Origin: Escherichia coli
Lineage (GTDB): Bacteria > Pseudomonadota > Gammaproteobacteria > Enterobacterales > Enterobacteriaceae
DNA length: 64,000 nt
Direction: 5' to 3' (one strand)
Assembly: GCF_044324875.1 (NCBI RefSeq)
Contig: NZ_CP172185.1
Shown: one piece after another, positions 1-64,000 of the stretch
How positions within the stretch are numbered: position 1 is the first letter of the stretch
Layout of the letters: every line of letters starts with the position of its first letter
Position numbers and translations under genes: made by a program
Notes under the pieces: model-generated
Database searches by the model: none
The model's input: only the letters and a program-made list of their open reading frames with translations
Told to the model about the DNA's origin: nothing

Positions 1-370
1 CAGATTTACCCATTTCCTGCTGTTCGTAAGTCGAACGCGGAAGTTCTAAGCCAAATTGCTCACGGAATGTACGCTGTACGAAACCAGAACAATCGATACC
101 TTTTTTAGTGCTGCCGCCCAAACGATAGCGTACGCCTTTCCAGTCAGCATACTGATCCATAATTCGCGATTTTACGTCGACATTACGAACCAGGTTTTCA
201 AATTCATCCTGAGAAGCTTGCAGTGATGATGTTTCACTACCCACTGCACGTGTCTCAGGATGCATATTCTTTGCGGTGTTATTTGCACTACATGCAGAAA
301 GCAGAACCGCTACTGCAATCGCGGGAATCCCGCGCAAGATATATCTCAAAATCGGTTGAGATTTGACCAT
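1..370 (-). CDS. mepS: Peptidoglycan endopeptidase lipoprotein MepS/Spr, 5' part only (3' end lies beyond window start)
   Basis: Minus-strand ATG at 368-370; translation [27 protein letters not shown]... with lipobox, continues to NlpC/P60-type sequence; runs off the window edge. Confidence 0.88.
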
Positions 371-781
371 GTTGTTTGTTTTCCCTTGAAGTCCTTAACG
401 ACAAATATCGTTATAAAAAAATGCCAAGCGACACGAGACTAATTACCTGGGCATGTTGAAACAATTCCTTAAGGCCAAATCTGTGGACTAACGCACAAAA
501 TTATATGCTGTGAGGATAATCTACCGCCGAGGCAAAACGAGTTCGAGATTACCCGATTGGTGCGGTCTTGGCGAGCGGTTTTACATGATTTTTTATAAGA
601 AAAAGTGATACAGAAAGTTAATAAACGGGATTGGTCAATTAAAGTACGATTGAGTGAAACGCATGCAATCCATTCATTTACTTAGAGAATGATTTTTGCG
701 CGCGATGGATGAAAGCACGGTGCGCATCATCAGGATTATCCTCACTATAAAAATAACCCTGATGATGTTAATTACTGTGAG

Positions 782-1495
782 TTATTTGTTTTGGAAATGT
801 TTGTTTTTTCCCGGTAGTGATTTGTCAAAAAAGGTGATTAATCGATCACTTAATGGCGTCAGCAACACCCAGGGCAAACCGATCAATATCACGGTCATCG
901 AACCGACAATGATGTCAGTAAACCAGTGTGCGCCAATCATTACTCTGGGAAACGCAAAAACCACAAAAATAATAAGGGCGATAAGGCCTGCAACTTTGCC
1001 GAAATAACGCCACATGAATGCCGAAAAAATAAGCAGCATCATACCGTGATCGCCGGGAAAGCTATCTCGTGAGGCATCTTTAGTGGGAACAGAGAGCAGT
1101 TCGCTGACGCGGTTAATATCGGTAAAAGTCAATGTTGGGCTGGCCCGTTTTACAGGAATTAATGCCTGACCCAGCTGGTTTAATACCACTGCAGTTAATA
1201 GCATGACCAGACCAATAATCACGATACGTCGTCTGCCTGGGGCGTTTTCTTTCAGCCAGAAACTCAGCATCAACATTCCCATCGCCAGCAGTGAAAAACC
1301 GTCGAAAGCGCGATTGTTGGTCAATGCAACCAGCCACAAAAAGGCCTTACTTTCGACCAGTTTCTGATTAAAGAAATAAAAAATATCCGCATCAATCGGC
1401 AACCAGAATCCATGATTAACGGGTATATACCAGGAAAGAAACAGCGCGAGGCCGACAATATTCAACAACACTATTTGCGGCAAATTTTTAATCAT
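782..1495 (-). CDS. lpxT: Lipid A 1-diphosphate synthase / undecaprenyl-PP phosphotransferase (PAP2 family)
   Basis: Track ORF 782-1531; start set at internal ATG (1493-1495) giving 237 aa MIKNLPQIVLL..., multi-TM PAP2-like. Confidence 0.85.
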   Translation of the reverse strand: MIKNLPQIVLLNIVGLALFLSWYIPVNHGFWLPIDADIFYFFNQKLVESKAFLWLVALTNNRAFDGFSLLAMGMLMLSFWLKENAPGRRRIVIIGLVMLLTAVVLNQLGQALIPVKRASPTLTFTDINRVSELLSVPTKDASRDSFPGDHGMMLLIFSAFMWRYFGKVAGLIALIIFVVFAFPRVMIGAHWFTDIIVGSMTVILIGLPWVLLTPLSDRLITFFDKSLPGKNKHFQNK

Positions 1496-1533
1496 ATTTT
1501 CTCTAATTATCTTACTGAAAAACGCAGGCAACC

Positions 1534-2520
1534 TTACGCGGTAGTCGCTAAACGAAGCTTCAACAGCGCGCTCTGCAAGGCATTCCAGTCAGCTTCGCTG
1601 CTGGAAATCAGCTCAATACGACTGTCCGGTGGCGCAACGTTTTGCGTTTCAATGTGCAGGTCATCGCCCTGACGGTTGATTCGCACCAGCCCTTCGGGAA
1701 TACGCATCACGCCTTTGACGCGTTCCACCGGTGCAAGTCGCGCCCATTCCAGAATGCCAATGGTGTCGAATACCGTATCAGCGTCGAATATCCAGCCACA
1801 GGCCTGATGCCCTTGTCCGCTGTTCAGACTGCGACGCCAGCGTTGATGCTCTGGCAGGCTTAACGCTGCTAACCCTTTTTTCACGACATGCTGATGAGAA
1901 TGCGCGGCGCTGGCGGGCAACTCGGCTAAATTGCGACGCGGCAAATCCAGAAGATGACCGTCAACTTTCCCATGCTCACTGTGAATTAATTGCCGATCGC
2001 CACCATTTTGCTGCCACCAGCGCTGTAGCGCTTGCTCACTTTCGGGCGTCGCACGGTCGGATTTATTGGCGACAATAATGTCTGCGGCAGCCAGCTGGTC
2101 ACGGAAGTTTTCATTGCTGGCGCTTTTTTCGTCCAGCAGCAGGCGTGGATCGAGAATGCACAACGTGGCGCGTAGATCTATCCACGGTTCATAGACTGGT
2201 GCGGTTAAGAGATCTAGGATCTGTTTCGGATGCCCCAGTCCGGTCGGCTCTATCAACAAGCGGTCTGGTTTTCCCTGACGCAGTAAGGTATTCAATCCTA
2301 CCTGCATGGGTAAACCATTAACGCAGCACATGCAGCCGCCGGGGATCTCTTTCAACAATGCGCCGCTATCGGCGAGCAAAGCACCATCAATTCCGACTTC
2401 CCCAAATTCATTAACCAGTACCGCCCATTTTTCGTTGGGATCTTTATGGGCTAACAGATGAAGAATCGACGTGGTTTTCCCGCTGCCGAGAAAACCGGTG
2501 ATGAGGTTGGTCCTGGTCAC
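1534..2520 (-). CDS. yeiR: COG0523-family zinc-binding GTPase
   Basis: 328 aa, GTG start, P-loop GFLGSGKTT near N-terminus, CxCC motif. Confidence 0.88.
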   Translation of the reverse strand: MTRTNLITGFLGSGKTTSILHLLAHKDPNEKWAVLVNEFGEVGIDGALLADSGALLKEIPGGCMCCVNGLPMQVGLNTLLRQGKPDRLLIEPTGLGHPKQILDLLTAPVYEPWIDLRATLCILDPRLLLDEKSASNENFRDQLAAADIIVANKSDRATPESEQALQRWWQQNGGDRQLIHSEHGKVDGHLLDLPRRNLAELPASAAHSHQHVVKKGLAALSLPEHQRWRRSLNSGQGHQACGWIFDADTVFDTIGILEWARLAPVERVKGVMRIPEGLVRINRQGDDLHIETQNVAPPDSRIELISSSEADWNALQSALLKLRLATTA

Positions 2521-2637
2521 AACGGCTCCGCAATACTCTTAAAAGTTAACTGAGCGTTAATCCTGGCTAAAAACGGCAGAAAAGAGAAGGGGAGAGCGGA
2601 CGAAGGCGAGCTTCATCCGCTTTAACCGCAGAAATCG

Positions 2638-4104
2638 TTAAATTTTGAGGGTGTTTAATAGCGCCTGATGCGCGCCGAATTGTGCGATTTGTTGCCAGGC
2701 TTGTTCGATGGTCTGCACAAAATGCGGGTTATCTGGCAGATCATCACCGAAAACTTCACGCAGGGAAAGCAGGGCGGTGACGCGTTGTTCACTGCTGCTG
2801 CCCGCAACAAGTTCGCGAATTTTATCGCTAAGCGGATCGCGAACATCAATGGCATTTCCGGCATCATCAACGCCGCTGACGTAACGCATCCAGCCTGCAA
2901 CGCCTAATGCCAGCATCGACCAGTCCGTTTCGCGCCCCAGATGTATGCGAATACCTGCCAGCATGCGTTGCGGTAATTTCTGGCTACCATCCATTGCGAT
3001 TTGCCAGGTCTTATGTTTCAGCGCCGGATTAGCAAAACGTGCAATTAACTTATCCGCATATTGTGTTAAATCGACATCTTTAATTCGCAGTGTTGGCGCT
3101 TGCTCATCCAGCATTAATGTTCTGGCGGCATGGCGAAATGCGCGATCCTGCATGCAATCACTGATATGGGCGAATCCTGAGAGGTAACCCAGATAAGCGA
3201 GAAAAGAGTGGCTGCCATTAAGCATACGCAGTTTCATCTCTTCCCATGGCAGGACATCATTCACCATTTGTACACCTGCGACTTCCCAGGCAGGACGCCC
3301 AGCGACGAAGTTATCTTCCACCACCCACTGGATAAACGGTTCGCAGCTAATCGCGCAGGGATCATTCACCCCCAGATGCTGGCTGATTTCCGCTAGTGAT
3401 TCGTCGGTTGCAGCCGGAACAATGCGGTCGACCATAGTTCCCGGAAAACTGACGTGTTCTTTTATCCACCCGGCGAGTTCTGGCGAACGTTTTTCTGCCA
3501 TTCCCAGCACCGCGTTTTTCACCACATGGCCATTGTCGGGAATATTGTCGCAGGAGAGCACGGTAAACGGTGTAAGGCCGCGCTCACGGCGGCGTTTCAG
3601 TGCTTCGACGAGAATTCCCGGTGCGGAGTGAGGTTCTTCAGGATTTTGAAGATCGTGAATAATCCGCGGATTGCTGGTGTCGAGTGCACCGGTGGCTGGG
3701 TCAATACAATAGCCTTTTTCGGTAATCGTCAGGGAAACAATTGCCACCTGTGGCTCGCAAAATTTCTCAATAATTGCCGCTAAGGAATCCAGTTTTGCAT
3801 TCAGGCATTCGTGAACGGCACCGACAATTATCGCCTGATTGCCGTCCGCACCTTTCTCCAGCACGGTATATAAATGGTTCTGTGCGCGGAGCTGGCTCAT
3901 CAGTTGATCGCCGCTGAACAAGCTGATCTCACAGATTCCCCAGTCGCCGCCCTGGGCATTCAGCACACGATCGGTCAGTAACGCCTGATGTGCGCGGTGA
4001 AAGGCTCCGAAGCCAAAATGAACGATACGTGATTGCAACTGCTGGCGATCGTAGCGTGGAGCGTGTACATGATGCGGGAGCGTAGCGGAGGCGATTGTAT
4101 TCAT
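2638..4104 (-). CDS. yeiQ: Mannitol dehydrogenase-family oxidoreductase
   Basis: Track ORF 491 aa; start moved to MNTIASA (488 aa); long-chain mannitol DH-like sequence. Confidence 0.8.
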   Translation of the reverse strand: MNTIASATLPHHVHAPRYDRQQLQSRIVHFGFGAFHRAHQALLTDRVLNAQGGDWGICEISLFSGDQLMSQLRAQNHLYTVLEKGADGNQAIIVGAVHECLNAKLDSLAAIIEKFCEPQVAIVSLTITEKGYCIDPATGALDTSNPRIIHDLQNPEEPHSAPGILVEALKRRRERGLTPFTVLSCDNIPDNGHVVKNAVLGMAEKRSPELAGWIKEHVSFPGTMVDRIVPAATDESLAEISQHLGVNDPCAISCEPFIQWVVEDNFVAGRPAWEVAGVQMVNDVLPWEEMKLRMLNGSHSFLAYLGYLSGFAHISDCMQDRAFRHAARTLMLDEQAPTLRIKDVDLTQYADKLIARFANPALKHKTWQIAMDGSQKLPQRMLAGIRIHLGRETDWSMLALGVAGWMRYVSGVDDAGNAIDVRDPLSDKIRELVAGSSSEQRVTALLSLREVFGDDLPDNPHFVQTIEQAWQQIAQFGAHQALLNTLKI

Positions 4105-4284
4105 AGGAGTCACGTCTTAGTAACGATTAATTAACAATGACAGTGTAAAGTTATATGACAGCAATTGAAATTGGTCTGGATTGTTAATGCGATGAAGTGT
4201 GAGGGCGATCAATCAACGAGTGAAAATTGAGGACGTAAGGTGTTCAGGAAGCGCAAAATAGAAGATTGGTATAATAAATTAAAA

Positions 4285-4307
4285 AAGGGACAGCCTGAGC
4301 TATCCCT
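4285..4307 (-). terminator. Hairpin with flanking A/T runs just downstream of yeiP
   Basis: Imperfect stem agggatagc/gctgtccct (minus strand) followed by T-run. Confidence 0.45.
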
Positions 4308-4326
4308 TTTCTGCATGCGGCTGAAA

Positions 4327-4899
4327 TTAGTCAGCACGACCCATATAACGGCGTTCTTCGATATGGATACGAATTTTTTCGCCCGGGCTTAAGTATTCTG
4401 GTACCTGAATCACCAGACCAGTGCTCAATGTCGCCGGTTTGTTACGGGCGCTGGCAGATGCCCCTTTGATGCCTGGTGCGGTTTCAACGATTTCCAGATC
4501 AACGGTCTGCGGCAGCTCAAGCGCCAGCAGTTGACCGTCCCAGGTCAGCACCTGCATGTCCGGCATGCCGCCCTCTGGCATAAACAGCAACTCTTCTTCA
4601 ATCTGATCTTTGGTGAAGGTATACGGGGTATAGTCTTCTTTATCCATAAAGACATATTCGTTACCATCGACATAGGAGAAGTCAACGTAACGGCGGGTCA
4701 GCGTCACGGTGTCAACGATATCATCTCCTTTGAAACGCTCTTCTACTTTCAGCCCGGTACGGACATCAGAAAAACGCATTTTGTACAGCGTAGCGGCACC
4801 GCGGGCAGTGGGCGACTGAATATCAATGTCCTTAACCAGCAGCAGTTTGCCGTTGTAATTCAGTACCATACCTTTTTTAATTTCGTTCGCTCTTGGCAT
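4327..4899 (-). CDS. yeiP: Elongation factor P-like protein
   Basis: Track ORF 275 aa; start at internal M ([22 protein letters not shown]...) gives 190 aa EF-P paralog. Confidence 0.88.
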
Positions 4900-5053
4900 C
4901 GAAAAATTCCTGTAGTCGAAAATGTCAAAAATATCGCGACAAAGTACTCGCGACGGGCCTTTCGGGCAAGTGGTATTCGCACTTTTGCTGGTGCAAAAAA
5001 GGTGGTACTGTGCGCGCTCATCAATCCGGTGGTTAACCTTAAGAGAACAACGT

Positions 5054-5308
5054 ATGGAATGCCGTCCGGGTTGCGGGGCGTGTTGCACTGCCCCTTCAAT
5101 TTCCAGCCCTATTCCCGGTATGCCAGATGGCAAGCCCGCCAATACGCCCTGCATTCAGCTTGATGAACAGCAACGCTGTAAAATTTTCACCTCGCCACTG
5201 CGACCGAAAGTTTGTGCGGGCTTACAAGCCAGCGCTGAAATGTGCGGTAACTCGCGTCAGCAGGCAATGACCTGGCTTATCGATCTGGAAATGCTGACCG
5301 CGCCTTAA
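5054..5308 (+). CDS. yeiW: Small cysteine-cluster protein (UPF0153 family)
   Basis: 84 aa [33 protein letters not shown]...; stop overlaps 3' end of setB convergently. Confidence 0.75.
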
Positions 5309-6486
5309 ACATCTTTAATCCGCAGTAAGCAAAACAGAGTGGCGATAATCATCACCATCGCAAACCAGAACACAGCGTGATAATTCCAGATCTCGGCGAC
5401 GATGCCCGCCACTGATCCTGCGATGATCCAGCCCACGCGCGACGTGTTGGTATAGAGCGTGGTGGCTGAACCTGCCTGACCGGGCATCAAATCCTGAAAA
5501 TAGAGCATCCCGATGCCACCCAGAATGCCAATAAAAATAGCATTTAGCAGCTGCAAGCCCAACAGAATGGCAGGTGAATGCGCCATCAGCATTCCTGCGT
5601 AAAAACAGACGCCACCCACGGCAGCAACGCGCATTAAGAAGCGCTTACCCAGACGTTTGGCGAAATATCCGGCAATCAACATGGTCGGGATTTCCAGCCC
5701 GGCGGCGGTCCCCATCATCACACCGGCCAGTTTCTCGGGAAGATGCAGTTCGTTGATAATAAATAGCGGCATGTTGATGATGTACAGGCTGTTCGAGCCC
5801 CACATCAATGTACAAATGACAAACAGCAGCAGCGTATCGCGACGGTTACGGCGCGGCGCTTCAACCGTGCCGGTCGCCAGCGGAAGTTCTTTTTGCATTG
5901 ACGGTAAAAACAGCCACACCATCACGCCGCAAACAATAAACGCTACCGCTGCGCTCAGATACATTACCGTAAAGCTGAAACCCATCGCTAAGGCATAAGC
6001 CAGCGGCGGGCCAATGACCCATGCCAGTGAAACCTGAGCACGTAAAAAAGAGCTGAACATCACCGCTTCACGTCCGGTTTTGTCAGCATGTTCACGGGCA
6101 AGGGCAAACATTTGCGGGTTAGCGGTCGAGCCAAAGCTGCTAAGAAAGACGCCAACGAATAGCAAAACAAAGTAGTTGCGATTCCAGGCAAAAAGGGTGC
6201 AGGCCAGCACGCCTAACAGGCAGCAAAAGACAATCAGCGATTTGCGATCGCCGCGCTTATCAGAGCGCCCGGCGAGAAACTGACTGACCAGAATCCCAAT
6301 GACAGCGCTGCCGGTAAAGAAGAATCCCACCATCGCTGGACGGGCATGTACTTCATCGGTAAGAAAAATGCTGAGTGTCGGGGTTTGCAGAGCGCCCGCA
6401 ATACCGGTGAGAAAGGCAACGATTAAAAACGCCGTCGAGGTCAGATCAAACGATTTCGCGCTGGAGACTGCGGGGGAGTTATGCAT
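5305..6486 (-). CDS. setB: MFS sugar efflux transporter
   Basis: 393 aa, 12-TM MFS-like, [28 protein letters not shown]... Confidence 0.88.
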
Positions 6487-6752
6487 GCTGGTCGATCACT
6501 GGAAGAGGAAGACGCGGAGTTTACGCTGCTTGTCAGAAAATAAACAGACAGCGAAATCAAAAGCGCCACGAATAATCAAAATGCCATTTCACTGTTGCTG
6601 ATTGGCTGCTGACGCTGCTGAAATGAAATTGCTGATAACGGATTTTCCCATCAGCAATTAGGAAAAATGACAAAAAATTGTGCAGCACATCAAACTTTTG
6701 CTCATAACTTTACGGCTTTCCTTGCGTGCTGAAATAGAAGTATTATGCTTTC

Positions 6753-6767
6753 TTGAAACGTTTCAGC
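6753..6767. promoter_or_regulatory. Cra (FruR) operator O1 of fruBKA promoter
   Basis: Palindrome TTGAAACGTTTCAGC upstream of fruB. Confidence 0.7.
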
Positions 6768-6818
6768 GCGATCTTGTCTTTAACCCTAAGCCAGGTTGGC
6801 GCTTTTTTTCTCATAGAA

Positions 6819-6839
6819 GCTGAATCGTTTCAATTCAGC
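6819..6839. promoter_or_regulatory. Cra (FruR) operator O2 of fruBKA leader
   Basis: GCTGAATCGTTTCAATTCAGC palindrome 15 bp before fruB ATG. Confidence 0.7.
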
Positions 6840-6853
6840 AAGAGAGGAGAACT

Positions 6854-7984
6854 ATGTTCCAGTTATCCGTACAGGACATCCATCCGGGCGAAAAGGCCGG
6901 AGACAAAGAAGAGGCGATTCGCCAGGTCGCTGCGGCGCTGGTGCAGGCCGGTAATGTAGCTGAAGGCTACGTCAATGGCATGCTGGCGCGCGAACAGCAA
7001 ACCTCTACGTTCCTCGGCAATGGTATTGCTATTCCACACGGCACTACCGACACCCGCGATCAGGTGCTGAAAACCGGCGTTCAGGTATTTCAGTTCCCGG
7101 AAGGCGTCACCTGGGGTGACGGCCAGGTAGCGTACGTGGCGATCGGTATTGCTGCCAGCTCGGATGAACATTTGGGCCTGCTACGCCAGCTGACCCACGT
7201 ACTGAGCGATGATTCCGTTGCTGAACAACTGAAGTCAGCAACAACAGCAGAAGAACTTCGCGCATTGCTGATGGGCGAAAAGCAGAGTGAGCAGCTGAAG
7301 CTCGACAACGAAATGCTGACGCTGGATATCGTCGCCAGCGATCTGCTGACTCTTCAGGCGCTGAACGCTGCACGTCTGAAAGAAGCGGGGGCAGTTGACG
7401 CCACTTTCGTCACCAAAGCCATCAATGAACAACCGCTGAACCTCGGACAGGGCATCTGGCTGAGCGATAGCGCCGAAGGCAATCTGCGTAGCGCGATTGC
7501 GGTAAGCCGTGCGGCAAATGCTTTTGATGTGGACGGCGAAACGGCAGCCATGCTGGTGAGTGTGGCGATGAATGACGATCAGCCCATTGCGGTTCTTAAG
7601 CGTCTCGCTGATTTGTTACTCGACAATAAAGCTGACCGCTTGCTGAAAGCGGATGCGGCAACGTTGCTGGCGCTGCTGACCAGCGATGATGCGCTGACCG
7701 ACGACGTGTTAAGCGCGGAGTTTGTGGTGCGCAATGAACACGGCCTGCATGCTCGTCCAGGTACCATGCTGGTCAATACCATTAAACAATTTAACAGTGA
7801 TATTACCGTGACAAACCTTGATGGCACCGGCAAACCGGCAAACGGACGTAGTCTGATGAAAGTTGTGGCACTTGGCGTTAAGAAAGGTCATCGCCTACGC
7901 TTTACCGCCCAGGGTGCAGATGCTGAACAGGCGCTGAAAGCCATTGGCGACGCTATCGCTGCTGGTCTTGGGGAGGGCGCATAA
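6854..7984 (+). CDS. fruB: PTS fructose-specific IIA/FPr multiphosphoryl transfer protein
   Basis: 376 aa, [24 protein letters not shown]..., C-terminal HPr-like domain. Confidence 0.93.
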
Positions 7985-8922
7985 TGAGCAGACGTGTTGC
8001 TACTATCACCCTTAATCCGGCTTATGACCTTGTTGGTTTCTGCCCGGAAATTGAACGCGGCGAAGTGAACCTGGTGAAAACCACCGGTCTGCATGCGGCG
8101 GGTAAAGGCATCAACGTGGCCAAAGTATTAAAAGACCTGGGAATTGATGTCACCGTTGGCGGCTTCCTCGGTAAAGACAATCAGGATGGTTTTCAGCAAC
8201 TGTTCAGCGAGCTGGGCATTGCCAACCGTTTCCAGGTTGTACAGGGGCGCACCCGAATTAACGTTAAGCTGACGGAAAAAGACGGCGAAGTGACCGACTT
8301 CAACTTCTCGGGTTTTGAAGTCACTCCCGCCGACTGGGAACGCTTTGTGACTGATTCTCTGAGCTGGCTCGGTCAGTTCGATATGGTCTGTGTCAGCGGA
8401 AGCTTACCGTCAGGCGTCAGCCCGGAAGCGTTCACCGACTGGATGACTCGCCTGCGTAGTCAGTGTCCTTGCATTATCTTTGATAGTAGCCGTGAAGCGT
8501 TAGTAGCAGGTTTGAAAGCGGCACCGTGGCTGGTGAAACCTAACCGCCGCGAGCTGGAAATCTGGGCAGGCCGTAAACTGCCTGAAATGAAAGATGTGAT
8601 TGAAGCTGCGCATGCGCTGCGTGAACAAGGTATCGCGCATGTCGTTATTTCACTGGGTGCCGAAGGCGCGCTTTGGGTTAATGCCTCCGGCGAATGGATC
8701 GCCAAACCACCGTCAGTCGATGTCGTAAGCACCGTTGGCGCAGGGGATTCTATGGTTGGTGGCCTGATTTATGGCTTGCTGATGCGTGAATCCAGTGAAC
8801 ACACACTGCGTCTGGCGACAGCTGTTGCAGCCCTGGCGGTAAGTCAAAGCAATGTGGGTATTACCGATCGTCCGCAGTTGGCCGCAATGATGGCGCGCGT
8901 CGACTTACAACCTTTTAACTGA
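7984..8922 (+). CDS. fruK: 1-phosphofructokinase
   Basis: 312 aa pfkB-family kinase; start overlaps fruB stop (ATAATG). Confidence 0.93.
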   Translation: MSRRVATITLNPAYDLVGFCPEIERGEVNLVKTTGLHAAGKGINVAKVLKDLGIDVTVGGFLGKDNQDGFQQLFSELGIANRFQVVQGRTRINVKLTEKDGEVTDFNFSGFEVTPADWERFVTDSLSWLGQFDMVCVSGSLPSGVSPEAFTDWMTRLRSQCPCIIFDSSREALVAGLKAAPWLVKPNRRELEIWAGRKLPEMKDVIEAAHALREQGIAHVVISLGAEGALWVNASGEWIAKPPSVDVVSTVGAGDSMVGGLIYGLLMRESSEHTLRLATAVAALAVSQSNVGITDRPQLAAMMARVDLQPFN

Positions 8923-8938
8923 CAGCAGGAGAGGCATA

Positions 8939-10630
8939 ATGAAAACGCTGCTGATTATTGACGCTAATCTCGGTCAGGCACGCGCCTATATGGCGAAGAC
9001 CCTGCTGGGCGCGGCGGCGCGAAAAGCAAAACTGGAAATCATCGACAATCCGAACGACGCTGAAATGGCGATTGTTCTCGGTGATTCCATCCCGAACGAC
9101 AGCGCGCTGAACGGTAAAAATGTCTGGCTGGGCGATATTTCCCGGGCAGTTGCGCACCCTGAGCTGTTCCTGAGTGAAGCCAAAGGCCATGCGAAACCTT
9201 ACACTGCGCCGGTCGCTGCGACAGCACCGGTTGCCGCCAGCGGTCCGAAACGCGTAGTTGCGGTGACTGCTTGCCCGACTGGCGTAGCACACACCTTTAT
9301 GGCGGCTGAAGCCATTGAAACCGAAGCGAAAAAACGTGGCTGGTGGGTGAAAGTTGAAACCCGTGGTTCTGTTGGCGCGGGTAATGCAATCACTCCCGAA
9401 GAAGTCGCAGCAGCGGATCTGGTGATTGTGGCGGCAGATATCGAAGTGGATCTGGCGAAATTTGCTGGTAAACCGATGTATCGCACCTCTACCGGTCTGG
9501 CGCTGAAGAAAACCGCGCAGGAACTGGATAAAGCGGTTGCTGAAGCAACGCCGTATGAACCGGCGGGCAAAACTCAAACAGCGACCACTGAAGGTAAGAA
9601 AGAGAGTGCAGGCGCTTATCGTCACTTGCTGACGGGCGTCTCTTACATGCTGCCGATGGTCGTTGCAGGTGGTCTGTGTATCGCGCTTTCTTTTGCTTTT
9701 GGTATCGAAGCGTTTAAAGAGCCGGGTACGTTGGCAGCGGCGCTGATGCAGATTGGTGGTGGTTCAGCCTTTGCGCTGATGGTGCCGGTACTGGCAGGTT
9801 ATATTGCCTTCTCCATTGCCGATCGTCCGGGCCTCACGCCGGGTCTGATTGGCGGTATGCTGGCGGTCAGCACTGGTTCTGGCTTCATTGGCGGTATTAT
9901 TGCGGGCTTCCTGGCTGGTTACATTGCGAAGTTAATCAGTACGCAATTGAAACTGCCACAGAGTATGGAGGCGCTGAAACCGATTCTGATCATTCCGCTA
10001 ATTTCCAGTCTGGTGGTCGGTCTGGCGATGATCTACCTGATCGGTAAACCGGTTGCTGGCATTCTCGAAGGGTTGACTCACTGGCTGCAGACCATGGGGA
10101 CTGCGAATGCGGTTCTGCTGGGGGCGATCCTCGGTGGCATGATGTGTGCTGACATGGGCGGTCCGGTAAACAAAGCAGCGTACGCATTCGGTGTGGGTCT
10201 GCTGAGTACTCAAACCTATGGCCCGATGGCGGCGATTATGGCGGCAGGTATGGTGCCACCGCTGGCAATGGGCCTGGCAACAATGGTGGCGCGTCGCAAA
10301 TTCGACAAAGCGCAGCAGGAAGGGGGCAAAGCCGCTCTGGTACTGGGACTGTGCTTTATTTCGGAAGGTGCAATTCCGTTTGCTGCTCGTGATCCGATGC
10401 GTGTGCTGCCGTGCTGTATCGTGGGTGGGGCGCTGACTGGCGCAATCTCAATGGCGATTGGTGCGAAACTGATGGCACCGCACGGTGGTCTGTTTGTTCT
10501 GCTGATCCCTGGCGCGATTACGCCGGTATTGGGTTACCTGGTAGCCATTATTGCCGGTACGCTGGTGGCGGGTCTGGCCTATGCCTTCCTGAAACGTCCG
10601 GAAGTGGACGCAGTAGCGAAAGCAGCGTAA
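8939..10630 (+). CDS. fruA: PTS fructose-specific IIB'BC component
   Basis: 563 aa, N-terminal IIB domains then multi-TM IIC. Confidence 0.93.
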   Translation: MKTLLIIDANLGQARAYMAKTLLGAAARKAKLEIIDNPNDAEMAIVLGDSIPNDSALNGKNVWLGDISRAVAHPELFLSEAKGHAKPYTAPVAATAPVAASGPKRVVAVTACPTGVAHTFMAAEAIETEAKKRGWWVKVETRGSVGAGNAITPEEVAAADLVIVAADIEVDLAKFAGKPMYRTSTGLALKKTAQELDKAVAEATPYEPAGKTQTATTEGKKESAGAYRHLLTGVSYMLPMVVAGGLCIALSFAFGIEAFKEPGTLAAALMQIGGGSAFALMVPVLAGYIAFSIADRPGLTPGLIGGMLAVSTGSGFIGGIIAGFLAGYIAKLISTQLKLPQSMEALKPILIIPLISSLVVGLAMIYLIGKPVAGILEGLTHWLQTMGTANAVLLGAILGGMMCADMGGPVNKAAYAFGVGLLSTQTYGPMAAIMAAGMVPPLAMGLATMVARRKFDKAQQEGGKAALVLGLCFISEGAIPFAARDPMRVLPCCIVGGALTGAISMAIGAKLMAPHGGLFVLLIPGAITPVLGYLVAIIAGTLVAGLAYAFLKRPEVDAVAKAA

Positions 10631-10640
10631 TAAAAGGTGT

Positions 10641-10671
10641 GTTACAGGGCAGAAATTTCCTGCCCTGTAAC
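10641..10671 (+). terminator. Perfect 12-bp-stem hairpin immediately after fruA stop
   Basis: gttacagggcag-aaatttc-ctgccctgtaac. Confidence 0.5.
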
Positions 10672-10787
10672 ATTTGATGCGCGCAAAGAGAATGACCGGT
10701 TTGTGAATGTAATTTTATGAATTTAAATGGTTTTATCTTTTAGTAGAAACCTGAAACCTTCATCAAACACTAAGGTTATTTCCTCAA

Positions 10788-10814
10788 GGGCAGATTAATT
10801 TCTGCCCTTTTTTA
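10788..10814 (+). terminator. Rho-independent terminator-like hairpin plus T-tract
   Basis: gggcagattaatttctgccc followed by ttttttatt. Confidence 0.6.
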
Positions 10815-11053
10815 TTGTTCCTGTTCTGTGCATCCCGTCACAAATTCCCCGTTTTTATAATTCAGGCATTTAATCGCGTTTTGTGAGCCTGCTCAAATCT
10901 GCCCATTTTGCCTCTCTGGCGGTAATTTACTTTACGTAAAACATGCATACTATGAGCACATGTTTAAATATGAACACATGTTTAAACCGTCTTTGCAGTA
11001 TCTATATTCTTGTGGATTGACAGGGTGGGTAATTTTTTACCAGAGGACGTGCT

Positions 11054-11995
11054 ATGCGCGAAAAGGATTATGTCGTAATTATAGGTTCGGCGAATATTGA
11101 TATCGCCGGATATTCACATGAATCATTAAATTATGCGGATTCAAATCCAGGTAAAATAAAATTTACGCCTGGTGGAGTCGGGCGAAATATTGCACAAAAC
11201 CTGGCGTTGCTGGGTAACAAAGCCTGGCTACTGAGCGCAGTAGGCAGTGATTTTTATGGTCAATCGCTGCTAACGCAAACCAATCAATCTGGCGTTTATG
11301 TCGATAAATGCCTGATTGTGCCGGGAGAAAATACGTCGAGCTATTTATCATTACTCGATAATACCGGTGAAATGCTGGTTGCTATAAATGACATGAATAT
11401 TAGCAACGCTATTACAGCTGAATATCTCGCACAGCACCGTGAATTTATTCAAAGGGCAAAGGTCATTGTCGCGGACTGTAATATCAGTGAAGAGACACTG
11501 GCATGGATTCTGGATAATGCCGCCAATGTACCTGTATTTGTCGATCCGGTTTCGGCATGGAAATGTGTCAAAGTGCGTGACCGTCTAAATCAGATCCACA
11601 CCCTGAAGCCAAACCGCCTTGAAGCGGAAACCTTGAGTGGGATTGCTTTGTCAGGGCGTGAAGATGTGGCAAAAGTTGCTGCCTGGTTCCATCAACATGG
11701 CCTGAACCGACTGGTAATGAGCATGGGCGGCGACGGCGTTTATTACAGTGATATCAGCGGTGAAAGTGGTTGGTCTGCGCCGATCAAAACCAATGTCATT
11801 AATGTTACCGGAGCGGGCGATGCCATGATGGCGGGACTTGCTTCGTGTTGGGTAGACGGAATGCCGTTTGCCGAATCTGTTCGTTTCGCACAGGGATGTT
11901 CGTCAATGGCGCTCTCCTGTGAATACACCAATAACCCCGATTTATCGATTGCCAACGTTATATCGTTAGTGGAGAACGCAGAATGTCTGAATTAA
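11054..11995 (+). CDS. psuK: Pseudouridine kinase (pfkB family)
   Basis: 313 aa MREKDYVVIIGSANIDIAG... Confidence 0.88.
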   Translation: MREKDYVVIIGSANIDIAGYSHESLNYADSNPGKIKFTPGGVGRNIAQNLALLGNKAWLLSAVGSDFYGQSLLTQTNQSGVYVDKCLIVPGENTSSYLSLLDNTGEMLVAINDMNISNAITAEYLAQHREFIQRAKVIVADCNISEETLAWILDNAANVPVFVDPVSAWKCVKVRDRLNQIHTLKPNRLEAETLSGIALSGREDVAKVAAWFHQHGLNRLVMSMGGDGVYYSDISGESGWSAPIKTNVINVTGAGDAMMAGLASCWVDGMPFAESVRFAQGCSSMALSCEYTNNPDLSIANVISLVENAECLN

Positions 11996-12921
11996 AAATT
12001 TCCCCTGAATTATTACAAATTTCCCCGGAAGTGCAGGACGCTTTAAAAAACAAAAAACCGGTTGTGGCGCTGGAATCGACCATTATTTCTCACGGGATGC
12101 CGTTCCCACAAAATGCCCAGACCGCAATTGAAGTTGAAGAAACTATTCGTAAACAGGGCGCTGTACCTGCCACTATCGCCATTATTGGCGGCGTGATGAA
12201 AGTGGGTTTAAGCAAAGAAGAAATTGAATTGCTGGGTCGTGAAGGGCATAACGTGACCAAAGTTAGTCGTCGCGATTTACCTTTTGTTGTTGCCGCCGGA
12301 AAAAATGGCGCAACTACCGTTGCTTCAACGATGATTATTGCGGCGCTTGCCGGAATTAAAGTATTTGCCACTGGGGGAATTGGTGGTGTGCATCGCGGGG
12401 CGGAACATACCTTCGATATTTCTGCCGATTTGCAAGAACTGGCGCACACCAATGTCACCGTCGTTTGTGCCGGGGCGAAATCTATTCTCGATTTAGGCTT
12501 AACTACCGAATATTTAGAAACTTTCGGTGTACCGCTAATTGGCTATCAGACCAAAGCGCTGCCTGCGTTTTTCTGCCGCACCAGCCCGTTTGAAGTCAGT
12601 ATTCGCCTTGATAGTGCCACGGAAATCGCTCGTGCAATGGCGGTGAAATGGCAAAGCGGTCTGAACGGTGGCCTGGTGGTGGCGAATCCGATCCCGGAAC
12701 AGTTTGCGATGCCGGAGGAATCTATCAATGCAGCCATAGATCAAGCCGTCGCCGAAGCCGAAGAGCAGGGCGTTATTGGTAAAGAAAGTACGCCATTCCT
12801 GCTGGCGCGCGTTGCTGAGCTGACCGGCGGTGACAGCCTGAAATCCAACATCCAGCTGGTGTTCAACAACGCCATTCTGGCGAGCGAAATTGCCAAAGAA
12901 TATCAGCGTCTCGCGGGTTAA
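11983..12921 (+). CDS. psuG: Pseudouridine-5'-phosphate glycosidase
   Basis: 312 aa MSELKISPELLQISPEVQDALKNKKPVVALESTIISHGMP...; overlaps psuK by 13 nt. Confidence 0.88.
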   Translation: MSELKISPELLQISPEVQDALKNKKPVVALESTIISHGMPFPQNAQTAIEVEETIRKQGAVPATIAIIGGVMKVGLSKEEIELLGREGHNVTKVSRRDLPFVVAAGKNGATTVASTMIIAALAGIKVFATGGIGGVHRGAEHTFDISADLQELAHTNVTVVCAGAKSILDLGLTTEYLETFGVPLIGYQTKALPAFFCRTSPFEVSIRLDSATEIARAMAVKWQSGLNGGLVVANPIPEQFAMPEESINAAIDQAVAEAEEQGVIGKESTPFLLARVAELTGGDSLKSNIQLVFNNAILASEIAKEYQRLAG

Positions 12922-13014
12922 TTTCTGACGGGCAGAAAGCCGTCGCCCGTACTCATCAAGCATACCAAAACCTGGCGCTGACGCCGGGTTTACTGGCATG
13001 AAGGGAAAATCATT

Positions 13015-14265
13015 ATGGATATAATGAGAAGTGTTGTGGGGATGGTGGTGTTACTGGCAATAGCATTTCTGTTGTCAGTGAATAAAAAGGGCATCAGTTT
13101 GCGCACGGTTGGAGCCGCACTGCTGCTGCAAATCGCTATTGGTGGCATCATGCTCTACTTCCCACCGGGAAAATGGGCAGTAGAACAGGCGGCATTAGGC
13201 GTTCATAAAGTGATGTCTTACAGTGATGCCGGTAGCGCCTTTATTTTTGGTTCATTGGTCGGGCCGAAAATGGATGTCCTGTTTGATGGCGCGGGCTTTA
13301 TCTTCGCCTTTCGCGTACTCCCGGCGATTATCTTCGTCACTGCGCTCATCAGCCTGCTGTACTACATTGGCGTGATGGGACTGCTGATTCGCATTCTTGG
13401 CAGCATTTTCCAGAAAGCTCTCAACATCAGCAAAATCGAATCTTTTGTTGCGGTTACCACTATTTTCCTCGGGCAAAATGAGATCCCGGCGATCGTTAAA
13501 CCGTTTATCGATCGCATGAATCGCAACGAGTTGTTTACCGCAATTTGTAGCGGGATGGCGTCCATTGCTGGTTCGATGATGATTGGTTATGCCGGAATGG
13601 GCGTACCAATTGACTACCTGTTAGCGGCATCGCTGATGGCGATCCCTGGCGGGATTTTGTTTGCACGTATTCTTAGCCCGGCAACCGAGCCTTCGCAGGT
13701 CACATTTGAAAATCTGTCGTTCAGCGAAACACCGCCAAAAAGCTTTATCGAAGCAGCGGCGAGCGGTGCGATGACCGGGTTGAAAATCGCCGCTGGTGTG
13801 GCGACGGTGGTAATGGCGTTTGTCGCAATTATTGCGCTGATTAATGGCATTATCGGCGGAATTGGCGGCTGGTTTGGTTTTACCAATGCTTCTCTGGAAA
13901 GTATTTTTGGCTATGTGCTGGCACCGCTGGCGTGGATCATGGGTGTGGACTGGAGTGATGCCAATCTTGCGGGTAGCCTGATTGGGCAGAAACTGGCGAT
14001 TAACGAATTCGTCGCTTACCTGAGTTTCTCCCCATACCTGCAAACGGGCGGCACGCTGGAAGTGAAAACCATTGCGATTATCTCCTTTGCGCTTTGTGGT
14101 TTTGCTAACTTTGGTTCTATCGGTGTTGTCGTTGGCGCATTTTCGGCTATTTCGCCTAAACGCGCACCGGAAATCGCCCTGCTTGGTTTACGGGCGCTGG
14201 CAGCAGCAACGCTTTCCAACCTGATGAGCGCGACCATTGCCGGGTTCTTTATTGGTTTAGCTTGA
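13015..14265 (+). CDS. psuT: NupC-family nucleoside transporter
   Basis: 416 aa multi-TM; close paralog of nupX in this window. Confidence 0.88.
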   Translation: MDIMRSVVGMVVLLAIAFLLSVNKKGISLRTVGAALLLQIAIGGIMLYFPPGKWAVEQAALGVHKVMSYSDAGSAFIFGSLVGPKMDVLFDGAGFIFAFRVLPAIIFVTALISLLYYIGVMGLLIRILGSIFQKALNISKIESFVAVTTIFLGQNEIPAIVKPFIDRMNRNELFTAICSGMASIAGSMMIGYAGMGVPIDYLLAASLMAIPGGILFARILSPATEPSQVTFENLSFSETPPKSFIEAAASGAMTGLKIAAGVATVVMAFVAIIALINGIIGGIGGWFGFTNASLESIFGYVLAPLAWIMGVDWSDANLAGSLIGQKLAINEFVAYLSFSPYLQTGGTLEVKTIAIISFALCGFANFGSIGVVVGAFSAISPKRAPEIALLGLRALAAATLSNLMSATIAGFFIGLA

Positions 14266-14272
14266 GTTTCAT

Positions 14273-14311
14273 TGCCGGATGTACGCGCTTATTTAGCGTC
14301 ACATCCGGCAA
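14273..14311. repeat. REP-like palindromic element between convergent psuT and yeiL
   Basis: gccggatgt...acatccggca palindrome. Confidence 0.5.
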
Positions 14312-14332
14312 TCGCTCTATTGCAAATAATTT

Positions 14333-14992
14333 TTACTGCATCATCCCTGAGAATTTATTTTCCGGGTCCATCTCCAGTGCCAGTCCTGACAACTGCTTTC
14401 TGTTTTTAATTAGATACCCTTTCTTGCTTTTAATTAATAAACCGTCGTGAATGAATTGCGCTAGAACATATAAAAGATGTCGATAAGAAACGCCTAAATA
14501 CTCTGCCGCTTGCGTATGCTTTTCGTGATAAAGATCACCTTCCTGCGAGAGTAATATAAAAGCTGCCAGGCGATTCACTAACGGAAATGATTGATTCTGA
14601 GTTAAAGAAACAATATTGCGATAATTTTTATGGCTTAAAGTAACGCAGAGTTTTCGTAAAAATAGCGTGTCGTTTAATAACAGCGGACGGTAATGTTTCA
14701 TAGGGAGCGCAAGGCACCAACACTCTTCAATAGCCTGTACCGCACGCGGTTCATGGTCTTTGTCGATTAACTCAATCTCGCCAATAAAACAGGGAGCGGC
14801 AAAGAAATCGATCAGCGACACGCGACCATTAGCTAGCGTGGCGTAAAGCCTGGCGCGGCCTCGCGTCAGGTAAAACAGCCAGGACGGCTGTTGCCCTTCC
14901 TGCACAATGTAGTCACGCGCTAAAAAATGAAACAGCCGCGTATCGGCTGAAACATCCGTTGAAAAGCAATCCTTAAACGCGGATTCACTCAT
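14333..14992 (-). CDS. yeiL: Crp/Fnr-family transcriptional regulator
   Basis: Track ORF 232 aa; start at MSESAFKD gives 219 aa with cNMP-binding-like domain and C-terminal HTH. Confidence 0.8.
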
Positions 14993-15160
14993 CAATTGCT
15001 GCTTAAGGTCATTATTGTGGATTTCTTTCACGATGTTTATCCGCTATGAGATTTCTCATATTTAGCATACTTACGCTGTTGTTAAGATTCAATCATCGGC
15101 CCGGTCGAATTTTCTTTGCTGTAGAAAAAATAACGCAACTGGAAACAGAGGAAATAAACA

Positions 15161-16102
15161 ATGGAAAAGAGAAAAATTATTCTGGATTGTGATCCGGGTC
15201 ATGATGATGCTATTGCCATAATGATGGCAGCGAAACATCCGGCAATAGATTTATTAGGCATCACCATTGTGGCGGGTAATCAGACGCTTGATAAAACATT
15301 AATTAATGGCCTGAATGTTTGCCAGAAACTGGAGATTAATGTTCCGGTTTATGCGGGGATGCCACAGCCCATTATGCGTCAACAAATCGTTGCCGACAAT
15401 ATTCATGGTGAAACAGGACTGGATGGCCCGGTATTCGAGCCGCTGACCCGCCAGGCAGAAAGTACCCATGCGGTGAAATACATCATTGATACCCTGATGG
15501 CAAGCGATGGCGATATCACTCTGGTGCCGGTTGGCCCACTTTCAAACATCGCGGTGGCAATGCGTATGCAACCCGCGATCCTGCCGAAAATCCGTGAAAT
15601 TGTGCTGATGGGCGGCGCTTACGGTACTGGCAACTTTACGCCATCCGCCGAGTTCAACATCTTTGCTGACCCGGAAGCCGCACGCGTGGTGTTCACCTCC
15701 GGCGTTCCGTTGGTGATGATGGGCCTCGATCTCACCAACCAGACCGTTTGCACCCCGGACGTGATTGCCCGGATGGAAAGGGCAGGCGGCCCTGCCGGAG
15801 AGCTGTTCAGCGACATCATGAACTTCACTCTCAAAACCCAGTTCGAAAACTATGGCCTGGCTGGCGGCCCGGTGCACGACGCCACCTGCATCGGTTATCT
15901 GATCAACCCTGATGGCATTAAAACCCAGGATATGTACGTCGAAGTGGATGTTAACAGTGGCCCTTGCTATGGGCGTACCGTCTGCGACGAGCTGGGCGTT
16001 CTTGGCAAGCCAGCCAATACCAAAGTCGGCATCACTATTGATACCGACTGGTTCTGGGGCTTAGTCGAAGAGTGCGTGCGCGGCTACATCAAAACCCATT
16101 AA
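15161..16102 (+). CDS. rihB: Pyrimidine-specific ribonucleoside hydrolase
   Basis: 313 aa, N-terminal DCDPGHDDA nucleoside hydrolase motif. Confidence 0.9.
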
Positions 16103-16201
16103 GTGTTGATAACAAGCCGGGCCGGTATCGCAAGATGCAGGCCCGGCTATTTCTGATGGGCAGAAAGCCGTCGCCCAAAATGACATGAAGAGATAATAAC
16201 T

Positions 16202-17452
16202 ATGGATGTCATGAGAAGTGTTCTGGGAATGGTTGTATTGCTGGCAATTGCGTTTTTGCTGTCAGTAAACAAGAAGAAGATCAGCCTGCGTACCGTTGGC
16301 GCGGCGTTAGTGTTACAGGTCGTGATTGGCGGCATTATGCTTTGGTTACCACCAGGGCGTTGGGTCGCTGAAAAAGTCGCTTTTGGAGTCCATAAAGTGA
16401 TGGCCTACAGCGACGCGGGTAGCGCATTTATCTTTGGTTCTCTGGTCGGACCGAAAATGGATACCTTATTTGATGGCGCAGGATTTATCTTTGGTTTCAG
16501 GGTATTACCGGCAATTATCTTCGTTACAGCACTGGTGAGTATTCTCTACTACATCGGTGTGATGGGGATCTTAATTCGCATTCTCGGCGGTATATTCCAG
16601 AAAGCATTGAATATCAGCAAGATTGAGTCATTCGTCGCGGTCACTACCATTTTCCTCGGGCAAAACGAAATTCCGGCAATCGTCAAACCCTTTATCGATC
16701 GTCTGAATCGCAATGAATTATTTACGGCTATTTGTAGTGGCATGGCCTCGATTGCTGGTTCGACAATGATTGGTTACGCCGCACTGGGCGTGCCTGTGGA
16801 ATATCTGCTAGCGGCATCGTTAATGGCGATCCCCGGCGGGATCTTGTTTGCCCGCCTGTTAAGCCCGGCTACCGAATCTTCGCAGGTTTCCTTTAATAAC
16901 CTCTCTTTCACCGAAACACCGCCAAAAAGCATTATTGAAGCCGCCGCTACAGGGGCTATGACCGGACTGAAAATCGCCGCAGGTGTGGCGACAGTGGTGA
17001 TGGCATTTGTTGCAATAATTGCGTTGATTAACGGTATTATCGGCGGCGTTGGCGGCTGGTTTGGTTTTGAACATGCCTCGCTGGAGTCCATTTTAGGTTA
17101 CCTGCTGGCCCCGCTGGCGTGGGTGATGGGGGTTGACTGGAGTGATGCGAATCTTGCCGGGAGTTTGATTGGACAGAAACTGGCGATTAATGAATTTGTC
17201 GCTTACCTCAATTTCTCACCTTATCTGCAAACAGCTGGCACTCTGGATGCTAAAACCGTGGCGATTATTTCCTTCGCGTTGTGCGGTTTCGCTAACTTTG
17301 GTTCTATCGGGGTGGTGGTGGGGGCGTTTTCTGCGGTTGCGCCACACCGTGCACCGGAAATCGCCCAGCTTGGTTTACGCGCGCTGGCGGCGGCGACACT
17401 TTCTAACCTGATGAGTGCCACCATTGCAGGATTCTTTATTGGCTTAGCGTAG
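16202..17452 (+). CDS. nupX: NupC-family nucleoside permease
   Basis: 416 aa, highly similar to psuT (13015-14265). Confidence 0.88.
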   Translation: MDVMRSVLGMVVLLAIAFLLSVNKKKISLRTVGAALVLQVVIGGIMLWLPPGRWVAEKVAFGVHKVMAYSDAGSAFIFGSLVGPKMDTLFDGAGFIFGFRVLPAIIFVTALVSILYYIGVMGILIRILGGIFQKALNISKIESFVAVTTIFLGQNEIPAIVKPFIDRLNRNELFTAICSGMASIAGSTMIGYAALGVPVEYLLAASLMAIPGGILFARLLSPATESSQVSFNNLSFTETPPKSIIEAAATGAMTGLKIAAGVATVVMAFVAIIALINGIIGGVGGWFGFEHASLESILGYLLAPLAWVMGVDWSDANLAGSLIGQKLAINEFVAYLNFSPYLQTAGTLDAKTVAIISFALCGFANFGSIGVVVGAFSAVAPHRAPEIAQLGLRALAAATLSNLMSATIAGFFIGLA

Positions 17453-17507
17453 TGCGCGAGTTATGAGCCGGATAAGACGCGGTCAAGCGTCGAATCCGGC
17501 AACATTG

Positions 17508-18596
17508 TTACACCATCGGCACTAATGAAAGCGCGTTATCGGCAGACAGGGTAGGGTTGTTTAAGCTGCCGCTGGCGCGTGAAATTGCCGCGCAGGCCAT
17601 CGCAAAACGGGCGCTGTCACGGAAATTGTTTCCCTCCAGAAAGCTATATACCAGGCCCGCCATAAAACCATCGTCAGCACCAAAACTGTCTACTGTCGTA
17701 TGCGCTGGCGCTGTCAGCAAAAATTGCTCTCCATCCTTTTCGCTGCAATAAACTGACTCATCGGGCAAATAAACAAACAGTTGCTGAACGCCTTGCTGAT
17801 GCAACGCATTCACTGCGGCATTACGGTCAGCATCGCTGGTGATCGCCTGTCCCCATAAAATTTCCAGCTCCGGTAAAGTGGGTTTCAGGGTGTGAATATG
17901 CGCCAGCCAGTGTTTGATTTTGCCCGCTTTGAATTCTGAAACGGTATCGACAAACACCGGGATTTCATCAGCGAGGGTAAAGACCCACTCCAGCGCCTCG
18001 GCTGTCAGGTTGCAATCAGCCAGTACCACGCCCGCATGACGAAGTAAATCGCGCGACCCGTTCAGTAGTTGCGGTGTCAACTGATCCAGCAGATGGGTAT
18101 CGTTAATCGCCAGCACGATTTGATCGTCTCGATCGGCAATTGCCAGATACGTCGATGTGCTTTGGCCATGTAAACGAACGCAGCCGGAGACATTCACGCC
18201 GGCGCGGCGCGTTTCTTCCAGGAGCATTTCGCCATAAAAGTCATCGCCAATCACTGAAAGCAAATGGACGTCGCGGCCTAACAGCGCCAGATTGTGGGCG
18301 ATATTGCGTCCAACGCCGCCTGCCGAGCAATGAATGGTACCGGGATGAGAAGCCGCTTGCGGGTAACGGATATCCGCCATCCCGCGAATATCCATATTGA
18401 TTGTCCCCACCACTACGCAGTATTCCTGCTCGGTGAGAATGTAACCTTTGCCTTTAATCCGACCTTTGCGCATTAAATCCATAATATGCGCCGCAACGCG
18501 CGAACGGCTGATTTGCAGCATATCAGCAATTTCGTTCTGCTGAATCAGCGGGTTACGCCGTAAAATTGCAAGGATCTCCTTCTCCCGGTTGTTCAT
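17508..18596 (-). CDS. yeiI: Putative sugar/nucleoside kinase with N-terminal HTH (pfkB family)
   Basis: 362 aa; kinase domain paralogous to psuK. Confidence 0.82.
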   Translation of the reverse strand: MNNREKEILAILRRNPLIQQNEIADMLQISRSRVAAHIMDLMRKGRIKGKGYILTEQEYCVVVGTINMDIRGMADIRYPQAASHPGTIHCSAGGVGRNIAHNLALLGRDVHLLSVIGDDFYGEMLLEETRRAGVNVSGCVRLHGQSTSTYLAIADRDDQIVLAINDTHLLDQLTPQLLNGSRDLLRHAGVVLADCNLTAEALEWVFTLADEIPVFVDTVSEFKAGKIKHWLAHIHTLKPTLPELEILWGQAITSDADRNAAVNALHQQGVQQLFVYLPDESVYCSEKDGEQFLLTAPAHTTVDSFGADDGFMAGLVYSFLEGNNFRDSARFAMACAAISRASGSLNNPTLSADNALSLVPMV

Positions 18597-18598
18597 CT

Positions 18599-19456
18599 TC
18601 AGGCTACCGCTTTTTCAGTTTGTTGCGCTTTCAGCCAGGCGATCTCTTCTGCCCAGATATCCGGGTTGATGGTTTCAAGGATCAGCGGAATGCCGTCGAA
18701 ACGGTCGTCCTGCATGATCCAGCGGAACGCATCATGACCGATATTGCCTTCACCGAGGCTATGATGGCGGTCAACGCGGCTGCCAAAGGTGCTTTTCGCA
18801 TCGTTAAGGTGCATCCCGCGCAGATACTTAAAGCCGACAATACGGGCAAAATCCGCGAACGTTTTCTCGCATTCGGCTGGAGTACGCAAATCATACCCGG
18901 CAGCAAAAGCATGGCAGGTATCAATGCAGACGCCGACGCGGGATTTATCTTCAACGCCGTCGATAATCGCCGCGAGATGTTCGAATTTAAACCCTAAGTT
19001 ACTGCCCTGACCGGCGGTGTTTTCAATCACCGCTGTCACACCATGAGTTTTATCCAGCGCAATGTTGATGGATTCGGCAATACGCGCAAGGCAATCCTCT
19101 TCTGAAATCTGCATCAGATGGCTGCCAGGGTGGAAGTTGAGCAAAGAAAGCCCCAGCTGTTCGCAACGCTGCATTTCATCTATAAACGCATCGCGCGATT
19201 TTTCCAGAGCTTCAGCGACCGGATGTCCGAGGTTAATCAGATAACTGTCGTGGGGAAGAATTTGCGCCGATGTGTAGTGATATTTTTCACAGGCGGCTTT
19301 GAATTCATCGATGGTTTGCGTCGTGAGCGGTGCGGCACGCCACTGACGTTGGTTTTTGGTGAACAAGGCAAACGCGGTTGCGTCGATTTCGGCGGCGCGA
19401 ATTGCGGCATTTGCCAGACCGCCAGCAGCACTAACGTGCGCTCCAATGTATTTCAT
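18599..19456 (-). CDS. nfo: Endonuclease IV (AP endonuclease)
   Basis: 285 aa [39 protein letters not shown]... Confidence 0.93.
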
Positions 19457-19529
19457 GCGAGGACTCCTGTTAAACCCGCTGGAGGAAAACGGTAATGATA
19501 GCGGGTTAACAGGAGCAAGATGTAGTGGT

Positions 19530-20579
19530 TTATGCGATGACGCTTTGAATCACATAGTTAATCGCACCACCACCAACAATCAGCCAGGCAAACAGTACCA
19601 GTGCCATCAGCAGAGGTTTCGCCCCGGCTTTTTTCAGTGCGCTGACGTGAGTGGTCAGACCCAGCGCCGCCATCGCCATTGCCAGCAGGAAGGTATCCAG
19701 CGTTACCAGCATGTTCACCACGCTCTGCGGTAACAGGTGGAACGAGTTAAAGATGGCAACTACGATGAACAAGATGGCAAACCACGGAATAGTGATTTTG
19801 CTTTTCTCGCCGCTGTTCGCCCCAGACAGCTGTTTAACACGCGCCGCCAGCAGGATGAGGAACGGAGCCAGCATCATCACGCGCAGCATTTTGGAAATAA
19901 CTGCTGCGTTTTCCGCATCCGGGCTGATGGCATGACCTGCCGCCACCACCTGCGCCACTTCGTGCACAGTAGAACCAATGTAGATACCGAAAGTTTCCGG
20001 ACTAAACCATTGAGACATCAGCGGATATATCGCCGGGTAGAGGAAAATCGCGACGGTCCCGAAGATAACAACGGTTGCAACAGCCACGGTTACTTTACTG
20101 GCTTCCGCTTTCACTACCGGCTCAGTCGCCAGTACCGCGGCAGCACCACAAATACTGCTACCGGCACCGATCAACCAGCTGGTGTGCTTATCCAGACCAA
20201 ACACTTTCTGCCCCAGGAAGCAAGCCAGCAGGAAGGTACTGGACAGCGTCAACACGTCAATGATGATCCCACTGATACCGACATCGGCAATTTGCGAGAA
20301 CGTCAGACGGAAGCCATAAAGAATGATACCCAGACGTAATAAATATTGCTTGGCAAACAGCACACCACCGTCACAGCTTTTCCAGATGTGCGGATAGATG
20401 GTGTTGCCTAAAACCATCCCCAACAAGATTGCGAGGGTGAGGGCACTAAACCCGGCACCCGCAACCGCGGGAATGGAACCACCCCACAGGGCGACCCCGG
20501 TGATAACTGCACTCAGGGCTAACCCCGGAATAAAATGCCACAGTGTACGATGTTGTTTCTGTAAGGTGATATTCGTCAT
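19530..20579 (-). CDS. yeiH: UPF0324-family inner membrane protein
   Basis: 349 aa multi-TM. Confidence 0.85.
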
Positions 20580-20677
20580 AACCCTCTCCTTTAACCGGGC
20601 ATAAGGTTACGACTAACTGGTTTAAAAATAAAATTGATTATATATTTATAATTAATCTTTATAAGTGGTAAGCGACT

Positions 20678-21559
20678 ATGCACATCACCCTCCGGCAGTT
20701 GGAAGTTTTTGCAGAAGTATTGAAAAGTGGATCAACCACCCAGGCGTCGGTGATGCTGGCGTTGTCGCAATCAGCAGTGAGCGCAGCCTTGACCGACCTG
20801 GAAGGGCAGCTTGGCGTGCAACTGTTTGATCGCGTGGGGAAAAGACTGGTAGTTAATGAACACGGGCGACTGCTCTATCCGCGTGCGTTGGCACTGCTTG
20901 AACAGGCGATCGAAATCGAACAACTGTTTCGCGAAGACAACGGTGCGATTCGTATCTATGCCAGTAGTACCATCGGTAACTACATTCTGCCTGCAGTCAT
21001 TGCCCGTTATCGCCATGATTATCCGCAGTTGCCGATTGAACTTAGCGTTGGGAACAGCCAGGACGTGATGCAAGCGGTGCTGGATTTCCGCGTTGATATT
21101 GGCTTTATTGAAGGACCGTGCCACAGCACTGAAATCATTTCTGAACCGTGGCTGGAAGACGAGCTGGTGGTTTTCGCCGCGCCGACTTCGCCATTGGCTC
21201 GTGGTCCGGTCACCTTAGAACAGCTGGCCGCTGCGCCGTGGATCCTGCGTGAACGCGGCTCCGGCACGCGGGAGATTGTCGATTATCTGTTGCTGTCACA
21301 TTTACCGAAGTTTGAGATGGCGATGGAATTAGGTAACTCCGAGGCAATCAAACATGCGGTGCGTCATGGGTTGGGAATTAGTTGCCTGTCGCGGCGGGTG
21401 ATTGAAGATCAATTGCAGGCAGGCACATTAAGTGAAGTTGCGGTCCCTCTGCCGCGCCTGATGCGTACGTTGTGGCGTATACATCATCGGCAAAAACACC
21501 TTTCCAACGCGCTACGGCGCTTTCTGGACTATTGCGATCCCGCGAATGTACCGCGTTAA
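20678..21559 (+). CDS. yeiE: LysR-type transcriptional regulator
   Basis: 293 aa, N-terminal HTH; divergent from yeiH. Confidence 0.88.
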
Positions 21560-21763
21560 GTTGCTGTACAAGAACATGCTGGTGCTGTGTCGATTTCGTG
21601 ACGCAGCGCCCTCAGCATGCATTCGCCAGAAAAGAGATTGGCTGCTTTACTTATAATCCCTGGGCGATCATGAAGGTGTCTTATAACCGTGTATTTCTGC
21701 CGGAAGGATTGCCAATCGTCTGCTACAATCGCGCCTCATTTTTAAGATGGATAGCATTTTTGT

Positions 21764-23233
21764 ATGGGTTCCGAAACTAAAACTACAGAAGCGCCGGGCT
21801 TACGCCGTGAATTAAAGGCGCGTCACCTGACGATGATTGCCATTGGCGGTTCCATCGGTACAGGTCTTTTTGTTGCCTCTGGCGCAACGATTTCTCAGGC
21901 AGGTCCGGGCGGGGCATTGCTCTCGTATATGTTGATTGGCCTGATGGTTTACTTCCTGATGACCAGTCTCGGTGAACTGGCTGCATATATGCCGGTTTCC
22001 GGTTCGTTTGCCACTTATGGTCAGAACTATGTTGAAGAAGGCTTTGGCTTCGCGCTGGGCTGGAACTACTGGTACAACTGGGCGGTGACTATCGCCGTTG
22101 ACCTGGTTGCAGCTCAGCTGGTCATGAGCTGGTGGTTCCCGGATACACCGGGCTGGATCTGGAGTGCGCTGTTCCTCGGCGTTATCTTCCTGCTGAACTA
22201 CATCTCAGTTCGTGGCTTTGGTGAAGCGGAATACTGGTTCTCACTGATCAAAGTCACGACAGTTATTGTCTTTATCATCGTTGGCGTGCTGATGATTATC
22301 GGTATCTTCAAAGGCGCGCAGCCTGCGGGCTGGAGCAACTGGACAATCGGCGAAGCGCCGTTTGCTGGTGGTTTTGCGGCGATGATCGGCGTAGCTATGA
22401 TTGTCGGCTTCTCTTTCCAGGGAACCGAGCTGATCGGTATTGCTGCAGGCGAGTCCGAAGATCCGGCGAAAAACATTCCACGCGCGGTACGTCAGGTGTT
22501 CTGGCGAATCCTGTTGTTCTATGTGTTCGCGATCCTGATTATCAGCCTGATTATTCCGTACACCGATCCGAGCCTGCTGCGTAACGATGTTAAAGACATC
22601 AGCGTTAGTCCGTTCACCCTGGTGTTCCAGCACGCGGGTCTGCTCTCTGCGGCGGCGGTGATGAACGCAGTTATTCTGACGGCGGTGCTGTCAGCGGGTA
22701 ACTCCGGTATGTATGCGTCTACTCGTATGCTGTACACCCTGGCGTGTGACGGTAAAGCGCCGCGCATTTTCGCTAAACTGTCGCGTGGTGGCGTGCCGCG
22801 TAATGCGCTGTATGCGACGACGGTGATTGCCGGTCTGTGCTTCCTGACCTCCATGTTTGGCAACCAGACGGTATACCTGTGGCTGCTGAACACCTCCGGG
22901 ATGACCGGTTTTATCGCCTGGCTGGGGATTGCCATTAGCCACTATCGCTTCCGTCGCGGTTACGTATTGCAGGGACACGACATTAACGATCTGCCGTACC
23001 GTTCAGGTTTCTTCCCACTGGGGCCGATCTTCGCATTCATTCTGTGTCTGATTATCACTTTGGGCCAGAACTACGAAGCGTTCCTGAAAGATACCATTGA
23101 CTGGGGCGGCGTAGCGGCAACGTATATTGGTATCCCGCTGTTCCTGATTATTTGGTTCGGCTACAAGCTGATTAAAGGAACTCACTTCGTACGCTACAGC
23201 GAAATGAAGTTCCCGCAGAACGATAAGAAATAA
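21764..23233 (+). CDS. lysP: Lysine-specific permease (APC family)
   Basis: 489 aa multi-TM amino acid permease. Confidence 0.93.
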   Translation: MGSETKTTEAPGLRRELKARHLTMIAIGGSIGTGLFVASGATISQAGPGGALLSYMLIGLMVYFLMTSLGELAAYMPVSGSFATYGQNYVEEGFGFALGWNYWYNWAVTIAVDLVAAQLVMSWWFPDTPGWIWSALFLGVIFLLNYISVRGFGEAEYWFSLIKVTTVIVFIIVGVLMIIGIFKGAQPAGWSNWTIGEAPFAGGFAAMIGVAMIVGFSFQGTELIGIAAGESEDPAKNIPRAVRQVFWRILLFYVFAILIISLIIPYTDPSLLRNDVKDISVSPFTLVFQHAGLLSAAAVMNAVILTAVLSAGNSGMYASTRMLYTLACDGKAPRIFAKLSRGGVPRNALYATTVIAGLCFLTSMFGNQTVYLWLLNTSGMTGFIAWLGIAISHYRFRRGYVLQGHDINDLPYRSGFFPLGPIFAFILCLIITLGQNYEAFLKDTIDWGGVAATYIGIPLFLIIWFGYKLIKGTHFVRYSEMKFPQNDKK

Positions 23234-23254
23234 GTTTCCTCCCTTCCTTGCTAA

Positions 23255-23279
23255 GCCCTCTCAACCGAGAGGGCTTTTT
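23255..23279 (+). terminator. Rho-independent terminator of lysP
   Basis: gccctctc-aacc-gagagggc followed by ttttt. Confidence 0.7.
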
Positions 23280-23330
23280 CAATTCCATTTCCCTGACAAA
23301 TCATGCGGATATAAAATTTAACATTTGGAT

Positions 23331-23360
23331 TGATAATTGTTATCGTTTGCATTATCGTTA
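23331..23360. promoter_or_regulatory. Fur box(es) in cirA promoter
   Basis: tgataattgttatcgtttgcattatcgtta resembles GATAATGATAATCATTATC. Confidence 0.6.
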
Positions 23361-23524
23361 CGCCGCAATCAAAAAAGGCTGACAAATCAGAGGCTGTTCC
23401 GGCTTTCTGGGATGATCACCTGCATACAAATAAGTCCACCGCGATGCTGCCGTACGCAAGGGGACGTAAAGAAGATGTGAGCGATACCCATTTTATTTTC
23501 GTAGTTACCTCATGGAGATATGGA

Positions 23525-25504
23525 ATGTTTAGGTTGAACCCTTTCGTACGGGTCGGGCTGTGTTTGTCCGCTATTTCTTGTGCATGGCCTGTGTTAGCGG
23601 TCGATGATGATAGCGAAACGATGGTTGTCACTGCATCTTCCGTTGAACAAAACCTTAAAGATGCACCTGCCAGTATCAGCGTCATTACCCAGGAAGACCT
23701 GCAGCGAAAACCGGTACAGAATCTGAAGGATGTCCTCAAAGAAGTGCCTGGCGTACAACTGACGAACGAAGGGGATAACCGTAAGGGCGTTAGTATTCGT
23801 GGTCTGGACAGCAGCTACACCCTGATTCTCGTCGACGGTAAACGCGTTAACTCCCGCAATGCCGTCTTCCGCCACAATGATTTCGATCTGAACTGGATCC
23901 CGGTCGATTCCATCGAACGTATTGAAGTGGTTCGTGGCCCGATGTCGTCGCTGTACGGCTCCGATGCGCTCGGCGGTGTAGTGAATATCATCACCAAAAA
24001 AATCGGTCAGAAATGGTCGGGTACCGTTACCGTCGATACCACCATTCAGGAACATCGCGATCGCGGTGATACCTATAACGGTCAGTTCTTTACCAGTGGA
24101 CCATTAATTGATGGTGTGCTGGGAATGAAAGCTTACGGCAGCCTGGCAAAACGTGAAAAGGATGACCCGCAAAACTCAACGACCACCGATACCGGAGAAA
24201 CGCCGCGTATTGAAGGATTCTCCAGCCGCGACGGCAATGTCGAATTTGCCTGGACACCGAATCAAAATCACGATTTTACTGCCGGATACGGTTTCGACCG
24301 TCAGGATCGTGATTCCGACTCGCTGGACAAAAACCGTCTGGAACGCCAGAACTACTCCGTCAGCCATAATGGGCGTTGGGATTACGGCACCAGCGAACTG
24401 AAATACTACGGTGAGAAAGTCGAGAACAAAAACCCTGGCAACAGCAGCCCGATAACTTCCGAAAGCAATACGGTCGACGGTAAATACACGTTGCCGCTGA
24501 CGGCGATTAATCAGTTTCTCACGGTTGGCGGTGAATGGCGTCACGACAAACTTAGTGATGCGGTGAACCTGACCGGGGGAACCAGCTCCAAAACGTCTGC
24601 CAGCCAGTACGCGCTATTTGTGGAAGATGAATGGCGGATCTTCGAGCCGCTGGCGCTGACGACCGGCGTACGTATGGACGATCATGAAACCTACGGTGAA
24701 CACTGGAGTCCGCGTGCCTACCTGGTTTATAACGCCACCGACACCGTAACGGTAAAAGGGGGCTGGGCGACGGCATTTAAAGCACCTTCTCTGTTGCAAC
24801 TTAGCCCTGACTGGACGAGCAATTCTTGCCGTGGCGCATGTAAGATTGTGGGTAGCCCGGATCTGAAACCAGAAACCAGCGAAAGTTGGGAACTGGGGCT
24901 TTACTACATGGGCGAAGACGGCTGGCTGGAAGGGGTGGAGTCCAGCGTTACCGTTTTTCGTAACGATGTGAAAGATCGTATCAGCATCAGCCGTACGTCT
25001 GACGTCAACGCTGCACCGGGCTACCAAAACTTTGTTGGTTTTACAGCGAACGGTGTGCCGGTATTCAGCTACTACAACGTTAACAAAGCACGTATTCAGG
25101 GCGTGGAAACCGAGCTGAAAATTCCGTTCAACGATGAATGGAAACTGTCACTCAACTACACCTACAACGATGGTCGTGATGTCAGCAACGGCGAAAATAA
25201 ACCTTTATCCGATCTGCCGTTCCATACCGCTAACGGTACGCTGGACTGGAAACCGCTGGCGCTGGAAGACTGGTCATTCTATGTTTCTGGTCACTATACC
25301 GGGCAGAAACGCGCCGACAGCGCGACGGCTAAAACACCGGGCGGTTATACCATCTGGAATACCGGTGCGGCCTGGCAGGTGACTAAAGACGTCAAACTGC
25401 GCGCAGGCGTGCTGAACCTTGGCGACAAGGATCTCAGTCGTGACGATTACAGCTATAACGAAGACGGACGTCGTTACTTTATGGCAGTGGATTATCGCTT
25501 CTGA
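23525..25504 (+). CDS. cirA: TonB-dependent colicin I / catecholate siderophore receptor
   Basis: Start at [25 protein letters not shown] (signal peptide), TonB box ETMVVTAS, C-terminal ...YRF; 659 aa as deduced here. Confidence 0.88.
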
Positions 25505-25534
25505 TGAGAAGATGCCCGGCGAACCGGGCAGACT

Positions 25535-26404
<870 letters not shown>

Positions 26405-26628
26405 TCATCATACCGTTTATTCAATGTGCTGTGAGTAACTTTCACTTCCGTATTTGCATAACGATGTTTTAACATCTGCTGATGAAAGGCAGCGGCAATT
26501 ACAATAATTATCGCTGTGAATACTGGATTATGTGCGCCGCCTCACGCACAATAATCAGGCTGTAAATCAGCTTAATAACTTTGCCCCCACGCAGGGCGGA
26601 GGCGTCACACCTGCAGGAGAAATCATAA

Positions 26629-27297
26629 ATGCCATCACTCAGTAAAGAAGCGGCCCTGGTTCATGAAGCGTTAGTTGCGCGAGGACTGGAAACACCGCTG
26701 CGCCCGCCCGTGCATGAAATGGATAACGAAACGCGCAAAAGCCTTATTGCTGGTCATATGACCGAAATCATGCAGCTGCTGAATCTCGACCTGGCTGATG
26801 ACAGTTTGATGGAAACGCCGCATCGCATCGCTAAAATGTATGTCGATGAAATTTTCTCCGGTCTGGATTACGCCAATTTCCCGAAAATCACCCTCATTGA
26901 AAACAAAATGAAGGTCGATGAAATGGTCACCGTGCGCGATATCACCCTGACCAGCACCTGTGAACACCATTTTGTTACCATTGATGGCAAAGCGACGGTG
27001 GCTTATATCCCGAAAGATTCGGTGATCGGTCTGTCAAAAATTAACCGCATCGTGCAGTTCTTTGCCCAGCGTCCGCAGGTGCAGGAACGTCTGACCCAGC
27101 AAATTCTCATTGCGCTACAAACGCTGCTGGGCACCAATAACGTGGCTGTCTCTATCGACGCGGTGCATTACTGCGTGAAAGCGCGTGGCATCCGCGACGC
27201 AACCAGTGCCACAACAACGACCTCTCTTGGTGGATTGTTCAAATCCAGTCAGAATACGCGCCACGAATTTCTGCGCGCTGTGCGTCATCACAACTGA
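26629..27297 (+). CDS. folE: GTP cyclohydrolase I
   Basis: 222 aa [24 protein letters not shown]... Confidence 0.93.
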
Positions 27298-27313
27298 TTA
27301 AAAGGCAGGAACC

Positions 27314-28471
27314 ATGGAGCGCAACGTCACGCTCGATTTTGTTCGCGGCGTCGCCATTCTGGGGATCCTGCTATTAAACATCAGCGCCTTTGGGCTACCA
27401 AAGGCGGCTTATCTCAATCCCGCCTGGTACGGCGCTATTACGCCGCAGGATGCATGGACCTGGGCATTTCTCGATCTCATCGGCCAGGTGAAATTCCTCA
27501 CGCTTTTTGCGCTGCTGTTTGGTGCTGGCCTGCAAATGTTGCTGCCCCGTGGCAGACGCTGGATCCAGTCGCGGTTAACGCTGTTAGTCTTGCTGGGCTT
27601 TATTCACGGTTTATTGTTCTGGGACGGCGATATTCTGCTGGCTTACGGGCTGGTGGGCTTAATCTGCTGGCGGCTGGTGCGCGATGCGCCATCGGTAAAA
27701 AGCCTGTTTAATACAGGCGTCATGCTTTATCTGGTGGGGCTTGGCGTTTTGCTGTTATTGGGGCTGATTTCCGACAGCCAGACCAGCCGCGCCTGGACGC
27801 CGGATGCATCGGCTATTTTGTATGAAAAATACTGGAAGCTTCACGGCGGCGTTGAAGCGATCGGTAATCGTGCCGATGGTGTTGGAAACAGTTTACTGGC
27901 ACTGGGCGCACAGTATGGCTGGCAACTGGCAGGGATGATGCTCATTGGTGCGGCGCTGATGCGCAGCGGCTGGCTGAAAGGGCAGTTCAGCTTACGTCAC
28001 TATCGTCGTACTGGTTTTGTGCTGGTGGCGATTGGGGTGATCATTAACCTTCCTGCCATCGCCCTGCAATGGCAGCTGGACTGGGCGTATCGCTGGTGTG
28101 CCTTCTTACTTCAAATGCCGCGGGAACTGAGTGCGCCGTTTCAGGCGATTGGCTATGCGTCGCTGTTTTATGGCTTCTGGCCGCAATTAAGCCGCTTTAA
28201 GCTGGTGCTTGCGATCGCCTGCGTCGGACGGATGGCGCTGACCAACTATCTATTGCAAACGCTGATTTGTACCACGCTTTTTTACCACCTCGGTTTGTTT
28301 ATGCATTTTGACCGCCTGGAGCTGCTGGCGTTTGTTATTCCGGTATGGCTGGCGAATATCCTCTTCTCTGTTATCTGGCTGCGTTACTTCCGCCAGGGGC
28401 CGGTGGAATGGCTCTGGCGTCAGTTAACTTTGCGTGCTGCCGGACCGGCAATATCTAAAACATCAAGATAA
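27314..28471 (+). CDS. yeiB: DUF418-family inner membrane protein
   Basis: 385 aa multi-TM. Confidence 0.82.
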   Translation: MERNVTLDFVRGVAILGILLLNISAFGLPKAAYLNPAWYGAITPQDAWTWAFLDLIGQVKFLTLFALLFGAGLQMLLPRGRRWIQSRLTLLVLLGFIHGLLFWDGDILLAYGLVGLICWRLVRDAPSVKSLFNTGVMLYLVGLGVLLLLGLISDSQTSRAWTPDASAILYEKYWKLHGGVEAIGNRADGVGNSLLALGAQYGWQLAGMMLIGAALMRSGWLKGQFSLRHYRRTGFVLVAIGVIINLPAIALQWQLDWAYRWCAFLLQMPRELSAPFQAIGYASLFYGFWPQLSRFKLVLAIACVGRMALTNYLLQTLICTTLFYHLGLFMHFDRLELLAFVIPVWLANILFSVIWLRYFRQGPVEWLWRQLTLRAAGPAISKTSR

Positions 28472-28501
28472 CGATCTGGATCACATTCGTTAACAAAACG
28501 G

Positions 28502-28539
28502 CTGTAACCGTTTCCATTGCTGTGACTCGATTCACGAAG
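28502..28539. promoter_or_regulatory. Candidate GalR/GalS operator pair upstream of galS
   Basis: ctgtaaccgtttccat and tgtgactcgattcacg resemble GTGnAAnCGnTTnCAC. Confidence 0.4.
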
Positions 28540-28612
28540 TCCTGTATTCAGTGCTGACAAAATAGCCGCCAGCAAGCAGTCATTTACTGCAATCTCATAA
28601 CAGGTAGTGAAT

Positions 28613-29653
28613 ATGATCACCATTCGTGATGTAGCGCGTCAGGCTGGCGTCTCTGTGGCAACGGTTTCCCGGGTGCTCAATAACAGCACGCTGGTCAGTG
28701 CCGACACGCGTGAAGCAGTAATGAAAGCCGTGAGTGAGCTGGATTATCGGCCAAACGCCAATGCCCAGGCGCTGGCAACTCAGGTTAGCGATACCATTGG
28801 CGTGGTGGTGATGGACGTTTCTGATGCGTTTTTCGGCGCGCTGGTAAAAGCGGTGGATCTGGTCGCCCAGCAGCATCAGAAATACGTGCTAATCGGCAAT
28901 AGCTATCATGAAGCGGAAAAAGAGCGTCACGCCATTGAGGTGTTAATTCGCCAGCGTTGTAATGCATTGATTGTTCACTCAAAAGCATTGAGTGACGATG
29001 AGCTGGCACAATTTATGGATAACATTCCCGGTATGGTATTAATCAACCGCGTTGTGCCGGGGTACGCCCATCGTTGCGTTTGCCTGGATAATCTCAGCGG
29101 TGCCCGAATGGCGACGCGCATGTTGCTGAATAACGGTCATCAACGTATTGGTTATCTTTCTTCCAGTCACGGCATTGAAGATGACGCCATGCGTAAAGCA
29201 GGCTGGATGAGTGCGTTGACAGAGCAGGATATTATTCCGCCGGAAAGCTGGATTGGCACTGGCACGCCGGACATGCCGGGTGGTGAGGCGGCGATGGTTG
29301 AACTGCTGGGGCGCAATCTACAACTTACCGCTGTATTTGCTTATAACGACAATATGGCCGCTGGCGCACTGACAGCATTAAAAGATAATGGCATTGCGAT
29401 TCCGTTACATCTCTCAATCATCGGTTTCGATGATATTCCCATCGCCCGTTACACCGACCCGCAATTAACGACTGTGCGTTATCCCATTGCTTCAATGGCG
29501 AAATTAGCCACCGAACTGGCCTTGCAGGGGGCAGCAGGCAATATTGATCCGCGTGCCAGCCACTGTTTTATGCCGACGTTAGTGCGTCGCCATTCTGTCG
29601 CAACGCGCCAGAATGCGGCGGCGATCACTAACTCAACAAATCAGGCGATGTAA
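28613..29653 (+). CDS. galS: LacI/GalR-family repressor of the mgl operon
   Basis: Start at [23 protein letters not shown] (346 aa). Confidence 0.88.
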
Positions 29654-29684
29654 CCGCTTTCAATCTGTGAGTGATTTCACAGTA
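29648..29684. promoter_or_regulatory. mgl promoter: Gal operator followed by CRP site
   Basis: atgtaaccgctttcaat then perfect CRP-type palindrome ctgtgagtgatttcacag (TGTGA-N6-TCACA). Confidence 0.6.
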
Positions 29685-29932
29685 TCTTAACAATGTGATA
29701 GCTATGATTGCACCGTTTTAACGTTGTAACCCGTATGTAACAGTGAATAATCACTTTCACCGAGGTAATAGCGTCATAACAACAATTAAAGCCGTTTTCT
29801 GGAGCGTTACCGGGCATGGAAGAACGAATTTTAAAAAGTGAGCTTCGGCGTTCAGTAACACTTCATTAACTCTACTGCCCCGCCGAGCATTTATCTCAAG
29901 CACTACCCTGCATAAGAAAAACCGGAGATACC

Positions 29933-30931
29933 ATGAATAAGAAGGTGTTAACCCTGTCTGCTGTGATGGCCAGCATGTTATTCGGTGCCGCTGCACACGC
30001 TGCTGATACTCGCATTGGTGTAACAATCTATAAGTACGACGATAACTTTATGTCTGTAGTGCGCAAGGCTATTGAGCAAGATGCGAAAGCCGCGCCAGAT
30101 GTTCAGCTGCTGATGAATGATTCTCAGAATGACCAGTCCAAGCAGAACGATCAGATCGACGTATTGCTGGCGAAAGGGGTGAAGGCACTGGCAATCAACC
30201 TGGTTGACCCGGCAGCTGCGGGTACGGTGATTGAGAAAGCGCGTGGGCAAAATGTGCCGGTGGTTTTCTTCAACAAAGAACCGTCTCGTAAGGCGCTGGA
30301 TAGCTACGACAAAGCCTACTACGTTGGCACTGACTCCAAAGAGTCCGGCATTATTCAGGGCGATTTGATTGCTAAACACTGGGCGGCGAATCAGGGTTGG
30401 GATCTGAACAAAGACGGTCAGATTCAGTTCGTACTGCTGAAAGGTGAGCCGGGCCATCCGGATGCAGAAGCACGTACCACTTACGTGATTAAAGAATTAA
30501 ACGACAAAGGCATCAAAACTGAACAGTTACAGTTAGATACCGCTATGTGGGATACCGCTCAGGCGAAAGATAAGATGGACGCCTGGCTGTCTGGCCCGAA
30601 CGCCAACAAAATCGAAGTGGTTATCGCCAACAACGATGCGATGGCAATGGGCGCGGTAGAAGCACTGAAAGCACACAACAAGTCCAGCATTCCGGTGTTT
30701 GGCGTCGATGCGCTGCCAGAAGCGCTGGCGCTGGTGAAATCCGGTGCACTGGCGGGCACCGTACTGAACGATGCTAACAACCAGGCGAAAGCGACCTTTG
30801 ATTTGGCGAAAAACCTGGCCGATGGCAAAGGTGCGGCTGATGGCACCAACTGGAAAATCGACAACAAAGTGGTCCGCGTACCTTATGTTGGCGTAGATAA
30901 AGACAACCTGGCTGAATTCAGCAAGAAATAA
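29933..30931 (+). CDS. mglB: Periplasmic galactose/glucose-binding protein
   Basis: 332 aa with signal peptide. Confidence 0.93.
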
Positions 30932-30991
30932 GACTGATTGGGCGCAGTCGTTTACTGCGCCCTTATTGTATGGCCAACAAGGTAAAATTAT

Positions 30992-32512
30992 ATGGTCAGC
31001 TCAACGACTCCGTCTTCCGGGGAATACTTGTTGGAAATGAGCGGTATCAACAAGTCTTTTCCTGGTGTTAAGGCACTTGATAACGTTAATTTAAAAGTCC
31101 GGCCACATTCTATCCATGCATTAATGGGGGAAAACGGCGCAGGAAAATCAACATTATTAAAATGCCTGTTTGGTATTTATCAAAAAGACTCCGGCACCAT
31201 TTTATTCCAGGGTAAAGAGATCGATTTCCATTCTGCAAAAGAAGCGCTGGAAAATGGTATTTCGATGGTACACCAGGAGTTAAACCTGGTATTACAACGT
31301 TCGGTGATGGATAACATGTGGCTGGGGCGATATCCCACCAAAGGCATGTTTGTCGATCAGGACAAAATGTACCGCGAAACCAAAGCGATTTTTGATGAAC
31401 TGGATATTGATATCGATCCGCGTGCGCGCGTCGGCACATTATCCGTTTCGCAAATGCAGATGATCGAAATCGCCAAAGCGTTTTCCTATAACGCGAAAAT
31501 TGTGATTATGGATGAACCGACTTCTTCGTTAACCGAAAAAGAGGTCAATCATCTGTTCACTATTATTCGTAAATTAAAAGAGCGCGGCTGCGGTATTGTT
31601 TATATCTCACATAAAATGGAAGAAATCTTCCAGTTATGTGATGAAGTTACCATATTGCGCGACGGTCAGTGGATCGCCACTGAACCGCTGGCAGGACTGA
31701 CGATGGACAAGATCATCGCCATGATGGTTGGGCGTTCTCTTAACCAGCGTTTCCCTGACAAAGAAAACAAGCCGGGCGAAGTGATTCTTGAAGTGCGTAA
31801 CCTGACGTCGCTGCGCCAGCCATCGATTCGCGATGTGTCGTTTGACCTGCATAAAGGGGAGATCCTCGGTATTGCCGGTCTGGTGGGGGCGAAACGTACC
31901 GATATTGTTGAGACGTTATTTGGTATTCGCGAGAAATCGGCTGGCACCATTACGTTGCACGGCAAAAAGATCAATAACCATAATGCCAACGAAGCCATAA
32001 ACCACGGATTTGCACTGGTAACTGAAGAGCGCCGCTCAACGGGAATTTATGCCTATCTGGATATCGGTTTTAACTCGTTAATTTCCAATATTCGCAACTA
32101 CAAAAATAAAGTTGGTTTACTGGATAACTCGCGGATGAAAAGCGATACCCAGTGGGTGATTGATTCGATGCGGGTAAAAACACCGGGGCATCGGACGCAA
32201 ATTGGTTCGCTCTCCGGCGGTAATCAGCAAAAGGTGATTATTGGTCGCTGGCTACTAACGCAACCAGAAATATTAATGCTCGATGAACCGACGCGCGGTA
32301 TTGATGTCGGAGCGAAGTTTGAAATTTATCAGTTAATTGCCGAGCTGGCGAAGAAAGGCAAGGGGATTATTATTATCTCCTCCGAAATGCCAGAGCTGTT
32401 AGGGATAACAGACCGTATTCTGGTCATGAGCAATGGTCTCGTTTCTGGAATTGTCGATACAAAAACAACAACGCAAAACGAAATTCTGCGTCTTGCGTCT
32501 TTGCACCTTTAA
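30992..32512 (+). CDS. mglA: Galactose/methyl-galactoside ABC transporter ATPase (duplicated ABC domains)
   Basis: 506 aa, two Walker A motifs. Confidence 0.93.
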
Positions 32513-32527
32513 GATTAGGGGCTTCCC

Positions 32528-33538
32528 ATGAGTGCGTTAAATAAGAAAAGTTTTCTTACTTACCTGAAAGAGGGCGGTATTTACGTCGTTCTTTTAGTTT
32601 TGCTGGCGATTATTATTTTCCAGGACCCAACATTTTTAAGTCTGTTGAACTTAAGTAATATTCTCACCCAGTCATCGGTGCGTATTATTATCGCGCTCGG
32701 TGTGGCAGGGTTAATTGTCACCCAGGGGACCGACCTTTCTGCGGGGCGTCAGGTAGGGCTGGCGGCAGTGGTGGCAGCGACATTATTGCAGTCCATGGAT
32801 AACGCCAACAAAGTGTTCCCGGAAATGGCGACGATGCCGATTGCGCTGGTTATTCTGATTGTCTGTGCCATTGGTGCGGTGATCGGTTTGATTAACGGCC
32901 TGATTATCGCTTATCTCAACGTGACGCCATTCATTACCACGCTCGGTACGATGATCATCGTCTATGGCATCAACTCGCTCTATTACGACTTTGTCGGGGC
33001 GTCGCCGATTTCTGGTTTCGACAGTGGCTTCTCTACCTTTGCTCAGGGCTTTGTCGCGCTGGGGAGTTTCCGTCTCTCTTACATCACCTTCTACGCGTTG
33101 ATTGCGGTGGCGTTCGTCTGGGTGTTGTGGAACAAAACCCGCTTCGGTAAGAACATTTTTGCCATTGGCGGTAACCCGGAAGCGGCAAAAGTATCTGGTG
33201 TCAACGTCGGCCTGAACCTGCTGATGATCTACGCGTTGTCTGGCGTGTTCTATGCCTTTGGCGGGATGTTAGAAGCCGGACGTATCGGCTCTGCCACCAA
33301 CAACCTCGGCTTTATGTATGAGCTGGATGCTATCGCGGCGTGCGTGGTAGGCGGCGTATCGTTCAGCGGCGGTGTAGGGACGGTGATTGGCGTGGTGACC
33401 GGGGTGATTATTTTTACCGTCATCAACTATGGCCTGACGTACATCGGCGTAAACCCATACTGGCAGTACATCATCAAAGGGGCGATTATTATCTTCGCTG
33501 TAGCGCTGGATTCACTGAAATACGCACGTAAGAAGTGA
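32528..33538 (+). CDS. mglC: Galactose ABC transporter permease
   Basis: 336 aa multi-TM. Confidence 0.93.
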   Translation: MSALNKKSFLTYLKEGGIYVVLLVLLAIIIFQDPTFLSLLNLSNILTQSSVRIIIALGVAGLIVTQGTDLSAGRQVGLAAVVAATLLQSMDNANKVFPEMATMPIALVILIVCAIGAVIGLINGLIIAYLNVTPFITTLGTMIIVYGINSLYYDFVGASPISGFDSGFSTFAQGFVALGSFRLSYITFYALIAVAFVWVLWNKTRFGKNIFAIGGNPEAAKVSGVNVGLNLLMIYALSGVFYAFGGMLEAGRIGSATNNLGFMYELDAIAACVVGGVSFSGGVGTVIGVVTGVIIFTVINYGLTYIGVNPYWQYIIKGAIIIFAVALDSLKYARKK

Positions 33539-33547
33539 TGTGATTGT

Positions 33548-33796
33548 GGGTATTGCCGGATGCGCTGCATCCGGCAATCGGTGCCAAATGCCGGATGCAA
33601 CGCTGGCGCGTTTTATCCGGCCTACAATGAGCGCAACATACTGATCTATATGGTTTTATATGCCGGATGCAACGCTGGCGCGTTTTATCCGGCCTACAAT
33701 GAGAACAACATATTGATTTATATGGTTTTGTAGGCCGGATAAGGCGTTCACGCCGCATCCGGCGACAGGAGCCAAATGCCGGATGCAACGCTGGTT
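33548..33796. repeat. REP/BIME cluster with tandemly repeated units
   Basis: Palindrome ttgccggatgcgctgcatccggcaa, then repeated gccaaatgccggatgcaacgctggcgcgttttatccggcctacaatgag units and taggccggataaggcgttcacgccgcatccggc. Confidence 0.75.
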
Positions 33797-35032
33797 TTAC
33801 AACGTTACCGGGTGTTCTTTCTCTCCCTTCTTAAACTTCACTTCTCCGAGATCAATACAACCCACCGGGCAGACGTGACCACAAAGCAGGCAACCAACAC
33901 ATTTCTCGGTATTACAATGCGGTGTACGGGTTTTCTCGCTCCATTCCATCGCCTGGTGACCGCCGTCGTAACAGGAAATATAACAGCGTCCACAGCCAAC
34001 ACATTTATCGAGGTTGATGTTGGGATAGACAATATAACTGCGGTCTAAATCTTCCGCCGGAACAATATTGTGATTCGCCAGACCTACCATATCCTGCAAC
34101 GAATCAAATCCCTGATCGGCGAGATAATGCGACAACCCGCTCGCCATATCTTCTACGATGCGATAGCCGTACTGCATAATGCCGGTGGTCACCTGCAACG
34201 TCGCTGCACCGAGCAATAAAAACTCTGCCGCATCTTCCCAGGTTTCGATACCGCCGATACCGCTGATCGGGAAATCGCGCAGCTCTGGATGGGTGCGCAT
34301 TTGCTGAATAAAGCGCAGGGCGATCGGTTTTACCGCTTTACCGGAATATCCGGAAATACTCGATTTACCGTTAACGATCGGCATACCGATTTTCTGATTA
34401 AGATCGATATTGGTGATGGATTTAACGGTGTTAATCGCCGCAATGCCATCTGCGCCGCCGCGCTTCGCCGCCAGCGCCACTTCGCACATATCACCGATAT
34501 TCGGCGTCATCTTCGCCAGCATCGGCAGCGTAGAACCGCGTTTCACTGCCCGACAATATTTTTCGACCAGCTCCGGGCTTTGCCCGACATCGCTACCCAT
34601 CGCATGAGAAGTCATTTGCGGACAGGAGAAGTTACACTCGATCATATCCGCGCCAGCTTCTTGCACCAGGCGCGCCAGCTCCTCCCATTGCTGCTCATTT
34701 TCCCCCATGATCGAAGCGATCAATACTTTGTCCGGGTAATCTTCCTTCAGCCGACGCAGGGCGGCCAGATTCTCTTCCAACGGATGTTCAGCAATCTGCT
34801 CCATATTTTTGAAGCCGATAAAACCGGTATCTTCTTTCACCAGATGATCAAAACGCGGCGAGACTTCGTTGGCGATAAAAAAGCCGATCGTTTTAAACAC
34901 CACGCCGCCCCAACCTGTGTCGTAGGCTTTGGCACACATCTCATAGCAGTTGCCTACAGGCGAAGAAGAGAGGCAGAACGGATTGGGAAACTTCACGCCG
35001 CAAAAAGTAATCGAAAGATCTTTCGTTAACAT
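33797..35032 (-). CDS. preA: NAD-dependent dihydropyrimidine dehydrogenase subunit (DHOD-like, C-terminal 4Fe-4S)
   Basis: Start at [12 protein letters not shown] (411 aa). Confidence 0.88.
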
Positions 35033-36264
35033 GAGCAAGCTCCCTCTAAATAGTGATGAATCGCCTCGGCGGCTTCTTTCCCGGTTTTCACGGCATAGAC
35101 CACGGTTTTGTCACCCTCAACAATATCGCCAGCAGCAAAGACTTGCGGATCGCGGGTCTGGTAATTTTGTGTATTGATGGTGTTACGCTGCGGCTCTAAC
35201 TCCGCAAAGGCATCCAGTCTGGCATGCTGACCGACGGCGAGAATAATTTTATCTGCCGTCATCGTCAGTTCGCCCGGTAACCGTACATGCTTAAACGTGA
35301 CTTTATTGCCTTCCACGGCTACTGGCGTAAATCCATCGATGATCGAAACGCCCAGCTCCCGGGCGCTGGCAAACTCTTTTTCGCTTGCCGGAAACTCATC
35401 TAACTCTTCACGCGCTACGCAAGTTACCGCCTGACAACCGAGAACTTTCAGCGTGCTGGCTACGTCCATCGCGACATCACCGCCGCCGATAATTAATGCG
35501 CTTTGTGGAATGCTGATATCGCCTTGCGCCTGTCGTGCACGTTGCAAGAAGTCGACGGCAATCTCAACGTCGCTATGCTCAAACAGTGGTAGCCCGGAAC
35601 CGCTAGATAACCCCACGGTGACCAGTACCGCGCGGTTTTCCGCTTTCAGCTGCTCCAGGGTGAGTGTTTTACCGATTTCGTTATTGCACTTAATGGTCAC
35701 GCCCATTTTTTCAATACGGGCGATTTCTGCATCCAGTACTGATTGCGGTAACCGGAATTGCGGAATGCCGTTACGCAACCAGCCACCGGGTTGTGCTTCT
35801 TTCTCATAGATCGTGACGTCATAACCCTGGTTTGTCAGCGTCACACTGGCCTGCAATCCGGCAGGACCTGCGCCAATAATGGCGACTTTGCCGAGCGTTT
35901 TAGTACCGGGCTGATAAATTTCCATCCCAGTTTGTTGTTCAAAATCAGTAACAAAACGCTGTAAGCGGCCGATATCAATGGGAGTATCAACACCGGCACG
36001 GGTACAACCGCTTTGGCATAATTTCTCCGTCGGGCACACTCTGGCACAAACGGCACCGAGGGCATTATTTTCACGAATTGTCTCGGCAGCGCCTTTAAAA
36101 TTACGAAAGTAGATTGAGCGAATAAATTTCCCCGGATCGGTCTGTGCCGGGCAAGCCTGACTACAGGGAGCGTCGTGACATAATAAGCAGCGAGAGGCTT
36201 CTTTAATCGCCAGTAACGGTGTAAAAGCCGGAGTGAGTTCATCCAGATAATTTTGTTGCGGCAT
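35026..36264 (-). CDS. preT: Dihydropyrimidine dehydrogenase subunit (FAD/NAD oxidoreductase)
   Basis: 412 aa, GAGPAG dinucleotide-binding motif. Confidence 0.88.
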
Positions 36265-36308
36265 GTGATCTTCCTTAATGCTATGAGTAATTAAGGCGAA
36301 CGCTAAAT

Positions 36309-36511
36309 ATACTCGTCATACTTCAAGTTGCATGTGCTGCGTCTGCGGGTTATTCGGCCCATCCATGGGCCTCACCCCTTATGGGGCCGCTGCAGGCAGC
36401 GTTCAAATCCGCTCCATGCGGATTTGTCGCTCACCCCAGTCACTTACTTATGTAAGCTCCTGGGGACTCACTCACTTGTCGCCTTCCTGCAACTTGAATT
36501 ATTTAGAGTAT
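36309..36511. repeat. ERIC/IRU element, long variant with terminal inverted repeats
   Basis: Ends atactcgtcatacttcaagttgca and tgcaacttgaattatttagagtat are inverted repeats; internal gctcaccccagtcacttacttatgtaagctcctgggga matches the ERIC core. Confidence 0.7.
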
Positions 36512-36660
36512 AAATATTGCGTGCTGATATTAAGGCTATGCGCGTGGGGAAATTTAAACTGTGAAAGGATTCACAAATAGCTGCGGTTCAGAATGTTATA
36601 TCCGCAGCTTATTGAGTGAAGTAATAATTATTCTCAATAATTAACAGAAAAGAGAAAATA

Positions 36661-38656
<1,996 letters not shown>

Positions 38657-38785
38657 GGCGTTGCCTCATAATCATGTAATGGGATAACAGTTTACGAACC
38701 CGTTATGGCTTTATATGTGATCTGAATCTCATTAATTATGCAACGCGTGAAACTTACATCAAAAATGCGCGACGCATCGCAAATT

Positions 38786-39912
<1,127 letters not shown>

Positions 39913-40018
39913 TTAATTCGTAAAACGTGCTACCGATCACATTAAGAAATCAGCGCTTATTTTTTCGCTCCCGGGCATTAAGCAATGAGCAGCGAACTCA
40001 GGCATACATCAAGCATAG

Positions 40019-40102
40019 AGAGGGATTGCAGTTTGCAGCAATCCCTCTTTGCAGACCTTTAATCCGCTGACCATAGGCGCTAACATAGCGCCTCATTTTT
40101 TT
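40019..40102 (+). promoter_or_regulatory. Two stem-loops in the dusC leader, the second terminator-like
   Basis: agagggattgc-agtttgca-gcaatccctct (11-bp stem) and aggcgct-aacat-agcgcct followed by cattttttt, ending 12 nt before the dusC ATG. Confidence 0.4.
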
Positions 40103-40114
40103 GCGGGTGATGAT

Positions 40115-41062
40115 ATGCGTGTGTTACTGGCACCGATGGAGGGTGTACTCGACTCTCTGGTGCGTGAATTGCTGACCGAAGTTAACGACTACGATCTGTG
40201 CATCACCGAGTTTGTCCGCGTGGTGGATCAACTGCTGCCAATAAAAGTCTTTCATCGCATTTGCCCTGAGCTACAAAATGCCAGCCGGACACCTTCCGGT
40301 ACGCTGGTGCGCGTGCAGTTGTTAGGTCAGTTCCCACAATGGCTGGCAGAGAATGCCGCCCGTGCGGTCGAGTTAGGTTCCTGGGGCGTGGATCTCAATT
40401 GCGGCTGCCCGTCGAAAACGGTTAACGGTAGCGGCGGTGGGGCGACGTTACTCAAAGATCCCGAACTCATCTACCAGGGTGCAAAAGCGATGCGTGAAGC
40501 TGTACCGGCGCATTTGCCCGTCAGCGTGAAAGTGCGTCTGGGATGGGACAGCGGTGAGAAGAAATTTGAAATCGCCGATGCGGTTCAACAGGCTGGTGCT
40601 ACAGAGCTGGTGGTGCATGGGCGGACGAAAGAGCAGGGTTACCGCGCGGAGCATATTGACTGGCAGGCGATTGGCGAGATTCGCCAGCGGCTGAATATTC
40701 CGGTGATTGCCAACGGTGAAATCTGGGACTGGCAGAGTGCGCAACAATGCATGACGATCAGCGGATGCGACGCAGTGATGATTGGTCGCGGGGCGCTCAA
40801 TATTCCCAACCTGAGCCGGGTGGTAAAATATAACGAACCGCGAATGCCGTGGCCGGAGGTAGTTGCTTTGCTGCAAAAATATACCCGTCTGGAAAAGCAG
40901 GGCGATACCGGGTTATATCACGTTGCGCGGATTAAACAGTGGTTGAGTTATTTGCGTAAAGAATACGATGAAGCAACGGAATTATTTCAGCATGTTCGGG
41001 TGTTGAATAATTCCCCTGATATTACAAGGGCTATTCAGGCAATTGATATCGAGAAACTCTAA
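40115..41062 (+). CDS. dusC: tRNA-dihydrouridine synthase C
   Basis: Start at [13 protein letters not shown] (315 aa). Confidence 0.88.
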
Positions 41063-41103
41063 AAAACCATAGTGATGTTTTTTGACAATGTGTTAGCTCT
41101 TTA

Positions 41104-41364
41104 TCAATAGGCCGCACGGTTGTTTGGTGGCGTCAAAATCGCCGAGGCGTTCCCCGAAGGCCGGGGCAGCCCACATGGATGTGGGCTGAGGGCGCGTTTT
41201 ACAGGGATGTTACCTCGCGCCCGACCCGGTAGCCGTAAGGGATAAGCCGAGGGCACCGCGCAGCGGCGATTTTGTTCGCCAGAGCCCGGGGGTGCAGGGG
41301 GCGGCGGCGATTGGTCGCCCCCTGCGCGCTCCTTGCGCCAGTGATTATATGAAGCAATGCACAT
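41104..41364. repeat. GC-rich intergenic element with nested inverted repeats (unclassified)
   Basis: Hairpins cagcccaca-tgga-tgtgggctg and cagggggcg-N12-cgccccctg, flanked by long-range inverted repeat gcgtcaaaatcgccg / cggcgattttgttcgc. Confidence 0.4.
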
Positions 41365-41434
41365 GACAGGAGCGCAACAGGATGAGAGACTGAAATATTC
41401 TCGTTATTTTCGGATCTGATGACATTAATTAATT

Positions 41435-41518
41435 TTAAAATATCATCTTAAATACACCAGTCACCACCAGTAGCCCAATCAGGAAAATAATCAATACGGC
41501 CCAGAGTATAATTTTCAT
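41435..41518 (-). CDS. yohP: Small membrane protein YohP (27 aa)
   Basis: Minus-strand ORF MKIILWAVLIIFLIGLLVVTGVFKMIF; below the ORF-track length cutoff. Confidence 0.75.
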   Translation of the reverse strand: MKIILWAVLIIFLIGLLVVTGVFKMIF

Positions 41519-41741
41519 TGGCGTTCCTTTATTTGTGAGTGCTGAATAAGTATAGGAAAAAACGAAGCCCTTTGCCGTTATCCATAAACTATTAAGATAA
41601 ATCAGAAGATATCATTCACTTAGTGTATATTTTTCTGGATATGTCGTTTTATTGCCACTGATGTATTGCCACGCGAAACTAAAAAATATATCGCAACACA
41701 CGGTAATCTCCGCGCACCTTTTCTTACCTGATTATTCCCCC

Positions 41742-43178
41742 ATGAATCGTGATTCTTTTTATCCAGCCATCGCCTGTTTTCCGCTGTTACTGATGCTGGC
41801 CGGGTGTGCGCCTATGCATGAAACCCGCCAGGCGTTAAGCCAGCAAACGCCCGCTTCACAAGTTGACACCGCATTACCCACGGCGCTGAAAAATGGTTGG
41901 CCAGACAGCCAATGGTGGCTGGAGTATCACGATAATCAACTCACTTCATTAATTAACAATGCACTACAGAACGCACCGGATATGCAGGTGGCTGAACAGC
42001 GCATTCAGCTGGCTGAAGCCCAGGCGAAGGCAGTTGCCACTCAGGATGGTCCGCAGATCGACTTTTCTGCGGATATGGAGCGGCAAAAAATGTCGGCAGA
42101 AGGGTTAATGGGGCCGTTTGCTCTGAACGATCCGGCCGCAGGTACGACCGGTCCGTGGTACACCAACGGTACTTTTGGCTTAACGGCGGGCTGGCATCTC
42201 GATATCTGGGGAAAGAATCGGGCGGAGGTAACTGCTCGCCTGGGTACGGTTAAAGCACGAGCGGCGGAACGCGAGCAAACCCGCCAATTGCTGGCTTGCA
42301 GCGTAGCCCGCCTGTACTGGGAGTGGCAAACCCAGGCGGCGTTAAACACTGTCTTACAGCAAATCGAAAAAGAGCAGAACACCATTATCGCCACCGATCG
42401 CCAGCTATATCAGAACGGGATTACTTCTTCAGTTGAAGGTGTGGAAACCGATATTAATGCCAGCAAAACCCGGCAGCAGCTCAACGATGTCGCGGGGAAA
42501 ATGAAAATTATTGAGGCACGGTTAAATGCACTCACAAATCACCAGACAAAGTCATTGAAGCTTAAATCGGTCGCATTGCCGAAAGTGGCAAGCCAGCTTC
42601 CTGATGAACTGGGGTACTCCTTACTGGCGCGGCGGGCAGATTTGCAGGCGGCGCACTGGTACGTTGAGTCATCGCTAAGCACCATTGATGCGGCAAAAGC
42701 GGCATTTTATCCTGACATCAACCTGATGGCCTTCCTGCAACAGGATGCGTTGCACTTAAGCGATCTGTTCCGTCATTCCGCGCAGCAAATGGGCGTTACG
42801 GCAGGCCTGACGCTACCCATTTTCGATAGTGGTCGTCTTAACGCCAACCTCGATATCGCAAAAGCCGAAAGCAACTTGTCTATCGCCAGCTACAACAAAG
42901 CGGTGGTTGAAGCGGTGAATGACGTGGCGCGGGCAGCCAGTCAGGTTCAGACACTGGCGGAGAAAAACCAGCATCAGGCGCAAATTGAGCGCGATGCCTT
43001 GCGTGTAGTAGGTCTTGCGCAGGCGCGCTTTAACGCGGGCATCATTGCCGGTTCCCGCGTCAGCGAAGCCAGAATCCCGGCGCTTCGCGAGCGGGCCAAT
43101 GGCCTGTTATTGCAAGGGCAGTGGCTGGATGCCTCCATTCAACTCACCGGTGCGCTGGGCGGGGGTTACAAACGCTGA
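41742..43178 (+). CDS. mdtQ: Outer membrane efflux lipoprotein (NodT/OMF family), intact reading frame
   Basis: Start at MNRDSFYPAIACFPLLLMLAGC (lipobox); 478 aa uninterrupted. Confidence 0.8.
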   Translation: MNRDSFYPAIACFPLLLMLAGCAPMHETRQALSQQTPASQVDTALPTALKNGWPDSQWWLEYHDNQLTSLINNALQNAPDMQVAEQRIQLAEAQAKAVATQDGPQIDFSADMERQKMSAEGLMGPFALNDPAAGTTGPWYTNGTFGLTAGWHLDIWGKNRAEVTARLGTVKARAAEREQTRQLLACSVARLYWEWQTQAALNTVLQQIEKEQNTIIATDRQLYQNGITSSVEGVETDINASKTRQQLNDVAGKMKIIEARLNALTNHQTKSLKLKSVALPKVASQLPDELGYSLLARRADLQAAHWYVESSLSTIDAAKAAFYPDINLMAFLQQDALHLSDLFRHSAQQMGVTAGLTLPIFDSGRLNANLDIAKAESNLSIASYNKAVVEAVNDVARAASQVQTLAEKNQHQAQIERDALRVVGLAQARFNAGIIAGSRVSEARIPALRERANGLLLQGQWLDASIQLTGALGGGYKR

Positions 43179-43230
43179 TGATATACGCGTCCTATACTTA
43201 ACGTTTATTCAGCGTTAAGTGGAGAACTCG

Positions 43231-43992
43231 ATGGCACAGGTCGCGATTATTACCGCCTCCGATTCGGGGATCGGCAAAGAGTGCGCGTTATTACTGGCGC
43301 AGCAGGGGTTTGATATTGGTATTACCTGGCACTCTGATGAAGAAGGGGCAAAAGATACCGCGCGTGAGGTGGTTAGCCACGGCGTAAGTGCGGAGATCGT
43401 GCAGCTGGATCTCGGCAATCTACCAGAAGGGGCACTGGCGCTGGAGAAACTCATTCAACGGCTGGGGCGTATTGATGTGCTGGTGAATAATGCGGGCGCA
43501 ATGACCAAAGCGCCGTTTCTTGATATGGCTTTCGATGAGTGGCGCAAGATTTTTACCGTTGATGTCGATGGTGCATTTTTATGCTCGCAAATTGCTGCCC
43601 GCCAGATGGTGAAACAAGGGCAGGGCGGTCGCATCATCAACATTACGTCGGTGCATGAACATACGCCGCTGCCGGATGCCAGCGCCTACACAGCCGCTAA
43701 ACATGCGCTCGGTGGGTTAACCAAAACGATGGCGCTGGAGCTGGTCAGGCATAAGATTTTGGTGAACGCAGTCGCACCTGGGGCGATCGCCACGCCAATG
43801 AATGGCATGGATGACGGGGATGTGAAGCCCGATGCGGAGCCTTCGATTCCCTTGCGGCGTTTTGGCGCAACGCATGAGATTGCCAGCCTGGTGGTGTGGC
43901 TTTGTTCGGAGGGCGCAAATTACACCACTGGGCAGTCGTTGATAGTGGATGGCGGCTTTATGCTGGCGAATCCGCAGTTCAACCCAGAATAG
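43231..43992 (+). CDS. yohF: Short-chain dehydrogenase/reductase
   Basis: Start at MAQVAIITASDSGIGK (253 aa), SDR Rossmann motif. Confidence 0.85.
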   Translation: MAQVAIITASDSGIGKECALLLAQQGFDIGITWHSDEEGAKDTAREVVSHGVSAEIVQLDLGNLPEGALALEKLIQRLGRIDVLVNNAGAMTKAPFLDMAFDEWRKIFTVDVDGAFLCSQIAARQMVKQGQGGRIINITSVHEHTPLPDASAYTAAKHALGGLTKTMALELVRHKILVNAVAPGAIATPMNGMDDGDVKPDAEPSIPLRRFGATHEIASLVVWLCSEGANYTTGQSLIVDGGFMLANPQFNPE

Positions 43993-44108
43993 CGCAGTGA
44001 GGTGCGTGGATATTTCAATGGGTTAGGCCAGATAAGACACCAGCGTCGCATCAGGCATGGAACACCCGGTGCCGGATGTGGCGTGAATGCTTATCTGTGG
44101 CAACTGCT

Positions 44109-44687
44109 TTACGCCTGATTATCCGGCTTTTTCTTCCCGCGTCGTTTCAGCCACCAGCGCACGCCTACCACCAGAACCACGACCAGAATCAACCAGACCC
44201 AGTGTTTCAAATGCTGGTCGAGATTGTGCAACCACGGCGCAATCACCTGACCACCAGCGTAACCGATAGTTGTAAAAATCAACGCCCAGGCAAATGCGCC
44301 AAGGATATTCAGTGGCAGAAAGATTTTCGGCGGCAGCTGGCTGGCACCAATCAGCGTCGGGCCAATCACCCGAAAGCCATACATAAAACGCGTACCAATG
44401 ACAAACAGATACGGATGGCGTTGGATAAGTTTCTGCGCCCGCTCAATTTTATCCTGATGTTTCGAGAAACGGCGTAATAGCTTGCCGCCAAAGCGCCGCC
44501 CGCACAGATAAAGCACCTGGTCGCCAATCATGCCGCCAAGCGCCACAGAAAGTACCACCAGCGGGAACTTTAATAGCCCCTGATGTGCCGCAACGCCTCC
44601 CAGCAAAGTCACGGTTTCACCTTCCGCCAGGCTACCGATCACCAGCGCGGCATAACCATATTGTGAGATGAGTGTATTGAGATCCAT
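44109..44687 (-). CDS. yohD: DedA-family inner membrane protein
   Basis: 192 aa multi-TM. Confidence 0.88.
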   Translation of the reverse strand: MDLNTLISQYGYAALVIGSLAEGETVTLLGGVAAHQGLLKFPLVVLSVALGGMIGDQVLYLCGRRFGGKLLRRFSKHQDKIERAQKLIQRHPYLFVIGTRFMYGFRVIGPTLIGASQLPPKIFLPLNILGAFAWALIFTTIGYAGGQVIAPWLHNLDQHLKHWVWLILVVVLVVGVRWWLKRRGKKKPDNQA

Positions 44688-44856
44688 AGGCCAGTCTGTC
44701 TCCCTTTAGTTGCCTGTAAGCATACACCCTGTGAATAGTTCACGCTGAAAAAGGACGTACATCAGACGGTGCAAATTACATGAGCGAACAAAAAATAATC
44801 ACAAGCTGACTTATACTTGAACTGTCAGGTTCATGAACTCACAACAAGGGGGCGGT

Positions 44857-45444
44857 ATGAGCCATGTCTGGGGACTGTTTTCCCATCCCGATCGTGAAAT
44901 GCAGGTGATTAATCGCGAAAACGAAACGATTTCTCACCATTACACCCACCACGTTTTGCTGATGGCGGCGATTCCGGTGATTTGCGCCTTCATTGGCACC
45001 ACACAAATTGGCTGGAATTTTGGCGATGGCACTATCCTGAAGTTATCCTGGTTTACCGGACTGGCGCTGGCTGTCTTGTTTTATGGCGTTATGCTGGCTG
45101 GGGTCGCGGTGATGGGGCGGGTCATCTGGTGGATGGCGCGCAATTATCCGCAGCGTCCGTCACTTGCGCACTGCATGGTCTTCGCGGGCTACGTTGCAAC
45201 TCCGCTGTTTTTAAGCGGTCTGGTGGCGCTTTATCCGCTGGTCTGGTTGTGTGCGCTGGTCGGCACGGTGGCACTGTTTTACACCGGTTACCTGCTTTAT
45301 CTCGGTATTCCGAGCTTCCTGAATATCAACAAAGAGGAAGGCCTTAGCTTCTCCAGTTCGACGCTGGCGATAGGCGTGCTGGTGCTGGAAGTGCTGCTCG
45401 CCCTTACCGTTATACTATGGGGTTACGGTTATCGTTTGTTCTAG
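44857..45444 (+). CDS. yohC: Yip1-family inner membrane protein
   Basis: Start at MSHVWGLFSHPDRE (195 aa). Confidence 0.8.
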   Translation: MSHVWGLFSHPDREMQVINRENETISHHYTHHVLLMAAIPVICAFIGTTQIGWNFGDGTILKLSWFTGLALAVLFYGVMLAGVAVMGRVIWWMARNYPQRPSLAHCMVFAGYVATPLFLSGLVALYPLVWLCALVGTVALFYTGYLLYLGIPSFLNINKEEGLSFSSSTLAIGVLVLEVLLALTVILWGYGYRLF

Positions 45445-45617
45445 AAAGTTCTTTTGTGTTGCATTGCTGGCGTAAATGTCAGCAATGCAGCATTTCCTCA
45501 CGATTCTCCTTTGACGATCGCACTTTTTGCTCGTTATGATGGCGTCGCTAGCCTCAGTAAATCCTTACTCCGGCGGTGCGCAACCCGTGCGCGTGAACCA
45601 CTATCTGAATGCTCATC

Positions 45618-46550
45618 ATGCCGAAATTTCGAGTTTCTTTATTTAGCCTGGCCCTGATGCTGGCTGTGCCTTTTGCACCGCAGGCCGTTGCGAAAACGGC
45701 AGCCGCTACCACCGCGTCACAGCCGGAAATTGCCTCCGGTAGCGCGATGATTGTTGATCTGAATACCAACAAAGTGATCTATTCGAACCACCCGGATCTG
45801 GTGCGTCCGATTGCGTCTATCAGCAAATTAATGACCGCGATGGTTGTGCTGGATGCACGACTGCCGCTGGATGAAAAACTAAAAGTGGATATCAGCCAGA
45901 CGCCGGAGATGAAAGGGGTCTATTCGCGCGTACGACTGAACAGCGAAATCAGCCGTAAAGATATGCTGTTGCTGGCGCTGATGTCTTCAGAAAACCGTGC
46001 GGCGGCAAGCCTTGCGCACCATTATCCCGGTGGTTACAAAGCCTTTATTAAGGCGATGAATGCGAAAGCGAAATCGCTCGGAATGAACAACACGCGCTTT
46101 GTTGAACCAACAGGATTGTCGGTGCATAACGTTTCAACTGCCCGTGACTTAACCAAACTGCTCATTGCCAGCAAACAATATCCGTTGATCGGTCAGTTAA
46201 GTACTACCAGGGAAGATATGGCAACCTTCTCTAACCCGACGTATACGCTGCCGTTCCGCAATACTAACCATCTGGTGTATCGCGATAACTGGAATATTCA
46301 GTTAACCAAAACCGGTTTTACCAATGCGGCGGGCCATTGTCTGGTGATGCGTACGGTTATCAATAATAAACCGGTGGCGCTGGTAGTGATGGACGCGTTT
46401 GGCAAATATACCCATTTTGCTGATGCCAGCCGCCTGCGTACCTGGATTGAGACCGGTAAAGTGATGCCTGTTCCGGCAGCAGCGTTAAGCTATAAAAAAC
46501 AAAAAGCCGCCCAAATGGCGGCGGCGGGGCAGACGGCACAGAACGATTAA
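45618..46550 (+). CDS. pbpG: D-alanyl-D-alanine endopeptidase (PBP7)
   Basis: Start at [25 protein letters not shown] (310 aa); SxxK motif SISK. Confidence 0.88.
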
Positions 46551-46557
46551 TTGAATG

Positions 46558-46590
46558 ACGGATGGCGATACTCTGCCATCCGTAATTTTT
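46558..46590. terminator. Bidirectional terminator hairpin between convergent pbpG and dld
   Basis: acggatggc-gatactct-gccatccgt followed by aattttta. Confidence 0.6.
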
Positions 46591-48304
46591 ACTCCACTTC
46601 CTGCCAGTTTTTCCGCTTACTGGTTTTACCGATCCCCGGATTCATACTGTTGGTCGGATCGTTCTCGCGATAAAACTTCTGCAACGTCTCCGGTGCTTTA
46701 TACAAATGACCGACGTTATGTTCGGCAGGGTATTGCGCGCCGCGCTGCTGTAGCAGCTCCAGCATCTGTTCTTTCAACGCATGCACATCCACGCCTTTTT
46801 TAACGATGTAATCCTGATGGAAGACATAGCACATAAAATGGCCGTAATAGAGCTTGTGCACCAGCTGGCTGTCGATCTCCGGCGGTAAATGCTCATACCA
46901 CTCGGTGTCGTTACGCCGCAGAGCGATATCCAGCGCCAGAATGTCTTCGACTTCATCGGAATGCACCGCCTGATAACGAATTGCTGCGCCCGCAGCGGCG
47001 AAACGGTGTAAAAACGCTTTGCTACCTTCCTCCGGCGTACAGACAAAGAAATCGCCTTCGGCCTGTTTGAAATAATCCACCAGCCACGATTTGGCTTCAC
47101 CGACGCCATCGCCCGCCATTTTTAACAGCAGATGATGTTCATATTTATCGCGCCAGTTTTTCATGCGCGGCGGTAAATGGCTGGGGAACAGGTGACCGAA
47201 TTTTTGCATCGCACGGTCGGTAAAATGCGGACGGAAGAATTTCACTTTCTCCAGCATCGCATCGGTGCGCCCCTTGAGATTAAAGAAGAACGGCATCTTG
47301 TCGGTGCCTAACTTATCAATCATCAGGAAGGTGTCTTTGCCGTATTTTTCCGCAATATCGTAGATATCCCGGTGCATATATTCCCCGGCAACCGGTAGAT
47401 TTTCGAAATTAGCCAGAATATGACGGCGGATTTCGGTCAGTACTTCCGGCTGGTTGGTGCCGATATAAAACACCTGCTGATTTTTTTCCGCTTCGAAGGT
47501 ATCAAGACGTACCGCAAAGACGGCCAGCTTCCCGGCGCAACCAGAAGATTCAAATAACCGATCCGGATCGGCGTTATAACGTGCGGGCGTGTCGGCTTCA
47601 ATATCACGAACGCGGTGGACATAGTCATAATCGTGGGCGTGACGACCATCGTGGCGCACATCGTCATCTTTGATGCGATCGTCATCCAGCTTGCTAAGGA
47701 TCTGTTCCGGCGTTTCGCCCAGATCAATCCCCAGATGGTTAACCAGCGTCAGCTTGCCATCTTCATTTATACGCGCGAATAACGACATTTCGGTATACGC
47801 CGGGCCACGTTGCACCAGCGAGCCGCCGGAGTTGTTACAAATACCGCCGATGACCGATGCGCCTATACACGATGATCCAATCACCGAGTGCGGTTCGCGT
47901 CCCAGCGGTTTGAGGGCTTTTTCCAGCGAATAAAGCGTGGTGCCCGGATAGGCCAGCACCTGTTCGCCCTTGCCAAGAACGTGCAGCTTGTCGAGACGCA
48001 GGGTGCTGATGATCACTATATCGCGATCATAGTCGTTACCGTTTGGCGTCGAGCCTTCGGTCAGACCTGTATTGGCAGCCTGCATCAGAATAATTTTGTC
48101 GGCGGTGACGCAGGCTTTCAGCACCCGCCACAATTCCAGTAGTGAGCCAGGGAAAACGACAGCCAGTGCGTCGCCCTGACCAGAACGGAAGCCCTTGCGA
48201 TAGCGGGCCGTTTTTGCGGGATCGGTGAGCAGGTGTGAAGAACCCACCAGTCGGGCAAGTTCATTCAAAAAGGCTTTATTATCAGTTGTTGTCATGGAAG
48301 ACAT
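46589..48304 (-). CDS. dld: FAD-dependent D-lactate dehydrogenase
   Basis: Start at MSSMTTTDNKAFLNELARLVG (571 aa). Confidence 0.93.
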   Translation of the reverse strand: MSSMTTTDNKAFLNELARLVGSSHLLTDPAKTARYRKGFRSGQGDALAVVFPGSLLELWRVLKACVTADKIILMQAANTGLTEGSTPNGNDYDRDIVIISTLRLDKLHVLGKGEQVLAYPGTTLYSLEKALKPLGREPHSVIGSSCIGASVIGGICNNSGGSLVQRGPAYTEMSLFARINEDGKLTLVNHLGIDLGETPEQILSKLDDDRIKDDDVRHDGRHAHDYDYVHRVRDIEADTPARYNADPDRLFESSGCAGKLAVFAVRLDTFEAEKNQQVFYIGTNQPEVLTEIRRHILANFENLPVAGEYMHRDIYDIAEKYGKDTFLMIDKLGTDKMPFFFNLKGRTDAMLEKVKFFRPHFTDRAMQKFGHLFPSHLPPRMKNWRDKYEHHLLLKMAGDGVGEAKSWLVDYFKQAEGDFFVCTPEEGSKAFLHRFAAAGAAIRYQAVHSDEVEDILALDIALRRNDTEWYEHLPPEIDSQLVHKLYYGHFMCYVFHQDYIVKKGVDVHALKEQMLELLQQRGAQYPAEHNVGHLYKAPETLQKFYRENDPTNSMNPGIGKTSKRKNWQEVE

Positions 48305-48499
48305 TTTCCACTCCTTGTGGTGGCGAAAAAATATCACAAACTAGAATAGCGCCTTGTATGACAATTCAGCGAGTGAATATTTTGAAAATTCAGACAATAA
48401 ACTGAGCATTCTTTTTCTCTCTCTATCATGCTTATGGCAAACTACGGTTTTTGCACCATTTTCGCTGCCTCGTCGGGCAACAGAGGAAGAAAAATCCAT

Positions 48500-50797
48500 A
48501 TGAAATGGCTATGTTCAGTAGGAATCGCGGTGAGTCTGGCCCTGCAGCCAGCACTGGCGGATGATTTATTCGGCAACCATCCATTAACGCCCGAAGCGCG
48601 GGATGCGTTCGTCACCGAACTGCTTAAGAAAATGACAGTTGATGAGAAAATTGGTCAGCTGCGCTTAATCAGCGTCGGCCCGGATAATCCGAAAGAGGCG
48701 ATCCGCGAGATGATCAAAGACGGGCAGGTTGGGGCGATTTTCAACACCGTAACCCGTCAGGATATCCGCGCCATGCAGGATCAGGTGATGGAATTAAGCC
48801 GCCTGAAAATTCCTCTTTTCTTTGCTTACGACGTGCTGCACGGTCAGCGCACGGTGTTCCCGATTAGCCTCGGTCTGGCCTCGTCTTTTAACCTCGATGC
48901 GGTGAAAACGGTCGGACGTGTCTCTGCTTATGAAGCGGCAGATGATGGCCTGAATATGACCTGGGCACCAATGGTCGATGTTTCGCGCGATCCGCGCTGG
49001 GGACGTGCTTCCGAAGGTTTTGGCGAAGATACGTATCTCACCTCAATAATGGGTAAAACCATGGTGGAAGCGATGCAGGGTAAAAGTCCGGCAGATCGCT
49101 ACTCGGTGATGACCAGCGTCAAACACTTTGCCGCTTACGGCGCGGTAGAAGGCGGTAAAGAGTACAACACCGTCGATATGAGTCCGCAGCGCCTGTTTAA
49201 TGATTATATGCCGCCGTACAAAGCGGGGCTGGACGCAGGCAGCGGCGCGGTGATGGTGGCGCTGAACTCGCTGAACGGCACGCCAGCCACCTCCGATTCA
49301 TGGCTGCTGAAAGATGTTCTGCGCGACCAGTGGGGCTTTAAAGGCATCACCGTTTCCGATCACGGCGCAATCAAAGAGCTGATTAAACATGGCACGGCGG
49401 CAGACCCGGAAGATGCGGTGCGCGTGGCGCTGAAATCCGGCATCAACATGAGTATGAGCGACGAGTACTACTCGAAGTATCTGCCTGGGTTGATCAAATC
49501 CGGCAAAGTGACCATGGAAGAGCTGGACGATGCAGCCCGCCACGTATTGAACGTTAAATATGATATGGGGTTGTTTAACGACCCATACAGCCATTTGGGG
49601 CCGAAAGAGTCTGACCCGGTTGACACCAATGCCGAAAGCCGCTTGCACCGCAAAGAAGCGCGTGAAGTGGCGCGCGAAAGCCTGGTGTTGCTGAAAAACC
49701 GTCTCGAAACGTTACCGCTGAAAAAATCCGCAACCATTGCGGTGGTTGGCCCGCTGGCAGACAGCAAGCGTGACGTGATGGGAAGCTGGTCGGCGGCAGG
49801 TGTTGCCGATCAATCCGTGACCGTGCTGACCGGGATTAAAAATGCCGTCGGTGAAAACGGTAAAGTGCTGTATGCCAAAGGGGCGAACGTTACCAGTGAC
49901 AAAGGCATTATCGACTTCCTGAATCAGTATGAAGAAGCGGTAAAAGTCGATCCGCGCTCGCCGCAAGAGATGATTGATGAAGCGGTGCAAACCGCGAAAC
50001 AATCTGATGTGGTGGTGGCTGTGGTCGGTGAAGCACAGGGGATGGCGCACGAGGCTTCCAGCCGTACCGATATCACTATTCCGCAAAGCCAACGTGACTT
50101 GATTGCGGCGCTGAAAGCCACCGGTAAACCGCTGGTGCTGGTGCTGATGAATGGGCGTCCGCTGGCGCTGGTGAAAGAAGATCAGCAGGCTGATGCGATT
50201 CTGGAAACCTGGTTTGCGGGGACTGAAGGCGGTAATGCAATTGCCGATGTATTGTTTGGCGATTACAACCCGTCCGGCAAGCTGCCGATGTCCTTCCCGC
50301 GTTCTGTCGGGCAGATCCCGGTGTACTACAGCCATCTGAACACCGGGCGTCCGTATAACGCCGATAAGCCGAACAAATACACGTCGCGTTATTTTGATGA
50401 AGCTAACGGGGCGCTTTATCCGTTCGGCTATGGTCTGAGCTACACCACTTTCACCGTCTCTGATGTGAAACTTTCCGCGCCGACCATGAAGCGTGACGGC
50501 AAAGTAACTGCCAGCGTGCAGGTGACGAACACCGGTAAGCGCGAAGGGGCGACGGTAGTGCAGATGTACTTGCAGGATGTGACGGCTTCCATGAGTCGTC
50601 CGGTGAAGCAGCTGAAAGGCTTTGAGAAAATCACCCTGAAACCGGGCGAAACCCAGACCGTCAGCTTCCCGATTGATATCGAGGCGCTGAAGTTCTGGAA
50701 TCAACAGATGAAATATGACGCCGAGCCTGGCAAGTTCAATGTCTTTATCGGCACTGATTCCGCACGCGTTAAGAAAGGCGAGTTTGAGTTGCTGTAA
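48500..50797 (+). CDS. bglX: Periplasmic beta-glucosidase (GH3)
   Basis: Start at MKWLCSVGIAVSLALQPALA signal peptide (765 aa). Confidence 0.93.
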   Translation: MKWLCSVGIAVSLALQPALADDLFGNHPLTPEARDAFVTELLKKMTVDEKIGQLRLISVGPDNPKEAIREMIKDGQVGAIFNTVTRQDIRAMQDQVMELSRLKIPLFFAYDVLHGQRTVFPISLGLASSFNLDAVKTVGRVSAYEAADDGLNMTWAPMVDVSRDPRWGRASEGFGEDTYLTSIMGKTMVEAMQGKSPADRYSVMTSVKHFAAYGAVEGGKEYNTVDMSPQRLFNDYMPPYKAGLDAGSGAVMVALNSLNGTPATSDSWLLKDVLRDQWGFKGITVSDHGAIKELIKHGTAADPEDAVRVALKSGINMSMSDEYYSKYLPGLIKSGKVTMEELDDAARHVLNVKYDMGLFNDPYSHLGPKESDPVDTNAESRLHRKEAREVARESLVLLKNRLETLPLKKSATIAVVGPLADSKRDVMGSWSAAGVADQSVTVLTGIKNAVGENGKVLYAKGANVTSDKGIIDFLNQYEEAVKVDPRSPQEMIDEAVQTAKQSDVVVAVVGEAQGMAHEASSRTDITIPQSQRDLIAALKATGKPLVLVLMNGRPLALVKEDQQADAILETWFAGTEGGNAIADVLFGDYNPSGKLPMSFPRSVGQIPVYYSHLNTGRPYNADKPNKYTSRYFDEANGALYPFGYGLSYTTFTVSDVKLSAPTMKRDGKVTASVQVTNTGKREGATVVQMYLQDVTASMSRPVKQLKGFEKITLKPGETQTVSFPIDIEALKFWNQQMKYDAEPGKFNVFIGTDSARVKKGEFELL

Positions 50798-50807
50798 TGC
50801 TTTAGCA

Positions 50808-50833
50808 AGGGCGCGACGTTTGCGCCCTTTGCC
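50808..50833 (+). terminator. bglX terminator hairpin
   Basis: agggcgc-gacgtt-tgcgccct followed by ttgcc. Confidence 0.55.
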
Positions 50834-50871
50834 TGATGTTCATATCTTAACTTGCTGAATTTTCGCCCTTT

Positions 50872-50906
50872 GTAGGCCGGATAAGGCGCTCGCGCCGCAT
50901 CCGGCA
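50872..50906. repeat. REP element
   Basis: gtaggccggataaggcgctcgcgccgcatccggca. Confidence 0.55.
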
Positions 50907-51048
50907 GGAAACGCCGGACCGAATATGCCTCTTAAGTATTTATCTGATTCTGCAACTGAATCCGTCCGCTCAGGCTAACTCTGTCATTATCAACTATGCT
51001 TTTCTCTTAATTCGCTGAAAACAACAGTAAAAGAATGAGGAAAGCATC

Positions 51049-51966
51049 ATGCCACTCTTAAAACTCTGGGCAGGTTCACTGGTTATGTTGGCAGCCGTGA
51101 GCCTGCCGCTACAGGCGGCTTCCCCCGTTAAGGTCGGTTCAAAAATTGATACCGAAGGCGCGTTGCTCGGCAACATCATCTTGCAGGTACTCGAAAGCCA
51201 CAGCGTACCGACGGTGAATAAAGTGCAACTCGGAACGACTCCTGTGGTGCGCGGGGCGATTACTTCCGGTGAACTGGATATCTATCCGGAATATACCGGC
51301 AATGGCGCGTTTTTCTTTAAAGATGAAAACGATGCGGCATGGAAAAATGCCGGGCAAGGCTACGAGAAAGTCAAAAAACTCGATGCAGAGCAAAACAAGT
51401 TAATCTGGCTGACGCCCGCGCCTGCAAATAACACCTGGACTATCGCCGTGCGTCAGGATGTGGCAGAGAAAAACAAACTCACTTCGCTTGCCGACCTGAG
51501 TCGTTATCTGAAAGAGGGCGGCGCCTTCAAACTGGCGGCCTCGGCAGAATTTATTGAACGCGCCGATGCGTTACCCGCGTTTGAAAAAGCCTATGGCTTT
51601 AAGCTCGGTCAGGATCAGTTGCTGTCACTGGCTGGTGGCGACACGGCGGTGACGATCAAAGCCGCTGCCCAGCAAACCTCTGGCGTTAATGCGGCGATGG
51701 CTTACGGCACTGACGGCCCGGTCGCGGCGCTGGGGCTGCAAACCTTAAGCGATCCGCAAGGCGTGCAACCTATCTACGCGCCTGCACCAGTGGTGCGTGA
51801 GTCGGTGTTGAAAGAGTATCCACAAATGGCACAGTGGCTACAGCCAGTCTTCGCCAGCCTCGATGAAAAAACATTGCAGCAACTGAATGCCAGCATTGCT
51901 GTGGAAGGACTGGATGCCAAAAAAGTGGCTGCCGACTACCTGAAACAAAAAGGGTGGACGAAGTAA
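51049..51966 (+). CDS. osmF: Glycine betaine-binding periplasmic protein
   Basis: 305 aa with signal peptide; first gene of a four-gene ABC operon. Confidence 0.88.
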   Translation: MPLLKLWAGSLVMLAAVSLPLQAASPVKVGSKIDTEGALLGNIILQVLESHSVPTVNKVQLGTTPVVRGAITSGELDIYPEYTGNGAFFFKDENDAAWKNAGQGYEKVKKLDAEQNKLIWLTPAPANNTWTIAVRQDVAEKNKLTSLADLSRYLKEGGAFKLAASAEFIERADALPAFEKAYGFKLGQDQLLSLAGGDTAVTIKAAAQQTSGVNAAMAYGTDGPVAALGLQTLSDPQGVQPIYAPAPVVRESVLKEYPQMAQWLQPVFASLDEKTLQQLNASIAVEGLDAKKVAADYLKQKGWTK

Positions 51967-51972
51967 TTTCCC

Positions 51973-53130
51973 GTGACTTATTTCCGTATTAATCCTGTTC
52001 TGGCGCTGCTGCTGTTGCTGACGGCAATCGCAGCGGCGCTGCCGTTTATCAGTTACGCGCCTAATCGTTTAGTTTCGGGTGAGGGGCGTCATCTCTGGCA
52101 GCTGTGGCCGCAAACGATCTGGATGCTGGTGGGCGTTGGTTGCGCCTGGATGACAGCCTGTTTTATTCCCGCTAAAAAAGGCAGCATTTTTGCACTCATT
52201 CTGGCGCAATTCGTCTTCGTATTGCTGGTGTGGGGAGCAGGAAAGGCGGCGACACAACTGGCACAAAATGGCAGTGCGCTGGCGCGTACCAGCCTCGGCA
52301 GTGGTTTCTGGCTGGCTGCGGCGCTGGCATTGCTGGCCTGTAGCGATGCCATCCGCCGAATCTCCACGCATCTGCTGTGGCGCTGGTTGTTGCATATGCA
52401 GATTGCCATTATTCCGCTGTGGTTGCTGTACTCCGGCACGCTTAACGATCTCTCGCTAATGAAAGAATACGCCAACCGTCAGGATGTGTTTGACGACGCG
52501 CTGGCACAACATCTGACGTTGCTGTTTGGTGCGGTGCTGCCTGCGTTAGTGATTGGTGTGCCGTTGGGCGTCTGGTGCTACTTTTCCACTGCGCGGCAGG
52601 GGGCGATTTTTTCGCTACTCAATGTCATTCAGACCGTGCCTTCGGTGGCGCTCTTTGGCCTGTTGATTGCGCCGCTTGCCGCGCTGGTTACGGCCTTTCC
52701 GTGGCTGGGTAAGCTCGGCATAGCAGGAACCGGAATGACACCCGCACTGATTGCGCTGGTGCTCTATGCCTTGCTGCCGCTGGTGCGCGGCGTGGTAGTC
52801 GGCTTGAACCAGATCCCGCGCGATGTGCTGGAGAGCGCCAGAGCGATGGGCATGAGCGGGGCGCAGCGATTCCTGCATGTTCAGTTACCGCTGGCGTTAC
52901 CGGTATTTCTGCGTAGCCTGCGGGTGGTGATGGTGCAAACCGTCGGCATGGCGGTGATTGCGGCGTTAATCGGCGCAGGCGGTTTTGGTGCGCTGGTTTT
53001 CCAGGGGCTGCTAAGCAGTGCCATTGATTTAGTGTTGCTGGGGGTGATCCCGGTAATTGTTCTGGCGGTGCTGATCGATGCGCTGTTCGATTTGCTTATC
53101 GCACTGCTGAAGGTGAAACGTAATGATTGA
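51973..53130 (+). CDS. yehY: ABC transporter permease
   Basis: 385 aa multi-TM. Confidence 0.88.
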
Positions 53131-54049
53131 ATTTAGCCATGTCAGCAAACTGTTCGGCGCACAAAAAGCCGTTAACGATCTCAATCTCAATTTTCAGGAA
53201 GGGAGTTTTTCGGTGCTGATTGGTACATCAGGCTCCGGCAAATCCACCACCCTGAAAATGATCAACCGCCTGGTGGAGCATGACAGCGGCGTGATCCGCT
53301 TTGCCGGAGAAGAAATTCGCTCGCTGCCAGTACTGGAGTTGCGCCGCCGGATGGGCTACGCCATTCAATCTATTGGCCTGTTCCCCCACTGGAGCGTGGC
53401 GCAAAACATCGCTACCGTGCCGCAATTACAAAAATGGTCGCGGGCGCGGATTGACGATCGTATCGACGAATTAATGGCGCTACTGGGGCTGGAGCCAAAT
53501 TTGCGTGAGCGTTATCCGCATCAGCTTTCTGGCGGTCAGCAGCAACGTGTGGGAGTGGCGCGCGCACTGGCTGCCGATCCGCAAGTCTTACTGATGGATG
53601 AACCTTTTGGCGCACTGGACCCGGTAACGCGCGGCGCGTTGCAACAAGAGATGACGCGCATTCACCGTTTGCTGGGGCGCACTATTGTGCTGGTCACTCA
53701 TGATATTGATGAGGCGCTACGGCTGGCAGAACATCTGGTATTGATGGATCACGGTGAAGTGGTGCAGCAGGGCAATCCGCTGACGATGCTGACTCGTCCG
53801 GCGAATGATTTTGTCCGCCAGTTTTTTGGGCATAGTGAACTGGGTGTCCGCCTGCTTTCGTTACGTAGCGTGGCGGATTACGTGCGTCGCGAAGAACGGG
53901 CAGAAGGTGAGGCGCTGGCAGAAGAGATGACGCTACGCGATGCGCTCTCCCTGTTTGTCGCGCGGAGATGTGAAGTGCTGCCGGTGGTGAACACGCAGGG
54001 CGAGCCTTGCGGCACGCTGCATTTTCAGGATCTGCTGGTGGAGGCGTAA
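53123..54049 (+). CDS. yehX: ABC transporter ATP-binding protein
   Basis: 308 aa, Walker [10 protein letters not shown], signature LSGGQQQR; overlaps yehY by 8 nt. Confidence 0.9.
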
Positions 54050-54053
54050 GCGT

Positions 54054-54785
54054 ATGAAGATGTTGCGCGATCCGCTGTTCTGGCTCATTGCTCTGTTTGT
54101 GGCGCTGATTTTCTGGCTGCCTTACAGCCAGCCGCTGTTTGCCGCCTTGTTCCCACAACTGCCACGACCCGTTTATCAGCAAGAAAGTTTTGCAGTTCTG
54201 GCACTGGCTCATTTCTGGCTGGTGGGAATTTCGAGTTTGTTTGCGGTGATCATTGGTACTGGTGCCGGAATTGCTGTCACTCGCCCTTGGGGCGCGGAAT
54301 TTCGCCCACTGGTGGAAACTATTGCCGCCGTTGGACAGACTTTTCCGCCCGTCGCGGTGCTGGCGATTGCCGTTCCGGTGATCGGCTTTGGTCTGCAACC
54401 CGCGATTATCGCCTTGATCCTTTACGGCGTGCTGCCCGTCCTGCAGGCAACACTTGCCGGGCTGGGAGCGATTGATGCCAGCGTGACAGAAGTTGCGAAA
54501 GGTATGGGAATGAGCCGTGGTCAGCGACTGCGTAAGGTCGAGCTACCGCTGGCGGCTCCGGTGATTCTGGCGGGCGTGCGAACTTCGGTGATTATCAACA
54601 TTGGTACGGCGACGATCGCCTCAACGGTAGGGGCCAGCACGCTGGGTACGCCGATCATCATCGGGCTTAGCGGATTTAATACCGCGTATGTGATCCAGGG
54701 GGCGTTACTGGTGGCACTGGCGGCGATCATTGCAGACCGCCTGTTTGAAAGGCTGGTGCAGGCGCTTAGCCAGCACGCAAAATAA
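54054..54785 (+). CDS. yehW: ABC transporter permease
   Basis: 243 aa multi-TM. Confidence 0.88.
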
Positions 54786-54873
54786 AGGTATAACCTGCGA
54801 GCATGACGCCACCAATTCCGCCTAACGCCATAAACAGGAACAGGGCGATGACCCCAATTTTAGCTATGCGCAT
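54766..54873 (-). CDS. yohO: Small membrane protein YohO (35 aa)
   Basis: Minus-strand [38 protein letters not shown]; 3' end overlaps yehW 3' end antisense; below ORF-track cutoff. Confidence 0.65.
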
Positions 54874-54932
54874 AATGCACTCCTTATGTTAACGAAAGGA
54901 TTGTACAGTAAAGCGCATTTGTTAACGAATCA

Positions 54933-55616
54933 TTAAATGCCGAGTGGGAAAATATCATGGCCTTGTTCCTGCCAACTGGTAAGTTGCTGCTGTTGGGCGG
55001 AGGTTCGATTTTCACCGCACCACACCAGCAATGTACGGCCTTCGAACAGTTCAGGGCGTAGTTGATTGAGCGAGTGGGCGAGGACATCAATGCGCCATCC
55101 TTGTTGACTGGCAATCCAGCCCTCCAGCCATAGACGGGTGGTATCGTGAATATTCCAGCCAACCACCAGCGCATCTTTACCCTGTTTTTTACGTGCCGAA
55201 GCCAGGCAAATGGCGATGTAGTTGATCAGTACGCCGTCAAGGATCGCCAGCAGCGCCTGGAGGGTCGGTTGTTGGCACTGAAGTCGTCGGCGCAGAGGAA
55301 TAAACAGATGCGTGGTGAGTGTCTGGGCAGGGTAATCCTGACCGCGCTCTTTGATCCACGTTCGCAGGCTATGCAGATTGCCGCTTTGCAGGTAAGTCAG
55401 TAATGTTTCTTGCTGATCGCGCCAGCCGTTCTGCACATCAACATTTTCATTACTGAGCAGCATTTTAACTTTGCTGACCTGCACGCCGTTGTCGATCCAG
55501 CGTTTGATCTCGCGGATCCGGTCAATATCGGCATCGTTGAACAGCCGATGGCCGCCGTCTGTCCGTTGCGGTTTCAGCAATCCGTAACGCCTCTGCCACG
55601 CGCGTAACGTGACAGG
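54933..55616 (-). pseudogene. mlrA: MerR-family regulator MlrA (YehV) lacking its 5' end, interrupted by prophage insertion
   Basis: Reading frame matches MlrA from ...PVTLRAWQRRYGLLKPQRTDGGHRLF to C-terminus FPLGI; upstream in frame the expected N-terminus (MALYTIGEVALLCDIN) is absent and a stop lies at 55650-55652; no ATG start. Confidence 0.8.
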
Positions 55617-55654
55617 GATTAAGGGTAAACTAACTGATTTTACAAGTTTTTATT

Positions 55655-56941
55655 TTACCCCACTTTCTTATGGGGCATACATGGGACACTTTCAGATAGT
55701 CTTTTGTTAAGGAGTTCTATCTGTTCGTGATTGTTGTCTTTCATCCATGCTCCGTAAACATTGAATACCATTTGTGCGTTTGTGTGGCCCATCTGGCTTG
55801 CGATAAAACTAGGATTAGCTCCAGCGGCAAGTGACCAGCATGCATAAGTATGCCTGGATTGGTACGATTTTCTGTGTCTCAGACCTGCGCGTTTTAAGAT
55901 ACTTGTCCATGACTCCCTGATGGAGTCAACCTTATAGTGCGGTCCGGAAAACTGCCGCTGTTTTATTACCTGAGGACTAAAAACAAAAGTGCATTTATGC
56001 ACAGTACTTCTCCCATATTCCCTCTGCTTTACCTCTACAGAATGTTGCTTTCCAAGCATGGTCATTTCCGCCTGACTTTTAAGAGCATCAATAGCTGGTT
56101 GAACCAGATGAATTGTCCTTCCGGTGCCAGCATCGGTTTTTGGTGGAGTGAATTCGCCAAGTTTTGTATAATTCCTACGGATGGTTATAGTCCTTGCTTT
56201 AAGGTCTATATCTTCCCATGCCAGCGATACCAACTCCCCGTGACGAATACCCGTGTATACAGCGAGAATCCACAGGTTTTTTGTTTGTTGATGACGGCAA
56301 GCCTCAATAAAACGAATAAATTCGTCACGGGTGAGAGGATCTGGTTTTACCTTGGACTTTTTTAAGGGAGCCAGACCGTTAAATGGGTTTCCTGAGGTAT
56401 AACCATTATCTGTTGCAAATTGAAACATTCCAGCTATGGTTGTCATATAGTAGTTTACCGTGACCACTGAGCGCCCTTTTATGGAAGAAGTCTTTCCATT
56501 AGAAAGCTTTTGGTAACCGGTCAACAAATCTCTCCTTACGAAAAGTAAATCCTCTTTTGTTATGGATGAAACCAGTTTTTTTTCACCTAACATTGGTAAC
56601 ATGTTTTTAATTACTGACTGGTAACGGTTAAGTGCATTCGCACAAATCTCAATTTTCTTAAGGTCCAACCATTTTTCCGAAAGTGCCTTAACGGTTATCT
56701 CTCTTTTTCCCAGACCAAAGTGTTTCAGGTTAGGGGAATTAGGGAACTGCGCGGCGTAGTCGAAACTCCCCATTCTGATTGCAAAACAAACGGAAGTGCG
56801 AAGTTCACCTGCGATCTTCCGGTTTTTGGCGGTGTCAGGAACACCGAGGTTTTCTCTGACACGTTTGCCATTATAGTGAAACCATATACGGAGTGATCCT
56901 CCATGGTTTTCAACGCCTGTCGGGTATGATACGTTACTCAT
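55655..56941 (-). CDS. int: Phage tyrosine integrase
   Basis: 428 aa; conserved boxes TGIRHGELVSL and HRKSYQSRHTYACW ... VYGAW; SD gggagg; 3' end faces the att junction. Confidence 0.88.
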   Translation of the reverse strand: MSNVSYPTGVENHGGSLRIWFHYNGKRVRENLGVPDTAKNRKIAGELRTSVCFAIRMGSFDYAAQFPNSPNLKHFGLGKREITVKALSEKWLDLKKIEICANALNRYQSVIKNMLPMLGEKKLVSSITKEDLLFVRRDLLTGYQKLSNGKTSSIKGRSVVTVNYYMTTIAGMFQFATDNGYTSGNPFNGLAPLKKSKVKPDPLTRDEFIRFIEACRHQQTKNLWILAVYTGIRHGELVSLAWEDIDLKARTITIRRNYTKLGEFTPPKTDAGTGRTIHLVQPAIDALKSQAEMTMLGKQHSVEVKQREYGRSTVHKCTFVFSPQVIKQRQFSGPHYKVDSIRESWTSILKRAGLRHRKSYQSRHTYACWSLAAGANPSFIASQMGHTNAQMVFNVYGAWMKDNNHEQIELLNKRLSESVPCMPHKKVG

Positions 56942-56974
56942 TAAACCTCCCAGACGTCCAGGAGCATTAACAGG

Positions 56975-57229
56975 TTAACCGGAACTTGCATTTTTGGCAC
57001 CTGGTTGTTTCTGGTTTTCGATCCATCGCATAATTTCTTCGATGTTGTACAGGCATTCACTGTAGTGCCCCGGATCACCTTCTACAGCGTAATGGCGGTA
57101 TTCTTTTCCCTGCATCCATGACTTTCTTCTTGCCCGCTCAATGGTGCCAGGCTTTAGCCCTGTTGATGCAATGAGGACTCTCTCCGTACACCATTTGCTG
57201 GGGGTTATCTGATAGATGATTGTCTGCAT
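56975..57229 (-). CDS. Putative excisionase / small DNA-binding protein
   Basis: 84 aa immediately upstream of int in the same operon, basic, SD gagg; function inferred from position only. Confidence 0.45.
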   Translation of the reverse strand: MQTIIYQITPSKWCTERVLIASTGLKPGTIERARRKSWMQGKEYRHYAVEGDPGHYSECLYNIEEIMRWIENQKQPGAKNASSG

Positions 57230-57247
57230 GCCAACCTCATAAAATTT

Positions 57248-57382
57248 TCATCCACGGCAGTGGCACCACACATCAAACATTCGCTTCACAACTTCACGAC
57301 AGTAGAAGCCGTCAACATCTCGCGTCAGGTCATAGCGATTGCCATAACGCTGGCGCACCCATAGTTCAAATGCTTTATTCAT
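57248..57382 (-). CDS. Candidate small Cys/His-containing protein (45 aa)
   Basis: MNKAFELWVRQRYGNRYDLTRDVDGFYCREVVKRMFDVWCHCRG; starts 3 nt after the stop of the upstream gene; not in ORF track. Confidence 0.3.
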   Translation of the reverse strand: MNKAFELWVRQRYGNRYDLTRDVDGFYCREVVKRMFDVWCHCRG

Positions 57383-57385
57383 TCT

Positions 57386-57628
57386 TTACTTCCTTTTCAT
57401 GGCCCGTAATTTTTTCAGATGAGCTTCCTGCTCTGTTTCTGCCAGAATTTGTCGGTATTCCTGGTGATCGAGCCGTTCAAACAGTTCATTAAAATCGTTT
57501 ATTTTTACCGACTGTGTTCTCCCATCCATTCTTCTGTACAACACAGTGTTGTTTATGCAGCGAATAATTTTTACCGGGTAGCCAGCACTATCGGTGTATA
57601 TCTGACCACGTTGAATCAGAGCGAACAT
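57386..57628 (-). CDS. Hypothetical phage protein (80 aa)
   Basis: Track ORF, same orientation as the operon. Confidence 0.5.
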   Translation of the reverse strand: MFALIQRGQIYTDSAGYPVKIIRCINNTVLYRRMDGRTQSVKINDFNELFERLDHQEYRQILAETEQEAHLKKLRAMKRK

Positions 57629-57715
57629 TCCTTTATCCCCAGCGGAAAAGCGAATACAGAATAAATGCCACCGCTATTGCAACTCCTACTGCGGTGAATG
57701 CTTCAGGCCAATTCA

Positions 57716-58345
57716 TCATTTCACCTCCACGCCGATCCCGGCAATAACACAATCCCGTTTGATAGCTTCTTTCACCCAGCGTTTATAGGTTTCCGGATGG
57801 AATTTTGCGTTTTTTCCGGTACCGCTCCAGAATGCCTTTGATGTGATATCGGGCAGGGTGATGGTCAGGCCTTTCTTCTTGCTGCCTTCAGAACTTTTGC
57901 AAAAAGTTAATGCGTCGCGTAGTTCTTTAACACACGCATAGTTTTCTGCTTTCTCTGGGTCGCCGGTACGGTGTTCAGCTTCTTGTCTGCACCATTTGAT
58001 GACTTTCTCTGCGGCTGCGTGGAGACGCTGACGTTGCCAGTCGTATGTGTCGACCAGCCCATATGCGTGATTCTTTGCTTTGCTTAATTCAGCGACGAGG
58101 CATTCGGAATCAATCAAATTATTTTCCGCAGCGGACAGCGCTTGTTTAAGTCGCTCGATTTCTTGAGCCATGTAGTAGCCGGTTTTACTCCAGGTATCGA
58201 CATCATCGTCACTCATATCCAGTTCCATCGACGCCATCAGAACGGCGTCGTGATAGTTCTGGCTACCGCAGGTGATTGCAACGACGTAGGAGTCACTATT
58301 TTCTCGTTTATGGATAAGTACAACTGGGTTTTTGATCTTGCTCAT
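57716..58345 (-). CDS. Hypothetical phage protein (209 aa)
   Basis: Track ORF; no recognisable motif. Confidence 0.55.
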   Translation of the reverse strand: MSKIKNPVVLIHKRENSDSYVVAITCGSQNYHDAVLMASMELDMSDDDVDTWSKTGYYMAQEIERLKQALSAAENNLIDSECLVAELSKAKNHAYGLVDTYDWQRQRLHAAAEKVIKWCRQEAEHRTGDPEKAENYACVKELRDALTFCKSSEGSKKKGLTITLPDITSKAFWSGTGKNAKFHPETYKRWVKEAIKRDCVIAGIGVEVK

Positions 58346-58353
58346 TCCGCACC

Positions 58354-58449
58354 TCAGTAATTCATTAAAAATTTATATTCAATCAGCGCACCGAAAACGA
58401 CGGACGCCAGCAGCAGACCAAACAGCATGGACAGGAGGAATGACTTCAT
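58354..58449 (-). CDS. Candidate small hydrophobic protein (31 aa)
   Basis: MKSFLLSMLFGLLLASVVFGALIEYKFLMNY; ATGA start/stop overlap with the upstream 74-aa gene; not in ORF track. Confidence 0.3.
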   Translation of the reverse strand: MKSFLLSMLFGLLLASVVFGALIEYKFLMNY

Positions 58450-58670
58450 CGCTTTGCCTCCCGCTGTACGATTTTGTAGGCGCGCAGGATGTCGCGTGTT
58501 TTTCCTGACAACGATGACTTAACCCAGAAAAAGCCGCTGCGGTTTTCATAGATCCCCTGTACATTAAACAGCACCGCATCAACAACGCGGTTATGCTTTT
58601 GCAATGTCAGGCAGGAACTGGTGATCACGATGTTCGCTACGGCGCCATAGTCCTTGTATTGGATTTTCAT
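58446..58670 (-). CDS. Hypothetical phage protein (74 aa)
   Basis: Track ORF; start abuts the stop of the 112-aa gene. Confidence 0.5.
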   Translation of the reverse strand: MKIQYKDYGAVANIVITSSCLTLQKHNRVVDAVLFNVQGIYENRSGFFWVKSSLSGKTRDILRAYKIVQREAKR

Positions 58671-59009
58671 TTACATGTTCCCCATAACGGTATCGCTCAT
58701 GTCGTTAACCATGCTCTGCCAGATTTCTTTGCCGCTTTGCGTCAGCTCGTTTCCACGAACGCATTTGCTTAACAGCTGAATACCAACGGCTTCCCATTGG
58801 GGGTAATTTTCTTTGATAGCCTTCAGAGCATAACCATCGATTAAATCCCTGATACCTTTAACCCCACCGATGATGTTTACTCGTATGGATTGCCCATTGA
58901 CATTAATCATGAAATGATCTCCGTTGGTGGCGGATATGTGGTTGTGCAGTGCAGCCGCATACTGATTTGCCAGCGCATTGAGGCGGAAATTTTGTGTAAT
59001 GAGTGGCAT
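58671..59009 (-). CDS. Hypothetical phage protein (112 aa)
   Basis: Track ORF; TAATG overlap with the upstream ORF6N gene. Confidence 0.5.
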   Translation of the reverse strand: MPLITQNFRLNALANQYAAALHNHISATNGDHFMINVNGQSIRVNIIGGVKGIRDLIDGYALKAIKENYPQWEAVGIQLLSKCVRGNELTQSGKEIWQSMVNDMSDTVMGNM

Positions 59010-59755
59010 TATTTACCCTCCCAACCAATCACCTGAAACAGCCCCATTTTCGGGTGATACCAGCGGGTACCGCGTGGCTCTGCCTCTGACATCATCTGAT
59101 GAAATGCTTTCATGAACGGCTCAAGCTCCACGATAGCCCGGCGAGAAAGAAGACCATCTGGCGTCATAAATTCGTGCGTATCGGTTGGGATGCTGTAGGC
59201 ATTGACCAGATTGCGGCACTTGGCATCAGTCATTCCGCTTTTGGCGACCACCTGGCGATAACCGACATATCCGGCGCGCATATTTCCGCGTTTGATGTTC
59301 TCCACAGCTTTGGTGACCGTTTCGATCTTCTCTTCAACATGACTCAGGCGCTTCTGCTGGCGAACGGCATCGGCGGCCATTGCAGCGATCATCTCCATTT
59401 CCGTCAGCGGCGCGTGAGTTCGGAAATAGCTGTTAACCAGTTCGCGCTGAACCTGCCATGCAAGAGTATCGTTAAAAGGCTTCGTCAACATCAGGTAACC
59501 AGACTCGAAAAGAATGATCCCTTTGGCAGTTCGCGCGGCAAAGGCATCAGAAAGTGACTCCGTACGTATTACGTCCGCAGTCATTTCAAGAAAATCCACC
59601 CCTTCGATAAAGTGAGAACGGTTGCGGTTAAACGCAGCACGGGCGGTACCTTCCGGGCGCTGGTGGACGTCATCAATCATTGCAAATGTCACAACACGCT
59701 GACCGCGATATTCGATTACCGGAAACTGTTTGTTGTTGATGGTTACAGTATTCAT
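59009..59755 (-). CDS. ORF6N/KilA-N domain protein (antirepressor-like)
   Basis: Start at MNTVTINNKQFPVIEYRGQRVVTF..IDDVHQRPEGTA (SD ggag 7 nt upstream); N-terminal pattern typical of ORF6N/KilA-N DNA-binding domain. Confidence 0.6.
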   Translation of the reverse strand: MNTVTINNKQFPVIEYRGQRVVTFAMIDDVHQRPEGTARAAFNRNRSHFIEGVDFLEMTADVIRTESLSDAFAARTAKGIILFESGYLMLTKPFNDTLAWQVQRELVNSYFRTHAPLTEMEMIAAMAADAVRQQKRLSHVEEKIETVTKAVENIKRGNMRAGYVGYRQVVAKSGMTDAKCRNLVNAYSIPTDTHEFMTPDGLLSRRAIVELEPFMKAFHQMMSEAEPRGTRWYHPKMGLFQVIGWEGK

Positions 59756-59798
59756 TTTTATCTCCAGACAGCCCGGCGTGTAATACCGGGCATATGTA

Positions 59799-60626
59799 TT
59801 ACTTAACCTGAATAAATGGTGTGTTGGCACCGCTGGTCATGTATTGCGGCAGTGTACCGTTCCACTTGTTGATGGCTTCCAGCTCCATAACGTTTGGGTT
59901 CTGGCGCAGAGCTTCACCGCGTAAACGAATAGCATCGGCTTCGGCCTGGGCTTTTGTGCGAATCGCATCTGCCTGTCCGGCAGCTTCCGCGCGCAACATG
60001 TTGGCTTCCGCTTCGCGCTGTTTTACTTCCTGCTCGCGTTGCAGGGTTTTCTGGTTGGCCGTGACTTTGGCATTAATGCTGTCGATAACAGTAGGCGGGT
60101 ACTCCGGCTTACCCACATATGAGAGGCTCATTACCTGAATACCGATGGGCGTCATTTCTTCCTGAATGTCTTTAAGAGCTGCATCCAGCAGCTCAGACTT
60201 GCCGCCGTCGATAAATTTGTCGGTGGTCATTTTGCTGGCCAGTCGGTTGAGTGCGTCGGCTATCTTCTGGCGCAGGTCGGTGTCGGTAATGTCGTCCACG
60301 CCTTTGCGGTAGGTCTGAAAGACTGTGGTAACTTTGGATGGATCAACTTTGTAGGCCACGCCGATGTGATAGCCGATGGTTGTACCGTCACTCATCTGGA
60401 AACTGAATGGATCATCGTAGGTCTTCATCTGCTTAAAGGTCGGGAAGATGTAAACCTCAGTGTTCCATCCCGTCCAGTAGCGCCCAACACCGACCACTTC
60501 ACCGACGCCTTTATCGTCGCCCAGTTTGTTTACTTTGATGCCCACATTACCAGGCTCAACGCGATCGCAACCGACAAGGCCAATGGTCGGCAGAACAATG
60601 GCTAAAGCAAAAAGTAATTTTTTCAT
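59799..60626 (-). CDS. SPFH/band-7 (prohibitin/HflKC-like) lipoprotein
   Basis: 275 aa; signal peptide with lipobox LVGC; SPFH-type core and C-terminal coiled-coil QREQEVKQREAEANMLRAEAAGQADAIRTKAQAEADAIR. Confidence 0.7.
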   Translation of the reverse strand: MKKLLFALAIVLPTIGLVGCDRVEPGNVGIKVNKLGDDKGVGEVVGVGRYWTGWNTEVYIFPTFKQMKTYDDPFSFQMSDGTTIGYHIGVAYKVDPSKVTTVFQTYRKGVDDITDTDLRQKIADALNRLASKMTTDKFIDGGKSELLDAALKDIQEEMTPIGIQVMSLSYVGKPEYPPTVIDSINAKVTANQKTLQREQEVKQREAEANMLRAEAAGQADAIRTKAQAEADAIRLRGEALRQNPNVMELEAINKWNGTLPQYMTSGANTPFIQVK

Positions 60627-60811
60627 CTTTTATCCTTAGAAAAAGAAAGACCCTTATAAATGGCATAAATGCAGGGCGGGGTCAGACACGCCAGAGCAAA
60701 GCCAGAAATCACTGCTATCGTATCCTTCATGGATATAAGGAACGGAACGAGTAATCCGTAAATGCATGCGATAATTGCCAGTAAAATTACTATTGTGAAA
60801 TACAGTCTCAT
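60623..60811 (-). CDS. Small two-TM membrane protein coupled to the SPFH gene
   Basis: 62 aa MRLYFTIVILLAIIACIYGLLVPFLISMKDTIAVISGFALACL...; 4-nt start/stop overlap with the SPFH gene. Confidence 0.55.
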   Translation of the reverse strand: MRLYFTIVILLAIIACIYGLLVPFLISMKDTIAVISGFALACLTPPCIYAIYKGLSFSKDKR

Positions 60812-60987
60812 TGGTCTGTGGTATCCCGATATTTTTAACCGACTGACAGCGCAATAAAGAGAATAATGATTTCTGTTAGTGTCAGCACTGTGGCAAGGAT
60901 TAAAATCAGTTTTACTCTGTTTAATTCACGGTTGCTTTTCATATAAACGGTTAGTAAAAAACGGAAGAATTATTTTCTTCTTAATAT

Positions 60988-61569
60988 TTAATGTGTCACT
61001 GGCGCTTCTGGCATACCATGAGTATTCAGGTCGTGAATCATTTCATCCAGAAGGAGTTCAAGCCCTTCGCGCCCCATAGCAGAGAGAATGAAACCATTAT
61101 CAGGATCTGCGATGAGCATTTTTTGATAGAGAAACAGAACTCGCCCCATGCCTTCAGTTTCGCCATATTTTTCAATAAATCCCCATTCGACATGGTTTTG
61201 CAGGGCAATGCGAAGTGGTCCTGGGTATATACTTATGCAACCATGTTTCCCCTTGTAAATAACTGCGCGATCTGTCGTCCCGTTATCGTTAGGGATATCA
61301 ATAGTGCCGTTCTTGTCTTCCTCTTCACTGATAAACTTCATCACATACAGCCAGCGCCACTGAGCAACCTTCAGATCGACTGAAAATCTTCCCAGCAATC
61401 CGGCATCATCAGCTTCGGCAAGACATTGCATGATTCTTAAACCGTGCCAGTATGGATTATCGAATTCGCCATCATTAAGCCGCTGTACGGCCTGAATATA
61501 ATTAATGGTTGTATTACCAATTTTTATGCCATGTGGCGTTACTTCTGGTCGGAACTCTGAATGATTCAT
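60988..61569 (-). CDS. Hypothetical phage protein (193 aa from MNHSEF; track ORF extends to 61626)
   Basis: ATGA overlap with the upstream 67-aa gene if it starts at 61569. Confidence 0.5.
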   Translation of the reverse strand: MNHSEFRPEVTPHGIKIGNTTINYIQAVQRLNDGEFDNPYWHGLRIMQCLAEADDAGLLGRFSVDLKVAQWRWLYVMKFISEEEDKNGTIDIPNDNGTTDRAVIYKGKHGCISIYPGPLRIALQNHVEWGFIEKYGETEGMGRVLFLYQKMLIADPDNGFILSAMGREGLELLLDEMIHDLNTHGMPEAPVTH

Positions 61570-61769
61570 AATATTTGCTCCTTTGCTGGTGGAATAATCG
61601 TGTAGCCAGCTCTTTTTGCCATCCACAGAAATGTATCCATGCAGCCAACGAATTCATTATCCAGCAGATGTTTTGAGTAAATTACTTCACCATTTTCAAT
61701 GGTTAGCAACACTCTTACTTTTTTATGTGTTATGTTTTGTTGTTTTTCTTCCATTGACTTATCTCCCAT
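61566..61769 (-). CDS. Hypothetical phage protein (67 aa)
   Basis: Track ORF; alternative start MEEKQQ at 61754. Confidence 0.45.
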   Translation of the reverse strand: MGDKSMEEKQQNITHKKVRVLLTIENGEVIYSKHLLDNEFVGCMDTFLWMAKRAGYTIIPPAKEQIL

Positions 61770-61950
61770 ATGCTTTGCGCAAATACAGGTTGGCTATATG
61801 AAGATAAGAATCTCCATGTTGTGCAATGAGGCAGGCAGTTTTATACGATGCCTTATGTTTCAGGAAAGTCATAACATAATCTCCTGCGAATAAAGGTTGC
61901 AACAATCCCCGGCGATAAAACCGTAATAAACATTCAGGGAATATTTATTG

Positions 61951-62316
61951 TTATTGCGCTAATTCTTTTTCGGCAGCAGATTTTGCATATTCACATGCAA
62001 AATTCAGAATTTCGCTGCCAAGTGTTTTTGTTTCGTGATTACTGGACATATGTAATACCTGTGTTGCATGCAATAAATGATAAACATTTACCGCAAATGA
62101 GTCCGGCTCCAGACAAATGCCTTCATAATCATCTTGTTGTGAGGTTGTTTCTGTCATTGCTCCTGAAGTGCATGCGAGCCTGTTTTTGACAATTCTCTTT
62201 CCTCTAATCACTATATCGGCAACATCTATTGCCTTTACAACCTCCGGGAGAAGTTCCGGGTTTGTATAATCAAAGTCATCAACATGGAGAACAGTTATGT
62301 TTTCGAACTTTTTCAT
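61951..62316 (-). CDS. Hypothetical phage protein (121 aa)
   Basis: Track ORF with SD gaggaag upstream. Confidence 0.5.
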   Translation of the reverse strand: MKKFENITVLHVDDFDYTNPELLPEVVKAIDVADIVIRGKRIVKNRLACTSGAMTETTSQQDDYEGICLEPDSFAVNVYHLLHATQVLHMSSNHETKTLGSEILNFACEYAKSAAEKELAQ

Positions 62317-62444
62317 GGCTTCCTCAGCTGACTTATATGTTCTGCTATATAGCGAGTCTCAGAAGTGTTTTCATATTGAGACTGTTTCCGCAATGATTGA
62401 TAAAAATGTTCGCATGTACCTTGAGGGGCGAAGCGGCGATTATG

Positions 62445-62903
62445 TCACCATTGGTATTGGTTCTTCCGTAGAAGAGCTTCGCGAGATAAGGAGCAAACTT
62501 GTTGAGATGCGTCATGGTGTTGCTGCTCCTCACTTTTTGGTTGCTCCGGAGGAGTAACCTCGCCAGTTAACAGCCACATCGGATCACAGCCAAGAACATT
62601 AGCCAGAGGGATAATCTGGCTTGCCAGAGGCTCCCTCTTGCCACTTTCCCACTGGATGATAATTTCTTCATCGAGATTGAGCAGCCTGGCGAGTTCGGCG
62701 GTTGTTAAGCCGCAGGCTTCGCGTTGGGTGTCAATAGAGCGATATTTTTTGTTTCCAGAAGGTAACAGAACACGTTTTATCTGTTGGATTTTTTCTATTG
62801 CAACTTCAATGAGTATGTTGCGGTTTCTTTCTGATGCAGACTCCATGCTTTCATGAAGTAGTGATTCTGCTTGTTCGATAAGAATCAGTTGTAAAGAAGA
62901 CAT
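62445..62903 (-). CDS. HTH (XRE/Cro-type) domain protein immediately downstream of cI
   Basis: 152 aa; central segment LTTAELARLLNLDEEIIIQWESGKREPLASQIIPLANVLGCDPMWLLTG is a typical XRE helix-turn-helix; SD gagg. Confidence 0.6.
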   Translation of the reverse strand: MSSLQLILIEQAESLLHESMESASERNRNILIEVAIEKIQQIKRVLLPSGNKKYRSIDTQREACGLTTAELARLLNLDEEIIIQWESGKREPLASQIIPLANVLGCDPMWLLTGEVTPPEQPKSEEQQHHDASQQVCSLSREALLRKNQYQW

Positions 62904-62911
62904 AAGAAAAC

Positions 62912-62946
62912 CTCGTAACCAACATTTCGAAATCTAGGTTACGAGT
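62912..62946. promoter_or_regulatory. Palindrome between cI and the downstream HTH gene; candidate operator or terminator
   Basis: ctcgtaacc-N17-ggttacgag (9-bp arms); spacer contains gaaatctaggtt, which recurs in the cI-cro intergenic region. Confidence 0.4.
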
Positions 62947-62988
62947 GAGTAATGTAGGTGTCAAGTGTAATTGATAATTTTTTGTTGA

Positions 62989-63648
62989 TTAAATTTGCAT
63001 ACGCATCTCAACGACAACACCAAGAATTTCACAATCGCCATTGATAGGGATCAGTGGATAGCGTGGGTTTAGTGGTTTTAAGAAACATTGTCCTGCGTCT
63101 TCAATGTACTGTTTGAGGGTTGCTTCACCGGAATTTTTGAGTCTAGCGACAACATATTTTCCTGAAAAAACTTCTTTGTCAGGGTTTACAAGAATGTTCA
63201 TGCCTTCAAAGATTGAGAACTCCCCATTCTGTGACGTCATTGAGTCACCTTTTACCTCCAGCCAGAATCCGTTATCTCCTGCATATATATCGCTACCGAT
63301 CCAATCTTCTGGATAAGGTATGTAATCTTCGCAGTTCCAAGGGCCGGCGCTCACCCATGTTAATTTTGGGTATCTGTAACGCGTTGGAGAAGCTGGTTTG
63401 GGGTTTCGAACGTTTTGAATACTATCTGTAGGTGAAGGTTCGCTACCATCAAGGAGCCATTTAGGTGAGCATTTTAATGCATCTGCGATCCTGAATAGGT
63501 TTGACGATCTTGTGTCTTGTGAGTCTCCTAACTCTATTTTGCTGATTGTTACACGTGAGACACCCGTCAATTTTGCCAGGTCATCTTGTGACATGCCTAG
63601 CTGAACTCTACGCATTAACAATCTCTGTCCAAAACTATCGTGTTCCAT
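62989..63648 (-). CDS. cI: CI-type phage repressor (HTH plus LexA-like S24 peptidase domain)
   Basis: 219 aa; N-terminal HTH MSQDDLAKLTGVSRVTISKIELG; C-terminal domain with GDSM serine motif and downstream lysine. Confidence 0.8.
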   Translation of the reverse strand: MEHDSFGQRLLMRRVQLGMSQDDLAKLTGVSRVTISKIELGDSQDTRSSNLFRIADALKCSPKWLLDGSEPSPTDSIQNVRNPKPASPTRYRYPKLTWVSAGPWNCEDYIPYPEDWIGSDIYAGDNGFWLEVKGDSMTSQNGEFSIFEGMNILVNPDKEVFSGKYVVARLKNSGEATLKQYIEDAGQCFLKPLNPRYPLIPINGDCEILGVVVEMRMQI

Positions 63649-63661
63649 CTTTTCTCTCCGT

Positions 63662-63746
63662 TGTCGAAATGATTTTTTCGAAACAAATATATCAAAAAAT
63701 ATTGAAATCTAGGTTTCGCAAAACTAAGATTGTTCGAAACAAACGT
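63662..63746. promoter_or_regulatory. Divergent cI/cro promoter-operator region with repeated TTCGAAAC-type sites
   Basis: tgtcgaaat, ttttcgaaacaaa, gaaatctaggtttcgcaaaac, tgttcgaaacaaacg between the divergent starts. Confidence 0.5.
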
Positions 63747-63758
63747 GTCGAGGTCGAT

Positions 63759-63968
63759 ATGGATTTGTATGAAATTCTAAAAAACATATTTGGTTCGAAT
63801 GTTGAGATCGGTCGCCATTTTCCCCGAAAGGGAAGGGCTAGAACTGGACAGGCTGTAGGAAAGTGGAAAAAACAAGGGGTACCGGAGGATGTAGCGATTC
63901 TTTGCCATCTGGATCCCGCAATTCCTTATCAGCATCCGCCTCTCACGAACGGTAGTAATGGCGTATGA
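63759..63968 (+). CDS. cro: Cro-like small DNA-binding regulator
   Basis: 69 aa MDLYEILKNIFGSNVEIGRHFPRKGRARTGQAVGKWKK...; divergent from cI, SD gagg; start chosen at internal ATG of a longer track ORF. Confidence 0.55.
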   Translation: MDLYEILKNIFGSNVEIGRHFPRKGRARTGQAVGKWKKQGVPEDVAILCHLDPAIPYQHPPLTNGSNGV

Positions 63969-64000
63969 AATCTCTCCGGAGGGCTGTATGTCCCAGAGTT

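Follow-up and report, generated by a model that had tools for sequence, protein, structure and literature searches.

Introduction

CirA imports iron-catecholates and is the published receptor for colicins Ia/Ib and microcin V. Its gene, cirA (cir), belongs to the classical Fur-repressed siderophore uptake genes, and ChIP has shown Fur upstream of it (PMC4676285). According to published work, it is a member of the Fur-1 iModulon, the iron chelator DTPA induces both its promoter and the protein, and cirA-lacZ has been assayed in a fur deletion background because of Fur repression. In Escherichia coli K-12, cirA is transcribed from two promoters, p1 and p2, which give untranslated leaders of 173 and 160 nt (PMC2588501). 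The Fur DNase footprint on the cir promoter (Griggs & Konisky 1989, as relayed in PMC2189734) corresponds to NC_000913.2 2244957–2244999. Three information-theory Fur walkers were described for cir, the strongest of which has 20.7 bits and is centred at −189 from the start codon (PMC2189734). This is unusually far compared with fhuA (−45), entC (−36) and ryhB (−15) (PMC2189734), and is due to the long leader. The arrangement of cirA resembles that of fepA-fes, fhuA, fiu and fecA, where overlapping Fur sites 6 bp apart lie over the promoter hexamers and expression is derepressed under iron limitation.

The leader also has described counterparts. Like cirA, shiA (activated by RyhB and repressed by Hfq) and ompT, fepA and fecA (repressed by OmrA/B) have a long 5′ UTR which serves as a platform for Hfq-dependent sRNAs, and short seed pairings are found at or near the ribosome-binding site. 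Hfq represses translation of cirA, and RyhB activates it by antagonising Hfq (Salvail et al. 2013, as reported in the papers citing it); Esr41 of EHEC has been published to repress via cirA mRNA. cirA differs from the other genes in that activation by RyhB and repression by OmrA/B and Esr41 come together on one leader. The literature on these sRNAs and on iron and Fur was drawn from PMC2588501, PMC5286369, PMC4676285, PMC5861419 and PMC4666370.

We analysed a 64,000-nt stretch of E. coli DNA (the window), which contains the same locus as that described for K-12 with p1, p2 and the Fur operator (Griggs & Konisky 1989, via PMC2189734 and PMC2588501). In comparison with K-12, the leader in the window is 2 nt shorter and carries 2 substitutions, and CirA is without four loop residues. 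Our own analysis supplied the identity to the K-12 operator that had been footprinted, the layout of the promoters, the motif scores, the conservation between species and the evidence that the reading frame is not conserved. Fur binding, transcription starts, iron/Fur dependence and sRNA effects are taken from the literature and refer to the K-12 sequence, not to the strain of the window.

Results

The cirA locus

The window locus is part of the E. coli chromosome with the gene order yeiE-lysP-cirA-yeiG-folE. Positions 23200–23600 were matched by 5425 of the 5426 complete E. coli genomes, many of them at 100%, and the matching region is annotated as lysP and cirA. In K-12, too, cirA is flanked by lysP and yeiG. 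The following features define the locus:

yeiH: minus strand, ends at 20579
yeiE: 20678–21559
lysP: 21764–23233
lysP intrinsic terminator: 23253–23281, plus strand, 10-bp stem with a T-run (hairpin 23253–23276), found by terminator scan
cirA coding sequence: 23525–25504, plus strand, 659 aa, from RefSeq annotation and the NF007478 match
yeiG: minus strand, 25535–26371
folE: 26629–27297

The lysP terminator is the upstream boundary of the cirA control region. Between 23200 and 23428 every base is identical to K-12, including both promoters and the whole footprint; the first difference from K-12 after the end of lysP falls well within the cirA leader. Over the 25-kb stretch 20000–44999, the best complete E. 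coli genome reached only 99.1%, as compared with 100% for the cirA control region in many strains. This ceiling indicates that the exact strain is apparently absent from the 5426 complete genomes, or that the segment is mosaic.

The Fur operator and the tandem promoters

The element upstream of cirA is almost certainly the Fur operator of the gene, overlapping p1 and p2 and followed by a long untranslated leader, as judged from its sequence and the published K-12 data. Its parts are:

Fur operator: 23319–23361, no strand assigned, 43 bp, same sequence as the K-12 cir DNase-I footprint
cirA promoter p1: 23318–23346, plus strand, −35 TTAACA at 23318–23323, 17-nt spacer, TG-extended −10 TATCGT at 23341–23346
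cirA promoter p2: 23330–23358, plus strand, −35 TTGATA at 23330–23335, 17-nt spacer, −10 TATCGT at 23353–23358
cirA 5′ untranslated leader: 23354–23524, plus strand, 171 nt from p1 and 158 nt from p2

The sequence-only reading had reported a Fur box at 23331–23360. This element lies wholly within the published K-12 footprint, the sequence of which was located exactly at 23319–23361 (coordinates as relayed in PMC2189734). Positions 23330–23362 read TTGATAATTGTTATCGTTTGCATTATCGTTACG and hold the imperfect palindrome GATAAT-T-GTTATC; its middle T, at 23338, is the centre of the site. The spacing given for the box holds as well, as the cirA ATG at 23525 is 165 nt past 23360.

Scored against the 19-bp classical Fur consensus, the cirA site is weak (14/19), and across the 64-kb window no site with at most three mismatches to this consensus was found. 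Five sites in the window reach at least 14/19, so this score is not distinctive. One of them, at 15/19, is a chance match inside lysP; a motif match alone would thus not prove a Fur site. Another site with the same score as the cirA site, GGCAATTACAATAATTATC at 26494–26512, is found in the intergenic region between the divergent genes yeiG and folE. After the 19-mer counts had failed to single out the cirA site, we adopted two other scores. Against the 7-1-7 pattern tGATAATnATTATCa, the Fur core TGATAATTGTTATCG (box 23331–23345, centre 23338) matches at 12/14, the joint best in the window. The array of five GATAAT/ATTATC hexamers at 23332–23362 scores 23/30, which is the window maximum and was reached by one of 100 dinucleotide shuffles of the whole window. 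The site therefore agrees with the Fur recognition model by its 7-1-7 core and its hexamer array, with a weak 19-mer.

Were the palindrome only a fortuitous resemblance to a Fur site in AT-rich promoter DNA, iron would have to act on cirA through another site or by an indirect route. The score of only 14/19 and the comparable 19-mers in coding DNA of the window would fit such a coincidence. However, Fur was footprinted with DNase on this very sequence in K-12, no hexamer array of the window scores higher and shuffles seldom equal it, and the core of the site is invariant in about a dozen genera while the flanks diverge (see below), which leaves a chance match with a negligible probability.

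Published leader lengths place the transcription starts at 23354 (p1) and 23367 (p2), with the −10 hexamers 7 and 8 nt 5′ of the respective starts. An independent consensus promoter scan returned exactly two overlapping sigma-70-like candidates, at the positions predicted from the published leaders. Both −10 hexamers belong to a 12-nt direct repeat (TATCGTTTGCAT and TATCGTTACGCC). The hexamers of p1 and p2 and the p1 start are all located inside 23318–23361, and the p2 start is 6 nt past the end of the footprint. Thus, the Fur box overlaps both promoters and is not upstream of them, and p1 transcription begins inside the box. With both −35 elements, both −10 elements and the p1 start under the footprint, the arrangement is a classic case of promoter occlusion.

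Conservation of the operator

CirA orthologues were gathered from 80 species. In 64 of these, the 330 nt upstream of cirA contain a 7-1-7 box with at least 11/14 matches, at 94–215 nt from the start codon. As background, nine positions in the 64,000-nt window reach at least 11/14, from which about 3.6 loci would be expected by chance. The site is thus conserved upstream of cirA orthologues. An alignment of 18 sequences was built from about a dozen genera, including Escherichia, Salmonella, Kluyvera, Pseudocitrobacter, a Citrobacter-like member, Pluralibacter, Klebsiella, Raoultella, Silvania, Leclercia and Siccibacter, together with two unplaced Enterobacteriaceae isolates. All 18 sequences agree in ATTGATAA and over much of the TTATC/TTTATC hexamers, and the flanks are scrambled. 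Within E. coli, the 49 nt from 23319 to 23367, which comprise the footprint and the transcription starts, are identical in 4816 of 5373 matching complete genomes. The claim of a Fur box upstream of cirA is therefore borne out by identity to the footprinted K-12 operator, by retention of the site in 64 of 80 species and by published Fur repression.

The box centre is 165–215 nt from the ATG in 39 distinct sequences. In Leclercia, some Enterobacter, Atlantibacter and Citrobacter freundii (loci L014, L017, L023–L025, L041, L043, L044, L059 and others), the distance is 94–130 nt, as compared with approximately 170–215 nt elsewhere. The leader has therefore gained or lost some of its sequence in the course of evolution.

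Most genera other than Escherichia have a consensus −35 element, TTGACA, about 20 nt 5′ of the Fur box. Escherichia has CGGATA at this position (window 23308–23313; columns 24–29 of alignment A2). TTGACA may represent an extra upstream promoter in other genera which Escherichia has lost.

The untranslated leader

The long 5′ leader proposed in the sequence-only reading was corroborated: the leaders of 173 and 160 nt published for K-12 (PMC2588501) correspond to 171 and 158 nt here, the difference being caused by two 1-nt deletions. Besides these, there are two substitutions relative to K-12, and none of the changes falls in the operator. Three elements are distinguished within the leader:

CAYCUGCA and A-rich block: 23417–23434, plus strand, conserved in the A2 and A3 alignments, carries one of the 1-nt deletions
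GAUGUGAGCGAU block: 23474–23485, plus strand, complementary to RyhB nt ~40–52, putative RyhB site
Translation-initiation region: 23506–23517, plus strand, UACCUCAUGG at −19 to −10 (23506–23515) and Shine-Dalgarno sequence GGAG at 23514–23517

[quoted passage not shown] Within 35 leaders, CTCATGGAG is invariant (35/35) and the flanking ACCTCATGGAGA block is at least 90% conserved, so that the OmrA/B pairing site is both present and conserved. Further conserved islands are a U-tract and the start-codon block ACCUCAUGGAGA..GGAAUG with the invariant core CUCAUGGAG. The CAYCUGCA/A-rich block is a putative Hfq binding region of the ARN type, as suggested by the published Hfq repression of cirA.

The complementarity to RyhB at 23474–23485 consists of 12 contiguous pairs, two of them G-U, and its duplex energy in the local search is not significant against shuffles. 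[quoted passage not shown] From this complementarity, we predict that RyhB pairs at this position of the cirA leader. When RyhB and OmrA/B were paired at full length with the leader in RNAduplex, the resulting duplexes were unrealistic and interrupted by many loops. A seed-restricted search returned a plausible RyhB site, not above shuffles, and missed the proven short OmrA/B site. For both sRNAs, the predicted duplex energies were no better than those of shuffled controls. Since the RyhB site was not significant and the proven OmrA/B site was missed, thermodynamic prediction is uninformative here.

TGTGA is also the half-site core of CRP, and an iron-independent effect of cAMP-CRP on cir is known from older literature. 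The TGTGAGC block might accordingly be read as a CRP half-site for cAMP-CRP control of cirA and not as an element at the RNA level. Such a role is extremely improbable: no TGTGA-N6-TCACA with at most two mismatches occurs within 23200–23525, the block is located at about +110 to +130 of the transcript, and its complementarity to RyhB runs to 12 contiguous pairs.

The preservation of leader length in many genera (centre-to-ATG distance 165–215 nt in 39 distinct sequences) and the presence of conserved islands could also be accounted for by a leader that regulates in cis on its own, as a riboswitch, attenuator or thermosensor does, and is not an sRNA/Hfq target. No structured leader of this kind was detected. 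An Rfam scan of 23150–23650 revealed no family in the leader at E ≤ 1, with sub-threshold hits confined to the lysP hairpin; the fold energy of the single sequence was no better than that of shuffles (z-score +0.66); and RNAalifold on 35 leaders yielded neither a consensus structure nor covariation. Further, the box-to-ATG distance is only 94–130 nt in some lineages, and the conserved islands are located where OmrA/B have been shown to pair and where the leader is complementary to RyhB. We consider a cis-acting RNA very unlikely. The cirA leader is a documented regulatory platform for sRNAs and Hfq and not a passive spacer.

The two-deletion leader allele

One of the 1-nt deletions relative to K-12 is at 23429–23430, in the conserved A-tract, and the other at 23486–23487, at the 3′ edge of the RyhB-complementary block. 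The exact 91-nt leader segment with both deletions is present in 1317 of 5423 complete E. coli genomes (~24%). There is a small chance that the allele retunes Hfq repression and RyhB activation of CirA, which could shift susceptibility to colicins Ia/Ib between lineages. Susceptibility to siderophore-conjugated antibiotics may depend on CirA and could shift likewise with the leader allele.

The reading frame upstream of the start codon

The list of open reading frames contains a TTG-initiated frame at 23330–25504 of 724 aa, which extends cirA at its 5′ end:

Spurious in-frame extension: 23330–23524, plus strand, 65 codons with TTG start, makes cirA a 724-codon ORF

It is only the two 1-nt leader deletions that keep the frame open over 70 codons upstream of the ATG; K-12 and other Escherichia have a stop at 15 codons, and other species have 0–67. 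As the allele is common, naive ORF callers see the long frame in about a quarter of strains. Taken at face value, the open frame of 70 codons and the occurrence of the same leader allele in 1317 complete genomes might speak for a CirA protein with a 65-residue N-terminal extension, or for a regulatory upstream peptide encoded by the leader. We regard the probability of either as close to zero. The TTG at 23330 is 24 and 37 nt 5′ of the p1 and p2 starts, that is, upstream of both, and frame analysis found no Shine-Dalgarno sequence there. The length of the frame varies between species, and a profile search with the extension peptide gave no protein-family match. RefSeq (PGAP) annotates the ATG start in strains with identical upstream sequence. 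CirA matches the NCBIfam equivalog NF007478 over its full length from the annotated Met, with 1443.5 bits (cut-off 745) and residues 1–659 on profile positions 1–663, and the signal peptide begins at ATG 23525. The 724-codon ORF is an artefact of an open frame across leader and promoter, just as the sequence-only reading had supposed. For annotation, the true start is ATG 23525, and the 724-codon ORF should not be called.

CirA of the window is 99% identical to that of K-12. It has 659 aa as compared with 663 in K-12, the loop FETGANGRRIP being replaced by FT--ANG--VP (window ~25040–25065, codons ~506–512), and there are a few other substitutions, including G30S, E465D and I547L. The same 1980-nt cirA allele is annotated in NZ_CP062824.1. 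Loop variation in CirA, a colicin and phage receptor, could affect recognition by toxins or phages.

Other Fur- and CRP-like sites in the window

A perfect CRP core, TGTGAGTGATTTCACA, is found at 29666–29681 in the galS-mglB intergenic region and is presumably the known CRP site of the mglB promoter. The yeiS-preT intergenic region contains another perfect CRP core, TGTGAAAGGATTCACA, at 36560–36575. In the same region, the Fur-like sequence TAATAATTATTCTCA at 36622–36636 scores 12/14 on the 7-1-7 pattern and ties with the cirA box; a hexamer array at 36654–36684 adjoins it. For K-12, a Fur cluster of 19.6 bits was predicted at −163 of yeiT (preT) (PMC2189734). In the window, a dispersed intergenic repeat, which by eye has an ERIC-type appearance, occupies ~36290–36520 between the preT start (36264) and the Fur- and CRP-like sites, and shifts the Fur-like site of preT from −163 in K-12 to about −365. 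E. coli genomes carry a median of five copies of the repeat; only 599 genomes have one that spans 80% or more of the 231 nt found here.

Discussion

Under iron sufficiency, Fe2+-Fur dimers would occupy the overlapping site cluster over approximately 43 bp (23319–23361) and shut RNA polymerase out of p1 and p2, so that cirA is repressed. When iron is scarce, Fur would be released and transcription would begin at 23354 (p1) or 23367 (p2), giving mRNA with a leader of 171 or 158 nt ahead of ATG 23525. A second layer of control would act in the leader, where Hfq would block translation and Fur-controlled RyhB would lift the block. OmrA/B, and in EHEC also Esr41, would pair at the ribosome-binding region and cause repression.

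The published K-12 data provide what was proposed as a check on the Fur box and its leader: the footprint, as relayed in PMC2189734, maps to 23319–23361, and the leader lengths (PMC2588501) place the transcription starts at 23354 and 23367. The Fur operator of cir is thus confirmed as an already known, textbook site, and the observation is correct but ordinary. Control of cirA by iron and Fur in K-12 has been established since 1989 and was refined in 2008–2016; the window contributes no more than another strain with an intact operator. The one further reading, of low probability, is that the leader deletions alter post-transcriptional control. For the organism, iron and Fur, through their control of cirA, determine how much iron is taken up and how susceptible the cell is to colicins Ia/Ib and microcin V.

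Follow-up and report, generated by a model that had tools for sequence, protein, structure and literature searches.

The spacer between mglC and preA in the window (the whole 64,000-nucleotide stretch of Escherichia coli DNA that was analysed) holds a REP/BIME cluster orthologous to REP156 of strain K-12. The element is an already catalogued kind of E. coli intergenic repeat, unusual only in its rare allele, where a hairpin-plus-linker unit stands twice, head to tail. Most likely, the hairpins of the cluster act at the 3' ends of the transcripts of both flanking operons, protecting them and limiting read-through.

The mglC/preA spacer and its REP units

The spacer lies between the convergent ends of the mglBAC and preTA operons, and the REP-derived sequence is found wholly between the mglC and preA stop codons (Table 1). 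Both flanking genes matched NCBIfam equivalog models; mglC is also the annotated name in matching genomes, preA is annotated with a length of 1,236 nt in relatives, and preT is located upstream of preA.

The REP core GCCGGATGC was found 11 times in the window, against 1.05 copies expected (10-fold), and none of 100 shuffled sequences reached 11 copies. Six of these copies sit within positions 33555 to 33786. RNA folding of the cluster gave z-scores of -7.8 for the plus strand and -10.2 for the minus strand, and none of 200 shuffles was equally stable. The Rfam model naRNA4 (RF02564), which is derived from REP325 (Y + Z2) and is the only REP-derived family in Rfam, matched four times, with scores of 58.2, 44.9, 42.0 and 33.5 bits (best E = 1.5e-9). 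The best match, at 33554-33622 on the plus strand, was below the gathering score of 59.5 bits and was missing from the gathering-level scan. The resemblance therefore reflects shared REP sequence and not the presence of an naRNA4 gene. Four complete REP hairpins, of -19.6 to -21.1 kcal/mol, were found together with a half unit at the preA stop. The features by which REPs are recognized are present: imperfect palindromes of 20-40 nt with a stable stem-loop fold, a GTAG foot, an extragenic and multicopy occurrence and a match to the y and z2 consensus. A 461-bp query matched a median of 35 places per genome among the matches listed (5,425 genomes). The initial annotation had placed a REP/BIME cluster between mglC and preA, and the core enrichment, the naRNA4 matches and the fold z-scores agree with it, as do the equivalog models and the 258-bp spacer with its coordinates and gene names.

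Table 1. Positions of the flanking genes, the parts of the 258-bp allele and the open reading frames of the spacer in the window
Feature	Position	Strand	Description
mglC	32528-33538	+	final gene of mglBAC; TGA stop 33536-33538; NCBIfam NF007014 (MglC equivalog), E = 3.7e-193, full length
mglC/preA spacer	33539-33796		258 bp
REP-derived sequence	33552-33794		
Short hairpin (Y*)	33552-33578		begins 13 nt past the mglC stop; 12-bp stem, 3-nt loop; 100% complementary inverted repeat (perfect palindrome); -19.6 kcal/mol
44-nt direct repeat, left copy	33563-33606		89% identical to the right copy; spacing 188 bp
Short linker 1	33576-33589		AATCGGTGCCAAAT; 14 nt; head-to-head, BIME-2 type; aligns with the naRNA4 Y-Z2 linker AAcGGUGCCGACU
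Head-to-tail repeat	33588-33731		2 x 72 bp (33588-33659 and 33660-33731), Z2 plus long linker
z2-type REP, copy a (Z2a)	33590-33625	+	full-length alignment to the naRNA4 Z2 half, with compensatory changes; internal mismatches; CTAC foot 33622-33625; -20.5 kcal/mol
Long linker 1	33626-33661		36 nt; ends in ATAT (Y-foot remnant), joined straight to the next Z2 head
z2-type REP, copy b (Z2b)	33662-33697	+	identical to copy a, same orientation; internal mismatches; CTAC foot 33694-33697; -20.5 kcal/mol
Long linker 2	33698-33729		32 nt; foot-to-foot
IHF-consensus match	33706-33718	-	AATCAATATGTTG; within long linker 2
y-type REP (Y)	33730-33763	-	near-identical to the naRNA4 Y half; internal mismatches; GTAG foot 33730-33733; -21.1 kcal/mol
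Short linker 2	33764-33777		GACAGGAGCCAAAT; 14 nt
44-nt direct repeat, right copy	33751-33794		see left copy
Half z2 REP (half-Z2)	33778-33794	+	head arm alone; 2 nt from the preA stop
preA	33797-35032	-	final gene of preTA; TAA stop 33799-33797; NCBIfam NF006183 (PreA equivalog), E = 4.3e-207
99-aa ORF	33489-33788	-	TTG start; internally repeated peptide; crosses REP units; antisense to the mglC 3' end
57-aa ORF	33560-33733	+	open

From mglC to preA, the order of the parts is short hairpin, linker, Z2, long linker, Z2, long linker, Y, linker and half-Z2. In the short hairpin, the head arm is of Z2 type and the tail arm of Y type; its alignment to naRNA4 covers the Y half except for the centre, which it lacks. 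Neither the short hairpin nor the half-Z2 unit has a GTAG foot. The half-Z2 is predicted to pair with the tail arm of Y, forming a hairpin in the preA 3' UTR. The length of the short linkers, 14 nt, was constant across all alleles. The initial annotation was right in reporting a tandem repeat but gave its unit as roughly 55 bp; according to the results of TRF and of a repeat search, the unit is 72 bp, present in 2.1 copies (TRF period 72, score 264) that are identical at 67 of 72 positions (93%).

The repeat also accounts for the peptide repetition in the 99-aa ORF, because 72 is a multiple of three and the frame is kept through both units. That this ORF or the 57-aa ORF encodes a real small protein is extremely improbable, even though both are open and the frame is preserved. 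The 99-aa ORF starts with TTG, runs antisense into mglC and had no match in NCBIfam or Pfam, and the sole match of the 57-aa ORF in these databases was far below threshold. No CDS was annotated in the spacer among the RefSeq genomes examined that carry the same allele, and the ORFs are not conserved across alleles: most of the 99-aa sequence is missing from the 70-bp allele (2,510 genomes; see below) and is different in the 242-bp allele. The protein-coding reading was therefore rejected, and the ORF at 33489-33788 is spurious, as had been suspected. For annotation, the proper label of the region is REP/BIME element (orthologue of REP156), and no gene should be called at the 99-aa ORF. Beyond correct annotation the finding matters little, the element being of a known type at a catalogued locus.

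Classification and allele diversity

Judged by its sequence, the cluster is a BIME-2-like or atypical BIME and not a BIME-1. BIME-1 elements, also called RIB or RIP elements, bind IHF. They combine z1 and y units with a conserved L linker that often has an IHF site, and they occur in single copy (PMC3333891). The window resembles them in that the GTAG/CTAC feet of two inverted REPs are separated by a linker of some 30 nt, and linker 2 has an exact IHF consensus. It is not a BIME-1, however, because its Z units are z2, several units are present and a sensitive search placed the long linker at this locus only (median of 1 place per genome, 2,825 genomes). The long linker was accordingly rejected as a BIME-1 L motif on the basis of that search and of the z2 type of the Z units. 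For comparison, a genuine y / L / z1 element was found in Pseudocitrobacter vendiensis.

BIME-2 elements consist of z2 and y units with short linkers in tandem copies (PMC3333891, Ton-Hoang et al.), and the copy number of BIMEs at a given locus varies between strains (PMC3333891). In the window, z2 and y units are joined head to head by a 14-nt linker matching that of naRNA4, as in BIME-2 and REP325, and several units are present. A comparison of copy number among strains, as the initial annotation had proposed, gave one to three units across alleles. The window differs from BIME-2 and REP325 in its one direct Z2 pair and in its foot-to-foot linkers of 32 to 36 nt. [quoted passage not shown] The class is defined by the named motifs L, S, s, l and r; in architecture, the cluster fits the description, sharing z2 and y units, short linkers with a long foot-to-foot linker, multiple copies and linker variability; its head-to-tail Z2-linker-Z2 stretch, however, does not alternate. 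The orientation is alternating in Z2b/linker/Y and in Y/linker/half-Z2, and direct in Z2a/linker/Z2b. The direct orientation, which breaks the alternating rule, looks like a secondary rearrangement.

The units also resemble those of the REPIN/RAYT system, that is, of the Y1 transposase TnpA(REP), whose binding and cleavage need a GTAG foot and stem mismatches (PMC3333891). Window units have both; the short hairpin differs from them in lacking the foot and any stem mismatch.

The orthologue in K-12 MG1655 has been catalogued as REP156, at 2236535-2236684 between the convergent genes preA and mglC (Harris et al. 2026, bioRxiv 10.64898/2026.03.23.713779). The two loci share the flanking genes, the y and z2 units, the 14-nt linkers, a related long linker and an identical core at the preA stop. 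They differ in that the K-12 spacer, of 242 bp, reads degenerate Z2 remnant, linker, Y, linker, Z2, linker, Y, linker, half-Z2, whereas the 258-bp window spacer has a short perfect hairpin soon after the mglC stop and two direct Z2-linker units.

Three length alleles were found in a survey of 5,426 complete E. coli genomes. The K-12-type allele (242 bp) was present in 2,850 genomes, a short allele (70 bp) with only the short hairpin, a linker and the half-Z2 in 2,510 genomes (about 46%), and the window-type allele (258 bp) in 44 genomes. The left junction and the head-to-tail junction of the window-type allele occurred in the same 44 genomes; the latter, from long linker 1 to a Z2 head, is non-canonical and, of the 5,426 genomes, was found in these 44 only. 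Birds were the source of 29 of the 44 (poultry or other birds; for example, APEC O2-211 and APEC O78:H4), and this rearranged allele, two-thirds poultry-associated, could serve as a lineage marker. The best complete E. coli genome was 99.1% identical to the window over 25 kb and none was identical; mglC, the spacer and preA of the window were found identical in the draft assembly GCA_050232825.1. Six window-type alleles were compared. All were exactly 258 bp long and differed from the window by 3 to 5 SNPs; the two-copy state is thus stable, with no copy-number variation in this lineage among the six alleles.

In other Escherichia, six further architectures were found, making nine in total. 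Escherichia whittamii and strain E69 have Z2, long linker, Y, linker and half-Z2; Escherichia sp. E1V33 has the same order with the long linker cut to 11 nt, and Escherichia sp. MOD1-EC7003 is without Z2. The spacer of Escherichia albertii is K-12-like without the second Y and its linker, and it has the same odd junction from long linker to Z2 head as the window. The strain SCPM-O-B-8794, labelled E. coli, has an alternating array of Z2, linker, Y, linker, Z2, linker, Y, linker and Z2. In all nine architectures, an invariant core was retained: a Y (or short-hairpin) arm, 14 nt, the half-Z2, 2 nt and the preA stop. Judging from the sequences, the TAG stop of preA in SCPM-O-B-8794, E. whittamii and E69 appears to be a REP GTAG foot. 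Given the three E. coli length alleles and the six architectures added by other Escherichia, the locus behaves as the recombination hotspot that had been proposed, and it offers a clean natural example of BIME turnover among at least nine Escherichia architectures.

Origin of the head-to-tail repeat

At the head-to-tail junction, the last letters of the long linker are ATAT, left over from a Y foot; GCCGGAT and the Z2 head come next. Two routes to this arrangement were weighed. A duplication would result from an unequal exchange in which the GCCGGAT arms of Z2 and Y, 72 bp apart, recombined. Alternatively, no 72-bp duplication took place, and a stretch of 48 bp, made up of a Y and its 14-nt linker, was deleted from a regular alternating array of three units when the GCCGGAT in the foot arm of Y slipped against the one in the head arm of the following Z2. 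We consider duplication somewhat more likely, and deletion a real possibility of lower probability.

An alternating array of the kind that deletion would start from exists at the locus in SCPM-O-B-8794, and the E. albertii junction would fit an allele like that of K-12 from which the second Y has gone together with its linker. The ATAT at the junction, standing where a Y foot (GTAG or GTAT) is expected, is also consistent with deletion. However, unequal crossing-over between the same two GCCGGAT arms gives an identical junction, so that the junction does not discriminate between the two routes. All five differences between the tandem copies fall in the long linkers (5/32), with none in the 40-nt hairpin part (Fisher p = 0.014); together with the 3 to 5 SNPs per 258 bp that separate window-type alleles, this suggests old paralogues and not a recent duplication. 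Against deletion, a single-unit architecture that could be duplicated exists in E. whittamii and E69, and in E. coli, three-unit alleles with the short hairpin at the left end were not encountered. A 186-bp single-copy precursor allele was not seen among the complete E. coli genomes searched.

More generally, the allele diversity probably arose by recombination or slippage between the short GCCGGAT arms that neighbouring units share, with the TnpA(REP) transposase possibly aiding the turnover. From its arms, we infer that the short hairpin of the 70-bp allele, a Z2 head arm plus a Y tail arm, is a collapsed Z2/long linker/Y. The 258- and 70-bp alleles differ by 188 bp, and the extra stretch is bounded by the 44-nt direct repeat. 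A one-step insertion or deletion between them was rejected on account of a two-base difference in the half-Z2 (GCAACGCTGG for the window; GCGTCGCTGG or GCGTCTCTGG for the 70-bp alleles).

Role of the cluster and rival readings

A role at the transcript level is favoured. On the strength of the REP literature, the transcripts of the two converging operons would each carry the cluster in their 3' UTR. Its GC-rich hairpins would stop 3'-to-5' exonucleases and, in part with the aid of Rho, hinder read-through, so that the operons would be insulated from each other. Experiments identified REP325 as an mRNA stabilizer and as a terminator that depends partly on Rho, and where REPs lie between convergent genes, the expression of both genes tends to be higher (bioRxiv 10.64898/2026.03.23.713779). 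The same study reported an in-vitro Rho-binding peak in the preA 3' UTR, 3 nt from REP156; this peak was weak (log10 enrichment of 0.32), and its OverlappingBST column was empty. The hairpins may also be near enough to the stop codons to dampen translation termination, as translation can be reduced when the distance between a REP and a stop codon is less than 16 nt (PMC12306157). On the preA side, a core hairpin of -20 to -24 kcal/mol is predicted 5 to 9 nt past the stop for each of the three E. coli alleles that were folded. On the mglC side, the 12-bp hairpin 13 nt past the stop is present in the 70- and 258-bp alleles, whereas the K-12 allele has no stable hairpin until about 60 nt.

It is possible, though less likely, that the cluster is selfish or neutral DNA tolerated in a convergent spacer, the extra 188 bp being without effect on the host. 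The coexistence of 70-, 242- and 258-bp alleles at high frequency in one species speaks for this, as do the free variation of unit number and linker between Escherichia lineages and the proposal that REPs are mobilized by TnpA(REP) (PMC3333891). Genome-wide, terminal REPs also show no association with longer mRNA half-lives. Since about 46% of the genomes carry the 70-bp allele, the extra 188 bp may indeed add nothing functional. However, the preA-stop core is unchanged in the nine architectures, hairpin potential is kept in the alleles folded, and the two Z2 hairpins have stayed identical while their linkers diverged. The unchanged core and the identical hairpins suggest that the hairpins are under constraint.

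Improbable as the main role is one at the DNA level, in which the cluster would be a nucleoid-structuring site with IHF bound at the long linker and gyrase at the Y/short linker/Z2 units. An exact match to WATCAANNNNTTR is present in linker 2, as IHF sites often are in BIME-1 L linkers, but linker 1 fails the consensus, the linker is not a BIME-1 L and the Z units are not z1. In the 64 kb of the window, the IHF consensus matched 3 times against 3.4 expected; because this is no more than chance, the putative site is not significant alone. The relaxed form WATCAR was found 12 times in the window against 4.8 expected, but it added no site to the cluster. BIME-2 elements are enriched in gyrase cleavage sites, and the cluster has BIME-2-like Y, short linker and Z2 units; the enrichment concerns a subset of BIME-2 elements, mainly their y units, which are cut more often than z2 (PMC6379681). 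The preA/mglC locus is not mentioned in the RepRanger supplements or in the main text of PMC8407004, where IHF and BIME data were sought. For this cluster, statements on IHF and gyrase appear weaker than those on the transcript.

Within the favoured transcript-level role, a more specific division is a speculative idea to which we give little credence: the core would be a selected control of preTA 3'-end formation and translation termination, and the variable part a heritable dial on mglBAC. If so, mglBAC 3'-end processing or MglC output would differ between two roughly equal halves of E. coli. The natural allele swaps could be used to test current ideas on the tuning of 3'-UTR termination, of decay and of translation termination by REPs.

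A sigma-70-like promoter was not found in 33300-34000, nor was a convincing intrinsic terminator (a hairpin plus U-tract). Two terminator-like calls in the spacer were rejected as mis-parsed Z2 arms followed by CGTTTTAT, and the minus strand gave no such calls. In Klebsiella spallanzanii, mglC is followed at the corresponding position by a plain intrinsic terminator, and no REP is present.

Loops of the two Z2 copies and hosts of the 258-bp allele

The loops of the two directly oriented z2-type REPs (Z2 copies) in the 258-bp allele of the mglC/preA spacer were compared. Both copies carried the loop CTGGCG in the window, and copy 2, compared at positions 33677 and 33679, had CTTGTG instead in all five of the compared complete genomes with this allele. 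The identical loops of the window could reflect either a gene conversion within its own lineage or the ancestral state. According to the host metadata, 29 of the 44 genomes with the 258-bp allele came from avian isolates (poultry or other birds), APEC O2-211 and APEC O78:H4 among them. This concentration suggests that the allele is a candidate marker of one lineage.

The preA end of the spacer and the corresponding region of Klebsiella

At the preA end of the spacer, the stop codon of preA was TAG in SCPM-O-B-8794, E69, and Escherichia whittamii. The conserved GTAG foot of the neighboring z2 REP appears, from the aligned bases, to overlap this stop codon in the three genomes. In E. coli proper, the preA stop codon was TAA and the neighboring z2 REP lacked its 3' arm, so that only a head arm (half-Z2) remains.

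In Klebsiella spallanzanii, the place of the Escherichia REP cluster was occupied by an intrinsic terminator of textbook form (GCTGCCCCTAAAGGGGCAGC followed by TTTTTT), located within the first 40 nt after mglC. The gene downstream of this spacer was other than preA.

Other REP units and an RNA motif in the window

Several other REP or REP-like units were found in the window (see the table). Two REP-like hairpins were located a few nucleotides from the stop codons of two paralogous NupC-family nucleoside transporter genes, identified by synteny as psuT and nupX, whose products share the C-terminal peptide ...IAGFFIGLA. The decaying REP pair between the convergent genes yohF and yohD is the counterpart of REP154 of K-12, which has an overlapping Rho-binding peak in the table of Harris et al. 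(bioRxiv 10.64898/2026.03.23.713779). The bglX-osmF spacer was assigned by synteny.

Features of the window outside the mglC/preA spacer
Feature	Position	Context
REP-like hairpin	14271-14311	NupC-family gene
REP-like hairpin	17465-17502	NupC-family gene
Degenerate y-type REP, GCCGGACAAGGCGTTCACGCCGCATCCGGC	37736-37765	sanA-cdd spacer
Decaying REP pair	44028-44098	yohF/yohD spacer
z2-like unit of the pair	44028-44057	yohF/yohD spacer
y-like unit of the pair	44070-44098	yohF/yohD spacer
Peptidase-S11 RNA motif (RF03039)	45533-45613 (+)	just upstream of pbpG position
Hairpin plus REP region	50806-50906	bglX-osmF spacer
GC hairpin, terminator-like	~50806-50831	bglX-osmF spacer
Single y-type REP with GTAG foot	50872-50906	after the terminator-like hairpin

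The Peptidase-S11 motif, at 72.8 bits, exceeded its gathering score (34.8) and was the sole RNA family of Rfam at gathering level in the 64-kb window. The position of pbpG, encoding a D-alanyl-D-alanine endopeptidase, was deduced from synteny.

Follow-up and report, generated by a model that had tools for sequence, protein, structure and literature searches.

Between preT and yeiS in Escherichia coli, the window analysed here (the whole stretch of 64,000 nucleotides) contains about 200 bp of DNA that the initial annotation had assigned to the ERIC/IRU repeat family, as a variant made longer than the canonical 127 bp by an insertion. This locus raises the question of what the extra length consists of, how it came to lie in an ERIC, and whether the element has any bearing on the genes at its sides.

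Identity and outline of the element

The feature at 36308-36512 is an ERIC/IRU element of the long form, an assignment that we hold with high confidence as to both identity and anatomy. It is the long form because it carries an extra 78-bp module of four hairpins. The element is a non-coding MITE of the ERIC/IRU family. Its parts and its two neighbouring genes are the following:

35026..36264, minus strand: preT (NAD-dependent dihydropyrimidine dehydrogenase subunit), from the ORF and the RefSeq annotation of matching genomes
36308..36309, unstranded: left copy of the TA target site, from the alignment of empty and filled alleles
36308..36332, unstranded: left terminal inverted repeat, 25 nt, 84% complementary to 36488-36512
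36310..36510, minus strand (the strand on which preT and yeiS lie): long form of the ERIC/IRU element; length 201 bp, 205 bp when the two TAs are counted
36348..36425, plus strand: module ('site 1' insert), present neither in the short allele nor in canonical ERICs; boundaries accurate to 1-2 nt on either side
36428..36471, unstranded: ERIC core with central hairpin (ERIC2 exact, ERIC1R with one mismatch, inverted repeat)
36488..36512, unstranded: right terminal inverted repeat, the last two bases of which are the right TA copy (36511-36512)
36661..36900, minus strand: yeiS (DUF2542 family protein), from the ORF and the RefSeq annotation of matching genomes

The outline of the element was obtained by alignment with alleles that lack it, and consists of a TA (36308-36309), 201 bp of the form TACTC...GAGTA (36310-36510), and a second TA (36511-36512). 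The empty allele reads GCTAAA-TA-AATATT and the filled one GCTAAA-TA-[TACTC...GAGTA]-TA-AATATT. Since the empty site has a single TA and the filled site has one on both sides, the insertion took place at a TA which was duplicated, as has been reported for other ERICs (PMC2229807, PMC3184786). The initial annotation had placed the ends at 36309 and 36511, at most one base from those found here.

The core is identified by the two sequences that are used across the literature as the standard ERIC primers. ERIC2 is found without mismatches at 36428-36449 on the minus strand and ERIC1R with a single mismatch at 36450-36471 on the plus strand, so that on the minus strand the complement of ERIC1R precedes ERIC2; none of 100 shuffled sequences gave chance matches to them. 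The arms of the central hairpin are CCCCAGTCACTTAC and GTAAGCTCCTGGGG, at 36434-36447 and 36452-36465. In alignments with the canonical ERICs at cusC-cusF (of strain BL21) and ybhI-ybhJ, the arms of the element are 95-98% identical, so that a lack of alignment to the ERIC consensus, which would have overturned the initial annotation, did not arise. Similar places number 27,715 in 5,425 genomes (median five per genome), with no annotated feature beneath any of these ERIC-like matches, and the copy in the window is likewise extragenic, between the two coding sequences preT and yeiS. The core, the imperfect terminal inverted repeats, the place between preT and yeiS and the attribution of the excess length to an insertion, all of them anticipated in the initial annotation, were borne out; the insertion is one internal block of 78 bp. 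The element is small, has terminal inverted repeats and a target-site duplication, occurs as filled and empty sites in the population and carries no transposase gene, which is what defines a MITE.

The comparison with the ERIC/IRU (RU-1) family of Enterobacterales reveals no essential difference: the core, the terminal repeats, the TA duplication, the location in spacers between genes of the same strand, the multiple copies and the variation among strains are shared, and the copy in the window exceeds the canonical 127 bp by 78 bp. This family was reportedly described by Sharples and Lloyd in 1990, by Hulton, Higgins and Sharp in 1991, by De Gregorio et al. in 2005 and by Wilson and Sharp in 2006. 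The Correia/NEMIS elements of Neisseria and the RUP and RPE elements are also small, with terminal inverted repeats, a terminal TA, co-transcription with neighbouring genes and a stable RNA hairpin (PMC2229807). They differ in that their sequences are unrelated and that a nested second repeat family is not described for them.

Three alleles of the preT-yeiS spacer

The presence of ERIC copies had been expected to vary among strains. The survey of 5,426 complete E. coli genomes, queried with positions 36000-36900 of the window, confirms this and adds a third allelic state that had not been foreseen. The queried region measures 901, 823 or 698 bp, which corresponds to long, short and empty alleles, respectively:

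Any ERIC at preT-yeiS: 2,199 of 5,426 genomes (40.5%)
Long allele (205 bp): 231 of 5,426 (4.3%), by a junction-specific query
Short allele (127 bp with TAs, 123 bp without): about 1,968 of 5,426 (36%), by difference
Empty allele: about 3,226 of 5,426 (59%), by difference; includes K-12 MG1655, O157:H7 and ST131

The alleles were aligned using one example per length together with K-12 and ST131. Between the short allele and the canonical ERICs at cusC-cusF (BL21) and ybhI-ybhJ, the alignment needs no gaps. The arm substitutions GGGGAC, CTCACTTG and CAACTTGAAT are common to the short and long alleles and absent from those two canonical copies, and the six haplotypes with an ERIC that were aligned do not differ by any SNP within it, while their flanks are mosaic. 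The shared substitutions and the absence of internal SNPs indicate a single insertion event behind both alleles and, therefore, a gain or loss of the 78-bp block in situ. The ERIC thus entered the spacer between yeiS and preT only once, at a TA, in a single E. coli lineage. As a separate observation, the K-12 spacer is only about 92% identical to window positions 36513-36660, as against 99.6% for O157:H7 and ST131; it is a distinct haplotype as well as one without the ERIC.

The effect of the block on the fold of the element can be judged by comparing the two filled alleles. The predicted energies are -53.8 kcal/mol for the short allele and -94.2 kcal/mol for the long one, and the outer stem and the central hairpin are identical in both. 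Given that the outer stem is unchanged with or without the block, the latter sits in an internal loop and leaves the ERIC fold undisturbed. With respect to dinucleotide shuffles, the long allele folds with z = -8.8 on the minus strand and z = -9.7 on the plus strand. The published insertion-bearing ERICs are reportedly the same in these respects, with about 70-80 bp of well folded sequence at a specific internal site and the ERIC hairpin intact.

The alleles also bear on the idea that the element encodes a small protein, for which two ORFs exist on the plus strand (36328-36513, 61 aa, and 36332-36580, 82 aa); the literature already contains comments on ORFs within ERICs (PMC2229807). Yet neither has a Pfam match at E values up to 0.1, both are absent from the empty alleles and broken by the 78-bp difference in the short ones, and both run antisense to the two neighbouring genes. 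A coding function has, in our judgement, next to no chance of being correct.

The four-hairpin module inside and outside ERICs

The initial annotation went no further than an insertion; that the insert is a conserved structured module, which also occurs outside ERICs, was missing from it. The stems of the module in the window are the following:

36356-36362 with 36365-36371: stem A
36375-36378 with 36383-36386: stem B
36388-36392 with 36397-36401: stem C
36404-36412 with 36418-36426: stem D

A covariance model, R1, was built from 48 blocks of all the three site types described below, with four hairpins; it matches window positions 36342-36428 at 91.7 bits and finds 134 copies in 781 kb. In the resulting alignment 89.8% of the cells are paired, compared to 27-40% when the partners are slid by one to three columns, and changes on both sides are seen in 22 of the 27 pairs of the stems. 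Compensatory cells amount to 348 against about 80 in shuffles, with none of 500 shuffles reaching 348; this alignment was fitted to R1 and so favours the structure, although the margin is large and the stem differences are plain in the raw MAFFT alignment. The stems of the module are conserved and covary strongly. Among the stem mismatches, with one loop-closing pair excluded, there are 47 of the G-U type and 59 of the A-C type. This lack of a G-U excess means that complementarity is kept equally on both strands. Such strand-symmetric stems fit a constraint on DNA hairpins or cruciforms, or transcription in both directions, at least as well as they fit a single functional RNA strand.

Within E. 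coli, the module is found in only 648 genomes, usually as one copy each. It occupies the same internal ERIC position at six loci, namely preT-yeiS, argP-rpiA, beside gyrA, yehL-yehK, yajO-dxs and beside pgi, and in two of these ERICs a second block of similar design follows the sequence GGGGAT. At yajO-dxs, a long ERIC with the site-1 module is present at apparently the same spot in Escherichia albertii (locus L015) and in E. coli strain 181.1 (L008); the near-identical left flanks suggest an insertion that may be old or may have been transferred.

Scanning one genome of each species with an exact pattern gave at least 120 stretches. The genera among the matches listed are Yersinia, Serratia, Pectobacterium, Brenneria, Citrobacter, Raoultella, Kosakonia, Edaphovirga, Intestinirhabdus and other Escherichia, and nearly all module copies among these listed matches lie inside ERICs. 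A third module site was found in the right arm of the ERIC. Across Enterobacterales, ERICs thus carry modules at up to three fixed internal-loop sites (counts per site come partly from manual reading and are approximate), each site is marked by a distinct subtype across genera, and all blocks have one orientation relative to the ERIC. A triple-module ERIC of Pectobacterium peruviense (L101, 720-1040, minus strand) is close to three times as long as a canonical one, at about 345 bp. At all three ERIC sites, as well as in copies outside ERICs, the ...TTTG end of the module lies directly before TC. No duplication is evident at the insertion, and at the opposite junction filled sites differ from unfilled ones by 1-2 nt. 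For the module alone, IS200/IS605-type or REP/RAYT-type hairpin elements were considered as a candidate class; such elements have ends defined by hairpins, insert beside a short fixed motif without duplicating it, and have a cognate HUH (Y1) transposase.

Reduced ERIC derivatives were also observed in loci L079, L080, L083 (Citrobacter amalonaticus), L040 (Pectobacterium betavasculorum) and L072 (Brenneria izbisi). In some of them the left arm, the module and the end of the right arm are joined directly, with the whole core missing; others have a deletion from the left arm into hairpin C. These derivatives look like products of recombination or deletion between repeated hairpin units.

The module is not confined to ERICs. 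Seven copies lie inside larger repeated non-coding elements that are not ERICs, in Yersinia (L014, L018, L042, L043, L053) and Serratia (L067, L069); a further Serratia stretch (L113) likewise hosts the module in a non-ERIC repeat. These host elements are several hundred bp long and highly structured, and are flanked by genes for a DUF3053 protein, a PTS transporter and a LysR regulator. The scan of the Yersinia and Serratia host repeats gave no Rfam family at gathering score, and their flanking genes are ordinary.

A more distant relative emerged from the Rfam scan of the window, which gave no family at gathering score over the region and, below it, an end-to-end alignment of the insert with RF02902 (AaHKsRNA22, 'Aggregatibacter sRNA 22') at 28.6 bits and E = 0.008, the gathering threshold of 39.8 bits not being reached by this copy; the copy of strain E2348/69 scores 29.1 bits. 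The weak, partial matches to isrH, Ysr49 and CRISPR-DR36 (E values of 0.1-3) were set aside as overlaps with the ERIC arms or with a hairpin of 12 nt. A tRNA- or tmRNA-like element, considered on account of the GTTCAAATCC motif, was also discarded, as ARAGORN finds no such gene in 36200-36650.

Metagenome contigs searched with the consensus pattern of RF02902 yielded 20 stretches (L136-L155) in which the linkers and the order of hairpins are as in the ERIC insert. The elements there are not in ERICs, and each is followed by ACCGCACTT. The latter is the complement of the Haemophilus-type uptake signal, and we take the contigs to be of Pasteurellaceae type. The four metagenome contigs that were scanned each contain between one and four RF02902 members that are genuine (45-92 bits); in L143 the copies lie on both strands (e.g., 5327-5428, 6497-6597 and 8057-8157). 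R1, which was built from ERIC inserts only, finds 23 full-length elements across the 20 stretches (181 kb), with E values from 3e-7 to 1e-3. The relationship is therefore reciprocal, as RF02902 aligns to the insert and R1 matches the members of RF02902. Both have the same order of four hairpins and share the linkers TTATTC..., TCAC, CCCC/GGGG, GTTCAAA and TTTGTC. The RF02902 members found differ in being free-standing and outside ERICs, in ending in ACCGCACTT, and in their GC content (40-47% versus 61%).

Two further features of these contigs are worth recording. In L138 (11300-11391), and at the same locus in L148, L151 and L152, an RF02902-type copy starts about 25 nt after an ATG; its surroundings read like the in-frame start of a signal-peptide-like ORF (MTLKKTSLKLFTSLHANLFTPIGAVGKANVQKTVFFVTALFAATLL...), and the repeat may be translated there. 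In L153 (4825-5608) and L142 (11776-12305), three or four module copies follow one another in tandem with a period of about 225 bp, each copy adjoining a short Lys/Ala-rich repeat unit.

In view of the name of the Rfam family, the element or its module could be the gene of a trans-acting small RNA. The module resembles RF02902 in architecture, its linkers being conserved and its stems covarying, and this speaks for such a gene, as does the strong predicted folding. On the other hand, the score of 28.6 bits falls short of the gathering score of 39.8, and the scan showed neither promoter nor terminator. At preT-yeiS, 59% of the E. coli genomes lack the element and 96% lack the module, and the stems show no bias towards G-U over A-C. 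Furthermore, the members of RF02902 itself are present in several copies, on both strands, within single contigs, as is typical of a repeat. We consider a small-RNA gene very improbable at this locus, and the data suggest that RF02902 is a dispersed mobile repeat and not a single sRNA gene or regulator. The paper from which RF02902 derives (PMC5909427) says nothing on repeats or copies.

In our reading, the 78-bp module is a separate, older and structurally conserved repeat family nested in the internal loop of the ERIC. A bolder version, to which we grant some plausibility but which is rather unlikely to hold in full, is that of an independent and ancient four-hairpin selfish family of Enterobacterales and Pasteurellaceae-type genomes, surviving in the former almost exclusively as a passenger of the loops inside ERICs and a few other repeats, and in the latter free-standing, fused to the uptake signal and listed as an sRNA (RF02902); the strand-symmetric stems would point to recognition of folded single-stranded DNA, for example by a HUH-type enzyme, and not to an RNA function.

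These relatives also inform the history of the two filled alleles. The long allele could be recent, the module having been transposed into a resident short ERIC or gene-converted from another long ERIC. In line with this, the short allele is about eight times commoner and is found on at least two preT flank haplotypes, and all three long alleles examined have a common haplotype across 35737-35881. Moreover, the free-standing copies and those in the non-ERIC repeats of Yersinia and Serratia imply that the module can exist without an ERIC, and the junction (short CTGCG-T-TCGCTC, long CTGCG-G[...]TCGCTC) involves more than a clean deletion, the long junction matching that of other long ERICs. However, window-type modules (at least 99% identity) are present in exactly 231 genomes, the same count as that of the long alleles, which leaves no visible donor. 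The module differs from other E. coli copies at 2-6 of 83 positions, a divergence similar to that of the ERIC arms from one locus to another, which suggests that it has resided at preT-yeiS for as long as the ERIC. In addition, the subtypes proper to each site across genera argue for old single insertions and not for ongoing hopping. Recent gain deserves consideration, with chances that we put clearly short of even.

In the opposite scenario, the ERIC arrived together with the module and the short allele was derived from it, by gene conversion from a short ERIC or by hairpin-promoted deletion. Palindrome-induced deletion in ERICs was reportedly described by Sharp and Leach in 1996. Donors of the short form are plentiful, given the median of five ERIC-like places per genome; the junction of the short allele is exactly canonical, as conversion would give; a donor of the identical module was nowhere found; and other genera often show deletion derivatives and hybrid modules (L040, L072, L079, L080, L082, L083). 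Against these points, the distribution of flank haplotypes leans to gain, though it is clearly mosaic, and no direct repeat at the module junctions yields the short sequence. A simple slippage deletion from long to short was itself rejected, as no pair of repeats gives the observed junction. We give loss an even chance. The flank SNPs in nine haplotypes are mosaic and do not decide between gain and loss, and the loci retrieved from other Escherichia include no outgroup for the preT-yeiS spacer. On balance, we lean slightly towards loss of the module by conversion.

Neighbouring genes and significance of the polymorphism

The genes sanA, yeiS and preT are all on the minus strand. On this strand the element starts 148 nt after the yeiS stop codon and ends 45 nt before the preT start codon, and a consensus scan of the minus strand of filled and empty spacers detected no sigma-70 promoter or intrinsic terminator. 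With neighbours on the same strand and neither signal detected between them, the element is probably transcribed within the yeiS-preT RNA or the preTA leader. A terminator-like hairpin with a 13-bp stem (CAAATAGCTGCGG / CCGCAGCTTATTG) lies at 36574-36614, about 50 nt downstream of the yeiS stop codon on the minus strand, in all alleles; it was not called by the terminator scan because it has no T run.

As part of the yeiS-preT intergenic RNA or of the 5' leader of preTA, the element would fold as a long branched hairpin of about -94 kcal/mol, 45 nt before the start codon of preT, and this hairpin could change the processing or stability of the preTA mRNA. ERICs have been regarded as co-transcribed MITEs (PMC2229807, PMC3184786, PMC10969869), and RNase E-dependent effects on mRNA are summarised for Yersinia ERICs in passages of two of these articles (PMC2229807, PMC10969869). 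By analogy with such cases, an effect in cis of the element on preTA is conceivable, and we put it forward tentatively. Most likely, the element has no function of its own beyond such side-effects in cis. Further upstream, the sequence of strain CFIAFB20140388 (L131), which has the long allele, diverges completely inside sanA from about its position 1210, beyond window position 36910 or so; sanA appears to be interrupted in this strain, and an IS110-family transposase is annotated nearby.

As annotation, a long ERIC at preT-yeiS is routine. Insertion-bearing ERICs were reportedly described in 1997, by Cromie, Collins and Leach and by Sharp. Presence/absence polymorphism has been known since 2006, when Wilson and Sharp listed 14 ERICs at sites unoccupied in K-12, according to a passage in a 2024 review (PMC10969869). 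With both of these published, the finding as such was already known; the allele frequencies, the quantified covariation, the non-ERIC hosts and the link to RF02902 may or may not be new.

The location of the element gives the polymorphism a wider interest. In E. coli, the anticancer drug 5-fluorouracil is inactivated by the enzyme that the preTA operon encodes (bioRxiv 10.1101/820084); the region upstream of preTA is mentioned neither in that work nor in PMC11185696. The three states found beside preT (59% empty, 36% short and 4% long) constitute a natural experiment on ERICs and preTA expression, and the nested module ties the inserts of ERICs to a family that Rfam records as an 'sRNA'.

Follow-up and report, generated by a model that had tools for sequence, protein, structure and literature searches.

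Two hairpins between yohJ and dusC

The window, i.e., the whole 64,000-nucleotide stretch of DNA analysed here, is part of an E. coli chromosome and contains, in this order, cdd, yohK, yohJ, an intergenic region, and dusC. Two hairpins lie on the dusC side of the intergenic region (Table 1). In hairpin 1, G·U and A-U pairs lengthen the perfect 11-bp stem to 14 bp. Hairpin 2 reads AGGCGCTA-ACA-TAGCGCCT and is followed by CA and then by a T7 run (40096-40102), which ends 12 nt before the dusC ATG.

Table 1. Features of the yohJ-dusC region, in window coordinates
Feature	Position	Strand	Description or basis
yohJ	39478-39876	-	Annotation of an E. coli record
yohJ-dusC intergenic region	39877-40114		238 nt; genes divergent
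Segment specific to island-less Escherichia	39952-40056		Occupies the site of the ~6.5-kb mhb island; partial megablast matches, junctions, alignment
Putative weak -10 CATACA of the 40015 5' end	40003-40008	+	Predicted from its position relative to the start site; 3/6 matches to TATAAT, lacks the T at -7
5' end of Kim 2012	40015	+	A40015, placed by the flanking 51-mer; 1 nt before the base of hairpin 1
Hairpin 1	40016-40051	+	11-bp Watson-Crick core 40019-40029/40038-40048, 8-nt loop, extendable to 14 bp
Putative -35 element TTTAAT	40058-40063	+	Conserved cTTT, Reg-Seq "-35", promoter calls at orthologous sites
Hairpin 2	40075-40093	+	8-bp stem 40075-82/40086-93, loop ACA
Putative -10 element TAACAT	40081-40086	+	Spans the upper end of the 5' arm plus the loop in hairpin 2
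Putative GC-rich discriminator AGCGCCTC (3' arm of hairpin 2)	40087-40094	+	C45, G46, T49, and C50 invariant
A plus T7 run	40095-40102	+	Putative start-site region of the promoter and terminator U-tract; annotated TSS 40101 inside
Shine-Dalgarno-like GGGTGA (40105-40110) and dusC ATG (40115)	40105-40117	+	Sequence, annotation
dusC	40115-41062	+	ORF list and annotation of an E. coli record

We compared the folding energy of positions 40010-40118 with that of shuffled sequences. The native sequence folded at -44 kcal/mol, against -26.3 ± 3.3 kcal/mol for the shuffles (z = -5.3), and none of 200 shuffles equaled it; a second comparison with shuffles of the same region gave z = -6.1. A terminator scan called 40075-40093 on the + strand (8 pairs, 5 of them GC, loop of 3), and hairpin 2 has the form of an intrinsic terminator, with a GC-rich stem, a short loop, and a U-tract within 0 to 2 nt. 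Both hairpins are present and exceed chance. An earlier, sequence-only reading of this DNA had described a perfect 11-bp stem followed by a GC stem and a T-tract ending 12 nt before the dusC ATG, and this anatomy is borne out by the sequence, the fold, and the scan. An Rfam scan of 39700-40300 at E ≤ 10 returned only sub-threshold chance matches.

Putative promoter elements of dusC and published start sites

Hairpin 2 coincides with a series of promoter-like elements: TTTAAT, a 17-bp spacer, TAACAT, AGCGCCTC, an A, and the T7 run. The spacer is within the 16 to 18 bp of sigma-70 promoters, and the hexamers match the consensus at 3/6 and 4/6 positions. These E. coli hexamers are weak, and a promoter scan of the window called no promoter. 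At the orthologous position of the -35 element, other genera have TTGCCA or TTGTCT. The scan called TTGCCA-16-TAACAT exactly over the hairpin in Buttiauxella and TTGTCT-18-TATCAT in Serratia, where there is no terminator.

In order to see which positions are conserved, we aligned 63 dusC upstream regions. The invariant positions were T1, A2, and T6 of the -10 hexamer (T-12, A-11, and T-7), the CG and the TC of the GC-rich octamer, the TTT of the T-run, and one T in a cTTT block located 16 to 18 bp 5' of the -10 hexamer. The hexamer itself occurred as TAACAT, TACCAT, TACTAT, TATGAT, or TATCAT. The 5' arm of hairpin 2 was far less conserved, reading ACACAGT, ACAACGC, AAGACGT, AGCGGCT, or TCACCCG in various genera. 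The 3' arm did not change to match this variable 5' arm and was conserved even where the 5' arm was not. Overall, 83% of the stem cells of the alignment were paired, with individual pairs broken in 0 to 23 of 55 distinct sequences, and changes on both sides of a pair were found in 4 cells only. Accordingly, the stem showed no covariation, its score of 0.075 falling among those of controls slid by +1 to +3 columns (0.057 to 0.079). Together, the conserved columns are those predicted for a sigma-70 promoter. Conservation across species, which the earlier reading had named as a check on a regulatory leader, thus tracks promoter positions and not base pairs in the 63 to 80 Enterobacterales loci compared.

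We also searched for the motif TAnnAT-N6-9-T≥5 in a cross-species set of 80 species representatives with a DusC orthologue. Of the 80 loci, 68 had the motif at most 150 nt from dusC, whereas the background expectation is 0.0027 occurrences per 150 nt. Its distance from the ATG is 62 to 94 nt in Yersinia and Pectobacterium, and Serratia, Kluyvera, and RIT691 have kept it with little or no stem, so the T-run travels with the promoter and not with the Shine-Dalgarno sequence or the stem. The TTT core is invariant, species without a stem included, and some E. coli strains carry a natural TTATTTT variant of the run.

Published mutagenesis data cover the same region. Reg-Seq (Ireland et al. 2020) mutagenized positions -115 to +45 around the dusC transcription start site (TSS) 2230395, which was taken from EcoCyc/Raghavan 2011 and was described by Reg-Seq as the only site of the area. 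We mapped K-12 coordinates onto the window via the ends of yohJ and dusC and checked the result with the center of a CRP site (2230563, window 39933). TSS 2230395 corresponds to position 40101, within the T-run and downstream of both hairpins. Mutations that lowered expression defined a "-35" at -48 to -42 (40053-40059) and a "-10" starting at -30/-26 and ending at -18 (40071/75-40083), this end being given as -18/-16 (40083/40085). Both signals were reported for ∼10 growth conditions, nearly all of those used. A repressor-like stretch with no named regulator, likewise seen in almost every condition, extended from -35 to -20 (40066-40081), or from -43 to -16 after automatic merging (40058-40085), and overlapped the 5' arm of hairpin 2. 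Over hairpin 1 (-82 to -52), Reg-Seq gave no signal.

For a start at 40101, the Reg-Seq elements are 10 to 12 bp too far upstream. Their positions fit a true start near 40093-40095, in a register 3 to 6 nt upstream of the hexamers that we assigned. Likewise, the annotated TSS is 15 nt downstream of TAACAT, whereas a start would be expected 6 to 9 nt from the -10 element, at 40093-40095. Since 40101 is too far from TAACAT, either the TSS or the hexamer assignment is imprecise. The T-run may blur the mapping of the start.

Another data set places the 5' end upstream of the hairpins. For cells growing in M9 glucose, the TEX-enriched 5'-RACE-seq of Kim 2012 (PMC3415461) gave a single dusC TSS (NC_000913.2 position 2228507, 21 reads) with a 5' UTR of 100 nt, and the corresponding table has no dusC start at 40093-40103. 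The two published dusC start sites, 40015 and 40101, are 86 nt apart. The sequence-only reading had made its case depend on transcription not starting downstream of both hairpins: EcoCyc/Raghavan 2011 (40101) places the start there, and the Reg-Seq elements (40053-40083) lie inside the supposed leader, but Kim 2012 (40015) has the start upstream. It is therefore possible that dusC has a transcript whose 100-nt leader contains both hairpins. Its promoter is poor by sequence, with CATACA and either TTAAGC or TTACGC, and the scan called no promoter-like site at 40003-40008. Alternatively, the 40015 end, located directly at a highly stable stem, may have arisen by processing and be resistant to TEX. 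The Reg-Seq fragment begins at 39986 and cuts into the -35 of the upstream promoter, so Reg-Seq is silent on this promoter.

Other sources were consulted for 5' ends. The accessible part of a Cappable-seq supplement had no entry at four coordinate prefixes, which cover the downstream start site only, and the portion of the literature text that was searchable gave no TSS for K. pneumoniae KPN_02581. The dusC promoter of Shimada 2014 (TCAACA-18-CATCAT, 39880-39909) was set aside, as it is a sequence prediction in a SELEX peak and has no mapped 5' end. We also considered whether an alternative sigma factor serves the upstream start; by eye, matches resembling sigma-E and sigma-54 sites were seen, and their spacings do not fit. 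In Shimada 2017, dusC is mentioned for a peak that lies downstream of it.

The mhb operon upstream of dusC in other genomes

Of 5426 complete E. coli genomes, 4917 contain the full intergenic region, and ∼500 others match its first 75 nt only. In these partly matching genomes, an island of ∼6.5 kb is located between yohJ and dusC and contains genes for a LysR regulator (mhbR), mhbT, gtdA, an FAH-family hydrolase, maiA, and the 3-hydroxybenzoate 6-monooxygenase (mhbM). This mhb (3-hydroxybenzoate/gentisate) operon points at dusC, i.e., the two are co-directional. mhbM is present in 613 of the 5426 E. coli genomes (∼11%), including O157:H7. In the island-bearing strain CEC01302, whose mhbM is 100% identical to that of O157:H7, the operon is followed by GAGGCGCTAACATAGCGCCTCATTTTTTTGCGGGTGATGATATG, which was scanned as a 9-bp terminator.

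Among the 80 species representatives, 20 have the mhb operon directly upstream of dusC, ending 60 to 200 nt before it. Island carriers include Citrobacter, the Klebsiella oxytoca group, Raoultella, Pseudocitrobacter, Salmonella diarizonae, and E. coli E69. The identities of the mhb proteins to those of E. coli are similar to the identity of DusC itself, so the mhb-dusC arrangement seems to be ancient and was probably lost more than once.

We then compared the stem of hairpin 2 according to its upstream neighbor. A perfect stem of 9 to 10 bp (-14 to -16.5 kcal/mol) was present in all 20 island loci and also in the five Buttiauxella loci, where a different co-directional gene lies 60 to 136 nt upstream. 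Where the neighbor is the divergent yohJ, stem energies ranged from -16 to 0 kcal/mol. The median was -16.4 kcal/mol for loci with a co-directional upstream gene and -8.8 kcal/mol for those whose upstream gene is divergent (Mann-Whitney p ∼0.0009, with no correction for phylogeny). In the genera Citrobacter, Klebsiella, Raoultella, and Escherichia, stems of island-less members were equal to or weaker than those of island bearers, with -6.7 to -9.3 kcal/mol in Citrobacter and -12.1 kcal/mol in both K. pneumoniae and the window. E. coli K-12 and the window have lost an outer stem pair (GAGG to TAGG), and the window has an 8-bp stem and a CA spacer, versus 9 to 10 bp abutting the U-run elsewhere. 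Enterobacter, Leclercia, Serratia, and Rahnella are exceptions, as they have a co-directional neighbor yet weak stems.

An intrinsic terminator is expected downstream of a co-directional gene. Since yohJ is divergent, hairpin 2 does not occupy such a position in the window; it does so in Buttiauxella, in the 20 loci with the mhb island, and wherever E. coli has mhbM (613 of 5426 genomes). The claim that no upstream plus-strand gene needs terminating is thus correct for this strain but not for the locus, given the mhb operon in those E. coli genomes and in many other genera. We infer that termination was selected for where the mhb operon abuts dusC and that this selection was relaxed after the operon was lost, which would make the terminator half of hairpin 2 a weakened relic in an island-less strain. 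Term-seq had been named by the earlier reading as a check on premature termination. The accessible part of the Term-seq tables of Adams 2021 (K-12; LB and M63) has no 3' end for dusC, and a yohJ-internal 3' end is listed there. This result gives no support to an attenuator and fits an island-less strain with little to terminate.

Proposed overlay of promoter and terminator, and alternative readings

From these comparisons, we consider that hairpin 2 probably unites two overlapping signals, a conserved core promoter of dusC and the intrinsic terminator of an upstream unit, in which case the feature is largely ordinary. The main and ancient role of hairpin 2 and its T-run would be that of the sigma-70 core promoter of dusC. 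Initiation would occur at or within CATTTTTTT (40094-40102), the exact start nucleotide being a prediction, and would yield a leader of ∼14 to 20 nt carrying the Shine-Dalgarno sequence. In the Enterobacteriaceae, the end of the spacer appears to have been kept complementary to the discriminator. Polymerase arriving from upstream would then transcribe a canonical intrinsic terminator, with a GC stem and a U-run, and would presumably stop there, insulating dusC. The upstream unit is the mhb operon in ∼11% of E. coli and in many other genera. It is missing from the window, where the slightly decayed terminator half would stop only weak upstream transcription, for example, from 40015.

The proposed promoter resembles a known type. 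rrnB P1 is a sigma-70 promoter with a GC-rich discriminator and a start ∼8 to 9 nt from the -10 element. Similarly, dusC has TAACAT, the 8-nt GC-rich AGCGCCTC, and then a purine, and T-12, A-11, and T-7 are invariant across the order. Unlike rrnB P1, dusC has a weak -35 element and no evident UP element, and its annotated TSS is not at the expected A40095. The other half resembles the intrinsic terminators found at operon ends, with a GC-rich stem of 8 to 10 bp, a 3-nt loop, and U6-8, located 60 to 200 nt after the mhbM stop codon. It differs from them in that the window has no co-directional gene and in that the stem carries the -10 element and the discriminator of the next gene, an overlap of 28 bp. 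A terminator-like hairpin that precedes a start codon and has no upstream gene need not be an attenuator. Here, the pan-genome context pointed to a missing upstream operon, and cross-species conservation pointed to the promoter of the next gene enclosed in the hairpin. The terminator and the promoter would be overlaid within ∼28 bp, and the terminator half would decay once the upstream operon is lost.

The sequence-only reading had favored an attenuator or another regulatory leader. According to this alternative, dusC is transcribed from ∼40015, and hairpin 2 with its U7 acts as a conditional terminator in a 100-nt leader, with read-through controlled by a signal. The 5' end reported by Kim 2012, which defines the 100-nt 5' UTR, and the canonical terminator form of hairpin 2 agree with such a leader, but positions 40015-40117 fold as two independent hairpins in a centroid structure identical to the minimum free energy (MFE) structure, and this fold offers no competing antiterminator. 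The Reg-Seq repressor-like signal over the 5' arm (-43 to -16) would fit a stem disruption that raises read-through; however, the 3' arm was not flagged as repressor-like, and Reg-Seq points to an autonomous promoter (40053-40083) within the supposed leader. Except for an in-frame TTG at 40049, the transcript has no leader ORF. A leader peptide was rejected, as the sole small ORF nearby (ATG 39986, 25 codons) starts upstream of 40015 and is not conserved in sister clades. An outer helix of the MFE fold (40062-67/40103-08), which would occlude the Shine-Dalgarno sequence, was also rejected: it showed no covariation, and over 53 distinct sequences its duplex energy was the same for cognate (-6.78 kcal/mol) and noncognate (-6.63 kcal/mol) partners. 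The stem likewise lacks covariation, no Rfam family matches, hairpin 1 and the upstream start region are restricted to Escherichia, and the Term-seq tables of Adams 2021, as far as accessible, have no dusC 3' end. Like the trp and pyrBI leaders and the T-box attenuators, dusC has a terminator hairpin and a U-run before its start codon and one 5' end upstream; unlike them, it has no antiterminator, leader peptide, ligand domain, covariation, or detected premature 3' end. An attenuator or other regulatory leader is thus poorly supported, regulated attenuation of dusC is not supported, and we regard it as improbable.

The remaining alternatives read the same palindromes as DNA sites, as a separate RNA, or as neutral sequence. 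As a DNA operator, AGGCGCTA-N3-TAGCGCCT over the -10 element would be the site of a dimeric dusC repressor. The sequence is indeed a perfect inverted repeat, and Reg-Seq has a repressor site with no named regulator at -35 to -20 (automatically merged to -43 to -16, 40058-40085); yet this site is asymmetric, covering the spacer and the 5' arm and sparing the 3' arm. Such a signal may also arise where mutations strengthen a weak promoter, as C40078T would do by creating an extended -10 TGn. In addition, many genera conserve the 3' arm and not the 5' arm, which is unexpected for a symmetric operator. There is little chance that hairpin 2 is a repressor site. An Escherichia-specific small RNA of ∼88 nt (40015 to ∼40102), made independently of dusC, would have an Hfq-type architecture, in which a stem-loop follows the mapped 5' end (40015) and a single-stranded, AU-rich linker leads to a U7 terminator; the scan called hairpin 2 as a terminator. 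Against it, the accessible Adams 2021 tables show no dusC 3' end in LB or M63, no Rfam family and, in the literature searched, no small RNA was found at the locus, the upstream promoter is very weak by sequence, and sister clades lack a perfect hairpin 1 stem. We consider this small RNA very improbable. Finally, both hairpins could be chance palindromes, by-products of the deletion of the mhb island with no function beyond the embedded promoter. Hairpin 1 does lie in an indel-rich, lineage-specific segment, which differs in the cryptic clades by 35 extra bases and in the 3' arm, Reg-Seq saw no signal over it, and the stem of hairpin 2 is decaying in island-less lineages. But a perfect 11-bp stem has been kept in 4919 genomes at ≥95% identity, and hairpin 1 coincides with a mapped 5' end, a location which suggests that it contributes to RNA stability at least passively. 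We consider it unlikely that both hairpins are neutral.

Hairpin 1 deserves separate consideration. It is a single-copy, unannotated element found in 4919 of 5426 E. coli genomes at ≥95% identity. It occurs only in island-less Escherichia; sister clades have a less than perfect stem, and the 35 extra bases of the cryptic clades lie just upstream of it. The segment 39952-40056 does not resemble island DNA. When it was compared by short-word BLAST with the island and all 80 loci, no source appeared beyond island-less Escherichia, and a repeat family was discarded, since the segment is single copy in each genome. A YieP operator was also considered at hairpin 1; the published motif atTTGTaTGAcaAAT instead matches ∼39903-39917, next to the yohJ -10 element. 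Hairpin 1 appears to be a young, Escherichia-specific palindrome that possibly has no function, and we found no sign that it regulates dusC. Stem-loops at the 5' terminus stabilize mRNAs, as in the ompA 5' UTR. At the extreme 5' end of the minor transcript, hairpin 1 would stabilize the RNA, and it is at most such a 5'-terminal stabilizer. Like those of the ompA type, it lies at a mapped 5' end, beginning 1 nt after 40015; unlike them, it belongs to a minor transcript and is confined to Escherichia.

The invariance of the T-run at the start site across the order is not fully explained by either a promoter or a terminator. In promoters with UTP-sensitive reiterative transcription, a run of at least 3 T begins at +2 or +3, expression responds to the pyrimidine nucleotide pool, and non-templated U's are present in the transcripts. 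Promoters of this class carry related initial sequences, ATTTTTTG in codBA, GATTTTTTTTG in upp-uraA, and AATTTG in pyrBI (PMC7039003), and the accessible part of a 5'TNET-seq study reports that TTT tracts at start sites favor reiterative initiation (PMC12709180). The dusC promoter resembles these in having CATTTTTTTG right after the GC-rich discriminator, where the run may be initially transcribed, and the T-run goes with the promoter in all families examined. Unlike them, dusC has no evident alternative G start and is not a gene of pyrimidine metabolism, and some E. coli strains have TTATTTT. We know of no pyrimidine-dependent expression of dusC. By analogy with the codBA/upp class, the T-run might be an initially transcribed U-run at which slippage during initiation couples dusC to the UTP pool, and the hairpin would then combine a terminator, a promoter, and a nucleotide sensor; we think this rather unlikely. 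If true, expression of a tRNA dihydrouridine synthase would be tied to the UTP pool, and slippage would explain why the 5'-end data sets disagree on the dusC start.

Island polymorphism between yohJ and dusC

The gap between yohJ and dusC carries a 3-hydroxybenzoate/gentisate (mhb) island, consisting of mhbR and mhbT-gtdA-FAH-maiA-mhbM, in some E. coli strains and lacks it in others. mhbM was found in 613 of 5,426 E. coli genomes, with 26 plasmid-borne copies and lowest identities of 90 to 95%. The right-hand junction of the island in E. coli is of two different types, represented by strain E69 versus strain CEC01302 (locus L003), and the mhbM of the CEC01302 island type is identical to that of O157:H7. 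In Salmonella enterica subsp. arizonae (L037, positions 1417-4000), the island is partly degraded: it keeps the LysR gene and mhbT, the latter truncated, and the remainder has been replaced. The conserved dusC promoter motif (TAnnAT, 6 to 9 nt, then at least five Ts) is absent from this locus.

Features of the yohJ-dusC region. Positions are those of the window unless a locus is named.
Feature	Position	Strand	Remarks
mhb island	L003 7428-13727		
Island junctions	39949-39952 and 40056-40074		
GC-rich repeat, type ...CCCCTCGCCCCTTCGGGAGAGGGTTAGGGTGAGGG...	L003 7500-7570	-	Between mhbM and terminator/promoter, CEC01302 island type
Terminator-like hairpin ATGCCTGCCTGTATGCAGGCAT + TTTCATT	39790-39821	-	Inside yohJ; terminator scan
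yohJK control region	39897-39943		
yohJ -10, TATGAT	39909-39904	-	
YieP motif match ATTGTATGATGAA	~39903-39917		Published motif
CRP site AAACGTGCTACCGATCACATT	39923-39943		Footprint-seq

Sequence variation upstream of dusC

In the CEC01302 island type, the GC-rich repeat displaces the usual dusC -35 region and a new TTGTCT is found 17 bp from the -10 element TAACAT. Similar GC-rich elements occupy the same place upstream of dusC in two other genera (L027 and L078). The Escherichia albertii locus (L009) has an entirely different sequence at positions 1-141, 5' of the shared TTTGCGGGTGATGATATG, and a further terminator-like hairpin, CCTCCGGCTATGCCGGAGG with ATATTTATTT after it, is present in this stretch. 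That the contig breaks off 141 nt upstream points to a repeat or mobile element at this place.

Over the whole 238-nt intergenic region, the window strain differs from a K-12-like record at three positions, 39973, 39984, and 39991. All three lie 24 to 42 nt 5' of the 5' end at 40015, in what is presumably the -35 region of the upstream dusC start. Two E. coli strains, 4314 and BS15R-A (L084 and L085), carry a T-to-A change at the equivalent of 40098 that breaks the run of seven Ts preceding dusC (CATTATTTTG), accompanied by C-to-T at the site corresponding to 40052. Their interrupted T-run provides a ready-made natural control for any function of this element.

The dusC frame is open in the 5' direction as far as a TTG at 40049 (40049-40114). 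A start at this codon would possibly add a 22-codon N-terminal extension to dusC, running through hairpin 2 (40075-40093), and such an extension could be translated only from the long transcript that begins at 40015. The annotated E. coli records that we checked do not use it.

A hairpin within yohJ and the yohJK control region

The yohJ-internal hairpin is situated ~55 to 86 nt from the start of the ORF. Its position matches that of a Term-seq 3' end at K-12 position 2230706 (+), which was classed as "internal" to yohJ and appears in at least two listings in the tables of Adams 2021. The hairpin and 3' end may mark a site of premature termination or processing within yohJK. The transcription start site of yohJ was mapped to 39897 (Kim 2012), and the center of the CRP site is only ~36 bp from it, an unusual spacing.

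Follow-up and report, generated by a model that had tools for sequence, protein, structure and literature searches.

The gap between dusC and yohP in Escherichia coli raises the question of what a short GC-rich stretch of DNA represents there: a gene, the leader of a gene, a structured RNA or a mobile repeat. The window considered here is the whole stretch of 64,000 nucleotides (64 kb) that was analysed, in which dusC ends with its stop codon at 41062 on the plus strand and yohP occupies 41435-41518 on the minus strand, both genes being identified through their near-identity to annotated K-12 records. A sequence-only reading had placed an unclassified GC-rich element with inverted repeats in this gap. 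The annotated K-12 records of the flanking genes confirm the location, and the GC content is indeed raised, at 0.61-0.70 over 41100-41349 as against 0.33-0.44 on either side. The corresponding MG1655 interval, 2,229,066-2,229,437, is without any feature, repeat annotation included, in the RefSeq record.

The element does lie at 41104-41364, as first proposed, but these limits are those of an open reading frame and the element itself is larger, extending for about 305 nt over 41094-41398 (+), with flanks of about 0.35 GC. This is the extent common to E. coli copies at four loci, where pairwise BLAST including the flanks sets the limits of homology at -47..-69 to +220..+236 relative to 41159; the ends were also drawn from a five-copy alignment, and column conservation across the whole family spans approximately 41113 to 41378. 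The palindromes described from the letters are present as well. They comprise two perfect hairpins with arms at 41167-41176/41179-41188 and 41294-41303/41316-41325 (each arm 10 nt, 100% complementary) and a long-range inverted repeat at 41134-41149/41259-41274 (16 nt, 88% complementary, arms 109 nt apart).

The survey of E. coli genomes by BLASTN that had been proposed as a check was performed with megablast on 5,426 complete genomes, and the sequence was found in 5,425 of them, at a median of 3 and a maximum of 8 places per genome. The loci occupied are dusC-yohP, aqpZ-lysO, alx-sstT and asmA-yegH. A full copy is present at alx-sstT in 1,669 genomes, with Box-C-like CCCTCTCCC...GGGAGAGGG palindromes in its place elsewhere, and at asmA-yegH in 40 genomes. 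K-12-like strains have a single full copy, at dusC-yohP; their aqpZ-lysO copy has lost 125 nt internally, between short direct repeats, their asmA-yegH copy is truncated, and both degraded copies are without the two central hairpins described below, which are therefore dispensable at these two loci. This loss weighs against the function that is preferred for the element further on.

Beyond E. coli, a scan with a degenerate pattern in a single genome for each species picked out 113 stretches, three of them chance matches, leaving about 110 true copies in 11 genera (Escherichia, Citrobacter, Enterobacter, Klebsiella, Raoultella, Leclercia, Silvania, Atlantibacter, Pseudescherichia, Pseudocitrobacter and Kluyvera). 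Distant BLAST matches in a plasmid collection include 13 places in one chromosome-sized record of K. pneumoniae and further matches from Klebsiella aerogenes and Citrobacter, those 'plasmid' matches that were inspected being chromosome-sized records or bearing chromosomal genes; a phage collection gave no match to the element. Within the 64-kb window no further copy was found by BLAST or by a covariance-model search with filters off, in which the element scored 186.8 bits and the next match 9.9 bits. Tandem arrays and nested related mini-elements occur in the family. The element in the window belongs to an interspersed repeat family of the Enterobacteriaceae, of which it is one copy.

The minimum free energy of the element is -144.3 kcal/mol on the plus strand (z = -5.1, with none of 200 shuffles folding equally well) and -128.7 kcal/mol on the minus strand. 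Conservation of the fold was assessed in a MAFFT alignment built on the sequence only, with no structure fitted, from 46 non-redundant copies of 11 genera and folded by RNAalifold. The model comprises 54 pairs in 12 helices, and two-sided compensatory changes are observed in 33 of the 54 pairs. Standard pairs are found in 96.9% of cells, compared with 83.8% in the shuffle control and 40-44% in slid controls, and the covariation score of 0.363 is reached by none of 500 shuffles (mean 0.127; slid controls 0.045-0.084). As G-U cells exceed A-C cells in this alignment, by 32 to 10, the plus strand is the folding strand. The structure of the element is under selection on that strand.

The core in the RNAalifold model is predicted to be a long closing helix that encloses two adjacent hairpins. 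The 5' strand of the closing helix (41128-41148, +), made up of P1 and its extension (TGGCG / CAAAATCG / CCGAGGC), pairs with 41246-41252, 41267-41274 and 41277-41281, and 14 of the 18 pairs in these helices 1-3 show compensatory changes. The 3' strands of the closing helices (41246-41281, +) enclose a small hairpin, CCGC-GCA-GCGG, at 41256-41266, whose form in the family is CCGC-GNA-GCGG; helix 10 is 100% paired, with compensatory changes in three of its four pairs. Both adjacent hairpins are enclosed in turn by an inner helix, CGGG/CCCG (41162-41165 / 41225-41228, +, spanning 41162-41228; helix 5), which is 99.5% paired and nearly invariant. Hairpin 1 (41167-41188, +; helix 6) has a 9-bp GC-rich stem, CAGCCCACA/TGTGGGCTG, with compensatory changes in six of the eight pairs counted, and displays A-CAUGGAUG-U (41173-41182). 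Hairpin 2 (41189-41224, +; helices 7-9) consists of a basal stem, GGGCGCG/CGCGCCC, conserved GA...GA flanks and a weak distal stem displaying its motif at 41201-41210 (+). A conserved junction motif, GGGAUAAG / GGAAUAAG (41239-41246, +), contributes a third GGA in nearly invariant columns.

The remainder of the element forms a 3' extension. Hairpin 3 (41294-41325, +; helix 11) has a GC-rich stem of 10-12 bp, with compensatory variants such as CAGGGGGCG/CGCCCCCUG as against UAAAGGGCG/CGCCCUUUA, and a conserved loop containing GGCGA. It is followed by a terminal hairpin (41326-41375, +) whose stem, GCGCUCC/GGAGCGC (41326-41333 / 41368-41375; helix 12, 99.6% paired), bounds a variable insert of about 34 nt, and by a 3' tail common to the copies, AAC-N(14-16)-AUA (41376-41398, +). 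At 41384-41410 there is a weak stem, GAGAG...UUCUC, together with a U-rich run, where a consensus scan made no terminator call.

Comparison with Rfam, likewise proposed as a check, gave TwoAYGGAY (RF01731) as the sole notable match. The window copy scores 28.5 bits (E 0.036 in a search of 801 nt), below the gathering score of 43, and aligns over model positions 1-168, that is, to the whole model with both hairpin loops in register. No other Rfam family, ribozymes and the CsrB/CsrC/Rsm families included, gave a credible match up to E 10; a match to AgvB (22.9 bits, gathering score 56) and matches to snoRNAs and miRNAs were taken as chance. Weinberg et al. 2010 described TwoAYGGAY as two terminal AYGGAY loops with a P1 that is often very long, reaching 24 bp in their supplement, and considered it probably an RNA and not cis-regulatory, with representatives in Clostridia, gamma-proteobacteria (e.g. 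Psychromonas) and human gut metagenome. A junction with two adjacent hairpins, closed by a long P1, is found in the window element, with P1 at 41128-41148 pairing with 41246-41281 and the inner helix within it. Loop 1 is AUGGAU and fits AYGGAY, and loop 2 in the window is AGGGAU, with G for Y; loop 2 in the family reads A[G/U/A/C/-]GGA[U/C/A], with AUGGAU in both loops of some copies from Silvania and Leclercia. According to a 2025 preprint, in which TwoAYGGAY is called 'relatively unexplored', the motif has one very stable and one weak hairpin, and the window element has the same asymmetry. A consistent gene association is absent in both.

The relationship is strengthened by divergent head-to-head pairs, which occur in many genera and in which a more diverged partner copy lies 80-250 nt off. 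Partner copies of Pseudocitrobacter faecalis, P. vendiensis and Kluyvera sichuanensis (L035, L097 and L113) score 49.2 bits against TwoAYGGAY, above the gathering score, and another (L093) scores 32.7 bits. An nhmmer profile made from window-type copies only recovers two such partners over about 250 nt (L035B, E 4.3e-23; L113B, E 5.5e-21), and the window element is therefore homologous to sequences that Rfam would accept. On these sequence comparisons the element is best regarded as a diverged relative of TwoAYGGAY, lying outside the family by Rfam's own threshold, and the label 'unclassified' given to it from the letters does not stand. It differs from TwoAYGGAY in its GC-richness (about 0.66), its score and its second loop, in carrying a further conserved 3' domain, about 100 nt long, that forms two additional hairpins, and in being an interspersed enterobacterial repeat that is often arranged in divergent head-to-head pairs.

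The two loops themselves point to a possible ligand. Hairpin 1 reads CCACAUGGAUGU and hairpin 2 reads UUACAGGGAUGU; both loops can be written A-CA-N-GGA-N-G-U, the hairpin consensus of CsrA/RsmE, with their GGA triplets 28 nt apart. According to a review (PMC7652899), the SELEX consensus of CsrA is RUACARGGAUGU, with ACA and GGA invariant and usually a hexaloop closed by AC/GU, and a single CsrA dimer can bridge sites 10-63 nt apart, with an optimum of more than 18 nt. The motif of hairpin 2 agrees with this consensus at 11 of 12 positions, and its CA-N-GGA-N-G is invariant in 85 of 85 aligned copies above a stem that covaries. Hairpin 2 was left free by the search pattern; that pattern did include the loop of hairpin 1, so that the invariance of this loop across genera is partly forced, but the partner copies, which were found without the constraint on loop 1, also retain CA-N-GGA-N-G in hairpin 1. 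With both strands counted, the 64-kb window contains ACANGGANGT four times, against an expected 1.4, and two of the four are hairpins 1 and 2, on the same strand and 28 nt apart. The element thus displays two hairpins that, as judged from their sequences, conform to the CsrA-type consensus at a spacing that would be compatible with bridging. The stems of SELEX ligands are mostly of 4 bp or less, and CsrA may bind less readily where the stem is very stable (PMC7652899); the stem of hairpin 1, GC-rich and of 9 bp, speaks against binding in this respect.

[quoted passage not shown] The literature searched contained no validation of CsrA binding to TwoAYGGAY, and searches on the locus names with CsrA and on the hairpin sequence itself returned nothing relevant. 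With CsrB, CsrC and RsmX-Y-Z the element shares GGA motifs in hairpin loops that fit the CsrA consensus at a spacing that permits dimer bridging. CsrB and the Rsm sRNAs carry many repeated GGA sites. The window element has far fewer than CsrB, namely two loop sites (ACAUGGAUGU and ACAGGGAUGU, 28 nt apart) and perhaps the third GGA, in about 300 nt; it differs from these sRNAs also in being multi-copy and mobile, where they are single conserved genes, and in having no recognisable promoter or terminator.

A consensus scan called neither a promoter nor an intrinsic terminator around the window copy, and upstream of the copies the best score for a sigma-70-like promoter was 7.06, as against 7.23 in shuffled sequence; neither of the two marks of an independent sRNA gene, a promoter and an intrinsic terminator of its own, was thus detected. 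As no promoter was detected, the element would be transcribed within the transcript of a neighbour, and since no terminator was detected between dusC and the element, read-through from the 3' end of dusC is the most plausible source here. The orientations of the neighbours were determined from crude open reading frame calls around 119 copies, both flanking genes being callable for 85. Among tandem contexts there are 21 sense and 21 antisense copies, so that dependence on read-through would leave many copies with antisense transcription. In six of six annotated loci the element had at first looked co-oriented with the upstream gene, a bias that disappeared in this larger set. Promoter scores no higher than those of shuffles and neutral orientation in tandem contexts both weigh against a transcribed function.

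Taken together, the reading that best fits these data, which is held with somewhat less than even confidence, is that of a recombinationally mobile repeat encoding an RNA module of the TwoAYGGAY class that binds CsrA when transcribed. The plus strand would encode the structured module, and the closing helix with its multi-helix junction would hold the two hairpins side by side, each presenting the A-CA-N-GGA-N-G-U loop. Riding on the transcript of a neighbour, at this locus the 3' end of dusC, the module could be bound by one CsrA dimer bridging both GGA hairpins. It would thereby act as a portable CsrA-binding module, which may titrate CsrA or make what becomes of the host transcript dependent on CsrA, and copies would spread or be exchanged among intergenic sites at the 3' ends of genes, through recombination or some trans-acting activity. 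The data show the repeat family, its covarying structure, its homology to TwoAYGGAY, the match to the CsrA motif and the polymorphism among strains; the transcription, the CsrA binding and any regulatory effect, and likewise the mode of mobility, are inferred. In a bolder and doubtful form of the proposal, mobile intergenic cassettes spread a platform for the CsrA dimer, in either orientation, to gene 3' ends, where they would wire neighbours into the Csr regulon or buffer free CsrA.

The main rival, considered rather unlikely, holds that the element is a selfish DNA repeat whose fold acts as single-stranded DNA, the hairpins and identical loops being sites for a recombinase or transposase and any RNA being incidental; a Y1 transposase of the REP-associated kind, or another enzyme acting on single-stranded DNA, would move or flip the cassette. 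The repeat behaviour and the missing promoter favour it and the loop motif does not. The family is multi-copy, with different loci occupied in different genera, is polymorphic for presence and absence at alx-sstT and asmA-yegH, and contains the tandem arrays and nested mini-elements mentioned above. Of the 85 copies with both neighbours callable, 38 lie between convergent and five between divergent genes, which together with the equal numbers in tandem contexts indicates a REP-like, orientation-neutral placement at gene 3' ends. The G-U (or G-T) asymmetry and the covariation are equally compatible with a structure in single-stranded DNA, a point that bears against the preferred CsrA-binding RNA, and the hairpin at 41256-41266 has a C(GNA)G triloop, a motif that is very stable in DNA. 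Nevertheless, the loop fits the consensus of a known RNA-binding protein, on one strand only, and the homologous Rfam family has been judged a probable RNA.

Orientation is variable within single loci. At dusC-yohP, a site that is essentially always occupied, 3,408 E. coli genomes have the orientation of the window and 2,002 the opposite one, and both orientations are also found at aqpZ-lysO and asmA-yegH, filling exactly the same interval, which favours the selfish-DNA explanation. The two dusC-yohP alleles fill exactly one interval between common flanks; their spacers are non-homologous and the elements only about 89% identical, so that a simple inversion in situ of the whole intergenic cassette is unsupported. 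The dimorphism may possibly reflect orientation-indifferent insertion into palindromic targets, an ancestral head-to-head pair that has lost one of its arms, or allelic replacement through recombination. The polymorphic sites resemble allelic replacement and not clean insertion, which tells against selfish DNA, as does the absence of a transposase gene adjoining any copy examined. The search for a target-site duplication suggested by the sequence-only reading gave none above control, the longest direct word shared by the flanks averaging 5.98 as against 5.97 in mismatched controls. Single copies also have no terminal inverted repeats, their 5' and 3' ends being different; inverted outer ends, GTTCCGTTCAC...GTGAACGGAAC, were seen only in head-to-head pairs. 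Both negatives likewise speak against selfish DNA.

The earlier suggestion that the element is MITE-like accordingly stands in part: it is multi-copy and insertion-polymorphic, but the stricter marks, target-site duplications and terminal inverted repeats, are wanting. In being small, non-coding, multi-copy, polymorphic for insertion and structured when transcribed, it is similar to bacterial MITEs (Correia/NEMIS, RUP and ERIC-like elements), from which it is set apart by the ends of its single copies, the failure to find a parent transposon and the outcome of the phage and plasmid searches described above. It is similar also to REP/BIME, Box C (PIT) and ERIC/IRU sequences, being interspersed, intergenic, mostly at gene 3' ends, foldable and strain-variable, and it often lies beside REP- or Box-C-like palindromes. 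By pattern match, such palindromes lie within 160 nt of about 35% of copies, an association in favour of a selfish repeat; the other 65% are without one, which counts against it, and dependence on REP was rejected on this ground. A REP is an imperfect palindrome of roughly 35-40 nt. The element is far longer, has 12 helices and has no sequence in common with adjacent REPs; it is conserved across genera, whereas the REPs beside other copies are separate and genus-specific sequences, and the judgement that it is neither a REP nor an ERIC holds.

A functional structured RNA unrelated to CsrA, such as a stabilising or RNase-blocking module of the 3' UTR, a binding site for some other protein or a small ribozyme borne by the repeat, is considered unlikely. 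It draws on the same evidence of structure, covariation and strand as the CsrA-binding module, and further on the conservation of unpaired junction nucleotides (GAGGG, CCCGA, AGCC and GGNAUAAG) and of a 3' domain that has no GGA loop; the description of TwoAYGGAY as still unexplored leaves room for it. The sole invariant sequence over a covarying stem, however, is the CsrA-type loop, which occurs twice at a spacing compatible with bridging, and the Rfam search gave no ribozyme or other family in its support.

A cis-regulatory leader or riboswitch, in which a CUCCU...AGGAG stem (41326-41333 / 41368-41375) would sequester a Shine-Dalgarno sequence before an ATG at 41382, is highly improbable. 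The sequence AGGAGCGCAACAGGATG (41368-41384) does resemble a Shine-Dalgarno sequence with a start codon and is paired to an upstream anti-Shine-Dalgarno strand, but the open frame from this ATG has only three codons (ATGAGAGACTGA), the downstream sequence changes from locus to locus, and the gene that follows lies more often on the opposite strand (70 as against 31). Through covariation the stem has become CGUUCAC/GUGAACG in other genera, with the loss of GGAG; AGGAG is thus the strand of a helix and not a conserved Shine-Dalgarno sequence, and as covariation removes the latter, the leader is effectively refuted. A protein-coding gene merits virtually no credence, for although the Pro/Gly/Arg-rich open frame of 86 aa remarked on from the letters exists at 41104-41364 (-), its product is low-complexity, substitutions track base pairs and not codons, the longest open frame changes strand and frame among 46 copies, and single-base indels shift the frame of the window even in close E. 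coli copies. The preference expressed from the letters for a structured RNA or MITE-like insertion over a gene is supported by the conserved covarying fold, the multiple copies and the frame that is not kept.

The element is real and of more interest than an ordinary repeat. About 300 nt long and unannotated in MG1655, the best-annotated bacterium, it shows covariation on a par with that of accepted structured RNAs. Since the motif class and the idea of CsrA binding are both already in the literature, the element is not new in kind; its link to TwoAYGGAY provides a 15-year-old orphan motif with a host amenable to genetics, E. coli K-12, and turns the 2015 prediction on TwoAYGGAY and CsrA into an easily run experiment. 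The orientation dimorphism at an always-occupied locus (3408 as against 2002 genomes) poses a separate question on how repeats move. If mobile cassettes do carry a CsrA platform to gene 3' ends, the element would be a transposable module of post-transcriptional regulation and TwoAYGGAY would gain a function; and if the prediction of CsrA binding is true, a multi-copy class of CsrA ligands that varies between strains would be absent from present models of the Csr network in Enterobacteriaceae.

The intergenic cassette between dusC and yohP occurs in E. coli as two whole alleles, in which the GC-rich structured repeat (hereafter the element) is oppositely oriented, the orientation of the window being that of 3,408 genomes as against 2,002 for the other. 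Both alleles share common flanks, at window 41043-41053 and 41413-41419. In the other allele, exemplified by positions 2430-2816 of the genome stretch L003, the final codons of dusC are changed relative to the window allele, and a 13-bp perfect hairpin, GATAAGCTGCGAT...ATCGCAGCTTATC, is located directly at the dusC end. E. coli strain 118UI is 100% identical to the window over the element region. The mdtQ frame is intact in the window (41652-43178, 508 aa), in contrast to the K-12 records, where mdtQ is annotated as a frameshifted pseudogene; the window thus comes from a strain other than K-12. A weak Rfam match to the anti-GcvB sRNA AgvB (22.9 bits, gathering score 56, E 0.07) lies on the minus strand at window 41352-41412, where it overlaps the element's 3' end in antisense; it was taken as a chance similarity.

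K-12-like strains carry degraded copies of the element (L005 2450-2770; L128 520-815). Their aqpZ-lysO copy lacks 125 nt, deleted between two direct repeats, GGCCGGGG and GCCCGGGGG, while the asmA-yegH copy, which belongs to a second Escherichia subfamily, is inverted and truncated; both GGA hairpins are missing from each of the two copies. At alx-sstT, where K-12-like strains lack the element (L123 770-900), the interval contains CCCTCTCCC...GGGAGAGGG / GGGTGAGGG palindromes, which resemble Box C (PIT, intrastrand-triplex) repeats and were named so after the published description, not by alignment. Many of the Enterobacter and Silvania copies of the element are flanked by these Box-C-like motifs in inverted orientation. 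Genes of the TerC family adjoin two of the four E. coli element loci, namely alx (L125) and yegH (L129), which may be a coincidence.

Copies of Klebsiella type or E. coli type with enterobacterial flanks were also observed on contigs labelled as other taxa (L019, L034, L099 and L122, labelled as a Desulfacinum MAG, a Proteobacteria MAG, a Bacillus sp. of 583 nt and a Sporobacter MAG), and these probably represent contaminated assemblies or bins.

The usual form of the element in Citrobacter, Enterobacter, Pseudescherichia, Atlantibacter, Leclercia, Silvania, Pseudocitrobacter and Kluyvera is a divergent head-to-head pair with inverted outer ends, GTTCCGTTCAC...GTGAACGGAAC, as seen, among others, at L035 2140-2460, L045 9387-9553 and L020 671-837. 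Tandem arrays of element sequence were identified at L006 2043-2760 and L092 7650-8180; in the latter, the 5' part of the element is repeated three times in tandem, with approximately 156 nt per repeat. The K. pneumoniae array (L006) comprises two full copies of the element at a distance of 437 nt, with Klebsiella REPs on both sides of each copy. The Atlantibacter copies (L075, L082) are immediately succeeded on their 3' side by three to five tandem 17-nt repeats, GAACGGAACAAnnCCAC, in which the terminal motif of the element recurs. Some copies (L021, L059, L078 and L080) contain a nested insert of about 80 nt, located between the GAGG and the CCGCG columns of the multi-copy alignment (A3), and a similar sequence is present in L033, but downstream. 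The nested insert has a GCCCCAGGGAUGGGGC hairpin of its own and looks like the element in miniature, with a single hairpin.

Follow-up and report, generated by a model that had tools for sequence, protein, structure and literature searches.

Among the described outer membrane factors (OMFs), the family closest to MdtQ is that of MdtP (YjcP), the OMF of MdtNOP, which is likewise a lipoprotein of the NodT type. The mdtP gene belongs to the mdtNOP operon, whereas mdtQ (formerly yohG) has no adjoining adaptor or pump gene. TolC has a channel-tunnel architecture like that of the MdtQ model (query-normalised TM-score, or TMq, of ~0.67-0.70, at 12-13% identity), but TolC is not a lipoprotein, and MdtQ, unlike TolC, carries a lipobox. 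The best solved relative is VceC of Vibrio cholerae (1YC9), which is encoded beside its partners in VceCAB, a system that we take to be of a non-RND kind; MdtQ, in contrast, is an orphan. In this company mdtQ is one of the four TolC-like OMF genes of E. coli. An intact mdtQ frame has already been reported in E. coli, in a paper that cites the UniProt entry of the O157 protein, Q8X659 (PMC11762307), and nothing substantive separates the gene described below from that E. coli MdtQ (family NF008524): gene, locus and length of 478 amino acids are the same.

The DNA analysed here ("the window") is a stretch of 64,000 nucleotides from E. coli (GCF_044324875.1, NZ_CP172185.1). Its mdtQ coding sequence, recognised from the ORF, the sequence and the matches to NCBIfam NF008524 and Pfam OEP as that of an OMF lipoprotein of the NodT family, occupies 41742..43178 on the plus strand, from the ATG at 41742-41744 to the TGA at 43176-43178. 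Its 1437 nt comprise 478 codons and a stop, with no internal stops; by simple arithmetic, the chance of such an open frame is roughly (61/64)^478, or about 1e-10. A first-pass annotation of the window had described a single uninterrupted 478-codon ORF that carries a lipoprotein signal, and both are there: the ORF can be read in the raw sequence as well as in the ORF listing, and the signal is seen as a lipobox (L-A-G-C) with its cysteine at residue 22. The best explanation of the locus overall, to which we assign a probability of roughly 0.9, is an ordinary wild-type mdtQ that specifies an OMF lipoprotein whose partner pump would be encoded elsewhere.

The copy in E. coli K-12 is different. 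In the MG1655 sequence (NC_000913.3) mdtQ (b2139; 1436 nt, 2227323-2228758) is annotated as a pseudogene, and this annotation, together with the alignment, confirms the statement in the first-pass annotation that the K-12 gene is disrupted. Global alignment of the two genes gives 97.8% identity, with 31 substitutions and one gap, and that gap, the only length difference between them, comes from the loss of 1 bp from an A-run in K-12. Where the window has five A residues (A5, 41889..41893, plus strand), K-12 has four (A4), as found by alignment with NC_000913.3 and by searches with diagnostic 45-mer and 44-mer queries. The K-12 frameshift is located in this one missing A, and the supposition that K-12 might share the intact frame falls with it. 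The K-12 frame is shifted at codon 50 and meets a stop some 20 codons on, and residues 51-478 fall in the other frame, cut off from the signal peptide. The window protein further differs from the K-12 copy by S39A, C186G, N262S, H267N and S276P (window residue first). With A5 and a single open frame, the window gene lies outside the K-12-type disrupted class.

The K-12 lesion is very recent, since mdtQ of the wild human isolate 50EVAW is intact and is a single synonymous change away from the frame-repaired K-12 gene. The K-12 lineage dropped one A from the A5 run at codon 50 in a recent frameshift of the slippage type. A perfect 6-bp inverted repeat (TTGGCC...GGCCAA, 41897-41912) lies directly 3' of the run and might favour slippage there.

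The in-frame allele is the common one. The A5 and A4 queries were 45 nt and 44 nt in length, and each 28-mer megablast seed had to cross the A-run; of 5426 complete E. coli genomes, 5012 (at least 92%) were found to carry A5 and 355 to carry A4. Among the 60 A4 genomes listed (of 355), all are K-12 laboratory derivatives (MG1655, BW25113, DH5alpha, DH1, W3110-type, C600, J53, JM109, MC4100 and similar) apart from EcN_Sk. An intact 1437-nt mdtQ coding sequence is annotated in nine of nine sampled non-K-12 genomes that have no IS insertion in the gene (GMF054, 50EVAW, TUM1886, C288, PE15, ERL04-3476, E24377A, Seattle 1946 and EC5654), and the exact 478-residue protein is present on 185 contigs, the longest of 5.75 Mb, as [quoted passage not shown]. 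The gene is occasionally lost in other ways: IS421 has inserted into it in OkiPb01701, and MRE162 has a deletion (6% coverage). Two contrary propositions, that wild E. coli are mostly mdtQ-disrupted and that K-12 stocks bear A5, were checked and contradicted. The window carries the ordinary intact wild-type allele and K-12 is the exception, as was already known; the intact frame is a mark of a non-K-12 strain and represents no gain of function. A non-K-12 background, as the first-pass annotation had it, is evident both from the 97.8% identity of mdtQ to K-12 and from a prophage at mlrA.

The exceptional strain in the A4 group, EcN_Sk (NZ_CP172017.1; L023, 1374-2809), has a genome of 5.05 Mb and came from human stool, and its mdtQ is annotated as "frameshifted". 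The gene shows no differences from K-12 mdtQ, which suggests a K-12-derived or hybrid origin for this region or for the strain as a whole; an independent second A4 event was rejected, the gene being base-for-base the same as in K-12.

The start of the gene deserves comment. The mechanical ORF around mdtQ reaches upstream to a TTG at 41652, for a product of 508 amino acids. This longer protein was rejected, as its signal peptide would be buried and the conserved start is the ATG. That ATG 41742 is the true start follows from the conservation of ATGAATCGT and of the N-terminus MNR(D/N)S in Salmonella and Citrobacter, from the signal peptide that starts there, and from PGAP, which gives 478 amino acids in all genomes sampled. 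MdtQ database entries of 508 amino acids (e.g., P0004, P0005 and P0009) begin at the upstream TTG, so that the signal peptide is preceded by 30 extra residues; these entries are probably start-site mis-annotations.

The lipoprotein signal peptide, as read from the translation, is encoded at 41742..41807 on the plus strand and ends in the lipobox L19-A20-G21-C22. The N-terminus is MNRDSFYPAIACFPLLLMLAG-C22, with the Cys22 codon (TGT) at 41805-41807 and Ala as the +2 residue. The corresponding lipobox is LLAGC in Salmonella and LMAGC in Citrobacter, and Cys22 is invariant among 40 aligned MdtQ homologues with identities down to 26%; the mature protein is predicted to begin with this residue in acylated form. 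Under the Lol rule of E. coli, lipoproteins with a +2 residue other than Asp go to the outer membrane. The MdtQ precursor would be cleaved and acylated at Cys22, as predicted, and then undergo Lol-dependent sorting to that membrane.

Assignment of the protein to its family is unambiguous by profile scores. MdtQ matches its own equivalog, NF008524 (NCBIfam), at 1022.9 bits (cut-off 650), with residues 1-478 aligned to positions 1-478 of a 478-position profile, and it exceeds the threshold of the NodT OMF subfamily TIGR01845 (271.6 bits, cut-off 210), with the lipobox Cys present. The second-best NCBIfam match is the MdtP family NF007390 (354.5 bits, under its cut-off of 597), and scores for the AdeK (125 bits) and CusC-type (99 bits, under a cut-off of 598) families are lower; at 54.7 bits against the TolC subfamily TIGR01844 (cut-off 225), MdtQ is a relative of TolC but is not a TolC. 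Two tandem repeats of Pfam OEP (PF02321) are present. A sequence search against solved structures returned VceC (1YC9) as best match (E = 1.4e-39; MdtQ residues 51-477 at 25% identity), followed by OprM, SilC, CmeC and CusC. An AlphaFold2 model built from a 40-sequence alignment (mean pLDDT 82, pTM 0.76) shows four beta-strands (105-116, 139-153, 325-336 and 348-357) and four very long helices (158-224, 230-265, 359-431 and 437-472), and the predicted fold is that of a canonical OMF protomer with two repeats of strands and long helices. With Foldseek the model matches VceC, CusC, OprJ, OprN, SilC and OprM at TMq ~0.70-0.76; for VceC the values are E = 3e-23, TMq 0.72 and TMt 0.83. By homology to VceC, CusC and OprM, MdtQ would trimerise to form a beta-barrel and a periplasmic alpha-helical tunnel, and this tunnel would dock the hairpin tips of an adaptor and so serve as exit duct for an inner-membrane pump encoded elsewhere.

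The gene is conserved well beyond E. coli. MdtQ orthologues of 478-479 amino acids occur throughout Salmonella and Citrobacter at ~80-82% identity and in E. albertii at 94%, and the orthologous locus in Salmonella and Citrobacter has the order dusC, (yohP), mdtQ, (yohF), yohD, yohC, pbpG, dld, bglX. In the window mdtQ likewise lies between dusC/yohP and yohF/yohD, neighbours that are shared with K-12, GMF054, Salmonella and Citrobacter. Nei-Gojobori dN/dS for mdtQ is 0.05-0.15 among E. coli alleles and 0.05-0.07 when E. coli, Salmonella and Citrobacter are compared with one another at a dS of ~1.6-2.5, which indicates strong and long-standing purifying selection. The window gene looks functional. 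The suggestion in the first-pass annotation of a possibly functional OMF with no assigned partner gains support from the dN/dS values, the signal peptide and lipobox, the OMF fold and the lack of a nearby adaptor or pump gene.

The divergent intergenic region between yohP and mdtQ (41520..41741; 222 bp) is AT-rich, at 37% GC vs 55% for mdtQ, and presumably contains the mdtQ promoter. No sigma-70-like promoter was detected in it; the sole plus-strand candidate nearby, at 41419-41446, belongs to a count that does not exceed that in shuffled sequence. The literature likewise describes the mdtQ promoter as lacking experimental confirmation (PMC11762307). No Shine-Dalgarno sequence precedes the ATG (41720-41744) in E. 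coli, Salmonella or Citrobacter, and the region is C-rich instead, with start contexts ttcccccATG in E. coli, acacctccATG in Salmonella and tatctccATG in Citrobacter; upstream of the start, cgcaccttttcttacc is partly conserved across the three genera. These features suggest that translation initiation on mdtQ is unusual or weak. Given the missing Shine-Dalgarno sequence in three genera and the lack of a promoter above chance, expression may be low or conditional. A search for an mdtQ-specific terminator gave one hairpin, on the minus strand at 41912-41897 by the A-run, which is within chance expectation, and no Rfam family was found in 40900-43500 at E <= 0.1.

Such weak signals bear on whether mdtQ is intact but cryptic, a relic that is kept yet effectively unexpressed, and as dispensable as K-12 shows it to be. 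The absence of a Shine-Dalgarno sequence upstream of the ATG in all three genera is what such a relic might display, as are promoter-like sites near the gene that are no commoner than in shuffled sequence and the losses by frameshift in K-12, by IS421 in OkiPb01701 and by deletion in MRE162, all with no obvious harm; the function of MdtQ has, moreover, been described as "not elucidated" (PMC11762307). We nevertheless regard a cryptic gene as very unlikely, because the low dN/dS (0.05-0.09), maintained up to a dS of ~2, cannot be squared with long-term neutrality, mdtQ stays in frame in at least 92% of genomes, and the context of the start codon is itself conserved. Less credible by far is that the frame only seems intact through a miscall of A5 for A4 in K-12-like sequence. 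The A5/A4 difference does sit in a homopolymer, the classic site of sequencing error, but the other 31 substitutions relative to K-12 within mdtQ alone, the presence of A5 in 5012 independent complete genomes and the occurrence of the same protein on 185 contigs refute this reading and leave it a negligible chance.

The surroundings of mdtQ in the window, and the Salmonella and Citrobacter loci, were searched for a gene for an adaptor or a pump; none was found, and the lack of a linked pump in three genera implies that the orphan arrangement is older than their divergence. To find the likely type of partner, 1.84 billion cluster representatives were searched exhaustively with phmmer, and the contigs of the nearest non-orthologous clusters were then inspected. 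In five of seven informative contexts, these nearest non-orthologous relatives (35-41% identity) are encoded directly after a FUSC pump gene. Three of them (P0141, 41%; P0142, 37%; P0143, 35%) are the last gene of an operon of ytcA, an AaeA-like adaptor, a FUSC pump and the OMF, which is also the architecture of E. coli mdtNOP (ytcA, adaptor, FUSC, OMF), and two others on short contigs (P0139, 41%; P0144, 36%) lie directly 3' of a gene with a Pfam FUSC match. The remaining two (P0147, 39%; P0151, 38%) have an MFS transporter on one side and an adaptor of the EmrA/HlyD type on the other. An RND pump was found beside none of the seven.

The second FUSC system of E. coli is aaeXAB, and in one tabulation of efflux systems the entry reads "AaeAB-?", with a question mark for the outer-membrane partner (PMC8277102). 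From the contexts of its relatives, from MdtP as closest paralogue family and from AaeAB having no assigned OMF, the most likely class of partner for MdtQ appears to be an AaeA/EmrA-type adaptor with a FUSC pump (AaeB/MdtO-like), a reading drawn from only seven contexts, metagenomic or genomic, of relatives at the level of paralogues; an MFS pump seems less likely. The narrower proposal, that MdtQ might supply the outer-membrane channel for a FUSC-type pump whose gene lies elsewhere in the chromosome, with AaeAB as the leading candidate, is possible but doubtful. A literature search for papers that pair mdtQ with aaeA or aaeB found none. AaeAB is active in MG1655 (PMC11481567), and as mdtQ is broken in that strain, MdtQ cannot be strictly required for AaeAB.

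It has also to be considered that MdtQ might have no dedicated FUSC partner and act instead as a reserve outlet for pumps that depend on TolC, whether of the RND or another type, such as AcrAB and EmrAB. The MdtQ model shares its OMF fold with OprM, OprJ, OprN and CusC, which serve RND pumps, and two of the seven relatives are encoded beside an MFS pump and an EmrA-type adaptor. Null mutants of mdtQ are reported to have phenotypes with puromycin, acriflavine and tetraphenylarsonium chloride, and acriflavine and puromycin are typical substrates of multidrug pumps (PMC11762307); if these phenotypes were obtained in K-12, they are hard to reconcile with the status of mdtQ as a pseudogene there. 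This general role is unlikely. RND pumps are missing from all seven informative contexts; VceC, the closest solved relative, comes from a non-RND system; and after MdtQ itself, family scores fall in the order MdtP (354 bits), AdeK (125), CusC (99) and TolC (55).

For efflux research, K-12 is atypical at the mdtQ locus, and studies based on K-12 are uninformative on MdtQ function. Transfer of annotation from K-12 would also mislabel a conserved and selected gene as a pseudogene in wild strains. Should MdtQ work with AaeAB, the role may have been overlooked as nearly all E. coli efflux genetics has used frameshifted K-12, and specialists in efflux would find a partnership of MdtQ with a FUSC pump moderately interesting. 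The possible FUSC-type partner is the only new point here, and a modest one, the rest of the mdtQ result being already known.

Genes on either side of mdtQ are those of other E. coli genomes, in the order dusC, yohP, mdtQ, yohF, yohD, yohC, pbpG. Divergent from it on the minus strand is yohP (41436..41519), for a small membrane protein of 27 amino acids that is annotated at the equivalent site in all genomes inspected. Downstream is yohF (43231..43992, plus strand), identified from its ORF, the sequence and the annotation of related genomes as a gene for an SDR-family oxidoreductase with a GGAG ribosome binding site of its own. It starts 52 nt 3' of mdtQ on the same strand with no terminator-like site between the two, and mdtQ and yohF may be co-transcribed; as yohF is missing from the Citrobacter mdtQ locus, the linkage is not obligatory. 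For P0135, a 60%-identity cluster representative, the contig is too short for an informative context, but the downstream neighbour has a weak SDR match (adh_short, 25 bits, below the gathering cut-off of 26.6), a hint that this context is the orthologous yohF locus. Some neighbouring genes are pseudogenes in wild isolates: an internal stop interrupts yohF in Seattle 1946 (L021) and yehM in GMF054 (L004, 45270-47549).

The gap between dusC (yohI) and yohP holds another kind of element. A repeat of the TRIP1c type has been described there, at 363 bp before the start of yohG and 43 bp past the stop of yohI, and TRIP1 copies are described as substrates for chromosomal rearrangements (PMC10888264). 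In the window these published distances, from which alone the bounds were derived, would put the GC-rich repeat at approximately 41106..41378 (no strand assigned), where a GC-rich block is seen. A spurious antisense ORF of 86 amino acids at 41104-41364 is explained by the GC-rich block at the TRIP1c position.

The wider window belongs to a lineage that is apparently absent from the 5426 complete genomes searched. Among RefSeq complete E. coli genomes, the best identity is 98.9% over 41500-43400 and ~98.5% over the 24 kb of 30000-54000, which also agrees with a non-K-12 background. From ~55617 to 64000 the window contains one end of a lambdoid prophage, which interrupts the 5' end of mlrA (yehV), and this prophage is absent from GMF054, the closest complete genome. 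Its integrase ORF (55655-56941, minus strand) is a tyrosine integrase by similarity, and genes for an excisionase, an SPFH protein and an ORF6N protein were also recognised by similarity; LH50-c, the best match of the segment, covers only 65% of it, at 99% identity. By comparison with the 243-residue MlrA of GMF054, the mlrA remnant covers 54933-55617 and has lost about its first 15 codons. Disruption of mlrA affects curli regulation, and yehV is where Stx1-type prophages classically integrate in O157:H7. Two further segments, 33598-33751 and 50830-50928, are missing from GMF054 and consist of REP/BIME-like palindromic units (GCCGGATG...CATCCGGC); that at 33598-33751 is a tandem duplication with a unit of ~75 bp.
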